From Ramazzottius varieornatus (lineage: Eukaryota > Animalia > Tardigrada): a stretch of 64,000 bases of DNA. The stretch spans positions 3,829,046-3,893,045 of the forward strand of contig BDGG01000002.1 in assembly GCA_001949185.1 (NCBI GenBank), read 5' to 3'. Under the pieces are notes generated by a model. It was not told where the DNA came from. It saw only the letters and a list, made by a program, of their open reading frames with translations, and did not search any database. Shown piece after piece: positions 1-64,000 of this stretch (the stretch's first letter is position 1; each line of letters opens with the position of its first letter). The translations under genes and the position numbers were made by a program.

Positions 1-1119
1 TGTGGTGCTAATGTGTTAACGTTGCTTTTTCTAGCTTGAACAACTGAAAGCTCAAAGAATTGCTGCTGGAAAGAAGGTCTTGCAGCGTATCTACCATTTT
101 TGTCGTCACGTCGAGCTCAAATCAGAGTTGTTGGACGCGAACGGGAGAGCCAGCTCTTCGATCCGGAAGTCCTTGTAAAAGTGAGTACATGCTTTTCCTT
201 TTGCTTCCTCTATCCACGGTTTACTAACAGAAGGTGCTTTCGATAGCTGACTGAGGAACGGAACAAGATCGAGCAGCTGACGAAAGAGAAACTCGGTACC
301 AGAAATATAAGCTCTGATGAAGAGGTCGATCAGCCTACGGTCGAAGTTCCGGCAGATTTTGTCGTTGAATGTGGCGATACTGGTGGTGAGAAACCAACAG
401 TTATCACAACAACTGTTTCTGAGAAGTTTTCTCAAACATAATCTCTGTCTGGCATTTTGCAGAATGGAATTCAGAGGTTCCCGACGACTCCGACCACGAC
501 CCGCATCACGAAGATGGCGATGAAGCCTCTTCAGAAGAAGCTGTGAGTTCATTCGATCCCGACGACCCCGTGAACTCCAGAAAAGGAACGATCTCCGTTG
601 TTTCACGGTCGCGGGAGTAAAAGAATTTGAGAAATGGTTTGTTGTTCTAGATTTTTGCACGGACGCAGCATTTGCTTCTGACGTGTCCAATTCTTGCAGG
701 ATCCACGATGTGTTCGACTACCGAGTCAGTGGGGTTTTGGAGACGACAGGCATCAAGTTGCTAGTGCGGAAGTAAGTTCTGAAGCTTAATACGGAACTCG
801 CAAGTAGCAATCGTCAGTAGCACTCGTCAGTAGTACAGCGTTCTGATCTCCGTGTTTGATTGCAGGTACTTCAAGGAAAAAGATCTCGTGCAGTACGGAC
901 AGAACATCATGAATACGTGGGGCAATTTATGAGAGGGAAAGCAAAATCCCAGACGAGAAACAAAGACGTTTTTCTTAGTGAAACACGTGAAAGGCAGATT
1001 GAAAGTTCTCGGTTAAAGCCTTATTTTATTGTTAAGTATGTTACGGAAAAACAGAGTTCAAAAGGCTGGTCGATCTTCCTTTGTCGCATATCGTTGATAA
1101 AGAGTAGAACTTTCCATTT

Positions 1120-1657
1120 GTATCGACGGGTTCGACAAGATGGACCACAAACATCAAGTAACCAACCGTCACGAGGAAGGAACTGGAATCGAGGCTATAA
1201 CTGTGGTGGTTACACCGGCGAACAAGGATATCGATAAGGTAAACTTCCGCCTCAGTTTGCACTGCCTCCTTCGATATGACTTACAGATGAAAAATTCACT
1301 CGCCTCTTTCTACTTCCTGTTCATGTTCAGTCCGTGATTTCCGTTTTTCGTAGGTTTCAACAATGGTATGCAGAACCGAAGTCGATTTGACATTGAGGAA
1401 GCCCGCAAAGCTGACTTTGACGTGGAAGCTGCCAAGGGAGAGTTCCGCAATATGGAAATCAGCAAAGGTACTTCATTTTACTATGGTTTTCTTCTTTTCC
1501 AGGTCTTTCTTCGCTTCTTTTGCTTCCCGCCTTGATGGTACGGTGTGTCTGATCCACCTTTCTGGTTGCAGGAGACGAGGCGGACAACGCCACGAGGCAG
1601 TCTGGTAACAAGTCCAAAGGCGGAAGTAAGCATGCCGAAGCAAAGCCTGGCTACAAC
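1120..1657 (+). pseudogene. LSM14/Scd6/Trailer hitch-like gene fragment (RG-rich region + FDF motif), truncated
   Basis: The spliced reading is ...RGRNWNRGYNCGGYTGEQGYR* | exon 1354-1467 FNNGMQNRSRFDIEEARKADFDVEAAKGEFRNMEISK (FDF-like DFD.E.A..EF) | exon from 1572 GDEADNATRQ...AKPGYN. It breaks off where the FFD box would follow. GT-AG junctions are phase-compatible and there is an in-frame stop at 1235-1237. Confidence 0.45.
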
Positions 1658-2051
1658 CTGCAGATACAAAGTGATCTGTTTGGCCTGCTGTTGGTTCAAA
1701 CCGCCATTTTTGTGACCACTACCACCACCATGAAGTTGATGGTTCATGAAGTGGGGGGCGATGTACCGCAGTAAAAGTATCGTGGAACTGTAGCTGTTTG
1801 GTAGCTGGGCAATCAAACTCGACAGGTTCGTTATCTCGAGTAGCGCACCTTTTCAGCCAATAATAATGGAAACAGTGCGCCTAGGGATGACGATCTTGTG
1901 CGTTTCGTTGTTCACAGCTTCCTGTTCCTGCTTGTGTGCAAGTGAGTGAGAGTGGTGGTACTTCCTGTTGTGGTACCGTGTAGCGTGAAGCTTTGTAGTG
2001 TTTTTTTTGTTTCTTTTGTTCGGTACCGTAACCTTGGCTCATGTTTTGCTT

Positions 2052-2450
2052 TACAATATCCGCATCATGGCTTTGCACTACGCTAAGATCTGCGTGAATC
2101 GTCTCTCTCAGCTTTTGAGTCTCGATTCCTTCGAAGTTGAAGAATATATCGGCAAACTGGTAAGTCTAACTATGCGCTTGCACTAGATCAGGAATATCTC
2201 ACTAGACAATAAATGCTCACGGATGAACTTTACAGGTGAGGAAGAAGACCATCTTTGCACGAGTCGACATAACAGACAAGGCACGATCGTTTTCCGGCCG
2301 CAGAAGAACGTCAGTGCTACTCTGTAAAAGTGGGCCGGCGATGTCTCGAAACTAATGGAGTTGATTAATCAGACTAATTATTTGATCAACAAGGAAGAAA
2401 TGGTGTATGGCATGGGACATGCAGTAGCTGCTACTGGTGATCGAGAATAG
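2052..2450 (+). pseudogene. PSMD12: 26S proteasome regulatory subunit Rpn5/PSMD12 C-terminal fragment, pseudogenised
   Basis: Reads YNIRIMALHYAKICVNRLSQLLSLDSFEVEEYIGKL | intron 2160-2235 | VRKKTIFARVD, frameshift near 2270, RQGTIVFRPQKNVSATL*KWAGDVSKLMELINQTNYLINKEEM. This matches the PSMD12 PCI-domain tail (HNIRIMAKYY...TIFAKVDR...HLIAKEEM). There is an in-frame TAA at 2325-2327 and the 5' part of the gene is absent. Confidence 0.85.
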
Positions 2451-3427
2451 TTTCGTCCAATTATTTTTCTAACTAATTTCTGTCTTGTTTGGATTCTATC
2501 GTTATCTTGGATACCTTTTTCTGACCGAGCCGGGCGATTCTTTCTGACACAATGTCATAACATAAAGTTCACTCCTGTGTATACTTGAAACATTGTGTTG
2601 ACTGCACCTTGGTGAATTCTATGGATGGTAGACAAGTATAAATTCAAACTGAAAATTAAGTTATTAACCATCAGTGAAAAGTCCAGACCGCAAGATGGGA
2701 CATCTTTATTGACTCTTGCATGTCCAGAGATTATGATTACAAAACAGCAAACTATTAATCAGTTTTCACATATTCAAAAGGCTTGGGAGGCGAAGGGTCT
2801 TCGTCATCCCCTCAGAACTTTGGACCAGAAGCATCCAATCTCCCCACGATACCTTCCGGGTTCGAACTGGTGACGTCAACTCGTGACGACATACCGTTGG
2901 GCTTCTCTCTCGTACCGTAACGCCCCCTGAAAATCAATTGGCTCCTGTCTGGCGGAGACGGTGGCTTCCGGTAGCAAGGCTAGACACAGAAAAATGGAAA
3001 AACAATTTTGGGCGTCTTTTCCATTTGGAGTCAAAGCGAGCCAATTCTCGTCGGTCGGCCAACCCCACACAGCAACTGAAAATTAGAATTACGTAGACTA
3101 GCGACTGAACTTGCCAACGCCGCTGGCGCCGCGCCAAGAACCCATAGCCGGTCTTCATTGCAGGAAATCGGTTCGCTGCGCTTATGCAGTACACGAACGA
3201 AGAGAGAAATTACATATGTGCAGTATAATTATGGGTCAGTAAAACTGTGGGCCAGGCTGTTTCGCTATGGCGGTACGCAAGCACGTACGTACGCGCCCGA
3301 TTAGCATTAATACTTTTTGGCTATTTTCTACGGTCGAATTTCCATTTTGCGATCTTTTCCGCCTGACAGATAATTTATACTAGTCCATAATTTGTTCTTG
3401 GTGCGTGTGTGTAATACTATGCAGAAA

Positions 3428-3543
3428 GTGCTTGCCTTCTCGTGATTAGATTTGGCTAGCAGTTGTGGACACATTAGTGCAGTTGCAGTGAGTGTCCGCA
3501 TGTACACTAAAGCAAGCAAATTTGATCACAAGAAGGCAAGCGC
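3428..3543 (+). other. Long imperfect inverted repeat / candidate hairpin RNA
   Basis: GTGCTTGCCTTCTCGTGATTAGATTTG (3428) pairs with CAAATTTGATCACAAGAAGGCAAGCGC (to 3543). There is an inner stem TGTGGACAC/GTGTCCGCA. Confidence 0.6.
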
Positions 3544-4629
3544 CTTCTTCATTGTACACCCTGCCCAAGCCAACTTGCCACCACCTGGCATTTCGACGAG
3601 GAAAAATTCAGAATGCTACATTCCCGTTCGTCCTTCCCGTTTCTCCATACAACTTTTCAAGCTGCTTCGACTGAGCTATGATTCGTTCAGTTATGGTGAC
3701 AAGCTGATTGGAAACCTTGACTACTATGACTTCCGGTGGGGAAGACATACCGCCAGGGGGTAAAACGCAGTCTACAAAATTCCATGCTTGAGTTCTTATC
3801 CTGACATTGATGTGAATAAGCATATAACTATTCTAACAGCCGGAAAGAATCGAGACAGACCAAAAAAGGTCCAAGCGAATTTGACAAACGATTTAAAATC
3901 GTCGAATCTGACCGTTTTGCGGGGGAACTCGTTTTCGAAAACAATTCTGAATGTTTTCCAGAACGGTTAATTTGCGGTTCCAGCCACTTTTCTTTTAGTT
4001 TAATGTTTGTGTTAATTGTTTTTGGTGACCGTACCGCGGGATGCCAACGGAAAACTGAGAAACAATTTTTCGAAAACGGACCCAAAAATGACAAAAGCTG
4101 GTGCGTTTTTTACTCAGCACCTCGCTGAGGTTAACGTCAATCATGACTTTCCGTAAACAGAGTTTTTGCCAATAATTTCTCGAGAGGCAGCAAAGAGAAT
4201 GCTAAACCGGGGAAAATTGATTTCGACGTGGAAAACTAATCGAGTCGAGCTGGCCTTGGAGAAATGAGTGGTAGCAAGTTGGCTTGGGCGGGCTGTATAT
4301 GTGTATATGAAATTACAACCCACAAAATCAGTTGAGAATAGAGTAAAGACCACTTGTTTGAAGTTCATATATGGCTAGAGGCGCTGTACCTTCACGAGTG
4401 ACGAGTTCTATTCAGCGGGAAGTATCACGTTGGACTGGAACAAGCACTCGAACAAATTTACAAGCAAGTCGAAGCGTCGATAGTAACAACACGAAACAAA
4501 AATACCAGTAACAGTTGAAAGGAACATCTAAACAAAATGGGCAACCGGGCACTAAATCACGCGGTACATTTCCGCCTCACCTCGATCAGTTCCTGCATGA
4601 ATACACGACTCCGTTCTGGAGCGCATTTC

Positions 4630-6369
4630 TTAGTCTCCCTGCAGAATTAGTTCAAGGTTCTTTTGCGAGTCCCCATCTTTGCTGGTAACTTCAGCCCCGT
4701 CTTCGCTAAGTTTCTGCGCTTTTGTGAAGTAAGTATTCTCGGATAGCGATGAATCCCACTGCGCGACTTCATCGATAAGCCCGGTCAGTTCTTCCTGACT
4801 CACAATCCGTTTTGCTGCCATGTCTACGTTTTTAATCTTTTTCCCGCATCCCAGTCTTTCCACCATCTCAGCATTACCGTGCTGGTCGGCACACATTGGC
4901 TATAAATTGAAGCAGCAGGATTAGTACTCTGGCTCATCCAAAAAGCTAAAAGGTTTCACCGAACAGAGCCACCTATGATGCAGAAAGTACAAGATTGTTC
5001 CCTCGAGTGGCTCACCCTTCCACCCAGTAATAATGAAGATGTGGGCCACTTGAGACAAAGATCCTGTATATGTTGTTTGCCCAGACAAATGACAGCCAAA
5101 TGATCGGAACCTACCCATGCGAGTATTGGTACGCCAAAAGATATTCCTTCCAACGTGCTGTTCCACCCGCAGTGACTGACAAACAGCCGTGTCGCTTTGT
5201 GCTTCAGGATGGTTGTTTGGGGAGCCCATGCCAAAATCAAAAACGGACATCCGGTTGTTTGAAATTGGCTTTTAATTGCTTCTTTAACGCCTTGTGACAA
5301 AGGTGCCTGGTACGCCGATTTGAGCGCCCAGATGAATGGTCGATTCATGGCTCTCAGTGTCTCACAGAGTATCAGAAGTTGATTCTCCTTCGGTGCTAGC
5401 ATCGAACCAAAGGACACGTAAACAACGGATCTTTCCTTTTGCTTGTCAAGCCATCTCGATACTTGAGAGGTTTCTGAGTGCTTCATTGGATCGTCAGGGC
5501 TATGAGCAACAACTGGTCCGACACATCCAATCTTCAGCTTAGTGAACTCCGGGCACAGCTTTAGGACTTCTCCGCGGATGTTCGGTTCGAGCCCGGTGAA
5601 CGAGTTGAACATAAGACCGGTAGCTTTGGCCAAAGACTTACGGATCTTCAAGTACTTATCTTTGAGACCTGCTGGAAGTTGGTCGGTCTTCATTTCTCCC
5701 TTAACATCTTCGTTACCGAGGGCTGTCTGTTCAGTTACTCCAAGGTACTGCATAGCCATGAAACCAGCCATGGGTGAGAACCCAAAGATCGGTATGTTTT
5801 GCTCCACTGCGGCGGTAAATGGCGCGTCGCAGATAAAAACATCGCTGATGATGACGTCGACGGAAGGAATATCAGCAATTCGGCGGGAGTAGCCATTTCT
5901 CGTACTTTTGACAGGCAAGCTGGATATCAAGTCTCTGATCGCAACACTTAATCTGTTGGAAACGAGTACAAGATCATCGGCGGACAAGCATTCGTCATGC
6001 GAACTCTGGATTCCATCTTTCAGGAGAAATAAACGTATCCTCTTCTCGTCAGCCGGTACGACGACATTCCGCTTGTACATATCATCCATCAGGCTCTCCG
6101 ATACAGCGAACGTCACTCTGTGGCCGGCAGCTACGATCCGTCGGGAAAGTTCCAGTAGAGGGGTGACATGTCCAAAAGCGGGATACGAGAAGACCAAGAA
6201 GTGTTTCGCGTCTTGGTCGCTTGATACAATATTGAGCGATGGAGGCTGGAAGAGAATTTTTGGTCGTTACTTAGTAAAAGCTTTTTTTCGAAGAGAAGGA
6301 AACGAAATCAACACTCACGTCCGATCTTGGATGACCTACGTACAAGGTCGTCTGGATGAAGGTATGCAT
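4630..6369 (-). CDS. Soluble plant-type UDP-glycosyltransferase (GT1 family), copy 1
   Basis: Exons are 6369-6319 (tentative first exon, in frame), 6245-5115 and 4899-4630. It has the N-terminal catalytic His motif YPAFGH, an Asp in VIISD, VVYVSFGS, and a full PSPG box WAPQTTILKHKATRLFVSHCGWNSTLEGISFGVPILAW|PMCADQ. There is no signal peptide or C-terminal TM helix. Confidence 0.93.
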
Positions 6370-6885
6370 GATGCTAGCTGGAGGTACCGTACTAGGACAA
6401 ACTCTTCGTTACGGTTTGTGGAAACTTCAGAAAATTCAAAGTAGTTGTCCATAAAGAGCGAAAGGCAAGACTAGTGCGGTCATAGTTGTAGGCCTCTGTT
6501 ATATACAGGCCTCGCTCGCTGCTTGTTTTTTTTTGTTTTGGCATCCTGGCAAGCTTTATTGTTAGGCTCTTCCAAGTAGTACGAAAACAACTTCCATTAT
6601 TGTCATGTGACTCAGCTGTTTGGCGAGAACGAGCAGAAAGATTCAAGCAGAAGACTGAGACACTTTTTTCTGAAGTCTGAACCAGGCATGTGTGGTTCTC
6701 ACGACCCGGAACAAGTTTTGATCATACTACAAAGTCTAGTTCGTAATGAGTCAAGCGCACTACCTGGTAATGTGGCAATGTAGCCATTTTGGTATTAGAT
6801 GAGGTGTGTGCACGCAAAACGCTCAGCACCAAGTTAATAACATGCATATGGAGGAGACGCTCTTACAAGGGAATTATGGCCGTTC

Positions 6886-6960
6886 CTACGTCACGAGCTA
6901 CGTCACGAGCTACGTCACGAGCTACGTCACGAGCTACGTCACGAGCTACGTCACGAGCTA
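6886..6960. repeat. 12-bp tandem repeat (CTACGTCACGAG) x6
   Basis: Six exact copies plus CTA, read directly. Confidence 0.95.
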
Positions 6961-7047
6961 TGCGTAGGCATCTTAGGCTTCATGACGTGGCCGTGACGTA
7001 TATGAGCAAAGTTGCAGGCTGAGCAACGTAAGACCTCGCTCCTCGTA
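6951..7047. mobile_element. Solo terminus of the TA-CGAGG family A DNA transposon
   Basis: TCACGAGCTATGCGTAGGC...GAGCAACGTAAGACCTCGCTCCTCG-TA closely matches 44861-44957. Confidence 0.8.
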
Positions 7048-8373
7048 GCGATGACGCATTAACAGCACGCTGACGTAACATTCTTTCATTGGAGGTTTTG
7101 ATAAACATCTGATCTACCTGATGTATCGGCAGGATGCCATTCCGCCTGCACTTGCGTAATGTAGCACTTCGTACTGTACAATTCGGACAAACAGCGAGAT
7201 GAAAAAAGCCTGTCAGCTGATCATCTGGGTGTCAATCAAAGCTTTTAGGCTGCGCTACGTAACTTAAGTCAACCCTAGTTTATAACCCGACACGTGACTG
7301 ATGACGTCACGGCTAGGAACGAACATTAGAAAGATGCTTGAAAAAGACGAGCTTGGACAATCAAATTTCACTGTGATATTCACGTGCTTGATTGAATCGG
7401 GTTAACCGTTTATGCTAGTTAACTGTTAACCGTTAACCCAGCACCTACCCCGTTCGTGACGTCTCCAGTCACGTATGCAAAAGCTGGTTGTCAACCAGGG
7501 TTTTTGACTCCCGTTTAATTATCGTTTTTGACGCCCATTATCGACGGTTGATTTTTTGGTACACTGTACTATTTAGGGAGCACGTTTTGATAACACATGC
7601 CTGTACATAACGGTTTCTCAGACCGGCGGCCGATAGTTCTGCGTAAAAATTTACGTCGGGATTCTTCGTTCGGAAAGAAAGTTCGTGGGTCGTCTCGTTC
7701 AGTACGTAGTATACGGATTGAGGCTGCTGGTGCTAGTCTAGGGTCTAGCCAACCTGCAGGATTTGAGTCTATTTACCAATGTCAGAGACCGTAAACTTTA
7801 AACACGCAGCTGTTTGTGGTGGGAGATTGTGCCATTTTTCCGTCAATCTCGGAAAAAGCATCTAATTATTCATACAGCCCGTACCCATCACGTCCAGCGA
7901 TACTCCGATTGGTTTTCTGCCGGACAAAAATCTACTCAAGCAGAAAAGAGATATCTGTACCTTCGATACTGGTGTCTTTAGATTAAAATCTGGAAGGAGT
8001 GGGTCGGTGGGAAAATCAAAACACGCAGCAACAGAACGACATGAATTAGGAAAGAAGTAAAGCAAGCTAGCTGCGAAGGCTGTGAAGGAAGAGGAGGCGG
8101 TCCGTCTCCGACTATAATGATAGGAGCTGCATCGAAATCTAACCCCTTCATTCCTGGTACTACCCTAATGCGAGGTGAGCCGAGTTATATCGAAGGCGAC
8201 GTCGGTTTATTTTGAAACCACTGGCAGTAAACTAGCGAATGGACCTGGTATAACAACTGTAAACGCACGTGTGTACGCGTACGTTTGCAAACCTTAAGAA
8301 CTTTCAGAGAAGATGAGAGTGGAGAAGGGGAGAAGGTAGAGGTCCATCCATGAACTTTGACGACCAAGCGTGG

Positions 8374-8800
8374 TCACGAAATTGCAGCTACGCGCGGCGT
8401 TCTCGACTTATCGTCGACGTAGGGAAGGTAGCAGTCACTGCGCCAGTTCCCTTGACGTTTCAAGAAAGCTGAGGAGATCCCGGTGGTGGGCGCCATAGGT
8501 GGCGCCACCATAGCGAAAGGAATGGAGTACGATGCGAGTCACATCACTACCGGACCAGCGGAGCGTTTTTCAAACTCCCTTTGTGAAGAGCGGAGGTGTA
8601 AGGGGTCTCCGTTGATGCTTGTGGTGACAGGAGAGAACAGGCGTGGATGAGGAGCAACGTTTCGGATTCGACAGCAGGGCAGAGAGTTCGCTCGGAGTTT
8701 GGGCAGCTGGACCTGATGGCGATTGTCGGCGGAATGGTTTGTACGAAGGCGGACCTTCATACACAGTGACCAGCTTGGCCGGTCTTGCTCGCACGCAGTC
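8374..8800 (-). mobile_element. DIRS/Ngaro-type tyrosine-recombinase retroelement remnant (decayed YR domain)
   Basis: The minus strand reads RPLTPPLFTKGV*KTLRWSGSDVTRIVLHSFRYGGATYGA, frameshift, GISSAFLKRQGNWRSDCYLPYV. These are the HSxRxGxAT and GxWxSxxYxxY boxes of YR integrases. Confidence 0.8.
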
Positions 8801-11006
8801 CGACCCACCGGGCTACGCCGGAAGAAATACCGTAGAATTTCTTAGTCATACGGTTTGGCCGTGGCCTTGTTGGTGTGACGGGCATACCCGTTCCTCTACC
8901 CCTCTCTTTCTGCCGGTCTTTCTGCCTGTATAAATACCAGGCGCGGTACTAGATGACAACGCCCGTTTACAGAGATTAAAATCACAAAAACCGTGGCAAG
9001 AATTTGAATTACTGTTGAAAGCCGCATTTGAATTCATCGTAAGAAAGAGATAATCTGGTCAAGGTGAGGTACCAGACATTACTTCTACGCGAGGGATTTT
9101 GATCAGTCGTAATTGCAGTTGAAATCGGAAGAGTCATGTGGCAAAAACACTGGCGGGAATACCAGCAGCAGTGGTGGACGTGAAGTCTTGCATTGGCCAA
9201 ATAGTCGACTTCATAGTGGTTCGTTCCAACACTATGATCAGCACCCTGGTGGAAGTGGGTTGTACGTAGGTTGCCGTTGTCGGTACGGAGCGGTTGCCCA
9301 ACCAAAGAACCTGTTGAGTAAGCCCACTTAGATATGATTTGCGCTTGCACACCAGCTGGCGATTCCACAACGAAATTCAATTAATACTGTGAAAACTTAC
9401 CGACGGAGTCGGGATTATCGAGTTGAAGCCTTACAGTCGAGACATGACCGAGACAAGGCAATTGTCCGAAAGACCTGACTGGGTCAGAACACGTCCCTCA
9501 ATCACCGGCAGCTGTTCTATCAAAACGCTCATCGCAAGTAGCTTCCGGGAACCAGGGGCACAAAGCTACAAATCCGTTCTAAACACCTTGAGTTAACACC
9601 TTGAGCACGGGGCGGGAAACTCACTTTCCCGGCGCACACTCATTTGTGCGTAGCGAGTTTCCAGTTTACCTTTTGCTCCCCGTTTTTTTCCGTTTGCCCG
9701 GACAATCAACCCTTCTTGAAACTAAAACTAGCGGCCACTGGACACTGGCTCTGAAAACCTGTGTGGAATTTTTTTCCTCTTTTAACGGGATTTCGGCGTA
9801 GCCAGCAAATTAGTTTCCAGCCAGGCTCTCAGTTAGTACAGAGCCATCAAAATAATTGTTGCGCGAGCCCAAACATTTTAGCATCTTTTGACAGTTTCAG
9901 ATTCGTGGAAAGATCTGCCCAGTGGTCATTAAAATAACTTTGAAGCCTGGCCGTTTTGAGTTGGCAGGTGGCGCACTCTACATCATATTCCAAAAATTTG
10001 GCCAATCGATGAGGTAGTGATTGGTCTAATTTGGTACCGCCGCCAAGTTTTAACCAGTCAAAACAAGGCGAAAGTGACTTTCCCGCATCGTATTCTGAAA
10101 GCACGAAATCGCGCAGTGCTCAAGGTGTTAATTGTCTTGACCGTGTGGTCCTTTTAAACTTTCGGCATTGCTTCCGGGTCCATCTGCTTGCGAATGTCGT
10201 TGCCATCGGCAAGTGGCGCCTCCGCAGAGTTTATGAGCCAGCCGTTACCGAGAACACGGCCACTTGAACGTTCTTACCAGGACGGGAATGTCTTTACTGG
10301 TCAAATCTTTGACCAAGACATCGACAACTGGCATGTCGAGCTGACTGGGAGGAGGAAGTTGCAAGATGAAGTTTTTGGCTGTGTCGCACATTTTATTCGT
10401 GGAGTAAAACATTGTTTCGGACGATATGTCCGCATCAAAGGTGTTGCGCCGGATACCGTCCTTCAATCCAGTCCGAGGAAGCGAATGCTGTCTTCGTCAG
10501 ACGGCGAGATCGATCATCTTGCAAGTGAGCATGCATGCCTTCTGCAAGGTTTTCCGAAGCCTTGTCACGGGTACGTAACGATGCGTCACTTTGACCATGG
10601 ACGATCTGTTGATTGCTTGATTGAAAGGTTCCTGGGGTTGTTCACCAGCGCGCTTCGTAACAGCCTCGAACATCGCCCGTTGGACAACTGCCACCACATG
10701 ATCGCGAAACGCCAGGAGATACGTGATATGGCCAAATCAGGGTCACGAGAGTGACGAGGACCACGACAGGGTGATTGGACATGTATAGAACATTCTGGGG
10801 TCTATCTTTGGCTGAGGATAACACATCTTACCTTCATTAAAAGTGGCTGGATTGGTATGAACTGAATCCACTCGTATGACACCGTAAAGGGTGAATCTTT
10901 GAAACTGACACGACATTCGCTGCGAGGTGCGATTTTACTGAAATGTTTTGCCAGTAAGAAGAAAAGTTAACTGAGGCCCAAACCCGTGTCGTAAAAAACC
11001 CCGCAA

Positions 11007-11129
11007 TACTGTATTCCCCAGAAAATTTCGCGCAGTCACGTGACAGGCTTATAAATGTTGTTAATAGCCCTCTGGGACATTTTATGGGCCTGTCACGTCA
11101 CTGGGCGAAACTTTCGAGGGAATACAGTA
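11007..11129. mobile_element. Palindromic MITE (~120 bp), TA-flanked, Tc1/mariner-like ends
   Basis: TA-CTGTATTCCC...CACGTGACAGGC pairs with GCCTGTCACGTC...GGGAATACAG-TA over about 50 bp. Confidence 0.75.
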
Positions 11130-11351
11130 ACTCCACGGCCTAAATAAAAACTGCCAATGAATCCGACATCGAAGCAGGTCAATACAGCTAGCTAACTTAG
11201 GATGTGGCGTTTACTCACTCCGGCAACCCACTTGCACTTTAGCAAAAGATGACGGCGCGGTTCTCCAAAAATGTATCCAGTTTAAGTATCTTTACTGCTA
11301 AGTAATTCGCGGAAACATTAGATTGCATTAGATTGCCAACATTGCATAACA

Positions 11352-12819
11352 TTACATTGCCTGCTTCTTAGGCGATACATCTAAAAGATATTTGAAAGTT
11401 TCCGCAGAATTTCCCCCTTCGCTAATTGCCGCCATAGCGGCTTGGCCGAGGTTTTGTGCCGTCATAAAGAATGAGTTCTCCATTAGAGGTGTGTTCCACT
11501 GCGCCACTTGATCGATGATGTCCGTCAGTTCTTCGCGACCTACGATTCGTTCGCCCATCATGTTAACCATGGCGAGTTTTTTCCCGCATCCAATAGCAGA
11601 AACCAGCTCGGCGTTTCCGTGTTGATCGCCCAGCATCGGCTGAAATAGAAACAAAATCAGAATTAATTTCATGATCAAAAGCGTTGCTTTGGTCAGTCGG
11701 TATCACCCAAGCGACGATGGGAACTCCACAAGAGATGCCTTCCAGCGTACTATTCCATCCGCAATGGCTAACAAAGACGCGAACGGCTTTGTGCTTTAGG
11801 ACCGCCTTTTGAGGAGCCCACGGTACAATAAGGTACGGCTTGTTAGGGGAGTCAAACTCAGGCTTGCTAGCTTCTTGTACTTCCGCGGGCAGGAACTTTT
11901 GCTGCGCGGGTCTGAGGGACCAGATGAATGGCCGTTTCAACCCGACCAAAGTGTCAGTGATCTCTTTTATTTGCGCAACATTCGCGACAGCCACCGTACC
12001 GAAGGAGAAATACACGACCGAGCGTTCCGGCTGAGCATCCAGCCATTTCAAGATTTGCTTGGTCTCTCTATAATGTTGGTCATCGTAGATACTTCCATTA
12101 GGTAGGATTGGTCCGATGAACCTGATTTTAAGGTCTTTGAAGTCGGGTCGCGTTTGAACTACAGTTTCGCAGAACGTCGGCTCCAGCGCTTCAAAGGAGT
12201 GGATGAGCACCCCGTCCGTTTGCAATAAAACCTTGTTGAATCGAACGAGCCCGTCCTTCCAGGCCGCGGCCACGGCTATCATGTTGGGATCAGCTTCCTT
12301 TATAATATCATAATCTTCGCTCGAAGTCGGAGTATCCTCTTGGACCCTGAACATCTGCGCGGCAATATAACCGGCCACCGGAGAGAATCCAAAACAGGTG
12401 ATTCCGCTTCGTACAGCGGCCTCGAAAGGAACCGCCCCGAAAATAATGTCAGCGAGGATCACATCCACAGGTGGCATTTCGTGGTTGGATCCATCATTTT
12501 TACTTGAAAGAGGAAGGTTAGAAATGAAACCGTCCAAAAACGCGCAGCATCTGTCCGTTACATCGCACATCACATCAGTCGAAAAGTGCTCATCGAAGAC
12601 GTGGCGTATTCCATCATTCAGGCCAACAAAATTGATGAGGGTTTCTTCCTGGGGTGTCATCATCTTCCGGGTCCGCATATCTTTCAGCAGACTTTCCGAT
12701 ACAGCCAGACTTGCTTGGTGGCCTGTCGCGGCGATCTTGCGTGACAGTTCCAGCAAAGGAGTGATATGCCCGAAAGCTGGATAAGGAAGTAGGAGAAAAT
12801 GTTTTTTGGCTCCTCCCAT
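11352..12819 (-). CDS. Soluble plant-type UDP-glycosyltransferase (GT1 family), copy 2
   Basis: Exons are 12819-11707 and 11639-11352. Motifs are YPAFGH, VILAD, VVYFSFGT and the PSPG box WAPQKAVLKHKAVRVFVSHCGWNSTLEGISCGVPIVAW|PMLGDQ. The intron is at the same codon as in copy 1. Confidence 0.95.
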
Positions 12820-14482
12820 ATCTTTAACATCCTAAAATTCACTGTCAGCGTTTAACACTGTATATAGATGCAAAGTTTTTAGGAAGTTCGAAATCCCATC
12901 AACTTAGTTTTCATGTCGTTGATAGCGTTTTGTATTTTCATCGTTAGAATTTATGCGTGGTTAAAATGGTTATCATGGCTATTCATGGTGCCGGTTAGGA
13001 CACGATGATTTTACCTTGGCTACACCGTTCATCTCGAGAAATTTTCCGAATCGAGAAAATCAGGTAATAGTGGAAACGAGGATGAAGTAATCGAGCCGGA
13101 ACAAAGTTTTTACAAGTGGATCAAGCTTAATAATCGCCTTAGATGACAGAACGACAGATCTGTATCGTGTACCGCAATGCATTTCATCGGGACCTCACAT
13201 GGACAGCCGGCCTGTGTTGTACACTCTATGCAGAGTTTCAGTTCGCAAGAGTTTCACGGTAGTTTGATGTCAGCCTACGATAAGATAGCTAGGGTTTTTG
13301 AAGTTTTCAAACTTCAAAGTTTCTCAAAGTTCAAAGTTCAAGATCATGCAGAAACTAGTAACCGTATGACTTTGCAGTTTGCACCGATGCCGACGAACTG
13401 GTTTCTTCACTGCGTGTATGCAATGGCCTGTTTTCGTCTAATTGACAGGGTGAAACAAGTTTGGACGGATACAACATTTCCATCCATGAGTACAACCCCT
13501 CTATAAAAATTCCCAAGCTTTTGATATTGGTCTTAATGTCGCGTGATGTCCGGTGCTGAAGTATGACCTGCAACTTTTCGGGCAATAATTATCAAAATTC
13601 TTCTGTAAATTTGGTCGACGTCTTTTCTCTTCTTCCCTATGCCGTATGTTGTCCACCAACATCCTTTTTTTTCTGCAGCAGTAGTTGGCCCGTACGTTGA
13701 CAACAGGAAGAGAACGTTGAGTTTAAAACCGCAAGAAGATTCTTTCCTGCTTTTCTGATTTTTTCGCCGCTCCGTCAAAGTTATATGGAGCTCATCGATG
13801 GTGCTGAATTACATGCCGAGCGTGATCGTGCATGCATCTCGAGTATCTGCTGGACACGATGCTACCGACGACTTCTGTGGTCGGTGGTGAGTACCGAAAG
13901 CTTCCGCCGTCTGTCTAAACACGAGCACGAAGATCGGTTATTCTGGCGCTGACTATTGTCATCCTTTCGTACGGTTCCTGGGAAGCGTTCGACTCTAGCA
14001 ATTTAGACGCGTAAGACGTGGTCTCAAGCAATGTAGTTTTATCCCGGGCAGAAGGTGACGATATGGATTATGCCCATCGTCTGGCGTATGCTGGGTTCCC
14101 CTATCATAATCCTTATGAAGATTGCCCTGGTGTCTGTGGCTCTACACGAGCAGGCGGTGCTGATAGTTCTACAAGAGGAGACCGTGCTGCTCATAATATA
14201 TCCCCCCGTCTTCAACTTGATTTCCTGATCGAAGTAAGCCGAGAGTCGAGACAAACGACGGAAGGTGGCGAGCAAGTCCCTTATTCCACGACTATATTCT
14301 CTTTCGGGGATTCAGGGCTGGAAAAAACTGTTGGTTTTATTGCGAGCGCTTTCTGTTGGTGTGATCTAAACCATACAATTTGGCATATTATGTTTCAACC
14401 GGAGAGCGAACCAAACAAAATGTATAGTATGCTAGCAGTAGTCGCCACCTGGGCCTGGAAAACTGTTCTTATATTGACCAAC

Positions 14483-16997
14483 TCATCTGGATCGCCGCCC
14501 TTGCCGACTTTCGTTAACCTGGTTCGAAGAGCCGCGCCTCCTTACATCGTACTGATCAGCGACGAAACTGCCATTAACAGTCCCCGTGTCTTCATCCTTT
14601 CGGACCGGACCTCGAAGATTGTTGGCAGGTTTGCTATCTCTCGAAGTCGTGGTCGCTGGTGTTACAGCCATCGTCGGTAGCAGCGATGGTTTGTCCAACA
14701 GGTAGCCACCTGTTGCCATCAACAAGACGCCACCTATCGGCGCGAAAAATAGGATGGCCAGCACGGCACAGTTTAGCGTCTGCAACAGAGTAACTCTGAT
14801 GAGGAATTGAAGATAGCTCCAATCACACCGTAGAAAAATGCCAAGTTAAAGGATCGTCGCCGAATCATATTAATAAAACTAGGTAGCTGATTTCATCCTT
14901 ACATCAGCCCCGAGCTGAATGTATTCATAGCTCATGCGATTTTTTGTTGCAATATCCAATGCAGTGGCTCCAATGGCTGCCTGTATAGTTGCCTTCGGAA
15001 GAAAGCTTATGGCCAGGAACAGGTTTTCTTTCCAGGTAAAACCAAAGCGAAATGTTGCCAGATAGGTGACGAGTAACTGGACTGCGTGCGCAGCGAAAAG
15101 TAATCCTATGAATAGACCTGTGAAAACGAAAACACCGAGCGTCTATACGTACCGACAACAACAAAATGGATCACCGGTAATAGAGAATCGTTTTGCTGTT
15201 GCACGCACCAACTTTGTCTGGTTTCAAGGTTGCGATGTCAACCGCCGCGCCGATCAGTCCGAATAACAGAGGCTGAAGGATGTACCAACAGCTCTTTAAA
15301 GCGGCGGCGATCTTCTGGATACTGTCGCCGTATCCTTTGTGCCTCCATCCACGAGAGGCAACAACAGGTACGATCAGTGCGCCGATAGCTCCGGCACCGG
15401 ACAGGTTCGCGATCTTCGAACCGAAGATACAGAGAGCCCCACTGCATAGTAGCAATACAAAGCGGAATATGGAGGCCGTATCCTGCAAAGTCAAGATGGA
15501 ACTTGGGCATGAGGGTTGTCATTCAGTAAACTTGGATGATTACAACTAAACACATCTTAGTTCGTTACGGTAACTGACATCGTCGCCACTGGGAAAGTAG
15601 ACAAGAATCCAACCAACAAAGATGCCGAACGCGAAACCCACGATGAAGGTCAGGAAGATGGCGGCTATGTTGAATGCCAAACTGCCTGAAAATTATGGAA
15701 AAAGTTATGGTATTATGTTTAGTTGGTTCGTGTTGGTTAAAGTTACCGCACGTACTACCAGTGCAGTGCCTAATTAATAGGCCCTGGCATTATGTACCAT
15801 TGGACAGCGCAACTCCAAGGCAAATACTGTTTCCGCAGATGGCGATGACGTCGCAGATGGTCGCTGCCGCAATAATCAGAGATGGTATACCCTTGCCTTG
15901 ACCAAGCTTTTGCTCTTGGAAAACCAGCATAATGGGAACAATGACCGCTGGCGACACGGCACTGATGAGAAACCTACAAAAGGTCAAGAAGTTCGCGGTC
16001 ATTTCATTATGGGCTACGATGTAGAGCAGGCCGATTGTAGGAACGTGTGCTTCCCTGTTTATATATTAGCGGCAAACGATATGCACAAGCACGTGGGCAG
16101 AGAAAACATCACAACTTAACCCTAATGCCGCGCTGAATAACCATGGGAAGTTGATCATGTAATGAGCTAGAATGGCGATGAAGATGGTAATGCCAAAAGT
16201 AGGCAACAAGGCCAGGCTCATGACGGCTCCCAGTCTTTTCCGGATAGCATCCTGGTCCAGACCGAGGCCTGCTCGCGTCAGTATAACAGTCAAGGCCAGA
16301 TTCCTGTTAAACGCAACGATAAAACTTTTTACTTTTCTTAAGGGCCATTTCATATCCGACGTACCGTAAAACACTGCTCCATTTACTGTCCACGTATCTG
16401 GCAAAATCAATTGGATAAACGTTCCGAAACAGCGCCCCAACAATCAGCATTCCTGCGGCCGAACACATTTTACGTCCCCGATTCGGTAAGTAAAGGTATT
16501 GGATACCGATAACAATTACCAAGTAGTGGTGCCAGACGCATTCGTTCGACGAGCCATCCCGCCGCTAGTCCGACCAGCACGATCATGTATAGTCCCAGCA
16601 CATTTCCATGTAGAAGCATCTGACTACCGAGGACAGACCATAACGCAGCCCATATCATGAATGCCAGGAGGGCCAGAGTTACCAGTCGGGAGACAATGCC
16701 GGTTGGAGGAAGTAAAAGATCATATTTGAGGCGCTGAGCCAGCGGGGCATCTGGCGAAGGTTGCGTATGGGAAGACTTCAAAGCTGGACGAAGCACTTCT
16801 TGTACAGCTTTCTTGACCTTGCCCATGAATCCGACGCCCTCGAAGGTGGAGGTCGTTAATCGTCCCGGCTTCTGGCATTGCTCATTCTTGCAGGTTGGGT
16901 CTGCGCACCGTATACAAAGGTATTTGTTTCCCTCGCTGGCGCGACGCTGATTCATGGTATTGGCATCAATATCGATCTTTGTCGTAAGATCAGTTCC
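14483..16997 (-). CDS. SLC9B/NHA-family (CPA2-like) cation/H+ antiporter with atypical ion-binding residues
   Basis: Seven spliced exons (approx. 16997-16520, 16452-16365, 16303-16121, 15973-15798, 15686-15579, 15482-15208, 15117-14902) plus a last exon 14779-14483. Signatures are APLLGMLIVG, RNLALTVILTRAGLGLD, AVSPAVIVP, KGIPSLIIAAA, QPLLFGLIGA and LPKATIQAAIG. A candidate ATG is at 16955 and an upstream exon is possible. Confidence 0.92.
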
Positions 16998-17024
16998 TGA
17001 AACACACAACATTATTATAGGGTA

Positions 17025-17364
17025 CGAGGTGAACGACATAATTCGGGCATAGTGGTTTTTCACTCGTAATTTGGGCATATCTTTACTCAGCTCCTGCTGC
17101 GCGTAATGAACTGCTTCTTGTTTCCTGAGGTAGACTGCTCCCTTTTCTCGAGGTTTCAATAGGTTTGAGAACAACAAAACGTTGTGGATCACGGGAATTC
17201 GGCGTGGGAGAGACATGGGTCTGTCCAATGTTAAAAAGCCTAATGTTGTATCAACAGGCGTACGATGAGAGATGAATCAAGCGTTGACGATAATGTTCAA
17301 ACTTTTCGCGTTGCCCGAATTATGGTGCGAAAATCGATATGCCCGAATTATGTCGTTTACCTCG
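17025..17364. mobile_element. 340-bp MITE, TA-CGAGG family C, copy 1
   Basis: TIR CGAGGTGAACGACATAATTCGGGCATA / TATGCCCGAATTATGTCGTTTACCTCG, flanked by TA. A similar copy lies at 38614-38943. Confidence 0.92.
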
Positions 17365-18516
17365 TAGGGTAATCTTTTCTATTAAAATTTACAGCGAGGA
17401 AGAGCTCTTGATTTAGTGCAGGGAAGTATCTTCAAATGTCGGGTAGATTAGAATAACGAGCACGGTAATTTCGAGCCCACTTGAACCATGATTGACATGA
17501 AGTACGTAATTTACATCAGTCATTGAATTTCGCAGTTGTAGATCTAGAGTACCGCGTCCCCGCACGAAATTTGTTTGTGTTAATGTATCAAAGGTGAGCT
17601 TGAAGGATAAGCATGACTAAAGAAAGACTGACGTTCCAGTAACGATTGAAAAACTATCGAAACAGTTAACACCTGCCCGGTGGCATCGGAATGCAAGTAT
17701 CTTGGAAGACAACAGTTACTATATTGTTGTCCATCCAGAATCTAAAGTTTCCACTCACCGATAAGTTCTCTCGAAGAGATGGTCGGGTGACGTACTTTGC
17801 GTGGGCAACTCGTCTCAAGTCCGGACCAATGAAAGGATGTCGCGTGTTGCTGCCGGCGTTCTTGTATCTGATTCTTCCTCTAGACCACTTGAAGTGTAGA
17901 CAATAACCGGTGTGTACGAGGATCAGAGTTTGATTGTCAAAAGAAATACTAATCCGATACATTTAAGTGTACTCGGTATTTTTGTAGCAAAAAAGATGCA
18001 TGGCGAATTCCGCATGACAGCTAAAGCGAGCCAAGCGGCAAAAGCTGCGAGCTCGGTCTTGTGAAATGAGTCTCGACGCAACGCGCTGGGTTCCTGCCCG
18101 ACCAGCTTTTCATTGTTGGGCTTCATGATGTTTATATTACTGTTACAGCCCACGAAAACAAATTAAGACAATACTTACCGTTCTTGCAGTGTAAGCAAGT
18201 ATCCTCATGCGAAAGAATGATTTCGATGACTCCATCGAGAGTTCGCTTGCATATCAAGAATCAGCGTTGTGATTCTGGCATGCGCGAGCGCGTCCTGAAC
18301 GTTTGAATTCGGCAAAAGAAAACAGTGGCTCCCCGACGCCGCGCTAACGCAGCACAACATTCTCCTGCTTAGACAGCACATGCAACTAGGTACGCTTTTG
18401 GCTTCAAAGGTACCGGTACAGGGCTTCCGTTTGATGACAGATACTATATTGATTTTGACGGCCACAAAGACACCGAAATCATACTGCTTCATGATCATAG
18501 AATCACAGGTCTCGAC

Positions 18517-19240
18517 TTACTCGCCTATAGTTATCGCGTAGAATTCATCATCCTCGATGTAGAACCTGGTGCATCTCCGATAAGTTTCGCGCTGCCAAAT
18601 ATATATAGATTCTTTCAGAAGTGCCAGTCCCACCTTGTTACCTTTTACCTGACCGTACGTGTCCAGTAACTGGAACCAATGGAAACCCTTCCCTTCCATC
18701 GGTTTTTCATCGCGATTGAAGATATAGCACTCTAGAATATACAGTGGCCCCACCAAAAGGTCACGAGCTCGTTTACAGTGAACTGTAATTCGGATCAGCG
18801 TCAAGGAGGTCCAGTTGTCAAGTCTGTAGGACTTCCTGTCCAGAGTCCTCGCTGACGACGGAATCGACGAAGACCAAACGTTGAGCTTTAGCGAGCGGAA
18901 GGGAGGTCTGCTGTACCAAAGTGCCTTTTATGCTGTTCTCCGTAGTTTGTTAGATCGATCCATCCCGGTGTCGCGCTTGATAACGATGCTGGTAGCTTTG
19001 CTTACTTCATGTCTGGTCAAGAACGTCAGCCCTAACTTCCGAAGCTCTTCCTGGTGGTTTCGATCGTCGAGCAGAAGTCCAGTGAGAAATTTTTCACCTT
19101 TGTTCGCGCGCTGGTCCTCGCCGAGCTCCGTTCGAATGAACTCCCGAACGAATTCTGTGAAGTCGACTAACTCGATGCTCCTGTCGCTTGGCCGGAATTC
19201 GAATTAACGAAACAGCTCACTGCATTCCTTGTTCAGTCTG
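18517..19240 (-). pseudogene. Decayed coding sequence of unknown family
   Basis: One frame of about 240 codons (LNKECSELFR*FEFRPSDRSIELVDF...RRTA*KALW...YAITIGE*) follows a TTCAG acceptor and is interrupted by two TAA stops. Confidence 0.4.
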
Positions 19241-20832
19241 AAGAACACGGTTCAGAATTTTCGGATTATGTGTCAAGAAGTATTTGTAATCTAACTGAGG
19301 CTTTGTTCAATATAGCAACGTTGACCCACCGCTGAGGACGAATCCGGGTGAAGATATTGGGGTAGAAACAGATGTGCCGAAGCGACTACGGGTGACCGTT
19401 CACGCGCGAAGGATCCAGCAGATCTTGATGGTCCATCGTCCACGTTGACCAGTAGCAATCTGTAAAATGAAAGTACCCCGTTCAGCAGTCCGTGAACCAG
19501 TGCCAAAATGGTGGAACCAGTGCCGCTCGTGGTAGCCAGTCTGAAGGCGCAGAGTGGAAACTTTACCAGTTTCATCTTGGCGATGGCGGGGGGAACAGCA
19601 TTGGGTTTTGCCGAAATCAGGGGATAGGACTGGGCGCCACGATCGTTCCAAGCTTTCATTACTCGAGCTGAAGGCCTCATATCCGAGAAGACATTCTAAG
19701 AAGTGCCTGACTCCTGAGGAACTGCTGCAGGACTATGTCGGCGTCGTCAGGCTCAGTTTTCGCGGCAAAGCCCCGTTTGCCTCGTTGCCCTCGCAGAATG
19801 GTCAGGAATCCCAGATTCTCGGAAATTTTTTGAAGGCTGAATGCTTGAGTCAAGCAGCTAGACGCGTTGATTCTGATTCAGTCTGCCGACCAACGGACAA
19901 GGGGGGCGCTATCGCAAGAGGGGATTCGATGGCGAACGGTATTGATCAACTAAGCCCGGTAAATTTTGTCAAATCCTGCTGTGCATCTACCTATCCATAG
20001 TACTCGTACCATATTAATATGACCTCCCATCTTCCTGTCACCGCTCAGTACTTTCACAGTTCAAAGTTGCTTGCAATTTACGAGTAAATTTTTGTTGGGT
20101 CTCACATCCGGTCAGTGAGCGGTCACCAAAAGTTGCAACGGCAAACTTTATTGCGCGGAAACCTGAACCAAAGAAATACAGTACATGATAAATAAATAAA
20201 GAGTACGTACGCTTAGCAATGCGTTTGTTGATATACTGGTGGTAGTCTAGCCAGGAAAAACACAGTCGAAATGGTTGCGCATTTGAATCTATTCCACAAC
20301 AGGTAAAGGGTTGCTCAGGTGCGCTCGGAAAGAGGGTTTCAACAGTATCACGGCAAAAAATCAAATCCGCAACTGTAAGATACACGAAGCTACAGAGCAT
20401 AAATGGAGTGCAAAGACAGCGAGATGGATGAAAAAGCCGAAGGAAGGGACACTATAGACTTTACACAGTACTACATAAAACCAGCGAGGTAGCAAGAAGT
20501 GTGTCTTTTTGCCCTACGAAACAGAGATATGGACTCGCTCACCATGCTAAAAATAAGTTATTCGGTGAAAACCCGAAAGCAAAACACAACAGAAGTGATA
20601 TTTTGTTTATGATCGTTTGTGTTTAGTATTCAGCTGTGTGCACACATTCTGTTGAGCAAATGGCGCCTCATGAGGGAGGAAGTGAATGTCTCTCTCCGTG
20701 AAGAAGCCCTTTTCCTATCCGAGATTCACAGCCAAAAAGAAACACCGCGCTTTCGCATTCTGCATCACTTGCTCTTTTGAGAACTCTTGAAGAATATTCC
20801 AAGCTTCCTTCCATGAGACAAGTTCTTCCCGC

Positions 20833-23800
20833 TCACGTCTTCAGCGTAGCAGCTACAGCCGCTATCAGCGCAGCGCCTTTCCCACTGCCGTCTTCCGACA
20901 ACATCAGCTTGAACTGCAAAAAGAGCGAGAAACATCGATCAAGTAACAACCTTCAATCATGCAGGAAATCTGTCATTTGAAACCATATAATATCATTCAT
21001 GTATAGTGAGAAAGATCCTCCCTCACCTTGCACTTTGGATCGACAAACCGGTTGATTGTCTCCGTCATTAGCTTGTGTACTTTGGGGTGATACTTGTAGA
21101 CGGATCCATCAATGCCCACTGTACACATGGGCCGCTCCATGTGGTTCAAAACAGTGGCGACACCTGAAGAACATTCACCATCAGACGTCCGATATCACAA
21201 AAAAATATCATTAGCAAAAACTAGTTGGAGACACCACTCGAATATCACAGTGAAAACTTTACCTGCACCGGCTAGCGCAGAAGCGCGGGAGGAAACCAAG
21301 GAACAGACATATCTGACGAGTGCTGCATCGTCCCTTGAGGCATTGGTAATGCCCAGTTCATCTTTGAGAATCTTTGCGCCTCGATTGACTTGATCGTCTG
21401 GCTCACTGCGAAGAAAACGCTGTTTATTTTGATTCGCGTCCACAACTTTCTACCATTTCTTCTACCTTTCAATTTCCGAGACATATTTGGTGTAGAAAGA
21501 TTCCTTCTTTTTCAGTACGAGAGGCATCTTTCCTTCGAAAAGCTGGCCTGCTTCGATCAGTTTGAGGAGACACAGGCGGACGATTTCACCGAGGTACATG
21601 CCAGACAGCATCTTCTCATATCTAGACAAGACACCACCAACGTATCAGATGTCCATTTTAGAACCAGTTTCGGCGGCCATAAAAAGAAGCCTAGCTGGCA
21701 CGGCGTACCTCTGGCGTCCTCGGTTTATCGAGTTCTCGTCAAGATGCCGGTCGAAGTCTGTCATGATAAAGTCCAGGGCTCCATCATCACCGAAAGCGCC
21801 CCATTCCATGTTGATGATGACTTCCTTGGGTTCTCCCCTGTCTTCATCCCACAGCTCCACATTTTCCAGCTTCTCCATATAGCAGGCATTGCATCCCGTA
21901 CCTGCGACAAGAAAAACCACACATTTAGATTACCGGCGGCGTCAGACCACATTTGCTCTTCTGAACTCCAACAGTGCACTATAGTTTTTGGCCTACATTA
22001 GTCAGCATTCTGCAACAAGCACGTGAAGCCTTATGGAAAGCACAAAAGACACCATTGCTTTCGGGTACTTAGTCATCAAAAGAAGCGAGGAATAGCAACA
22101 AACTGCCCTCACAGACATTCAGGACGCAATGTGCGGCTGTTGAGCCGAACCACAACTCACCTACAGACAACATCTCTACCACCTGACACGATGACACCTT
22201 ATGTAGGTGCATATCTTCAGTGCAACAAAGCAAACAGCGTGCACCATAGACAAGCACATATGACTGCATTGAGCGAATCCGGCAAGTCGTGAAACGTATG
22301 CATGTGCATGACACACTGGACTACTGCACTGAAGTCCGCGAGCGTTGAGCCCGCTTCCCCAACAGCAGCAGCATAGTTCTTTTATATTGACTGGAGGGTT
22401 CTCGTCTATTCTTCGACCTTCACCGGATTCATCTCCGTCGTTTCCTAAATTCTAACGACATTTCCAAACTTCTTACCGATAATGAGGCCCATATAGCAGG
22501 TGGGTGTCGAGTGTGCGCACGACATTAAGGTGCCAGTCGTGTCGTTTACCACGGCCACAAGATGGACATCAAAGTCCTGTTAAGATAACAAGAATTAGAT
22601 GTGCATCTGCCAAGAAGTGTGACTAACTATCAACCAAGGATATTGATCATTACCCCTCGACGGGTTATGGCTTCTTTCAGCAGGCGAGCAACGTCTTCGC
22701 CTTCGACACCCGACGCACTGAAGCCTTTCGTCCATCTGATTAGCTTGGCCGACGCAAGGCCCATCTGTTTGCAGGGAAATGAAAAGGTAAACCCAAGCGG
22801 AAGTATCTGATCCAGTATTCCTTCAGCCGACATGAAACGGTACATGCAATCCGCGATGTGGTCGAACAACTGCAAAACCAGAATTTCGCCAGGGAACAGC
22901 GAAGAGTTGATTGAGTTACACACTCAGACCCACCAATCAACAACAGGAACATGACGTCATGCTATATCACATTACGTCTAACACAAGCTGTGGATTCAGA
23001 AAAAACAACCTGCTTGTCTTCTTACCCCTGCGCCAGTTCCGGTCATGACTTCCGTCGGAACATTGAAGATCTTGCTGCTCATCTTGACATGTCTGCCTTT
23101 GAGGTCGATGAGGAGGACTCTAAAGTTGGTACCGCCAAGGTCCAGTGCCAAAAACTTGCCCTCCTCTGTGCCTTTCGGAGTGGCGCGCACATAAGTTGGC
23201 AGCATTTTGATCTTGGCAGTCTCATTGGTGTCTTTGCCGAGGCCTTTCTTCATGTTTTCGAGCAATAAGCTCATCACCTTTCGGATCTGATCATCGCTCA
23301 CTCTCAGCGGTTCGGTGATGCTCTGCACCTGAGGCGACCACTGTAAAAAAAACAGACGGAAATCTTTAGCCACAACCCACAGATGGGAAGGTGCAGAAAA
23401 CCAACATTTGGGAGAAATCCCCCAGAAAATGTTTATCCATCACCAGCCTTATTCAGATGGGACATGGGTATAAAGCAACGTGGAACGGCTCGCCCCGATG
23501 GTAGACAGAGCAAGCCGTTGCCTAAAGCATACTGCAACCTACCTGTTCTCAATATGCCTGTCCAGCACGCTTTGACTTTTGACCGCCCCTTGTGGCCACG
23601 TTACTGTAGTGGCGCACACAAGGGGCCAAAATCAATACATCAATCAAGTCAAAACGTGCCAAGTGATTCTCCCGCCACGATGGTTGGCGCTTGTATGATA
23701 TCTTTCGACCAGCACGGTCAGCACCTGATCGTAAGCACTGACCGAGCGACCAGGGGGCCCCCAAGAGAGCTCGGTTGATCACTGGTTACTTTTGCCATCA

Positions 23801-24269
23801 CAATTCTGTACAACATTAACTCGCAGGAGCCTGAAAGTGCCCACCTAAGGGGTGTGACTCCTACTGACAGGTGAGGTGCTGGCTGGTCAAGAGATTCTAC
23901 ACTATTGCCATCCATGCCCGCCGACCCGCCGCTGTACAGACAGAGCTGTCAAGGGGATCATATGTCCAATGATGTCGGCATGGATGTCTCGGGCGGAAAT
24001 ATAGAATTGCCTGTCAAACTGCACCACAGAAGGCAGAATTTGGCAGGCCGATACAGATCATTCTCCCGGTACAGCCATGCCTGCCTGAAGGGGATACGGC
24101 ATTTCAATCAATCGCACGCCGCCGCCGTCCGAGTCACCGTCACGTTGTCATGTCAGCAGACACAGGCTGCCTGACGTCACAACCTGACGGCGATTACAAC
24201 AGGGAATCACAGACCATCTTCCAGATTAGCAAAATAAACAGCCAAACCCACCTTGGAATTCGTCACCAT
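20833..24269 (-). CDS. HK: Hexokinase (single-domain, invertebrate type)
   Basis: About nine exons with motifs [93 protein letters not shown] and [11 protein letters not shown]. The first micro-exon MVTNSK (24269-24252) is tentative. Confidence 0.96.
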
Positions 24270-26638
24270 TGCACGTCAGTTGGTTTACAAATGGATGATG
24301 AAACGATGAGGAAATATGTCAAATGAACGGCGGAAGGGTACAGCACTGTCCAGTCAAACAGGTCGCGTGATGGAGGAGTAGCTTGACGTAAGGTAATGTC
24401 AGCGCTGGTCCAAGAGTCCACGTAATACCGGGTCTATTCGCTGGCGGAAAGTTTTGCTTAAAAATCGCCACATAGGCCAACAATCTTGACTTTTCAATAA
24501 TCCAACGAAGAGAATCTGGCTGTTATCGGGGTGAAGTATACGAAGGGCGATAGGTCCAAGAAGCTGACTGAGTGATCGCAGGCAATGGGCTGCGATGACG
24601 TGCTGTATCGTAGCAATTATGGCCGGGCCAGTGCTCCTACCCAGTAGAGCCCGGGTTTCAAGTACGAGGTACATACTACGCGCCGAGGCCATCGACAAAC
24701 AAGCCCGTGCAGCGAAAAACACGCAGCAGACACAGCAGAGGGAAAAAGTAAAGAGGGCAGAGAGCGAGACGAGTCATGTGAGGCAGAATGTGAATGGGGG
24801 CCGGCCCCGCCCCAGACGTACTGTCATTCCACCAGACCCCGCCCTACCATGCAGAAAGCCTCTCTCACACCTTTCCGTGCGACCAATGGGCGGAAAGCTC
24901 CTGGAAAGAACCCAGGAGCAGAACCAGAAGATCCTCCACTTTGCAGTGACGACAGCGCGGGACGGAAAAACATCACCGTTTATTATCGGATGTCTGCACT
25001 CAATCCTCTTCGGGAACTAGGACTTTTCCACCAGTGTTGTTCTGATTATGAGAATGCCGAATTGATTTCGCTTATCGAAATGATTTCCATTACAGTGACC
25101 CGCCCACAGTTGATTGATTGGACAGTAGCAGCCCATCGGAATTTAAATGATTTAAATGACGGCAATTGTACAGTAATTCCAATTCGATTTTGAATTCCGA
25201 TTGTATCACGTGTTCCTACAGACTTACCAAGGGCACGTGATTTCATTAGTCGGAATTGAAAATCGGAACAACACTTTTTTCCATTATTCCAATTTGGTTC
25301 GGTGCCCCTCGGATGCGTTTCGGGAACCTAAAATTCCCTTTTTAATCGAATGGCACCGGTACGTTTTCAACAGTGACACACCTCCAAGTAAGTCATCGTA
25401 ATTTGCCATCGTTGTACAATACCGATTCTCACACGCAGCGTAGACTTGCTGGAAATTCCAGTTTTGGCGAATTTGGCGAATAAAGGAACAGGTGTCGAGC
25501 GCAGGTGTGCAGTGAGCATCAGAACATGACGACACGCACCTAAAAACAGCGGTTCCGTCACCGTCTGACTTGATTAGATGCACTCGAACGCTGAACAACT
25601 ACAAGACTGCTTGGTTGACGAAAATTTGCACTGCGTGCATTCAGCCGGTGAAGAGGCTGAACAAAGTAGTCGAATTGAGCCAATTGCAGATTTATTCAGG
25701 AAATGGAGAATTTCCAGCAACTCTAACGCAGCGGGTCTCAACTCTGGCAGAAGATTAGTTCCATTCAGTGCTGACGTCAAGTATCTTTCCGGTTACGAGT
25801 AACTTAGATCATTAAAATTGTCCCCCGGGTTCCTCATGCTCTATGTGTCAGCAGTTCGGCCTGCTTGAATCTCCCTTGCTGTATGAATAAATCATGACGA
25901 AGGAGCCGACTCTCGCATTTCTCTCGCAACAGTTTGTCCATTTTACCAGACAATGTACATGCAGTTTGAATCACCGACCGAAAAGTGCTGTTAGTGGGTT
26001 TCTACTGTTGATGGTCCGGTTCGCCAAGTCGTACGTCGAGGTCCCTGCGTCACGTTTTTCCCGTAGGTTCGCACTGACGAGTCCCATGACTACGAGTATA
26101 ATTATCGATTTTGTTTGAGCGACTTCCGAACGACGACTGCAATCGATATCATCGCCCTTGAGCTGCATGATCGAAAAGTTCCTTTGCTCAAGAGATTGTG
26201 ACTATGACGCAAAATGACACGTAAATTTCTGCAACCATTGCACAAACCTTCCATCTCCAGGCTTTCCCATCCAAGGTCTCGCAATATTTGCCAATGCCTT
26301 CTCGTGAACGTCTTCGAAAACCTCATCAGACATGACAACTATCTCAAGCCACGACTTCCACCTTCTTATTCCAAACATCACCACGGCCGATGAAAGACAT
26401 CCGCATCCCGAGTACCGAGAGGATTTCCCTCAGTGAAATAGAAAATTTCCAATTGAATTCAGCAGTCTGTTGTCGCAAGTGGCGCACCCTCTCGGTTAAT
26501 AACAATCAAACCGTGCGCCACTTGAGATGACGACCTGGATGGGTTTATCTGCCGACGTCTCAAATTACCAACATATATTAAAGAGTATAAAAATCACAAG
26601 GATATCAAGCGAAGAAGCGAGAGATAGGGAGAAGGACT

Positions 26639-29588
26639 CTATGCTAGTTTAGGAATGATGTGTTTAGCAGAAAGAGCCAAAATGGGTGTACCAGCCGGAA
26701 GTCCGGGAAACGGACCCGCCGAACCAGCAATGTCGATGTGGGTGTACGGGATCGGATTCTCCGAGTCGATGCCGTGTTTGTCCAGTCCCGAAGCCGCAAT
26801 CATGAAGGCAGCGGGCAGCTGATGACCACGGGGAGTACGAGTGGATGGTAAGTTGTTGCACTGAAGCAGGTCCTCGTACTCGGAAGGTCCCTTGCACAAG
26901 GCGTAGTCTTCCCGACGGATGCTGGACAGCTCGACGGGTTCCGCCATCTTGCAGCCGTGATCGTACAGCTCGCGAGAAGAGTTTTTCTTCTTAGCTGGAC
27001 CATTATCTAGAACCGCCTACCAAAACAAGAACAAACATATGCTACATACGCCAAGTGAAACGTGGGAAAATGATGTAAACCAAATCGTTTTCCCAAGTGG
27101 CGCACTCAGCCGACAGAAACGTAAATGTCCGCCACTTGATACATCGATCTGGTTCGGCCCGCGTCCCAAGACTTATTGAGCCACCTCGAAGGACTAATTG
27201 TAGAAAGTTGTGTTTGTACCGAGTAGTCAGGACCGAAAGCCATCACGACATGTCCAGTCAACGTGGCAATGGTGTAGACCTGCGGGTTGAACAACTTCTC
27301 CTTGATGATCTTCTCCTTCATGAAGCACAGAAGGTCCGTCATGACCATGCGGCCTTCAGCGTCAGTGTTCCCCACTCGCACACGAACTCCAGCCCGGGAA
27401 GTGATAATTTCGTCAGCCACGTAACAATCTGTAAGAGCGCGATGTCGTCATTTTGCATGAGGTGGTGTTTATTGATGCGTAGGGGTTTATTGGGTGTAAA
27501 CAAAAACGACTCACTTTCGCCAATACTGTTACGGATCATGGACATGCTGCCGATGACTCGAATGCCCTTCGGTTTCAGTAACGACAAGGTCTTGAAGAAC
27601 CCAGCGACCGCTGCGGCACCGCACTTGTCACGATGCATACCGGCCATCACTCCACCTGCCTTGACGTCAGCGCCACCTGTATCGTAAGTGATACCCTGCA
27701 AAAAACAGCTCGAATCAGAATTCTCTTCATCAAATTAGGCAATGGTTCCAAATACGGATATTTAGCTTCTACGTACAAAAGTCTGAATATAAAGAAAAAC
27801 AAATTCGATGTTATTCGGCCATTTGTTCAGGTTTCTCAACGGCGAGTCAAGAGATTTATGTAGATAACTCAGTAGGAAAAGGTTCGCATCACATCCTTCT
27901 CCTTGACACGACTTTGCCAACTCAGTTGTAAATTAGACTTCAGTGGAAAAACGGTCAGGAAGACAGTAGAATCGCGATGCTTCGTACCTTGCCGACGAGC
28001 AAAACCGTTTCGGACGTTTCTCCTTCGCCATTGTACTCCAGTAGGATAACACGGCCATGGTGACGCGGAATCACTGCAACACGAAAATGAGACAGTAAAA
28101 CAGTATCATATTTCGAACTGCGTTGAACCTGGGATGATGGACCATTTGACGTACCGGAAGCAGCCCGGTTGACCGCGCCAAGAAGTGGAAACTCTTTGTC
28201 TAACTTGTCCTGGTCGTCGATGACTTCGATCTTGACGTCTGTTCCCTTGAAAGTCTCCATGACGTACTCGACCGCCTTAGGCGCGGCCATGCGCTCCGGG
28301 TCCGACCCACCGATGTCCCGGGCGACAATACTGAAACCACGGACCAACGTATTCGCAATTGGACTTTTCTACAGAAGGACCATTACCGTCCAGCCTCCAT
28401 CGCGGTGGCCGCTCGCTCGATATTGGTGATGCGAGTCGCATCGGGAATATGGAAGCCGATACGATCAGCTTTGACGGGAGTCTTACCCTCGACCTCTCGG
28501 AGCTCCAGCGGCTAAAAAGAGACGGACATTTCGTTGTTGTTTCTCACAAGCTATTTGGCGTTATTCTCACCATGTATACTGCTCTCAAGGCACCGAGAAC
28601 GGACACAAGTTCGGCTTGCTCGTAGCATGGGTTGCTTCGGATCTTGCTTTCGACATCGACGAAAACCAGGAGCGACTTTGCACCGGCTGACAATGCTCTG
28701 TAACGAAAACGATAGCAGGTCTGACGAGTGAGTGGAAGGATATGGGAGACTGATATGGCAAAGGCGGTCTGCGTACCTCTTGACGCCATTAGCAGCTGCC
28801 TCTTCGTAGCGACGCGCGTCATCGATGTCCCGGTTCAAAGGTCCAGTTGGAGCGAAGACCTTCCCATAAAGATAAGAGTTATGTTTGCTCCTGTAAGATG
28901 TGTTATCGGCCATTGGTACGATAACAGCTTCGCAGTCTACTTGGGGAAAGTCACCCAGATATGAAAATTTGTACCATGGTGCTAACCTGGTAGTTATGGA
29001 ACTGCAACCCTGGCGGAACAGGGCAAGAGAAAAAGTGTGTCTGCCGAACTTACCACTCGTTGAACTCCCAGATCGTTCTTCTGAGGAACTCGCAGGACGA
29101 CAGCGGAGCTGCTGGCCGCAGCATCGACCTGGAAACAAACAAAGGAAGATGTAAGTGGAGGACCTTCTGCCGAGTATTCACTATTCAGCCGTGAATAGCA
29201 TTGTTACTCCCGTCAAGAAGCGTATGTTGTCATATAAGCGCTGTCGCTGAAGGCAAGAATATACGTGACGTCTTGCGCCATGATCCTCACCTCCGTAATT
29301 TCTTTGAGCAGTGAATTCACGATGTCGAACCGAGGAAGAACACGGGAATCGGTGACATGCTTCTCTCCCACAACAACCAAAGTGTCATAGTCGGAAAGGC
29401 TTCTTCCATCCGCGATGAATTCGACCTTGGTATTCAGGAAAGTCCTGTGGCAAACAGAGACGAGCATTTTCAGTTTCTTCTTACTGTACCAGTCCACAAT
29501 CATTGTCAAAATGCAATTGCAACTGACCATCTTTCTTTGCAAGATTCGAAGCAAATACTCACGTGGAGTCCAGCTTGAGGCTCGCCAT
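26639..29588 (-). CDS. M17 leucyl aminopeptidase family protein (W07G4.4-like subfamily)
   Basis: Multi-exon gene with ARDIGGSDPERM, LVGK|GITYDTGGADVKAGGVMAGMHRDKCGAAAVAG, NTDAEGRM, IATLTGH and YTHIDIAGS. ATG at 29588 (MASLKLDS). Confidence 0.93.
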
Positions 29589-29922
29589 GGCTGAAGGGAA
29601 TGTGGAGAAATGGGTGAACTGTGCGACGGAAAGAGCAAGTGGTGAAACGTGTCGTCGCAGCAGCCGAAAAGAAAGGAGGCGTAATCCAACCGGTTGAGCG
29701 GCAGTCAGCTGATAAGGTGCGAGGGTCTCTTTGAGTGCGAATGATAACAAGCTGTGGTATCTTCTTTGCATACGATCAGCGGATCAGGTCGTGCCACGTT
29801 CCCTTCCTCCCTTCCACCTGACCACTGGCCAGCAACCAGTGTCTGGACAAAGAAGGAAAAAACTTTGCGAAAAGGTACGATTTGCTTTGCATCTCGATGA
29901 ATATGGACTTGGCAATTTGGAC

Positions 29923-31098
29923 CAGAGGTTGCTGGAGAGGTCACAAAAGTGACATGAAATTAGGCAAGGTTAGGGTCTTATGCTGGGCTAATGGTCAGAC
30001 TCGCGGCCAGTTGTGGACCACACCTCTACCCGCTCATTGGTTGTGATTCTGAACCGTGTCCGCCGCTATCTAAACCGAAAGCAGTCGTTAAAAGTTAGCA
30101 ATTAACATATTAATAGCTGGTTAAAACGAAAGGCATAGGCGAGTTTTCAAGTTTCATGTGCATCTGCTGTCGGCTCCTCCGTATTTTGAGATTGGGATGC
30201 CTTACAAGGAGAAATTAGTCGAACGATCGATCAATTCATTCAACATTATGTGAATTTCATTCAGCATCATGTGAATGCACCTCTGACGTGAGTGGCCAAT
30301 CAGCTGTTTCACGAATTTGCGTTCGGTGTAGTAACGTGGCCTAATTGCTAGACCCTCAGTCAAAGACATCAAGTTGGGGTGGACCTATTTCCATGTCACT
30401 TTGTGACTAGTGATGTTCTGATATATTATATTATAGTAGATGATAGTAGATGGTTCGAGCATCTACTATATTTGGTAATATTTAGTAAAGAGAATTGGCC
30501 ACCACATTCCAATATTTGTATTTTGGTAGCTTGAAACCGGAAGTGCAATATTTTATTATGATTAAGTTGTCCGTCATCTATAGTAAAATATATTTCAATA
30601 CGGGTAACGCTACCGCTGATTCGAAAAACTGGTTGATTTGCTGAGTTCTGATGCGTGTGCATTGGTTTCTCGATGTGCGACCACGCCTTATAAAGTGCGC
30701 CACACCGTAATGATGCCTTCACAGCAGCACAGTAGGGCTACTGCAAAATAGATACCCTTAAACATCGTGCACCTGCATACAGTCTGACACTTCAACCGGC
30801 CATGTTACAGTGTGCAAGTGCAGGGTGCAAGCTGTACTACAGTATTTTTGCTGACCTGATGGTTGTGATTCTGAATCTTCAGATCTTCCGTCGAGCTCTC
30901 CGATATTGAAATATATTTTAATAACCAACGCCCGAAACTTCTACTATAGTGATAATTTATTAAATCAGGTAGACGTTTTACTATAGTAGTGGTCACTTAT
31001 TAGAACTTTGATGGACGGCGGATATTTATTTTTATTATATTAGATCTGATTAACCCATATTATAACATCACTATTTGTGACCTCTCCAGCAACTTCTG
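29923..31098. mobile_element. Non-autonomous hAT-type element (~1.18 kb)
   Basis: TIR CAGAGGTTGCTGGAGAGGTCACAAA / TTTGTGACCTCTCCAGCAACTTCTG. The 8-bp flanks are ATTTGGAC (29915-29922) and CTTTGGAC (31099-31106), a 7/8 match. The interior is AT-rich and non-coding. Confidence 0.8.
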
Positions 31099-31982
31099 CT
31101 TTGGACCGAAGTATCACTCTGACGGTCTGACCGAAGTCACTCAAATCCAGTCACGTGGCAATGTACTGCGACACCCTGCCGGCATACAGAACTGTAATGC
31201 TTCTCGATTCTTGAACTTCGTGTAGTGACATCACGGTACGCGCGGAGCTAACAGGTGTTATGTCGCTCACATCATGACCCTGATGTGACGTCACGTTACG
31301 AAGTTCATGAAGCATCACAGTAGATACACTTGATGAACATACAACTTTATTTAAAGTTTCATGCGCAAGTTTTATCATACGGATATCTGCGGCCCAATTT
31401 GCGGAAGAACGATGGCTACTCAGATTGTTCAGGAATCAAGTTTTAAGATTTGGGACCCCAAGGGCAAACTCGAAATGCTGATGCAGTCTGTACCGTCTGG
31501 TGTAACGAACATCGAGGAACACAATGCTGAAGTCGCTTTGGCATCTGACCACTGGTCAGATGACTTCGGGGAAGGCTTCGCACACCACCTTCAGACAACG
31601 CAGCATCAGGCAACGCGGTGTAGTAAAAAATATGTGGCTTCTGATGGTGCCTCGTTTGCTCGGCCTTTCCAGTGGTCAGAACCACTAGCTATTTTTCAAC
31701 GGACGCAAAATAATTCGGTCTGCAGTCGACGAGTCGTAATACGAAGACTTTAATTGCCAGAAAAGAAATTCGCCGGTGTATCGACGCGATTATTGTGACC
31801 ATAAAGAAATGAAGAAATCAATACACATCTTGATACAAAATCGAGAGCGTCGTGAACTCACACTGCCCGATAGAATTTTCCAAAGAGCTAACTGACCAAC
31901 TCTGCGCCGAGAACTGTTGAAAGAGTGAGGTATTTTTCAGTTCGATACTTCTCAGGTTTTCCGTAGATTCTGCACGATTAAA

Positions 31983-32336
31983 ATGGAGTATCATGGTTCT
32001 AGATGGACGTACTTCCTCTTGATACTTGCTTACAGTTCGACTTTGGTGCCGGAAGTACTCGGAAGACCCGTTTTACGAAAACCTCGTCAAGCCATGAACG
32101 AAGCGGAGTGGATCCAGCCGCCGAGTTCAACGCTGATCGCTTTGTCGTCTCCTGCATTCCTCCCCTTCCTGTTTAGCAATCAGAACTCCTTTCCTTCGTC
32201 GAATAAGGTCGCAAAACTACCCTCGAGCGTCGTGGATCAGAGTAACTGGGACTTCTGGACCGGAGAGTCGTCCGGTATATTCAACGGTTCTTGGTCCGCA
32301 ACCACACAGTTTCCACTCTTTCTGCTGACCCCATAG
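31983..32336 (+). CDS. Hypothetical secreted protein (117 aa)
   Basis: ATG follows an acceptor-like sequence. It has a hydrophobic signal peptide (WTYFLLILAYSSTLVPEVLG) and a furin-like RKPR site. No family recognised. Confidence 0.4.
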   Translation: MEYHGSRWTYFLLILAYSSTLVPEVLGRPVLRKPRQAMNEAEWIQPPSSTLIALSSPAFLPFLFSNQNSFPSSNKVAKLPSSVVDQSNWDFWTGESSGIFNGSWSATTQFPLFLLTP

Positions 32337-32592
32337 CTTAGCTCGAAGAACTCTTCATGTACTCAGAGCAATAATTTGCGTTCTGGACTTCAATTTACTG
32401 TTTAACTTTCTGTCTCTCACTCACGAGAAGCCTGGTCGTGTTTCGCTTCCTGGAAGTTCACTTGTACCGTACTTCTATGGTGAACTGAGAAGGGCAAAAA
32501 GAGTGATACTTTTACTACACAGAGTTGTCACTATCATTCCTGCCGAAGGAGAGTGAAATGAGTTTGTACAAGTCACCAGCTGATAAGATATC

Positions 32593-33240
32593 TTAATATA
32601 AATGTCGGCCATTCTTATCGGTACCATAGACATGATTTTTCGGGACCGGTCGCTGAATCTGTCCACGAACATTCCCCCATTCGTCCACCTTGCCTGTTTC
32701 GTACGGTTCTATAGTCTCTTTTCTCACTCCGATATTCAGGTCCAGCTTACATTCGTATATGTTCTTTAGGTCCAAGTCAGGCTGGTAGTCGCCCCATGGT
32801 TTCGTGTGGTCCTCTATCTTCCCGTTGCTCAGCCTCCGGCTGTTATTCGGAAAGAAAGCTGCGTTGTTAGACCGCATGTTCCCTACGTACATTTCTGTTT
32901 CACCGGCACCTTGACTGTAATTGGGAGCGTAGTAAAAGTTATTCCTGCCAGAGCCTGTACCACCTAGCTGCCATTGAGCACCCCATCCGCTGGTGTGCTC
33001 CAGCGGAGCACTGGCGGGGAAACCACCTTGCACACTGCGCGGGCGGGACTGATGCTGCGAGCTCGGGGAGGAGAAGAACGTAGGCATTGTTTTCTTCGTA
33101 AGAGAACCAACATCTAGAGGACCTAGGCAAGCAATAAAAGCACAATTAGCACAAGACGGTGAAATCAGCACCCAGAGCAAATATCCAACCAAGGTCGAAT
33201 CTACCCTTATGAACTTCATTCCCACCCTTAGACGGGGCAT
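32593..33240 (-). CDS. Hypothetical secreted protein (~210 aa)
   Basis: A long single ORF with an N-terminal hydrophobic segment (LVGYLLWVLISPSCANC) and a G/N/Y/W-rich body. No family recognised. Confidence 0.55.
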   Translation of the reverse strand: MPRLRVGMKFIRVDSTLVGYLLWVLISPSCANCAFIACLGPLDVGSLTKKTMPTFFSSPSSQHQSRPRSVQGGFPASAPLEHTSGWGAQWQLGGTGSGRNNFYYAPNYSQGAGETEMYVGNMRSNNAAFFPNNSRRLSNGKIEDHTKPWGDYQPDLDLKNIYECKLDLNIGVRKETIEPYETGKVDEWGNVRGQIQRPVPKNHVYGTDKNGRHLY

Positions 33241-33464
33241 CTTTCACTGCGGTCTTTTTCTGATAGAATTCCGTAACAGCATCTGGCTTTGAAGCAACTG
33301 AAACAGGAAAGTGTCACTGCAGCAGCAGCACGGTAGCATCGTGATGAAGACCAAAAGTACCGCAGTCGCGTATGACATCACCAAAATTCTGTATCGTCAA
33401 CGGTAATGTGACTTGTGACAACAGATTGACGGATGGCGCCACCCACGGCAAGCAACCTGCAATG

Positions 33465-33698
33465 TTAAACTTTCGGAGCATACGCACTTGCCACTTCTTG
33501 AGCCTGAACGTTCTGTCTTTTAACACCGGTTCTTTCCGAGTACGTTTCCTGGTTGATGGTCGCTGTTTTGGACGTAATTATAGGTGAATGACGATCTCCA
33601 GACGGGCCCATTTGGTTCCACGATTTTCTGCGGACGCACTGGGAGATGATCTGCGATGGCCGCGGTAACTTGCAGCAGTGTCGTCCCAGCGTGGCCAT
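33465..33698 (-). CDS. Small hypothetical protein (77 aa) with mitochondrial-presequence-like N-terminus, divergent from SRSF1
   Basis: MATLGRHCCKLPRPSQIISQCVRRKS is Arg-rich and acid-free. It is preceded by a CTAAC branch point, pyrimidine tract and CAG, suggesting a 5'UTR intron. Confidence 0.35.
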   Translation of the reverse strand: MATLGRHCCKLPRPSQIISQCVRRKSWNQMGPSGDRHSPIITSKTATINQETYSERTGVKRQNVQAQEVASAYAPKV

Positions 33699-34242
33699 TG
33701 TGAGTCGGTAGTTGTGCCGAGCGATGTTCTGCCGCTTACGCTGCTCCAGAGACAAAGAAGCAAGTATTTAGTTAGAAACTTGTGTGATAACTCGATTTTT
33801 CTCAGAAATCATAGTAGTGTACTGTGGAATTTGCAGAAACTAGTCACAGTAGGTCAAAATTCCAGCAAGTTCAGCCTGTTTGGGATTACCCAGGCAGCCA
33901 GGGGTTAATTCCGGGGCCAATGGGCCTCTGCGGTGTTTCGCTAACACGAGGTACACACCAGCGGGCTCGCTAATGCATAAGAGCGGCACCCTCTCAGTGT
34001 GAGAGGCGGACAAAAAATTACCAGCTACAGCATAGTGAGCATACAGCTTCGTCTGGGCGTCTACCCTTCGGCCCAAGGGGCGAAGAGAAAAAATAAATTT
34101 TGCTGGTGTTCCCATTTTCCAAATTTCCACGTGTCCTCTTTTCGGTCGATTCTGCAGAAAAGTTTATCCCCCGATATCTCCATTCCGTCCTTCCTTCCCA
34201 GCTTAGGCATCTCGTCTCTTGCTACGCCGTTCTAGAAAGAAG

Positions 34243-35555
34243 ATGAGTCGAAGCCGTGTCTACGTTGGGAATCTTCCTCCTAACGTCAGGGAGAGGGACA
34301 TCGAAGGTAAGATACCTAGCCTGACCTCCTTCCAGAAATTTCGACACGTCTCATTTCAGTGATTTCACCATCTCATTCCGCCTTGCTCTGCTTGTGTTAA
34401 CGCTTCTAAGAAGTCAAGAAATGTGTGTTTAATTTCAGATATCTTCCGAAAGTATGGAAAAATCAATCAGATGGATTTGAGGACTAACAAGGGACCGCCA
34501 TTTGCTTTTCTGGATTTCGATGATTCGAGGTAACCATGGCTTACATTTCTTACGTGGCTGACGTGCAGACGCCTCACTGTCGAATGTTGATTTTCTATTC
34601 CAGGGACGCTGACGATGCCATTCATGGTCGTGATGGTTATGATTTGGACGGGTATCGTATTCGTGTAGAGCATCCTCGTTCACTCCGTGACAATGATCGC
34701 ACAGGTGGCTTTCGGGAGCGTGGTCGTGACAATGGTGGCTATGGAGGACGCAGTGGCGGCGGATACCCTGGAGGCGGTGGATATGGGCGACGAAACGACG
34801 GACTGCGTCGCTCTAAATATCGAGTGGTGGTTACGGGTAGGCATACGAGTATTTGTATCAGTTTACATGTTCAAATGTAATGTTGACATTTCAGCCATTA
34901 ATCATATGTTTTTCAGGTTTGCCCATTTCGGGCAGTTGGCAAGACCTGAAGGACCACATGCGTGAGGCTGGTGATGTCTGCTTTGCTGATGTTCACAAGG
35001 ACGGAACTGGACATGTAGAGTTTCTGAAGGAAGAGGACATGAAGTACGCCATCAAGAAGCTGGATGATACGAAATTCCGTTCGCATGAGGTAAATTGAAA
35101 TTCTGTCGAACCCAGCCCGCATTGTTATGCAAGTCATGTTATCGCATTGAGGCAGGCCATGTGAAAGCATACGTGTCAAGGTGGTCGGTCTGAAATTTCG
35201 GTGCTTGATTCTAGATCGATTGATTGATTTTTCACAGGGCGAAACCGGATATATTCGGATCAAGATTGACGACGGTGGCACCAGCAGCTCGCGTGCGCGT
35301 TCTCGCTCGCGTTCTCGATCAGGTTCTCCAGCTGATCGACGTCGGAGTCGATCGCCCATCGATCGTCGTTCTTCGCCCAAAGCCAAGAACGGCAGCGGTG
35401 GCCGTGATCGTGGCGAGACCAAGCGTGAACGCAGTCCTACGCACTCGCGTAGTCCATCGCCCAAACGGGAGGCTCGCGCAGCTTCTGCTAGTCGCAGCCG
35501 CAGTGCTTCACCCAACGGTCAAGCGTCTCGCAGTCCATCCCGCGAACGCGAATGA
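34243..35555 (+). CDS. SRSF1: Serine/arginine-rich splicing factor 1 (SF2/ASF)
   Basis: Five exons. RRM1 is RVYVGNLPP...[34 protein letters not shown], followed by a Gly linker, the pseudo-RRM [18 protein letters not shown]...[10 protein letters not shown]|GETGYIRI, and an RS tail. Confidence 0.96.
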
Positions 35556-36946
35556 GAAGGGCAGCATCCAAGATGGCGGAAGGAAGGCAGGAAAGGGTTT
35601 CGACGGTCATGATGGTCCTTAGAGGCGATTCTGGGTATCTATATCTTCATTCTTTATTCCAGCTCTAGACGCACGTCCCTAACGCATACAATCAACCAGC
35701 CTTATTTTGTTTTGCCCTCTTTTTTAGTTTCCGTGCTTGGTCTAATTTACTGTGAACCTTTTCATAGTGCACTTTTCCATCACGCAGTATTTCCCATAGT
35801 GTCGCTTAATGTCTTTTCCATTGTTTCCCAGACAATCGGGATGGCTTCGGTTGTGGAACATGGCCCCGATTGGAAGTGGACCTTGTCTCTGTGAGAGGAA
35901 AATAGCTGTGGACTGTCTCGTACTGGGAACTGGAGTGGATTAGGGATCGTTTTGTCTGTCCTCGATGGGTGTCAGCAATGTCATGGCTAATCGAACTGGG
36001 TTTCTGTGGATGGATTGGGTGATAAGTGGGTCTCCGGAACGATAGGGGAAATTTCAAGAAATGCTGAACTGGAACGTCCGTGCGCTATCGTGGACGCTTT
36101 GCAAGTTTTACCTCCTCTATCCTAACCCTGTCCCTCACCATGAAACAGGATTATGATGACGGTTTTGAAGCACAAACCATCAGCGAGGACTGATTTCTTT
36201 GGATGGATGATTTGTCGGTGGGCTGCGAAATTCTAAGCGATTGGGACAAACCACCAGACTAACCGAAGAGTCCTGTTCCCCATGGCCCTTGTTCTGGAAC
36301 CTCTATCATATACTTGGCCCCTCGAAATTCCGTAGAAGGGGGCCGTGTTTTTGACAGCGCAAACGATTAGATACCACTGTAGTGGTTTTCGAATAGCGAT
36401 ACGCAGAAGATCGTTGTCTCAAGTGGTGCAGATGCTCATTGTTGGCTGGAAGTGTGCGCCACGTGGGATCTTGTGAAGTTCGTTTGCCGGCTTCCCCATC
36501 GGTTCTGGTGGCTGAAGATGGTTATATATCTTCTGCGAGAACTGATAGGCTAAACGTATGGAGTTGACGAAACTCCTGGTTTATATTGGTCACTTCTTCT
36601 GTTTTAGAAGCTCCGTCATATCCTTGGCCTCGAGGTCCTTTGGAAGTGGCCACTGTTCAGATGGTGGTCTTGAAACAAAAACCGTCAGATTCAGCCGTCG
36701 GGGTTGGCGCGGTGTGCGGACTGGTTCTCTGCCTTAAAGGCTCCATCATAACCTCGTCCGCGGGTTTGTTTTGCGCGGACAGGGATATGATCGTGCTGTT
36801 GAGGCACAGGAGTGAAGACATGGCGGCCGTGCATGTTCAGACTCCGAACGGGTTGTGTGGATGAACTTTCTGGTGCACGCCTGGGATGGACCGAAAGAAG
36901 AAGTGAGGGATTTAAGCTTTCGAGCATAAGGAGCATTTCATCTAAT

Positions 36947-37010
36947 CAGAAGCTCCGTCGTAGCCTTGACCTCGCTGTTGCCCGAGGCCAAGGATACGAT
37001 GGTGCTTCTG
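36947..37010 (+). ncRNA. Pre-miRNA-like hairpin (28-bp stem, 8-nt loop) downstream of SRSF1
   Basis: CAGAAGCTCCGTCGTAGCCTTGACCTCG pairs with CGAGGCCAAGGATACGATGGTGCTTCTG, with 3 mismatches and 1 G-U. There is a basal TTCAT/ATGAA extension. Confidence 0.45.
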
Positions 37011-37974
37011 GATCATGAAACGTCACCCAATAGCCGTCCTGGATTATCAGTCATGATATGCAAACTGGCTTCCGCGGATGGGCAAGTCTTCGCTTCGCGG
37101 CTAACGAAGCACCCAGAAATACGGTGGTGCTTCTGAACTACAGTATGGCCATCGGAGGTCTATTGGTTCTCGAACTGGTGTTCTCTGGATGGATCAGGTT
37201 CCTGGTGGGTCGCGCACCTTTCGAAAGGACCGAAAGCAGAAACCTCGATGAAGCTGAAAAATCATGGAACCGCAGATCCGCTTCGCTTGTACTAGCAGCT
37301 CCCTGGTAGCCCTGACCACCTCGTACCCGACAGCCAGTGACTGCGGACACGATGATGCTTCTGGCCAAGATATGGCCGTCACAGTGGGCGCGTTTTTTGA
37401 CCTTGCTGTGGATGGATCGAGGTTCCGGTAATATTGGTTTCCTTCACGGGAACTTGCGTGCCGTAGTTTGTGGACGCGGTTCATCGCGTTCTTCTGTTGG
37501 GTCTGTCGGCAGCTTGAGCATGGTTGTGAGGCTTTTCGGTAAGAAGGACTGATGTCAGTGCATGTGATTACAGCAGCTCCCCCGCGGCACTTTTTGCGAT
37601 GTTTTGCCGGCCCGATAATCATGACTGGCGAGTAGAAGTTGTTCATAACGAGGTCAGCTGGCTTCTGTGCTTGATTTTTGCGGCATATTGTTATGCAACG
37701 ATAATGCACGAAGGAAACCGGTCGAGCTCGTGTATACCAGTCGGTGAAAAAAGGTTTTTTTTCCTATCGAAAGATGCATGTTGGGCTTTCGCTGCTTGTC
37801 TTACCTTTTGTACCTTGTCTGTGAGTAGTTATATGGCACGCCATCGCACTTTTTTCCTAACATCGCACGAACGGAAAAACGTAACGCTACTTTTAATTTG
37901 CACCTTGGCTTCTTTTTACGATCAGACTCTCTTTCCTCATTGTCTGTCTCTTAGCTGATCAGAACTGTAATAAA

Positions 37975-40900
37975 ATGTGGGTTTTGGGGATACTTTCGCT
38001 GATCGTTCCGATACTGAGCAGACTGACTTCAGCCGAGATGCGTGATTTCACACGATGTCCGCTGGATCTTCAAGCCTTGAAACCGTGTGCTTGTGCCAGT
38101 CCGGCAACAGGTAACTTCACTGGATTATTAATCAGATGTACCAATGTGAATCTGCCGCAGTTGGCCAAACGGTTGAGACTTCTCAGTGGATACACACTGG
38201 CCAAGTTTGAAGTGGACGGAGGACTGGTGCGAAAGTGGGACAGGGACCTCCTGGGGAACGTCACGATTCTGCAAGTGGTGATCAGAAATGTGGGTCTTGA
38301 GCTGATCGAAGAAAAAGCCATGGGGACAAGTCCGTTGACAACCGTGACGGGTTTCAGCGTGCCGAATAATAACCTGATGGAGGTTCCTGGGATTGTGTCG
38401 CAACTGACTTCGCTGAGGATTCTGGACCTGTCGTTCAATCGGCTAAAAGGTTTCCCGCCTAGTGTGTTGCGAGGATTACCGTTGGAGGAAATAAACTTGG
38501 CGGGTAATCAACTAATAGAGGTATGTTCGTTGTAAGAGACGCTGAGGTTGTCTGTTTGTCGGCCCTCTCCACTTTCCTACAGATTTCTTTCGGAATATTC
38601 GAAGTAATGTGTACGAGGTAAACGACATAATTCGGGTATAGGGATTTTTCACTCGTAATTTGGGCATATTTTTTCTCACCTCTTGCTGCGCGTAATGAAG
38701 TGCTTCTTGTTTCGTGAGGTAGACTGATCCCTTTTCTCGAGATCTCAATAGGTTTGAGAACGACAAAGCGTTGTGGATCACGGGAATTTAGCCTGGGAGA
38801 GAGATGGGTCTGTTCAATGTTAAAAAGCCCAGTGGTGTATCAAAAGGCGTACAATGAGAGATGAATCTAGCGTTTTTAAACTTTTCGCGTTGCCCGAATT
38901 ATGGTGCGAAAATCGATATGCCCGAATTATGTCGTTTACCTCGTACATTACTTTCGAGCCTTTTGAAACAGAATCCGTCAAAATGTCCCTCAACGTTCCG
39001 ACAGTGTTAAATTTGTTTCACCCAGGTTGCAAAATTTTCGCAATTGTTAAATGTGCATTTCCATGTCTGATGCGCGAACTCAACTGGGTACTGTTTTACA
39101 CTAGCTAGTTTGTTTTGCAGATGTCGCCAAAGGCATTTGCTGCTCTTCCGCAACTCGTTTCGCTCAGCCTCGGCTTCAACAAGCTCACTTCCGTTCCCGA
39201 CCTTGGTATCCCGCTGAACCACGGTCTAAAGACCCTCAACATGAGCGGAAACCTAATCCGTTCAGTGGGGCCCAGCGAACTTCACAACCTCTCCTATGTT
39301 ACCGTCCTCGACCTCTCCCATAACCAGCTGGACACCATGCATGATGATGCTATCCGCGGCATGTCCCGTCTCCTGATACTGTACCTCGACCACAACAACC
39401 TCGTCGAAATCCCGCAAGGGCTTTTCGCTATGGGAATGACCATCCGTAACCTCTCCCTCTCATATAACCGTCTGGAGAAACTCTCCCCCGAAGCCATAAG
39501 CCCCCTGTACTACATCGAAGAAATCAACCTCGACCATAACAACTTCCGCTCTATCCCCCCGAATTTCATCTCGAACAAGTTCCACCTTGACAAGCTGAAT
39601 ATGTCGTGGAACCCGATCGAGCGCATCGAAGATAAAGCCTTGACTGGGTTGAAGAACATGACGATGCTGGACTTGAGTCACTGTAAACTGTCGTACTTCG
39701 GACAGATGGCCATTGGTGACCTGGAACGTCTTGGTACTTTGCTGCTCGGGTACAACGAGATCACGGGGATTGGAGCGGACAGTTTGGGCTTTCTTCCGTC
39801 AGTTCAATATCTCGATTTGAGTAACAACAAGATTTCTTCGCTGCGAGGTTTGCAGATCGCAAAGTTCATTGGGGTGATGACACTGGATATGTCCAGGAAC
39901 TTCATACATTCGATCAAGTCGATCGATGTACCGAAGCTGGCCATGCTGATGCATTTGGACCTGAGTTTCAACGGGCTGTCCCAGCTTGCACCGGGATGCT
40001 TGAAGGACTTCTTGTCCTTGATGACCTTGAAGCTAAACGATAACTCGCTCAAGAATATCGATGCGGGAACTTTTGGAAATATGTACAGCTTATTGGAACT
40101 GGACTTGAGCAATAACAACATCACATCGTTCCAACGGTAAGAACTGATTATTCACAATGCCGGAAAAGTTAGGAGCTGAGCAAACCAAACGCACAAAACA
40201 GTTATCATGAGAGGCGCAGTTTTCCGCTCGACAAAAATGAAGACGTGCGCCACGTGAAATGGCAACTGCACGTTTGTTCGCCCCGCTTTAGATTACTGAA
40301 TTTTTGTTGAAGGTTTGCTCTGCGAGGGCTTCGGGCTTTGAGGACCGTCAGGCTGGACAACAACTTCATCAACGAGTTCTTCCAGATCACGACAACCCTC
40401 GACACTATTTCTGCTCGGAACAACTCCATTCCTCAGATCAAACGCGCGAGTTTCCCACGCGCCAACGCCCTGTCCGTCCTCGACTTGTCTTTCAACAATA
40501 TTTCCTCCATCGAAAGCGAAGCTTTCAAGTACCTTTACATCTTGTCAACCCTGAACCTCCGTGGGAACCGCTTGACTGAAATTCCCAAAGCCGAACTGAA
40601 AGACCACGTCACGATGAAGAGCCTCGACCTCGGACAGAACTTGATCACAACAGTCGATTACGATGCTTTCAGTGGACTAAGACTCAGAAGCCTTTCGTTG
40701 GACCACAACAAGATCACGTCGTTTAACGAGACGGCACTTCGAGGTCTTTCGGAACTCACTGAGCTACATATCGGCGGGAACCAGTTGCTCCAACTCGAAC
40801 CCACTCTGTTGAAGGGGCTTAGCGCGGTGAACTTCGTAGATGTCGGCGGAAACCTTTTCACAGATATTCCCACTGAAGCTTTCGAGGACCTGTACTCTCT

Positions 40901-42091
40901 GCAAAAGATCGACCTGAGCAAGAATAAACTGGCAACCATTCCTCGTCGGATATTCTGGAAGAACGCCTACTTGACGGAAGTTGATTTTAGTGGGAACCAA
41001 ATCCGAACGATACCTACACATATCGAAGAGAATCCCGGACATCTGAAGGTGCTGAACTTTTCCAACAATTTAGTGGTGGAAGTCCTGGGTACTCCGAACT
41101 TGCCCTACGTGGAGAAGTTGGACCTGTCCTACAACGCCTTCCAAAAACTCAGTCTGAGTGCCTTAACGAAACTAACGTCGCTGAAGGAGCTACGGCTCAG
41201 CGATAATCCGATGGAGATCCTGTCAGACGGAAGTCTGACCAGCAACTTGGGTTACGTCAGTTTGGATCGAACCATGCTCCACTCCGTGCCGTTTTCCATA
41301 CTTCTGGCGCTAACGCAAGATAACTCTACCTTGTCTTTCGATAACGTGACAATCCAGTGTGATTGTCGGGCGGTTGGACTACAGGAATATCTGAGGTTGA
41401 AACAGAACACCTCGAACAACTTTTGTTCGCTTCCCGCCTCCCTTCAAGGTGGAGTTCCCTGACTGCTTGCCATAATCTAGTTTCATGACATTGTTGCGAG
41501 AAGCGCTAAGGCTGAAAATTCATGAGCGAATTTTTCGAAATTAAAAGACGAGTCAATCAATGAGTTCTCATTACCAAAATGCAATGCGGAAGTTGGATGT
41601 TTGAATGGGATGTCTGACTTTTTCGGTTTATCTTTGCAGGTGTTCCAATTGTCAACGCAACGCTAGAAGGGGATTGCCAGAAAAACAGGCAAGCAGCCAA
41701 GAAGCTCTTGGAAGAGAAGCAACTCATCGACCTGCAAGCGGCTCGTTCGGGGGACGCTATCATGCTGTCCTGGGAGCCGAAAGGGCCCGTGGATGTCTGG
41801 AGCTTCAGTGTGTCCGTCGTGTACGAAAACAAGTCGATCCAAGCTCCAAAGATGCACATTCCTTACTACGTGGATACTTACGCAGTCGACGACCTCTCTT
41901 TTTCAAAGAACTACAGAGCATGTGTCCAGCCTTACGACCGAGCAGGAGCGCCTGTTGGGTCGACGGTATGCAAGCTGGTTCGACTTGGTTCCATGGAGCA
42001 AGTTAGCGGAGCAATGTCGGCGAAATTGACAGATAGAAATTCGGCAGTTATTTTTGTACTCTTTGCCTTGGTATGGAGTTTGATGCAGTGA
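37975..42091 (+). CDS. Extracellular leucine-rich repeat protein (chaoptin/artichoke-like) with LRRNT, many LRRs, LRRCT, FN3-like domain and GPI-type tail
   Basis: Exons are 37975-38520, 39121-40136, 40313-41448 and 41640-42091, all phase-compatible. It has a signal peptide, an N-cap CP...PCAC...C, LxxLDLSxNxL repeats, an IQCDC C-cap, MLSW...NYRACVQ (FN3-like) and a hydrophobic C-terminus. Confidence 0.92.
38614..38943. mobile_element. 330-bp MITE, TA-CGAGG family C, copy 2 (in intron 1 of the LRR gene)
   Basis: Same TIRs and interior as 17025-17364, TA-flanked. Confidence 0.92.
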
Positions 42092-42539
42092 ATACTGAGC
42101 AATCATAACTCAGCTTGGTTATCTTTATGTTGTTTGATTTTCCTTTGATCTCAGCCATTCGAATGCCAAGTGTTATTTTATGGAAAGAACAAGTGGTATC
42201 TTAACAATTTAATCTGAATGATATGATACCGTGACACCAATCATGCCAAGAATAAACACAGGGGTAAAGTAAAGAGGCTCTTGTTTCTGAGTTTTGATGA
42301 GCGATATACTGTATGAGACGTCGGCAAGTAAACTAACTTATCCATGCATGCTCGTTTTCCCAAGTCGCATACTTTCCCAGCCGCGAGCAACAGAAACGCG
42401 CGCCACTTGAGAATGGAACATATTCGATTCATTTGCCGATGTCTCATATACTGTACGTAAAAGATCAGAAAAATCCCATAAACGAGTTCGGTGTGGCCAT
42501 CAGGATGATATACCGAGAGAACGGAAATAATTTTCGAGA

Positions 42540-43115
42540 TTAAGAAACTCGTCCTTGGCTTTTCGCCCTCCGGAAATCGAAGGTGAGCGGGTCTTCTATA
42601 GGCGAGAGCTCTTGGTCAGGGGCGCTCTTTTCTCTCCTGAGCAGAGCTGCTCTTTGCGACTCCGGAATGTTGTTGTCCACTGGTTGACCCATCAGTTTTG
42701 AAAGGCGAGTGAAGCCAGCCTCAAGGTCCATGATCTGACAATGGAGTGAATCATTCTCCGAAGGATCGGACAGGAACCTTGGCGGTCCAGAGTGAACGGA
42801 ACCAGCAGAATATCTTGAAGGAGATGAAGGGAACCGCAATTCTCTCATGGATGAAACTACATCGTTGCGGGCGTACTCTGCGAATCAGAGTCGTCACCTC
42901 CATAAGTCACTAATTTCAAGACATTTTCTGAAATCCTCACTCTAAACCACGTACAATAACTTACTGGCGGCTACATTGTCTGCTTGGCTCAGTTCGAGTT
43001 CTTTATCGATGGCGTCAATAAAGTCTAAGGAAGAGAGTTTCTGCTTCATCTGCCCGAGCTTGTCCTCTACATCGGGAGCGGCTTCTCCCCGGACAATGCG
43101 TTGTCTGCCTTCCAT
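42540..43115 (-). CDS. Hypothetical two-exon protein (~160 aa) with short coiled-coil segments
   Basis: Exon 43115-42965 (MEGRQRIVRGEAAPDVEDKLGQMKQKL...) joins in frame, via a GTAAGT...CGCAG intron, to 42877-42540. Confidence 0.55.
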
Positions 43116-43431
43116 TTTTATTTATGATATTCGGCCTCCATTGTCAAAGCCAAAAGAAATAACTGAACAGAGCATGATGCAAAGGAACGATTGAAACTAT
43201 TTTTTCAGCGCGGGAAATCAATGGTTCGTACTCAAAGTTGCCAAGACAAAGCGCCACCAGCAAGCTGTTCTTCGTGTCGACTGAATATGGCGGAGAAAAA
43301 GTAAAACTAGGCATTAAAGAAAAAAATTCCGAAACGGAGTGCCACACATCCAATTTGCGAAAATCGTCGTGTGCGCAGAACAAACGTCCTCAGGACTTCC
43401 TAACCTTGATAGTTTACGCAGGATTCCGGTA

Positions 43432-44955
43432 CGAGGAGCAAGGTCTTACTTTGCTCAACCCCTGTTGCCACAAGCCTTTTCCACATTAATATAACCTAAT
43501 GTTTCTGTGGCTAAACCTCTGCCAACCGTCGGCTTCCCAGTAAAGCTGAGGGTTTTACAAGGTAAACCCGATGTGCTGATGTTGCACCAGCACAAACCAT
43601 TAAAAAATCCAGATGGTTCTGTGATTTCCTCTGAAGGGGAGGCGGAGCTAAACTGAACTTGGTTTTTGACTGGTGGTCGTGCCATAGTGCGTGCTATGGC
43701 CCCGGGGGGACTAGTGTCACAGCAGGCGCCGTTCCAGGTACATATTTTCTGGCTGAAAATGTGACGTCACGAACCAGTTTGAATTTCATTTTGGATAGCG
43801 AAACGCTCCAAATGTTCGCCTCGTTCTGTGGATTGGTGCCCAGCTCACTGCGCAGCCTATTCCGTATTTGACAACATGGTTCACTAATTCGGCGGTATGA
43901 CTTGAATAAGAAATTTGAATGGCGTGCTGTGCTATGTACAAAGGCTGAGCGCATGCCATCATGCAGCTGCAAAAACTGCACAGTGTGCAGTACCGAACAG
44001 AGATCCTTGGACGATTTTGGCCTGTCCTTGGACGCTACAAGCTGTGTATCTTGTCTCCACCAAATCTTGTCTCCAGGTATGATGTGCTTGTGAACTCTTT
44101 CGGTTACTTTGGAAGGTCCTGGGAACCTCGCTGTCTGCGTAGTAGGAGTTCTGAGTCTTCTGGTGTGTGTTTCAGGTGGCGGTTAGGGATCGAAATTGTG
44201 CGTTCCGTCAGCGATGTCGCTTTGGCATAATCAAGCCATCAAATAACTAGGTAAGAGTTATTTCGCTTGACTTCTTCGCAGTTAACAACAAGCCAGACAG
44301 CTGCCATCATCCTCGCTGCCTACCTTAACACCTGCTTTTTTCAGAACTTATCTGGGCTCATCTTTCATGCATGACTGGATTGTCTCAGCTTTGAGTAGTC
44401 CGGACATCGCCACCGACGTTTGTTCTGCCTTTGCGGTGGTGTTTTCTTCACAAATATCGCTTTGAATTCTTCGCTGTTTGTCCTGCGTCGAGTCTTGATT
44501 GATACGCTCCAACATTACGGTCAGGACTTCTGAAATCTCTTGGATTGTTCCGCTTTTGTGCTCTTTCTGTCGTTATCTGAGGGTGTGAGGAGTAAAAGAA
44601 CGGAAAACAATAGAAATCATCTTTTTGGGCTTTGTTAGGATTTTGGTCCCAGTGAAAACCTTGCAAAATTCATAACTTTTTCCATGTCCGGTAAACTTAT
44701 ATTTCACAGCGGTAAACCAGTAATGTCATTTTTATGTTATTTTTTGGGTTTGCTCTGGGTTTGTATCTGGACCATAGCTGAAACCTCAGGGATTCCAGGA
44801 GGTTTCGGCGACGGATCTGAGGGCCGTGGCAACAGGGAACGTACAACATATCACCATACATCACGAGCTATGCACAGGCTTCTCAGGCTTTGTGACGTAG
44901 GCGTGACGTATGTGAGAAAAGTTGTACGCTGAGCAAAGTAAGACCTCGCTCCTCG
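43432..44955. mobile_element. TA-CGAGG family A DNA transposon (non-autonomous, ~1.5 kb)
   Basis: TIR CGAGGAGCAAGGTCTTACTTTGCTCA / TGAGCAAAGTAAGACCTCGCTCCTCG, with TA on both sides. No intact ORF. Confidence 0.85.
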
Positions 44956-44957
44956 TA

Positions 44958-46621
44958 CGAGGGAAAGGACATTAATCCGTCCAGCGAAAATTTCGGACAT
45001 AAATCCGTCCAAACCGCGGTATGGGGTGGCAGCACAACGCAGGTTACACTGTCACGTGATTCCTCACAGCCTGAGTCATACCATAACCGCAACCGAATAG
45101 CCTTCACCCCAACTAATCTGCGGCTAAAGAGCAAATTTCGAAGACGTGTTTCTGTCGACTGTCGTCGACGTGAACTAAAACTCCCCACTTCACAATCATC
45201 TCTCCTACGTATCATCTAAAACGTAAAACCTCATTTCTAAAGAAAGCTCGCACGTGAATGAAAGGAATGACGTCCGTAAGGCACAACAGTGTCGCGGAAC
45301 CCGCAAGGGAAAAATGGAAGATTTCAGACATTCTTCGACTTTTTGGCTTTGCGTGCTGTCTTCGTTACGGCGGTCTCCTCTGCAGATTTTCGTTTTCTCC
45401 ACGGACCAACTTTTGCGATCTTGTCGGTGATTTTCTCTTCGGTGGCTTTCTTCTTCTTAGCCAATCTCCCAACATCGTCTACCTTCTTCTTAGCTGCCTT
45501 CGCAGCCTCCTCTTTCTCAAGCGCGCGGATGAACTCATCATCACTCACCATTTTACCTGCCTCGAGATTAAGGTGCCTGTTTTTGACTCGTCGCTGCTTA
45601 ACCGGTGCCTCCCTGTGCAAACGTTTCTGTAAAGCGTTGGCGGCCAGCATACCAGGCGTGACACCTTTCGCTATGAGCAAGATACTTTCCTCAGCCTTCA
45701 TGTCTTCGTCGGACTGATAGCCATAATATTCCGTCAGGACTGGAACAGCTTGGCTTGGNNNNNNNNNNNNNNNNNNNNNNNNNNNNNNNNNNNNNNNNNN
45801 NNNNNNNNNNNNNNNNNNNNNNNNNNNNNNNNNNNNNNNNNNNNNNNNNNNNNNNNNNNNNNNNNNNNNNNNNNNNNNNNNNNNNNNNNNNNNNNNNNNN
45901 NNNNNNNNNNNNNNNNNNNNNNNNNNNNNNNNNNNNNNNNNNNNNNNNNNNNNNNNNNNNNNNNNNNNNNNNNNNNNNNNNNNNNNNNNNNNTTCGATCG
46001 TGCATGGTTGATCGGGGAACGCCGAGCTGCTTTGCCGCAGCATGTTGGCTTAGACCATCTTTCGTCGCCAGGATCGCTGCTTCTAGCATCAGCTCCTTGC
46101 TTACCTGAGGCGCCGTCTTAAGTCTGGCAACTGCCTTACTCGTCGAAGCCATCTTTGAGACACATGGAAGATCAAAGAAACGTTCTTTGTTAAAATTGGC
46201 CTTGCTGCATGGGCATCGAGACGCAGTTTTACTCGCCGGAAATACGTCACAGAGGTGAAAGGCACTCGCAAAACGCTTAAGGGAATACTTTATTAGATGA
46301 AAAAGCAGCTGTGACGTTGATTGCCGTGAAACCGACGATCAGGGTGAGTCACCCAAAAATACTACACAGACGCCTCTGCAGGCCTGGGACTTTTTTCGTG
46401 CGTCGGCTCTTTAACATGGCGTTTCGGCGTGTTTCATCCCGATCCTTCTTTCTCGTTTGTGCTCCGGCAGTTGGCTCCCAGATCAGTTACGTTGAAATAA
46501 GAAGGTTTTCCCTATCGACTGAGGTACAGTGAGACAAATTTTGACGAGCGACTTTGCAAGAACCATCTGGACGGATTTATGTCCGAAATATTCACTGGAC
46601 GGATTAATGTCCTTTCCCTCG
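44958..46621 (-). mobile_element. TA-CGAGG family B pogo-like transposon with pipsqueak/CENP-B-type HTH; contains assembly gap
   Basis: TIR of about 53 bp, CGAGGGAAAGGACATTAATCCGTCCAG...GGACATAAATCCGTCCA, at both ends and TA-flanked. The ORF from 46152 reads LEAAILATKDGLSQHAAAKQLGVPRSTMHDR (HTH_psq-like) and a Lys-rich C-terminus runs to 45324. Confidence 0.88.
45759..45992. other. Assembly gap (N run)
   Basis: 234 N characters. Confidence 1.
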
Positions 46622-46889
46622 TACACAGTACTGTTGTCGTAAGTACAAGAGCCTACACTTTTCCAGCCCAACTTTCGTTTTTTTCCGCAAAACCTTTCAA
46701 TACATGAGTGATAACGGATTTTCGATTCACCACACGTTTCAAACGATCGGGAAATTTTTTCATGATGGGTTCGAGGTGCTGGTACTGCGTGACGCTACCC
46801 AGGACTCTTTGTTTGTATGCAGCGCGTTCCACTCTTGCCGAGCTGCGTCTTTCCTTGCGTTATCCCTTTTCCCGTGACAGATCTTGCTG

Positions 46890-47560
46890 ATCAGCTTATC
46901 ACAAGTATCACACATGTCGGTGTGGAACTTCCGAATTGGACGTGAGGCGCGTACTTTCTCCAGATGTAGTCGAAGGTTCGTCGCTTGACTTCATTTTCAC
47001 CGCCTGCGAATATCTTGTTGAAATATCCCACAATTCGAATCTAGTGTATCTCGGTGGGAAGAGGACGTAAGGCAGACGCGTGGAGCCTCGAGCGGCAGTG
47101 GGGACTGGAAGGCCATAAAGGCTTCCCTGCTCCATCAAGTACCGCAGGACGGCCCTGACTTGCACCGCTTTGATGGCGCGACTTCCCTTCTTCCCGACGT
47201 TGCCATGCCGAATCAAGGAAATCTTCCCACCAAAAATATCCGCCCTTCTGCTGTACATCGTGTCTTTGCCCATGTCATTGGCGTATAGAAAGGTTCTTCG
47301 GCAGGTCTTCACATCTGCAGCAAAGCAGTACGAGGCTTTGACCCTCCTGGGATCTTGGGAGAGAACTGAGAACATCAAGCCCATGTAGAACGCTTGTCGG
47401 ACGTCGAATGTCATTTCGCGAATCAACTTTCTCCGAGCGAGAAGCTGCTCTTTTGAGATTTTATTTGGACAGTCTTTCTGACAACTGTGGTTTGCCAAGT
47501 ACTCTTGATACTTCTGATCTTCGATCGCGCTCTCCCAGAGCTTGCTTCTCGAAGATCGTT
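46890..47560 (-). mobile_element. Sola-like transposase remnant (N-terminal/central region, frameshifted)
   Basis: Reads KTCRRTFLYANDMG...HGNVGKKG...VLRYL...GLPVP...LFPPRYTRFELW, then after frameshifts HVQF.KFHTDMCDTC. This resembles the HGN / GLPxP / DxCxxC pattern of Sola transposases, recalled from memory. Confidence 0.55.
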
Positions 47561-48317
47561 GTTCCTACAAAGCATCCACTATCCATTTCACTGAGGCACT
47601 GTGACCTTTCACACGTCAGATGTTTCCATCTATCGTCTCTTTTATTCTAATTTATGAAACGATTTGCTAACACATCAAACCGTACTTACTTTATGGTCGC
47701 CGAATCAGCAACTACCCACTAGGATACGTACCCAGCGGTTTCGCGAGAGAGGACTAACAAATCCTTGCACACCTCCGCCACTTGCGGCAGGTGGAGCCAC
47801 ATCCTCGGCTGGATCCGTCGATGGACGCTTACTCAAGACTTCCTCGACTGAAGTCTCTTCCGGCTCGCCGTCTCCTGATTCACCAACGAAAGTCTCATTG
47901 GCTTTGTCTTCGGATGAACCAGCGGTAATGCCATTCATTTCATCTTCTTCGGCAGATTTCTCCAACGCGTCCCACCATACCATTTCCGGATCGTTTTCCA
48001 TGACATATCCTAACCCGTCATCAGGTGGAATTTCAGTCGATGTTTTTGTGCTTCTGGCTGGTGTCTCCACCCTACTCGGCGACTCACCCACAGTTGGTTC
48101 TCCCACGAGCTCTTCTTCGTTCAGTTCTTTCTCCAGATCGGGAAATGCAGGAGTACAGTAGTCTATTCCTCCTACTTCTTGTATCTGGATTTCTTCGGGT
48201 GACAGACATATCAGTTTAGTCTTCTACAACAAACCATGTTTCATGATCGGTCGAGAAATTAAGGTTTTCGGTCAGCATGATTCTCATACAGACAAGTATT
48301 TCTAAATTGTCACTTAC

Positions 48318-48621
48318 CATTGTCAGAATCCTCCGATCCCTCAGACGAGGATGACTGGTCCCCATCATCGTCGTCCTCGTCGTTGTCGTCGTCGTCGGTA
48401 GATGGCGGTTCGTTCGCATTGACTGTCTTGATTAACACGTCAAGCGCTGCTCTGGCTTCCGGTGTCAACTTCTTGCATTCTTTATCCAGGTGCTCTAACA
48501 TGCGGTCCGCTTTTCCACTCAGATATGATTTGGAGCAAAACATACATTCGACGTTGATGTAGCGATCAGTTTTACCGGTCTTACGAAAACACTTCCACGC
48601 TAAGTTTGCTTTCAAAGACAT
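48318..48621 (-). mobile_element. BED zinc-finger exon with acidic tail, probably the 5' part of a decayed transposase gene
   Basis: AWKCFRK...VECMFCSKSY...RMLEHLDKEC fits the W..F, CxxC, HxxxxC BED pattern. A GTAAGT donor lies at about 48317. Confidence 0.7.
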
Positions 48622-48919
48622 CTTTTATCCCTCACCGCGACATTACAAACAACCAGGAAAGACGCTAATGATAATAGCATGTGTTAGCTAGGCGGCTGTA
48701 ATGTTCAGCGAGACTGCGGAGCTCTTTTCGCGTTACGTGTCAGTCTGTGTTAAAAGAAAAGACTTTCTTATCGGAATCAAAACATCGAGCAGAAGACTTG
48801 ACACGCGTTGTCCACTGGTCAACTTACACTGTGCAACCTTTATTTGCATTCCAACTTCAGCGATGCGCGTTGCTCGTTCTTCCTCCTCAAAATTCACCAC
48901 ATTTTCTCTTTACTCAATA

Positions 48920-49660
48920 ATGAACCTCAAGATGGTTCTCATTCCTTTGAGCATTCTCACCGTCGTAACCTATCCTACACCAGCGGCGGGATTTTTTGAC
49001 AAGTTGCTCATCGCGGCTAAAGGACTAGCTCCTGGCATCGTTACGGAAGTCGGACCATTCGCCAAATCGGTTTTCGGGGTAAGATTTATAACTGAATTTG
49101 TTGTTGTTGTTGTTGTTGCTGTTGTTTATAATTATTTTACTTAATTTGCGTTTAACTTTTGATCGAAAAACTCGTCCACAAGCTTGCACGTAAATGCTTC
49201 CATCCAGTGTACATTCATTTTGTAGATCTTCCGCCAGTACTGTGCCCAAGAAAATATGGCTGATGACCAGCTCGCACAACGGTTCATCGACCTTACCATG
49301 CAGCTCTACGATAATATGGAGGACAAATGCAAGAAGGACCTGGATCCTCTGCAGGACGATGTCGAGCTCCTGGAGGAGAACATCAAGACACTACACACCA
49401 TTGTTTACGGGATGGTGGTGGGCTTTGTCGTAGCCTTTGCTCTTTTTCTTGCCATTGTAGTCAGTCTGTGTAAGAAAGCTGATCGTGAAAAGCGACTTCG
49501 CGAAGAGTTTTCGGCTCTGGCTAAAAAGCCGAAAAAACCTAAATTTGATGTAGTTAAGGTAGTTAAGTTCTCTTCCGTCTATAGCGTGATTTCTGCCTTC
49601 TATTCGCGCTACTCCACTTTTCAAGTGAGGATGGACTATTTAATCGTGAAAGATCAATAA
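48920..49660 (+). CDS. Orphan type-I membrane protein: signal peptide, amphipathic helix, coiled coil, TM, basic tail
   Basis: Exon 48920-49078 splices in frame (GTAAGA...TTGTAG) to the exon from 49226. The TM is IVYGMVVGFVVAFALFLAIVVSL and AATAAA lies at 49657. The end may instead splice at 49558. Confidence 0.65.
49098..49125. repeat. (GTT)n microsatellite in intron
   Basis: TTGTTGTTGTTGTTGTTGTTGCTGTTG read directly. Confidence 0.85.
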
Positions 49661-51100
49661 AAGTTGGCCCGATATCGACGTTAAATCTCGATTAACCATC
49701 ATTAGCCTAACCATGAGGGCACTGCCTAATTACCCCTGACCAAACACGGCCTTTCTCAATGACCCGTGGTCAGAGAGCCAAACGGACTTCAGCATCGTGT
49801 TCCCCGATGTTTGCTACACCAGACTGCATCAGCAGTTTCAATTTGCCGTTGAGGTGCGAAAACTTAAAAATTCGTTTCCTGAACAATTTGATCAGAGGTC
49901 GATTGTACTGAAAATGGGCCGCCAAAACCCAATTACCTTTCACTACAAACGGGTTTTGCGGAGTTTAAGTTGTCGGATGCGAAAGTGCTCCAGGTTTACG
50001 TAAAAGGCGAAGAAGATGTTGTGGATATACCGTACCAAACTTTTTTCGAGTCACTAGCTTTTCTCTCTGCTCGTCGCTTCGGCATCGGCAGTCGGGAGGA
50101 AGTTTACTCTTGATCCATGCCTTCCGTTCAGATCTCCGGCAGGGATGTGGAAAGTAGACGATACTGGCTCTGTCCGGAAGGAGAGTTATCTTGTTTGGTG
50201 GTTTAACACCCCAGGACTGTTCATTGCTTCTACATAAAGGAAGAGGCCAGTGAGGAATCGTACAGTCTAAGGGCGTAGATTATAGCCGGTTTTATTAGGA
50301 TCAGTTTTTGACTGGCTGTTCAGAACGTGACGTGTCAGCACGCCTGATGTCTGTGTAGGGTGACGTAGAAGAGCTTGTAGGCGATCATTTGATCGCTCTG
50401 ATACATGCTCGCAATGTGTAGACTGGTGACAGAAAGAACTTTTTATACAGCCGCAAACTCCCGACTCAAAGAGCAATCTGGCAAGCTGTTCCGCGTTTTT
50501 CTCTCAGTGCAACTTGCCTAAATTCTTCGAAGAGCCTGAGTCGTGACCTTATCAGGCAGAGCGAAGCCGCTGGGAATAGCTTGAATCTATTCCCGAACTT
50601 GTTTAGAATTTTCTGGGAATTTCCGAGAAATTTTTGAATTTATTCAAGTATTTTTCCAACTTTTGTTGAGTCATGACTTCGGACACAACCAATCAATTTC
50701 GCAGTAATCAGTCGAATACTGACGAAATGATTAAGACGGAATTGATTGCACTGTCGATCGTACTGTACGATCAACAGGGTAGGTCACACCCATGGATCTT
50801 GCTAGTTAATTGCTGCTGTTACTAGGTTGACTATCTTTGGTCTAGCTGGACTGACCACTGGTCCTGCTAGGTTGACCACTAGTGGTTGAACATTGGTTTT
50901 GCTACACTAGCCATTGGCATTGGTAGATTGGCTGCCCAATCGCAGCTGATTCATTGGCCTATCCTATCTGTCTATTTGTCGGCGGGGGCTGCCAGCAGTT
51001 TAGGCGGAGTTTATAGTCCGTGGGAGTTGATTGTACGGCTCATTGATCGATAGTCATCTAAAATGAGGTAATGAGGGTGAATGAACGGTCCGGACTATGC

Positions 51101-52720
51101 TTTGATCTTTCGCCATAGGCTCAGGCTTGCCATAGACAGAGCGAATGCAAGGGCTATTGAATCCTGAACAGCTTTCTACTGCTGACTCAACCGGTCTATG
51201 ATTCATTCAATGCCTTGGCAGGCAAAGCTTCGCTTTTTGAGCAACGGCTTCGCAATATACCCAAGGGGACTCTGAATCGCAAACTCATCAGAGGAAGCTC
51301 GAGCTCCAAACAGCACGATCCGTTTTTCAGGATAATTCCCCGATTTTTTTTCTGGTTTTTCCAACTTTTCAGTTTTTGCTGAATCATGACTTTGTGTCTG
51401 ATCAATCAAATTCGTACGAATCAACTCGCTAAACCAGTTGGTTTATTAACAAAGAATTGATCACTCTCAGGACCCTGTCGGTCGGACAATGGTACGACCA
51501 ACAGGGTATGACGTAACTCGTGCTGCCTGCTTCACGATCGGCTGCGACGCGGCTGGGTAACTAGGTGGGAAAGTAGATAATCGTGCAATGGTAAAACCGG
51601 CAAAAGGAAAGTATAATCAGAATGTCTACCCAGACCAGCAATGCTACGCTCTACCAACGAAGCGATATGAACCGACTGGCCTTTCACTTGAGTCATCGAC
51701 GGGAAATCACATTCCATAATGCTAACAATGAAGTTCCATATACCCAAGATTAAGCTCCGGTGACAGGTCCAGGATCCAAATTATTTTGACAATAATTATC
51801 CCCATTGCACGATCGAAACCGATGGCATTTCAAACACACCAAGCTATCGTTCTCCAATTCAGGATGACCAGAATATCCATCGACACGCAAATTAGGCTTC
51901 TTGCATATTTCGAAACAACAGTCGCAGTAACCCCATTCCGCATACACCCGCTTCTTATATTCACGGCCGAAACTACGCGACTTTTCTTTAATCCCATCTG
52001 ACTTGACACCACTGCCGCCACCAGTAGCACCTCCAGTTCTTCCAGTACCACATGAACAGCTTTCCTGACTCTTTAAAGGCACAGACATATGACTTTCTTT
52101 AACCTTTAGGGGTTCACGTATTGTGCTGACTTCACCCTTTAAGGGTTGTTCCTTTAAGGAACTTGCGTCCGCCACCTTATCCTAATATATTATATTAATA
52201 TATTATATTAACATTTATTAGATGACTCCTGAGAAAAATTTATGCATTAAATTGGGCATTAAATTGGGTGCAAAATGGAGTACTTTGGCTAATATATCAT
52301 ATTAAAGTCAGCTTATTAGGTGCAAAAACGACTCAAAATAATAAGTATTGTTAAATTATACTAAATTAGATTCGACCGGGAGGGTCGATATTCTATTAAA
52401 ATTATATTAGGTTCGGATTTGCTTATGCCCACATCACTATCCCAGACATCCCAAGAACAAATCTCCCATTATTCTCCGGAACAAAAGCAACACTAGAACA
52501 GAACAATGTCAAACAACTGACTGTAACATTCTCCGCACGAAGCCAGCATATACACAAAACCCACGTACAGCCATCAGCACTATGCCATCAGAAGTGAATG
52601 AACCCTACGACTCCCTTCTTTGATGTTTCCGCCATAAGCTCAGGCTTGCCATAGACAGAGCGCGTGCAAGGGCCTGAACAGCTTTCTACGATGACTCAAG
52701 CGCTTCATGATTCATTCTAA
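51101..52720 (-). mobile_element. Helitron-like remnant (DUF6570-type region) between two ~110-bp direct repeats
   Basis: ORF 52175-51750 contains CDCCFE...CLKC...NNLDPGPV, followed after a frameshift by PEL...MTQVKGQSVHI. This resembles the NNMDPGxVPxEL motif of Helitron-associated proteins. The repeat CGCCATA(G/A)GCTCAGGCTTGCCATAGACAGAGCG...ATGATTCATTC occurs at about 51101-51210 and 52619-52720. Confidence 0.55.
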
Positions 52721-52895
52721 CCTCCGCTGGAAGGCCAGCCTTTTGGGCGGAGCTCTCGCAAAAGTTCACTTCCGCTGCACTGTTAATAGTAGGGAGACCG
52801 CGCGTCGCACCAGTTTCCTGAGATTATTACCTAACGTTAGCGGGGCGAGTTGGGTTGCTCTGCCTTGATTGTCTGATTGATTGATTCGCGTACGT

Positions 52896-53643
52896 TTATC
52901 CGGATAAATCTTGGATGGATAGAGTTGATATCCGGTAGAGATGGGATAAGTGTGATTTACCGAAATTTACCGAAACTAGGTCGAACTTAGCGATCTGGGA
53001 TGAGAAATTACCGAAACCGAAATCATCGGTGTGAGACTCACACTGAAAATCCGATTTCCGTGTGCATTCGCACCAAACCGATACCAAATCGAAATTTTTC
53101 GGTAAATCGAAACATACCGAAAGGCCTAGAAGGATGATAGTTTGACCGATTTCTGAGCGATCCCGAGAAAGTTTTCGGCTCACAGACTGCATTCCTACTA
53201 GCTTGATAGACAGCCATCCGGTGGAGGAAAACCTCCCGACATCTCAAGACACGCCAAGCGCTGTACGCTTGCGGCTCGCCCTGTTTTGCGCCAGTTTCAC
53301 CTGGTTTTTCCCGTTAATAAGAGAAACTTTATATTTTCTGGTTCACCAATTTTTCGGTTTGATCTGGTGTGATAATCGAAATTTCGGTGCAGCAATTTAC
53401 CAAATCAAAAATATCGGTGTGGACTTCATACTGAAATTTTCGATTCGGTGTGAGAGTTTACCAAGTTGAGAAATACCACACCGACATTAATCACACTTAT
53501 CCCATCTCTAATATCCGGGTCATATCCGGATGGATAAGAGTTTTATCCGATTAAGGGTTGGATGGATAAAACCCTTATCTAGTCCAGGTTTTATCCGAAT
53601 AAATCCGGATATATCCGTTGTGGATGGATAATTAACATCCCTA
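52896..53643. mobile_element. Older hAT-type MITE remnant (ATCCG/GGATA subterminal repeats), host of nested insertion
   Basis: Repeated TTATCCG/GGATGGATA motifs lie on both sides of the insert. The right end AACATCCCTA is the reverse complement of an Ac-like TAGGGATG TIR. Confidence 0.6.
52936..53510. mobile_element. 575-bp hAT MITE with perfect 8-bp TSD
   Basis: 22-bp TIR TAGAGATGGGATAAGTGTGATT / AATCACACTTATCCCATCTCTA. TSD ATATCCGG at 52928-52935 and 53511-53518. CCGAAA subterminal repeats. Confidence 0.93.
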
Positions 53644-54772
53644 GGAATGTTATTCTTCAGCGTAGAATGGCAGAGAAAGGACGGAGAAGACGACGGTTGC
53701 GATTGCAAATGAATTATCCAGGACGACCGAGTATCAAATGCGCGCACTGAAAGGATGGCTTCCTTCCACCATCGTGTGCGAAAATCGAATCGACGCGGGA
53801 AAACCAGCCAAGCCGGCCGTACCGTACACACCGATGCACATCCGCAAAGTCAGCAAGCGCAGTTTTCACGGGCCTGATGGCTTGCCAGGGCTCACTTGAA
53901 TTTGAAGGCGAGCCATTCCGCACCCGCCGGCAACGCCCATTCAAGTCCGAATTCTACCCCAAATGGCCAATCCTATTCTGTTTGTCTTCCTTTATTCTTG
54001 CCAGAATTTCGATCTGGACCTCACTAAAATCTGGAAACATCGCTCGATGACGATGTATAAATTATGATGTTTGTGAGCTGGCACTGAGAAATTTATCGCA
54101 GCGGCTACTTCAGAGTTTAGGCCGCATCGACAGAGGAGAATTAATAACACAAGAGCGATCCATTCAAGCATAACCGAGCGAACTTTCGGAAATCTGCACA
54201 CGACTCCGCGATACGCAGTTGCCGAAGGTTCAGTGGTAATGTGTTTAGATAACAGCTTCTTTGTGAGCACTACTGATAAGTGAAAAAGCTACTCGCTTTA
54301 AGAGATGAATAATAAATTCTCTTCGGTCGCGAGGAGCACCTCATGACTTCGCTGATGACATCACACACGTCGAACCTGCTACCTGGCCTCCCTTTACTCT
54401 TCCGAATTTCGAGCCACTCCTGAAAAGGTGGAGAGAATTTCAGAAGCGACAACTCCGGAGATATCTCGACTGCACCTAGCCTCTACGAGTAGCTTTCCCG
54501 AAATCTAGCAGTTATCCTACGGAAGTTGTCCCGGCTGGAGGCTTGACAAGGGATAATGGCGGCATGGGTGAAGAACCGAAAAATCCGCACACAGGTGGCA
54601 GCACGGATCATGAGAAACTGTCCGCCCTCAGTCTTTAACAAACTCATAGATCGGGTTTCCTACTTCCAGAAATGAGAAATTTATTTCAACATAATACATA
54701 AACATGTTTTTGACTTCGTTCTAAAGTATACTGCACGAGGAACACGTCTGTCATGAGGTCCTAACTGTATTC

Positions 54773-56073
54773 TCAACCGAAATTCGGGGGAGGAGGACAG
54801 AGTTGAGAGCAAGTCAAAGGAGACAAGGTCCCCCTGAACGTAAAAGTGCATCCAGGATTGAGAGACATTGCCTGACTACATATGCATCTATCAATAATGG
54901 TACCAACTGTTGGGTCGCAGGGTGGGAGAAAAGGAGCCGACGGGCAGGTCTGAGCGCAGGTTATCGGTGGTGTTGTCTGGCCGAAACCATTGAAGGTGCA
55001 AGTTGGGTCGGGTCTTAGGCCAGCCGCAATGCACGCCTCTATTTGAGCTTGTAGGGCTATCGTGGGATCGATGGTAGTGGTGGCTGTCACCGTCGTAATT
55101 GTCGTGGTAGCAGGGGATGCGGTGACGGATGCGGACGTGGTAGCGGTAGTGGGGGTTTGCGTAACAGGTTGATCGCAGACCAGCAAGCAGAACAAGACGT
55201 TTCCGGTCACCGGATCAATTAGTGCTTGATATCTGCAGCCGATGGGAGCCGCACCTGGACAGGTTGTGTTTCCGGGAGCGATTGTGGTCGCTCCTGTGGA
55301 TGACGCGGTCGGCGCAGCCGTAGTGTAGTAGCTGCCACCATTTCCGTAACCGCCCGAGCTTCCTCCATATCCGCCGCCGGAATTTCCATAACCCGACGGG
55401 AAACCACCGAAAGCACTGAACATCATTGAGCCATAACCACTGGAACTACTGCCCTGATTACTGGAACCACCGTACGGGTAACTGCTCTGCGCTGGACTCG
55501 CACCATAGCCTGAGCCGGCGCTTGAACCTGTGGATAATAACGACTGCGATGAGAGCTTCAAATCTTCGGCTTTCGCAAAAGATCTTGGTAAGTTAAACGT
55601 AGTCATTATCGTTTCATGAATCACTGATCATGAAGAACGTATTTACCCATGTTTACACTAATAATCCTTGTACAAAAATACTGTGGTCAACTAGAGCAGG
55701 CACAAAAGCGACTAACCATAGATACTGCTTCCGTATCCACCACTTCTGCTTGAACCGCTTCCAGCGTTGCCACTGGATCCGGAACCGCCATATCCACTGG
55801 TCATCGGGCTACCACCATACAAACTCTGCGCTGAATTTAGACCGTAACTCGAACCACCGGTCGACCCTGTAACCAACAGCGGTTTATCGTTCAAAAAATT
55901 CTGAGTTACAGGAAGTACCACCATGGGTTCATTGGACCAAAGAGTATCGATACTGGAGGACTAGAAGCGTTACCAATGTATGCGCTGGTGCCGGCAGATG
56001 AGGAATCTCCGTATTGGGCTCTGGTGGCTGACAAACACGCGCAAGCGATTAGTACATATCGAGCTGATGCCAT
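54773..56073 (-). CDS. Secreted Gly/Ser/Tyr-rich, Thr-rich, Cys-repeat protein (cuticle/eggshell/mucin-like)
   Basis: Signal peptide MASARYVLIACACLSATRA|QY. Three exons joined by phase-1 GT-AG introns (approx. 56073-55974, 55867-55717, 55528-54773). A GSSGYG-type low-complexity region is followed by Thr tracts and three 4-Cys modules. Confidence 0.8.
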
Positions 56074-56981
56074 CTTAAAAACTCGCTTGGAACTCTCGCT
56101 GAAACACCGGAGTGTGGTCGCAAATGTCAAAGAATGGTTTCCGATGGGTTTTTATTGTCTGCCGACGTGAGGTGCAGATATGATCAGTTGCAGGCTCTCC
56201 ACCTCTTCGGCGAACAAAATTGGGTACGAATCTTTTCTTTCCGAACCGGCAATTATCTGTTCGGAACGACCATTTTTGTTTAAGCTGTTGCAAGTTTTAG
56301 ATGTTTATGTTCACTTCAGTTCGAAAAAACCTTGCAAACACGCATTTGCACCGGGTTCTCGTTCAGACCGGGCCTGCCCGCGTACAAACGCCATTTCTCT
56401 GTAGTGGTTAAGTCAACTATGTCAAACTGGACGCAGTGTGCAGGGCCGTCGCGGCCTGTGTCGGATGGAGCAAACTTTTGGTTATGGGACGGTCTCGGTA
56501 AACAACAATAACTGTATCTTGATTTGATTGTTGAGATGCGCTGTTACCATAGTACCACGCATCCTTATTAGTATCAAAATTGATTTGTACCAGTCATTAC
56601 TCCCAGAAATGCAGAGTCACGATATCGGGACTCAAATGTACAACGTTATGTCAACTTGTATTCACACGGACACGGCGCAGCTTATGTTTACATGGAAGCT
56701 GGCTTAAGGCAACAAAGGCAAGTATAGGCGCATCGAACACTGATGAAACTTCCATGTGTATTTAAAGTTCACCGGTTTACGCTCAATAAGCGCATGAAGT
56801 CTAGCAATGCACAAACTTCAAGAGAAGGGTGCGGATAACAATGTCATGGCCATTTGTGTAGGTAGGTAAACGGAAAAGGACAACTCATCATCACAGAACA
56901 AAAAATGTCATGGAAGAAATAGTGGATCGAAACTTAGGCAGGCAGTTCACTATCATAACGAAGCCTTTCATGATTTAAGCT

Positions 56982-57130
56982 GTGGTTCCAGTAAGATCGG
57001 CTAGTGCTGAAAGAAGGTTTTCGATACTTAAGCGTGGAAAAACATGGCTCAGAACGTCCATGAAAAACGAACACCTGTCCGACTTGACGGTCGTTAATGT
57101 TCACAAAGACATTGTCATCCCACATACAGA
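56982..57130 (+). mobile_element. hAT transposase C-terminal dimerisation-domain remnant
   Basis: VPVRSASAERRFSILKRGKTWLRTSMKNEHLSDLTVVNVH fits the P.SSA..ER.FS.L...K..LR..M...L..L pattern. A CAGGGCCG hAT-like end lies at 56441. Confidence 0.8.
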
Positions 57131-59249
57131 AATAGCGGAAAAGTACGTCTCCGACACGGATTTCGGTGCCGCAGCTCCCCCGCCACCACCAAGTGTGATC
57201 GTTAACCCGGCGGATATGGCGATTGACGAAAGCGAGGATGAAACGGAAGAGAGCGACACCTGCGAGGAGTTTTCGCCTATTTATGTCTTTCGAGCGAACA
57301 TACTTTCTGATCTACGCCTCCCCAAAAATCGGCCTTCTCTGCGAAAAGCGAGAACGTTCTTTTTCGCCTACTCGACTACAGTCAATCAGAGACCCACCAG
57401 AAAAATTCCGGCATGCGCATCGATGAATTCAAGTTTGTTGTGGGTGGCAGAACCCACCCAAGCCATAGAGCAAACCTAATAACACAGAACTTAATGAGTC
57501 GGCTGCAGAAAAGTGGAGACCGCAGATGGAAGTCTGTCAAGTTCTGACCACTGGGGAGGAGAAGCGAATGCGTAGACGTACAGGTATGCGTCTTTGCGAT
57601 AGAGCTTTTCTGCTGCCCGGATCAACTGACGCATTATTCTACACTGCAGAGTTTACGGTTTCAGACAGTGTTATGTTACTATGCAATTAAAATTATTAAA
57701 AGTCACGTGCTAATGTTAAGTCTATGTGATCAGCTGACTGCAAGTAAAATTAATTATCGCTGACGAATTTCAATAATTAGAATTAACATTCGATTTCCTA
57801 TCATGGATCAATCAATCAAGTTAACACAAACCCGCACAATTAGAACGATTTTAATTATTAAAATCGACTTCCTACTATAATGATTAAAATAACACTGGTA
57901 TCAGATAGCTTCATCATTTGCGACATCCACTGAAATCGTGACAGACTTATGAACTCCTCGCTTCGCTCAGAGAGATTAGAGAAGGTAGAGGAACCGCTGT
58001 ATATTCCGTAGAGGCGCAAAACATGGAAGCGGTAGAGGCACTTACCACTACGGTAAACAACACCATTGGTCCAATACGCAGAGAGGCCACGCCCCGGCAG
58101 AGTCGGTTACATTACTGTTAGTCGGTTACTCGACTGTTTACGACTAACAGTAATGGGTTGCACTCCTACTTTACAATGACGGTGGAGCAGCGCACAGCAT
58201 CTAATTAAGCATCTTTATACGGTAGCAGCTTCGCAGTGAGCCGTATTTAGGTGCTTGCCGGACCTGCGCCGCAAACGCAGGTGCTTTATGTACCTGCACA
58301 CATAGTTGATGGGCAACGACTTGATCTGTCAGGTAAGGCCAAACTGTCGGTTTGTCCAAGCAGCAAAAGGTCATCTTAGGTCATCCATTTGACCTCAACC
58401 TTTAATGGTCGCTAGTCCGGCAATGACTTTACCATTGGAAGACTGGCGTGACGTACGTACGCGTTCCTCTACCCCCTCTAGTCTCTCTGCTTCGCTCATC
58501 CTGATGAAGTAATGGTGATGTATAGTATACGGCATGGGTAACTCTTCGAAAACTCGTGGCCCTACTTCTACGTTTTTTTGTGCATTGTTTGGTAGGGCAT
58601 GTATCACGACGATCGGGCCGATTGTTCAGTTGATTTCGTAAATTTTAGGCCCTAAGTGTACAGGGCTTCAGATTCACCCGCGCACTGTTGCCTGTCAATC
58701 AGGGTGCAAGCCGCGCGACATCTGACATCAGAGCAGGTGGCTGTTCTTCTCTGATTTTTGGCTCTCATAGACAAAACTCACAAAAGAGTGTTTTGCAGAA
58801 ACTTAGTAAAGCTAGGAAAACTCAAAAAACTCCAGATAAATTCAGAAAAATTCCAGAAAAGTCCAGGATTATCATAACATGATAATTCTTGCTCCCAGAC
58901 GCTCGAGCATTGCCTGAGAAGGTACGACGCGGGCTCTCCGGAGGATTTACTGCAATAACATTCTCCTGTCTGACTGTCATCGTAAATCGTCGTCCGAATT
59001 TCATGCTGCCATATCTCGACAGCACTCTTGAGGATCACCCGGATTCTGCGAGTTCAACGTTTGGAGTGAAGGGATACGGGATACTCGAACTCGACCATTT
59101 AGAATCCGTGAGAAAGTTTTCTACACCAGTTGCATTTGCTTGTACCAGTAGTCACTTGATTGACTGTTGCTCTATTGCCGTTGTCGTTGGATTTTGAGTG
59201 AGTTTCGCGATGATTTCTGCGTTTTCCTTAGGCTCGGGACGACTCGTAA

Positions 59250-62200
59250 ATGGACAGGAAACAGCAAGATTCCATTATGCTGGAGGGCGGGCCGAGCATG
59301 TTCGTGCCAGACGACGACGACATCGATGACGATGATGGTACAGATGATGAGCAACATCAGCTCGAGGTCTGTGTTACACAAAATTCAGAACCGTAGTTGT
59401 ACCCTTCAACAGTATGGTGCGTTTGCAGATGGAAGAGGAGCTTAAGGAGGGTGGATTTCTGGGCCTGATCAAAGAGGTGAATACGGATAACGAGGAGGAC
59501 GATGACATGGCGACGTCGGAGGAAACATTCAACCGTGGCATAAACGAGAAAAAGTGAGGCGAATATCCTGAAAATGTTCCAGCAAAATGTTTTAAATTTT
59601 ACTGTAGTATCAGTGGGAAGTATGCAACGTCAACGCCGTACGCAGCTACTACCTTCCAACGATCTCAAACGCTGCAGCAGCAGACACTCGATTCCCCGTT
59701 CTCCTCCAGCCACAACAGAGGCAAGGGTGATTACCTGTTGAGCGCCCAGAAGTACCCAAGAGCGAGAGACGCCTTTCGCGAAAGGCTGGAGGATCTTCCG
59801 GAGGTCGAGACTACAGGAATGCGAGAAGGGATGGAGCCACCACCTAAGCGCTCTTTGCTGAATGAGCCGTCGTATGAACGAGTGAGGGATCTCGAGAAAG
59901 CAACGTCCCGGTTCAGTGGATCTCCTGGGCTTGGACGATCGAATTTGGACAGCCTCCTCAGTCACGGTAAGTCTCAGCGAGCAATGGTTTCTCAACATTC
60001 CACCAAAGAAAGCTGTATTACTTAGTTGGACCACTTCTGTGGAGTTTTTGTTCCAGTGCAGTGAAAGTTACTTTCACCATTAATATTGCCTCGTTGTCTT
60101 CGTAGAATCTCTCCATCCGAAGCCCGAAAGGGAGAGTTACGACCTTTTATGTGATGCGAAAGATCGGGAAATACAGCAGCTTCGACGTGACATGGATAAG
60201 AACTGCGCCGAGTTGGAGAAAGAGTTATCTCAGTTTCAGAATCACGTCGAAGAGCTTTCAAGTAAGCCTTTGTTTGACGGATTATCCATCCATAAGCGTC
60301 AGTCGTAAACCACAAGACATTAATGTGCCAAACCCGTACACGTGTACTTGCTAGTCATCTTTTTAATCGTTTTACTGTTGTTTGCAGAGGAGAAGTTATC
60401 GTTGGCCGAAGAACGCGCACGAACCTACGCCGAAGTGGAAGCTCTTCGGAAAGAAACGGGGCAACTGAGAAACGCACTGAAAGAAGTCAGAGCGGACCTC
60501 GACGCTGCTAAGAACGAGAAGCAAGACGTGAGTATTCACATATTGTTCTCAGTCAACAAAGCTTCTTCCGTTCTTCGGATGTTTACCCGATTCTCGCGAT
60601 CGCACTTGGAAAATGATATCGGACTTGAAAATATTCAAAACATCTACGATTTTTGCTGTAAAATAATCTGGGATAGATATTTTTTCTCCTGCTTTACAGC
60701 TTTTGAGGAAGATTCATATGCAAGATGGCAAACTACAGCAGATGGAGCATACGCTGAACCAGTCGACGCCTTGGGAAGTGATCGACCAGCTCAAATCCAA
60801 CCACGAGACGACAATGTTGCAGATCAAAGAAGTACATCAGTCGGAACTGCGAAAGTTTCAGGATCAAGCCATAGAAGACACGAGAAGGTATAAAGAACAG
60901 TTTGAGCGGTCGAAGAAAGACATGGAAGCCATGTACGAGAAACTGCAAGCGACGGAAGCCGATAGAAACCGGCTTCAGGCGCAGATCGATGCACCACAGA
61001 AAGAAGCGGCAAAAGCGACGGCTAGCACGCCTTCTACAGACCTACTTCGCCTGCAACTCAAAGCCAAGGTTTGATCTCACCGATAGTCAACAAAGCCAGA
61101 TGAATTTTCGCGTGATGAATTGTTAACACAATATTTTCGATTATTTTTACTAGTTTCTTTTTGATATTTTTAGATGGATGATTTGGAAAGGTACGCCAAA
61201 AGAACATCCGAGCTCGAAGAAAAGCTTTCCATGATGCAGCGCGAGTCTTCCGAAGAGACAAGTCGTCTGAGGGAGGATCTCAGCAAAGCCGTTCAAGAGA
61301 ACATTGCTCATATCAATGAACAAACGGAGACGGTGAAGAACAACGTCCAGATGCGCGAAGATATCGCTAAACTCACGAAGGAATTGGACGAATTGAAGAA
61401 GGAAAGATTGGAAAGGTCAAACGAAACCTTGAAACTGCAGTCTAGCGCTCGCAGTGCTCAAGCAGAAATCGCCAGCTTGAAAGTGGAAGTGGAGCAGGGG
61501 CGGAAAGAGAGGGAGGACTTTGAGAGGGCGCGCAGTGAGCTACAAGCGCTCAATACACAGTTACAGCAAGAACTTGCAGCCAGAGTACGTCTTGACGTTG
61601 TCTGTGCTTTTCGATGAATCTATGGAATGATTTTCTGATTTTTATTTGTAGAATGTTCCGGTGAATAACAGAGTCAGTTTGGACTTGATAAGGCAACAAG
61701 TGAAGAGAAAGGTGAGAAGCTACTTGGGATCCAGGCAAACTCGACACATCGTTTTTCTAAGTGGCGCACGCTCCCGGCCAGTAACCTCAAGAACATACGC
61801 CACTTGAGAAAACACTGTCGAGTTTGTTTGCCCGAGTCCCAGTTTGACAGCGACAAAGTCCCGAGCTTAGCTGAAGCGGAGGTTCTCTTTTGTAGGAAGG
61901 TGAATTGGCAGAAGCGAACAGAAGGTTTCGTGAGATGGAGGACAACCGTCACTCGCAGTTTCAGCGGATCGCCGATGAGAACACTCAGTTGAAAGAAGAC
62001 AAGGCGCGGTTGCAGAACGACGTCTCGCTAATGCGTAAAGTGCTGCGGAAGCTGAAGAAGCACATTGCCAATAATCCCAGCCCTAGCGGCGATTCCGGCT
62101 TCAGCGCGGAGATTAAAACCACGGTAAGTGCTCACAAGAAAGAAAAGCGGAAGTGAAGTAGCTTCTCTGTCCTCCGCTTGTCTAATTTTTTTACCCCGCA

Positions 62201-62732
62201 TCCGACAGTTTGTCTGGTGATCCTCTGATTAGTATCGTATTTGGTCGCTCTTCCTGTTTTCGAGCTTCGGGGCAATTTCCAGTTACTGGTGGATTTCTTC
62301 TTCTTTTTAGGATGTGAACAGCTCCAAAGGCACTGTTGCTGGAGACGAGACAATGAAGAGTGAAAGAGAAATTTCCCGCGAGAGAATGGCTCAAAGAGGT
62401 GACCATGAAAACATGGCTAGAAATTTTGCATAATATGGTTTCGGAAATTCTTTTGCTTGAATGATGCTTGATTTTATTGGGAAGAAGCATTGCTGTGATA
62501 TTTGATTGAGTCCGGATAGCGTGTGAAGCTGAGTTTGCTCATGGGATTTTGTTTTGCAGCAGAAGACCGGCGTGAACTGGAGCGGCGATACCAGCAACAG
62601 CTGGAAATCGATCGGCGGAAAATTATCGCTCAAGTCGATGGGCTGTACAAACGCAAGCTGCAACAAGTCGTGGTCGAGTTGAAGATTGCACCCACCAGCG
62701 GAAATCATCAGCCAACGCTTTCATCAAAGTAA
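59250..62732 (+). CDS. Long multi-exon coiled-coil protein; possibly CEP152/Asterless-like
   Basis: The spliced start is MDRKQQDSIMLEGGPSMFVPDDDDIDDDDGTDDEQHQLE|MEEELKE. Heptad-rich E/K/Q/L exons lie at about 60390-60526, 60700-61068, 61174-61585, 61897-62123 and 62560-62732. The family assignment is tentative. Confidence 0.65.
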
Positions 62733-63318
62733 AGTGAATCTCTATCAGGACCAATTCCCTCTCTTTTACTTCTAATCATTTTGCCTTCCAGTCATCTAAT
62801 TCGACCTTTTAAGTGTCCTGTTGTGAAACTTACGATGATGGATGAGTCTCTCCATGTTTCTTCCTTTTCCGCATTGTGTGCTTTTTTGAGAGTTTATACT
62901 TTCTTTCTCCGTGTAGTTTTTATGGTCATTCTCAAAACAGTCGACCTTTCTGATAATTTCAAATCTTTCGTTTAAAAACATTCGACATTCCTGAAGAAAA
63001 ACACCAAACAAAAATATTCTCCATAAAATCACGAAGTAATCGTTAAAAATCGAATAAAAAATCCAGTTTAATTTAGGAACAGAATTCACTGGTGGTTATA
63101 AAAGCCCATTTCCGGTAAGGATGCTGGCGCTACAGGACAGAAATGTGAGACCGAAGACAAAAAGATCTATCATGGAGAGAGCAGAAAAGAGGGAAAGGTT
63201 TGCGGGACCGAAGACTCTCGGCTCTGTCGATTAGTGATTGTAATGGAAGGACGGACGAGAGTTTCGAACTGCTATCCTTTTGGCTAACGACTGTAACCAG
63301 CACCTTCCTTCGTGACAT

Positions 63319-63532
63319 TCAACACCAGCCGCCACACCCTGATCGCTTAGTTTCAGGTGGCTCTAGGGAGTCCTGCACCACGATGCGCTTGATTGTCTTC
63401 TGATGAGCGGCTCCGGCACGACGACTCTTCTCCACGGCCTCCTCCATTCGTGTCATAACCAGCTCCAGCAGCTTCTCTACGCAATGGGCAACGTTGTGGC
63501 CGGAAGCTGCGCTGGTCTCAAAGTACGGCATC
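63319..63532 (-). CDS. RAB27: Rab27 GTPase, last exon (rest of gene beyond window)
   Basis: After a TTTCACAG acceptor it reads [36 protein letters not shown], matching Rab27 ([10 protein letters not shown]....LL.L.M.RME..V.KS). It ends in a Cys tail, SGCGGWC*. Confidence 0.85.
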
Positions 63533-63591
63533 CTGTGAAAGAAATTGACAAGCATAGACAAACCTGTGGTTTTCTCATTTCGTTTTTGATA

Positions 63592-64000
63592 CGAGGGAAA
63601 GGACATTAATCCGTCCAGTGAATATTTCGGACATAAATCCGTCCAGATGGTTTTTGCAAAGTCGCTCGTCAAAATTTGTCTCACTGTACCTCAGTCGATA
63701 GGGAAAACCTTCTTATTTCAACGTAACTGATCTGGGAGCCATTTGCCGGAGCACAAACGAGAAAGAAGGATCGGGATGAAACACGCCGAAACGCCATGTT
63801 AAAGAGCCGACGCACGAAAAAAGTCCCAGGCCTGCAGAGGCGTCTGTGTAGTATTTTTGGGTGACTCACCCTGATCGTCGGTTTCACGGCAATCAACGTC
63901 ACAGCTGCTTTTTCATCTAATAAAGTATTCCCTTAAGCGTTTTGCGAGTGCCTTTCACCTCTGTGACGTATTTCCGGCGAGTAAACTGCGTCTCGATGCC
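63592..64000 (+). mobile_element. Second copy of TA-CGAGG family B pogo-like element, in Rab27 intron, runs off window
   Basis: Reverse complement of about 46213-46621 with only a few substitutions. TA at 63590-63591. Confidence 0.92.

Follow-up and report, generated by a model that had tools for sequence, protein, structure and literature searches.

What becomes of an exchanger of the NHA (SLC9B) family when most of the charged residues at its ion site are gone? The question is raised by a gene on the minus strand of the window (the whole stretch of 64,000 nucleotides of Ramazzottius varieornatus DNA analysed here), in which an earlier note had seen three of the four key charged residues replaced and had argued that this looked selected rather than decayed. 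Our analysis upholds these replacements, and what is new is that they mark a real, selected, lineage-restricted variant of a known transporter, the function of which is read here from its sequence. Throughout, three-letter residue names are numbered in the variant and one-letter names in human NHA2.

The gene is RvY_04710 (protein P0001, 591 aa), to which a single-exon search gave a 100% match. The spliced protein, read from the ATG at 16955 to the TGA at 14483 over eight coding exons, equals P0001 letter for letter, and AVSP, D279, K460 and T462 are kept, so the earlier description of an intact gene with conserved family motifs is correct. All seven coding introns are GT-AG; all seven are skipped in contigs of the RNA-like runs X4, X6 and X14, and four of the seven in run X11. 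These runs were taken as RNA from the splice joints in their contigs and are referred to here as putative RNA. A further intron of 762 nt (CT..AC), located in the 5' UTR with its joint at about 16996/17759, is skipped in runs X8 and X13. None of the splice joints is present in the DNA run X1, which shows 0 differences from the window over 14200-17050. One contig of run X14 has a poly-T loose end at 14319, which places a poly(A) site near this position, and this end together with the spliced joints denotes a processed transcript. RvY_04710 is intact, spliced and polyadenylated. The gene span first given, 14483 to 16997, holds at its TGA end, while 16997 proved to be the acceptor end of the 5' UTR intron, with the start codon at 16955.

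In the direction of transcription, an untranslated exon (17759..18284), recognised by the joint in X8 and X13, has no in-frame ATG, and its upstream end is not defined. In run X13 this exon carries insertions of 15 nt and 13 nt at 17894 and 17949, which are consistent with a different strain. The next exon (16520..16996) contains the ATG (16955-16953), the N-terminal tail, TM-1, TM1 and the start of TM2. Residues 12-27 of the tail (window 16955-16870) form a C-x2-C-x4-C-x4-C motif, CIRCADPTCKNEQC, possibly a small zinc-binding or lipidation site, which is also present in fragment P0259, partly in Hypsibius P0002, and absent from P0003. The coding exon at 16365..16452 lies between GT-AG introns of 67 and 61 nt that are skipped in the RNA-like contigs, and is followed by the exons with TM4 (16121..16303), with the AVSP crossover, Cys282 and Asn284 (15798..15973), with TM7 (15579..15685) and with TM8-TM10 (15209..15482). 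The exon at 14903..15117 encodes the region aligned with R432, W457 and K460, and the last coding exon (14483..14779) encodes TM13 with Cys497 (14770-14768), the C-terminal tail and the stop TGA (14485-14483), ahead of a 3' UTR (14319..14482) delimited by the poly-T end in X14. Loose ends at 14712, 14779 and 15675 in runs X8 and X13 match, by eye, the paralogue P0003 (RvY_12535); they are joined across two of the intron positions of RvY_04710, which indicates that this second variant copy is also spliced.

The 5' UTR intron contains a 345-bp MITE-like element (17022-17366) with 55-nt terminal inverted repeats that are 80% complementary. In DNA run X1 the contig depths over it add up to 4,600-7,100, against about 24 in the flanks, which implies many copies, and a second copy, 89% identical, is found at 38611-38945 between LRR-coding frames. 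A candidate upstream coding exon at 17216-17087 was rejected: the RNA-like contigs join 16996 to 17759, and the stretch is repeat element. The window, part of a compact eukaryotic genome, also holds two UDP-glycosyltransferase genes on the minus strand (long open frames at 4959-6266 and 11566-12831, Pfam UDPGT), a hexokinase (22999-23439), an M17 aminopeptidase (27109-28368) and a leucine-rich-repeat plus fn3 gene (37897-42088); nothing was found that connects the last three to the exchanger.

In the phmmer alignment with human NHA2 (7b4l), PTFGI/PCIVE, ICD/FDD and AVQ/LIR pair without local gaps, which puts the replacements at E215, D278 and R432 in register. Taken together with the NHA2-like superposition of the predicted model described below, this leaves the register in no doubt. 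The E215 position is Ile213 (ATT, 16191-16189), the DD motif reads Cys276-Asp277 (TGC-GAC, 15855-15850, for D278-D279), and the R432 position is Gln435 (CAG, 15079-15077) with His432 (CAC, 15088-15086) three residues upstream, each as the earlier note had it; for these key codons the putative RNA contigs list no alternative letter. The changes go beyond these three. W457, a further partner of R432, is Phe460 (15004-15002), E309 is lost (Thr307), E407 is replaced by Ala410, and F286>N, V429>H, T284>C and A493>C are found as well. D279, K460 (Lys463, 14995-14993), T462 and the AVSP crossover are retained. R432 of human NHA2 forms pairs with E215 and D278 and is stacked on W457, and E215 in turn is in contact with K460 (PMC12072577). 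Because R432 and its partners form one network, the losses of E215, D278 and R432 are not independent, and the variant reads as having removed R432 and all three partners (E215, D278 and W457) in one coherent event.

How unusual this is can be judged from the family. Of the best 120 homologues, 109 carry E-D-D-R-K, seven have one Asp changed and three full-length proteins carry I-C-D-Q-K, the remaining row being a truncated isoform of P0003. The three are P0001, the second Ramazzottius paralogue P0003 and the Hypsibius exemplaris orthologue P0002. They have in common the I/C/Q/F set and the new His, Asn and Cys residues; all three also carry P144A and V463I, have Phe or Met at T501, and agree with the family at D279, A243-V244-S245-P246, I283, R177, K460, A461, T462 and D473. 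Fragment P0261 also has His-x-x-Gln, and together with P0259 it groups with the variant clade. In a wider count, 363 of 386 rows, many of them mutually close relatives, are non-variant with all five columns filled: two of these 363 are without E215, one is without R/K432 and none is without both, with D278 lacking in 21 and D279 in 34. By this count, changes to the DD motif appear common in the NHA family and loss of the Glu-Arg pair does not. The 144 rows P0123-P0264, from invertebrates and other eukaryotes, include 17 DN and 6 ND, as well as DS, EN, TD, VD and others, and these DD-varied rows nearly always keep E215 and R432. Among the other homologues with a residue at the position, Ile at 215 (0/256), Cys at 278 (0/258) and Gln at 432 (0/248) are absent, which argues that the set is not chance.

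Canonical EDDRK NHAs exist in Hypsibius (P0006) and Paramacrobiotus (P0059/P0121), and fragment P0223 groups with the canonical tardigrade proteins. A canonical Ramazzottius NHA was not among the matches listed, a blank that means little, since one such search did not recover even P0006 and P0121, which were part of its query. Among the homologues gathered, the variant was not found in Paramacrobiotus or heterotardigrades; two metagenome scans returned no locus, and a literature search with most subscription journals outside its reach returned no publication describing it. Among the relatives sampled, the I/C/Q/F variant appears restricted to a tardigrade lineage of two genera.

An unrooted IQ-TREE analysis of 22 proteins, which omitted 15 rows of a 37-row tree (long-branch, bacterial and fly rows included), joins the variants in one clade (support 100/100), whose stem measures 0.96 (1.09 as drawn, where forks are left open) and whose tips measure 0.19-0.32. 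Within it, the Ramazzottius proteins P0001 and P0003 pair as sisters (100/97). An AU test (p 0.446) does not reject a grouping of the variant clade with the canonical tardigrade NHAs. The protein is SLC9B/NHA by descent, as its top hits are all NHA or 9B2-like and it is nested among eukaryotic NHAs. Over helix ranges that we chose ourselves, the variants are 82-89% identical in the site helices versus 62-71% in the dimer domain, the corresponding values for the canonical Hypsibius-Paramacrobiotus pair being 78% and 66%. Between run X13 and the window, 12 or more coding positions differ; among the differences listed, all eight in residues 78-522 are synonymous, and three of the four in the N-terminal tail are non-synonymous. 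The piece counts of X13 imply at least four further differences: the binomial p for eight of eight synonymous among those listed is 1.7e-5, and would become 0.003-0.026 if four more were all non-synonymous. The replacements are kept across two genera and a duplicate, and the listed membrane-region strain differences are synonymous, so the claim of selection rather than decay made for this gene finds support, and with it purifying selection on the variant.

The alternative of decay would take the form of relaxed selection on a redundant duplicate. The variants keep 102-104 of 135 family-conserved positions versus 124-129 in the canonical tardigrade NHAs, and expression of the Hypsibius orthologue is low, as decay would have it; however, two genera, and a duplicate in one of them, carry identical fixed replacements, the tips are short, and the transcripts are spliced and polyadenylated, so we regard decay as very improbable.

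The predicted structure points to the same family. The AlphaFold2 model, built from 14 sequences (mean pLDDT 71.5, pTM 0.67), has 14 membrane segments and two broken helices (229-240/244-256 and 450-459/466-480), and its best match is bison NHA2 (Z 45.7, rmsd 2.6 Å over 395 residues, 41% identity). The predicted fold is thus of the 14-TM NhaA type, TM-1 and both broken helices included, and NHA2 structures rank first for it; the ESM Atlas returned Na_H_Exchanger clusters only, with a core TM of 0.95 to an NHA1 model. With human and bison NHA2 (SLC9B2) and human NHA1 (SLC9B1), the variant shares this predicted fold, the AVSP motif where TM5 is broken, the residues K460 and T462 where TM12 is broken, and also D279, R177 and D473; it differs from them in E215>I, D278>C, R432>Q, W457>F, E407>A, the lost E309 and the new His, Asn and Cys residues. 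Since the DD motif reads CD and the E215-R432 bridge and W457 are replaced by Ile, Gln and Phe, the protein is not filed as a canonical NHA2-type exchanger, though it is SLC9B-derived by descent and fold.

Nor do its neighbours supply a ready label. The canonical tardigrade NHAs (P0006, P0059/P0121) are 42% identical to the variant in a near-gapless alignment, and EDDRK and W457 are intact in them. NHAs of flies and other invertebrates that read ND, DN, DS or DA (e.g. P0204, P0202, P0005, P0074) show, like the variant, one natural Asp loss, but unlike it they keep E215 and R/K432. The one-aspartate CPA2s (Kef, KEA2, CHX) and the CPA1s (NHE, NhaP) resemble it in that position 7 of the CPA motif holds a single acid and position 6 a residue other than an acid, and one-aspartate CPAs are electroneutral in the model of PMC6181914; however, position 8 is still Lys or Arg in them and Gln in the variant, and the Glu at position 5 of CPA1s and the Thr at position 4 of Kef correspond to Ala and Pro in the variant. 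Set against the electrogenic CPA2 pattern (NhaA/NapA), it has Cys for Asp at position 6 and Gln for Lys at position 8; against CPA1 (NHE/NhaP), Ala for Glu at position 5 and Gln for Arg at position 8; and against the K+-selective Kef-like CPA2s, AVSP rather than an LSST-type motif with Thr at position 4. By motif, the variant appears to fit no other CPA class compared (CPA1, electrogenic CPA2, Kef-like).

The reading that we prefer, and to which we give an even chance of being right, is that of an electroneutral one-aspartate cation/H+ exchanger that has dropped the whole R432 network and would have changed its selectivity or shifted its pH range. In this protein R432, E215, D278 and W457 have given way to uncharged residues while D279, K460 and the crossover motifs stayed, and the joint removal of a buried Glu and Arg would leave no unpaired charge. 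D279, with the V244 carbonyl and S245, would bind H+ and cation in alternation as the core moves as an elevator; Gln435, His432, Cys276 and Asn284 could supply a substitute hydrogen-bond network, and Na+ affinity would probably be lower or altered. For this exchanger speak the retention in the variants of D279, which can be lost elsewhere (34/363), and the site helices, which are the most constrained part of the protein.

Published work makes a necessary loss of Na+/H+ exchange in the variant less convincing. The E215-R432 bridge is described as mainly structural and as tuning cation specificity; swapping Glu and Arg gives a Li+-specific protein, and affinity is higher in W456F (PMC8850199). 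NHA1 without its first Asp (D258A/N) keeps 75-90% of its activity (PMC13672361), and human NHA2 R432Q still confers Li+ tolerance (bioRxiv 2022.04.26.489501). Moreover, NapA K305Q is electroneutral, exchange in CPA2s that lack the first acid is modelled as electroneutral and as running through the second, and across the CPA superfamily the residue corresponding to D279 carries ion and proton almost universally (PMC6181914). Against the exchanger, human NHA2 D278G reaches the membrane and is inactive in yeast (bioRxiv 2022.04.26.489501), bison E214A and R431A are severely impaired and Na+ enters in MD only with both aspartates charged (PMC8850199), and about 95% of CPAs have Arg or Lys at position 8 (PMC6181914). 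With E309 and E407 also gone, the pathway carries less negative charge than would be expected of a cation carrier.

The main rival, which we put forward tentatively, is that the core now transports an anion or a small neutral solute (e.g. Cl-, bicarbonate, ammonia or an organic acid), either coupled to H+ or uncoupled; D279 would then be its proton site, with K460, His432, Gln435 and Asn284 lining a new substrate site. Four conserved acids are lost, and the buried formal charge moves from -1 (E215, D278, D279, R432 and K460) to 0 or +1 (D279, K460 and His). The polar Asn284, His432, Gln435 and Cys497 are invariant in the three variants and each is present in at most 1 of 258 others, and a long stem (0.96, unrooted) followed by short tips fits neofunctionalisation. 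Other carriers of the NhaA fold, namely ASBT, SbtA, CitS and PIN, move anions. Fly Nha1 has also been proposed as an H+-Cl- cotransporter, according to a review (PMC9174904). However, the Na+-binding AVSP motif and D279 are unchanged, the 17-21 acidic residues of the membrane region are within the family range (mean 22, sd 2.8), and bison NHA2 was without Cl- or K+ currents (PMC8850199). One could speculate, with the same reserve, that the tardigrade lineage made a Na+/H+ exchanger into a proton-coupled anion, ammonia or small-solute carrier, with the R432 network erased and a new His/Gln/Asn/Cys site, used on entering anhydrobiosis.

A non-transporting sensor or regulatory subunit, for instance a partner of the canonical tardigrade NHA, seems to us unlikely. 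Single mutations at these positions do cripple NHA2 (PMC8850199; bioRxiv 2022.04.26.489501), and the canonical EDDRK paralogues of Hypsibius and Paramacrobiotus could perform the exchange, but constraint peaks in the ion-site helices and not in the scaffold, the gate residue I283 and R177/D473 (equivalents of the NHA1 gating pair R157/E453) are kept, and there is no large regulatory domain. We consider it more doubtful still that Cys276, Cys282, His432 and Cys497, with Asp277, form a soft metal or metalloid site or a redox switch, as in a Zn/Cu/As-type carrier or an oxidation-gated exchanger. These four residues too are invariant in the variants and each in at most 1/258 others, and Cys276 and His432 adjoin the known site; the total of 7-9 Cys is nevertheless ordinary for the family (mean 8.1), and Cys is a frequent small substitute in helices.

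The relevance to desiccation stress suggested in the earlier note gains modest support from Hypsibius. In PMC5531438 (S7 Data), the gene bHd00332.1, which carries the label SL9B2, stands at 0, 0 and 0 TPM in active animals and at 2.3, 3.7 and 4.5 TPM in tuns (reads 0, 0, 0 versus 53, 61, 93; FDR 5.9e-5). This rise to about 3.5 TPM is a weak signal: the gene belongs to a set of 1,422 such genes, the measurements come from individual animals and many low genes jump similarly from zero. In file 1 of PMC6925440, bHd numbers are one below BV898 tags (YLAT1, CRERF), and BV898_00330 and BV898_00338 are OQV26211 and OQV26219; by interpolation from this offset and the flanking accessions, bHd00332 would be BV898_00333, OQV26214 and hence P0002. 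The canonical Hypsibius NHA shows an increase too, from about 1.3 to 3.7 TPM, in another table. No SL9B2-labelled row was found in the expression sheets of Ramazzottius, a species with little transcriptional response to drying, and no matching row in the supplements of PMC9145152, PMC8166744 and PMC11413396. From the Hypsibius orthologue, we infer that the variant may help to manage ions or pH as the animal dries.

The role of this NHA-specific network (E215-R432-D278-W457) is disputed, as it has been seen as setting stoichiometry (PMC6181914), as mainly structural (PMC8850199) and as the trigger of conformational change (PMC12072577). Single mutants of the network misfold or lose activity, and the variant is a natural, selected protein without the whole of it, which makes it a direct test case for the three models. 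If its substrate has changed, the variant would show how an SLC9 carrier switches cargo, and it would add a candidate to the desiccation physiology of tardigrades.
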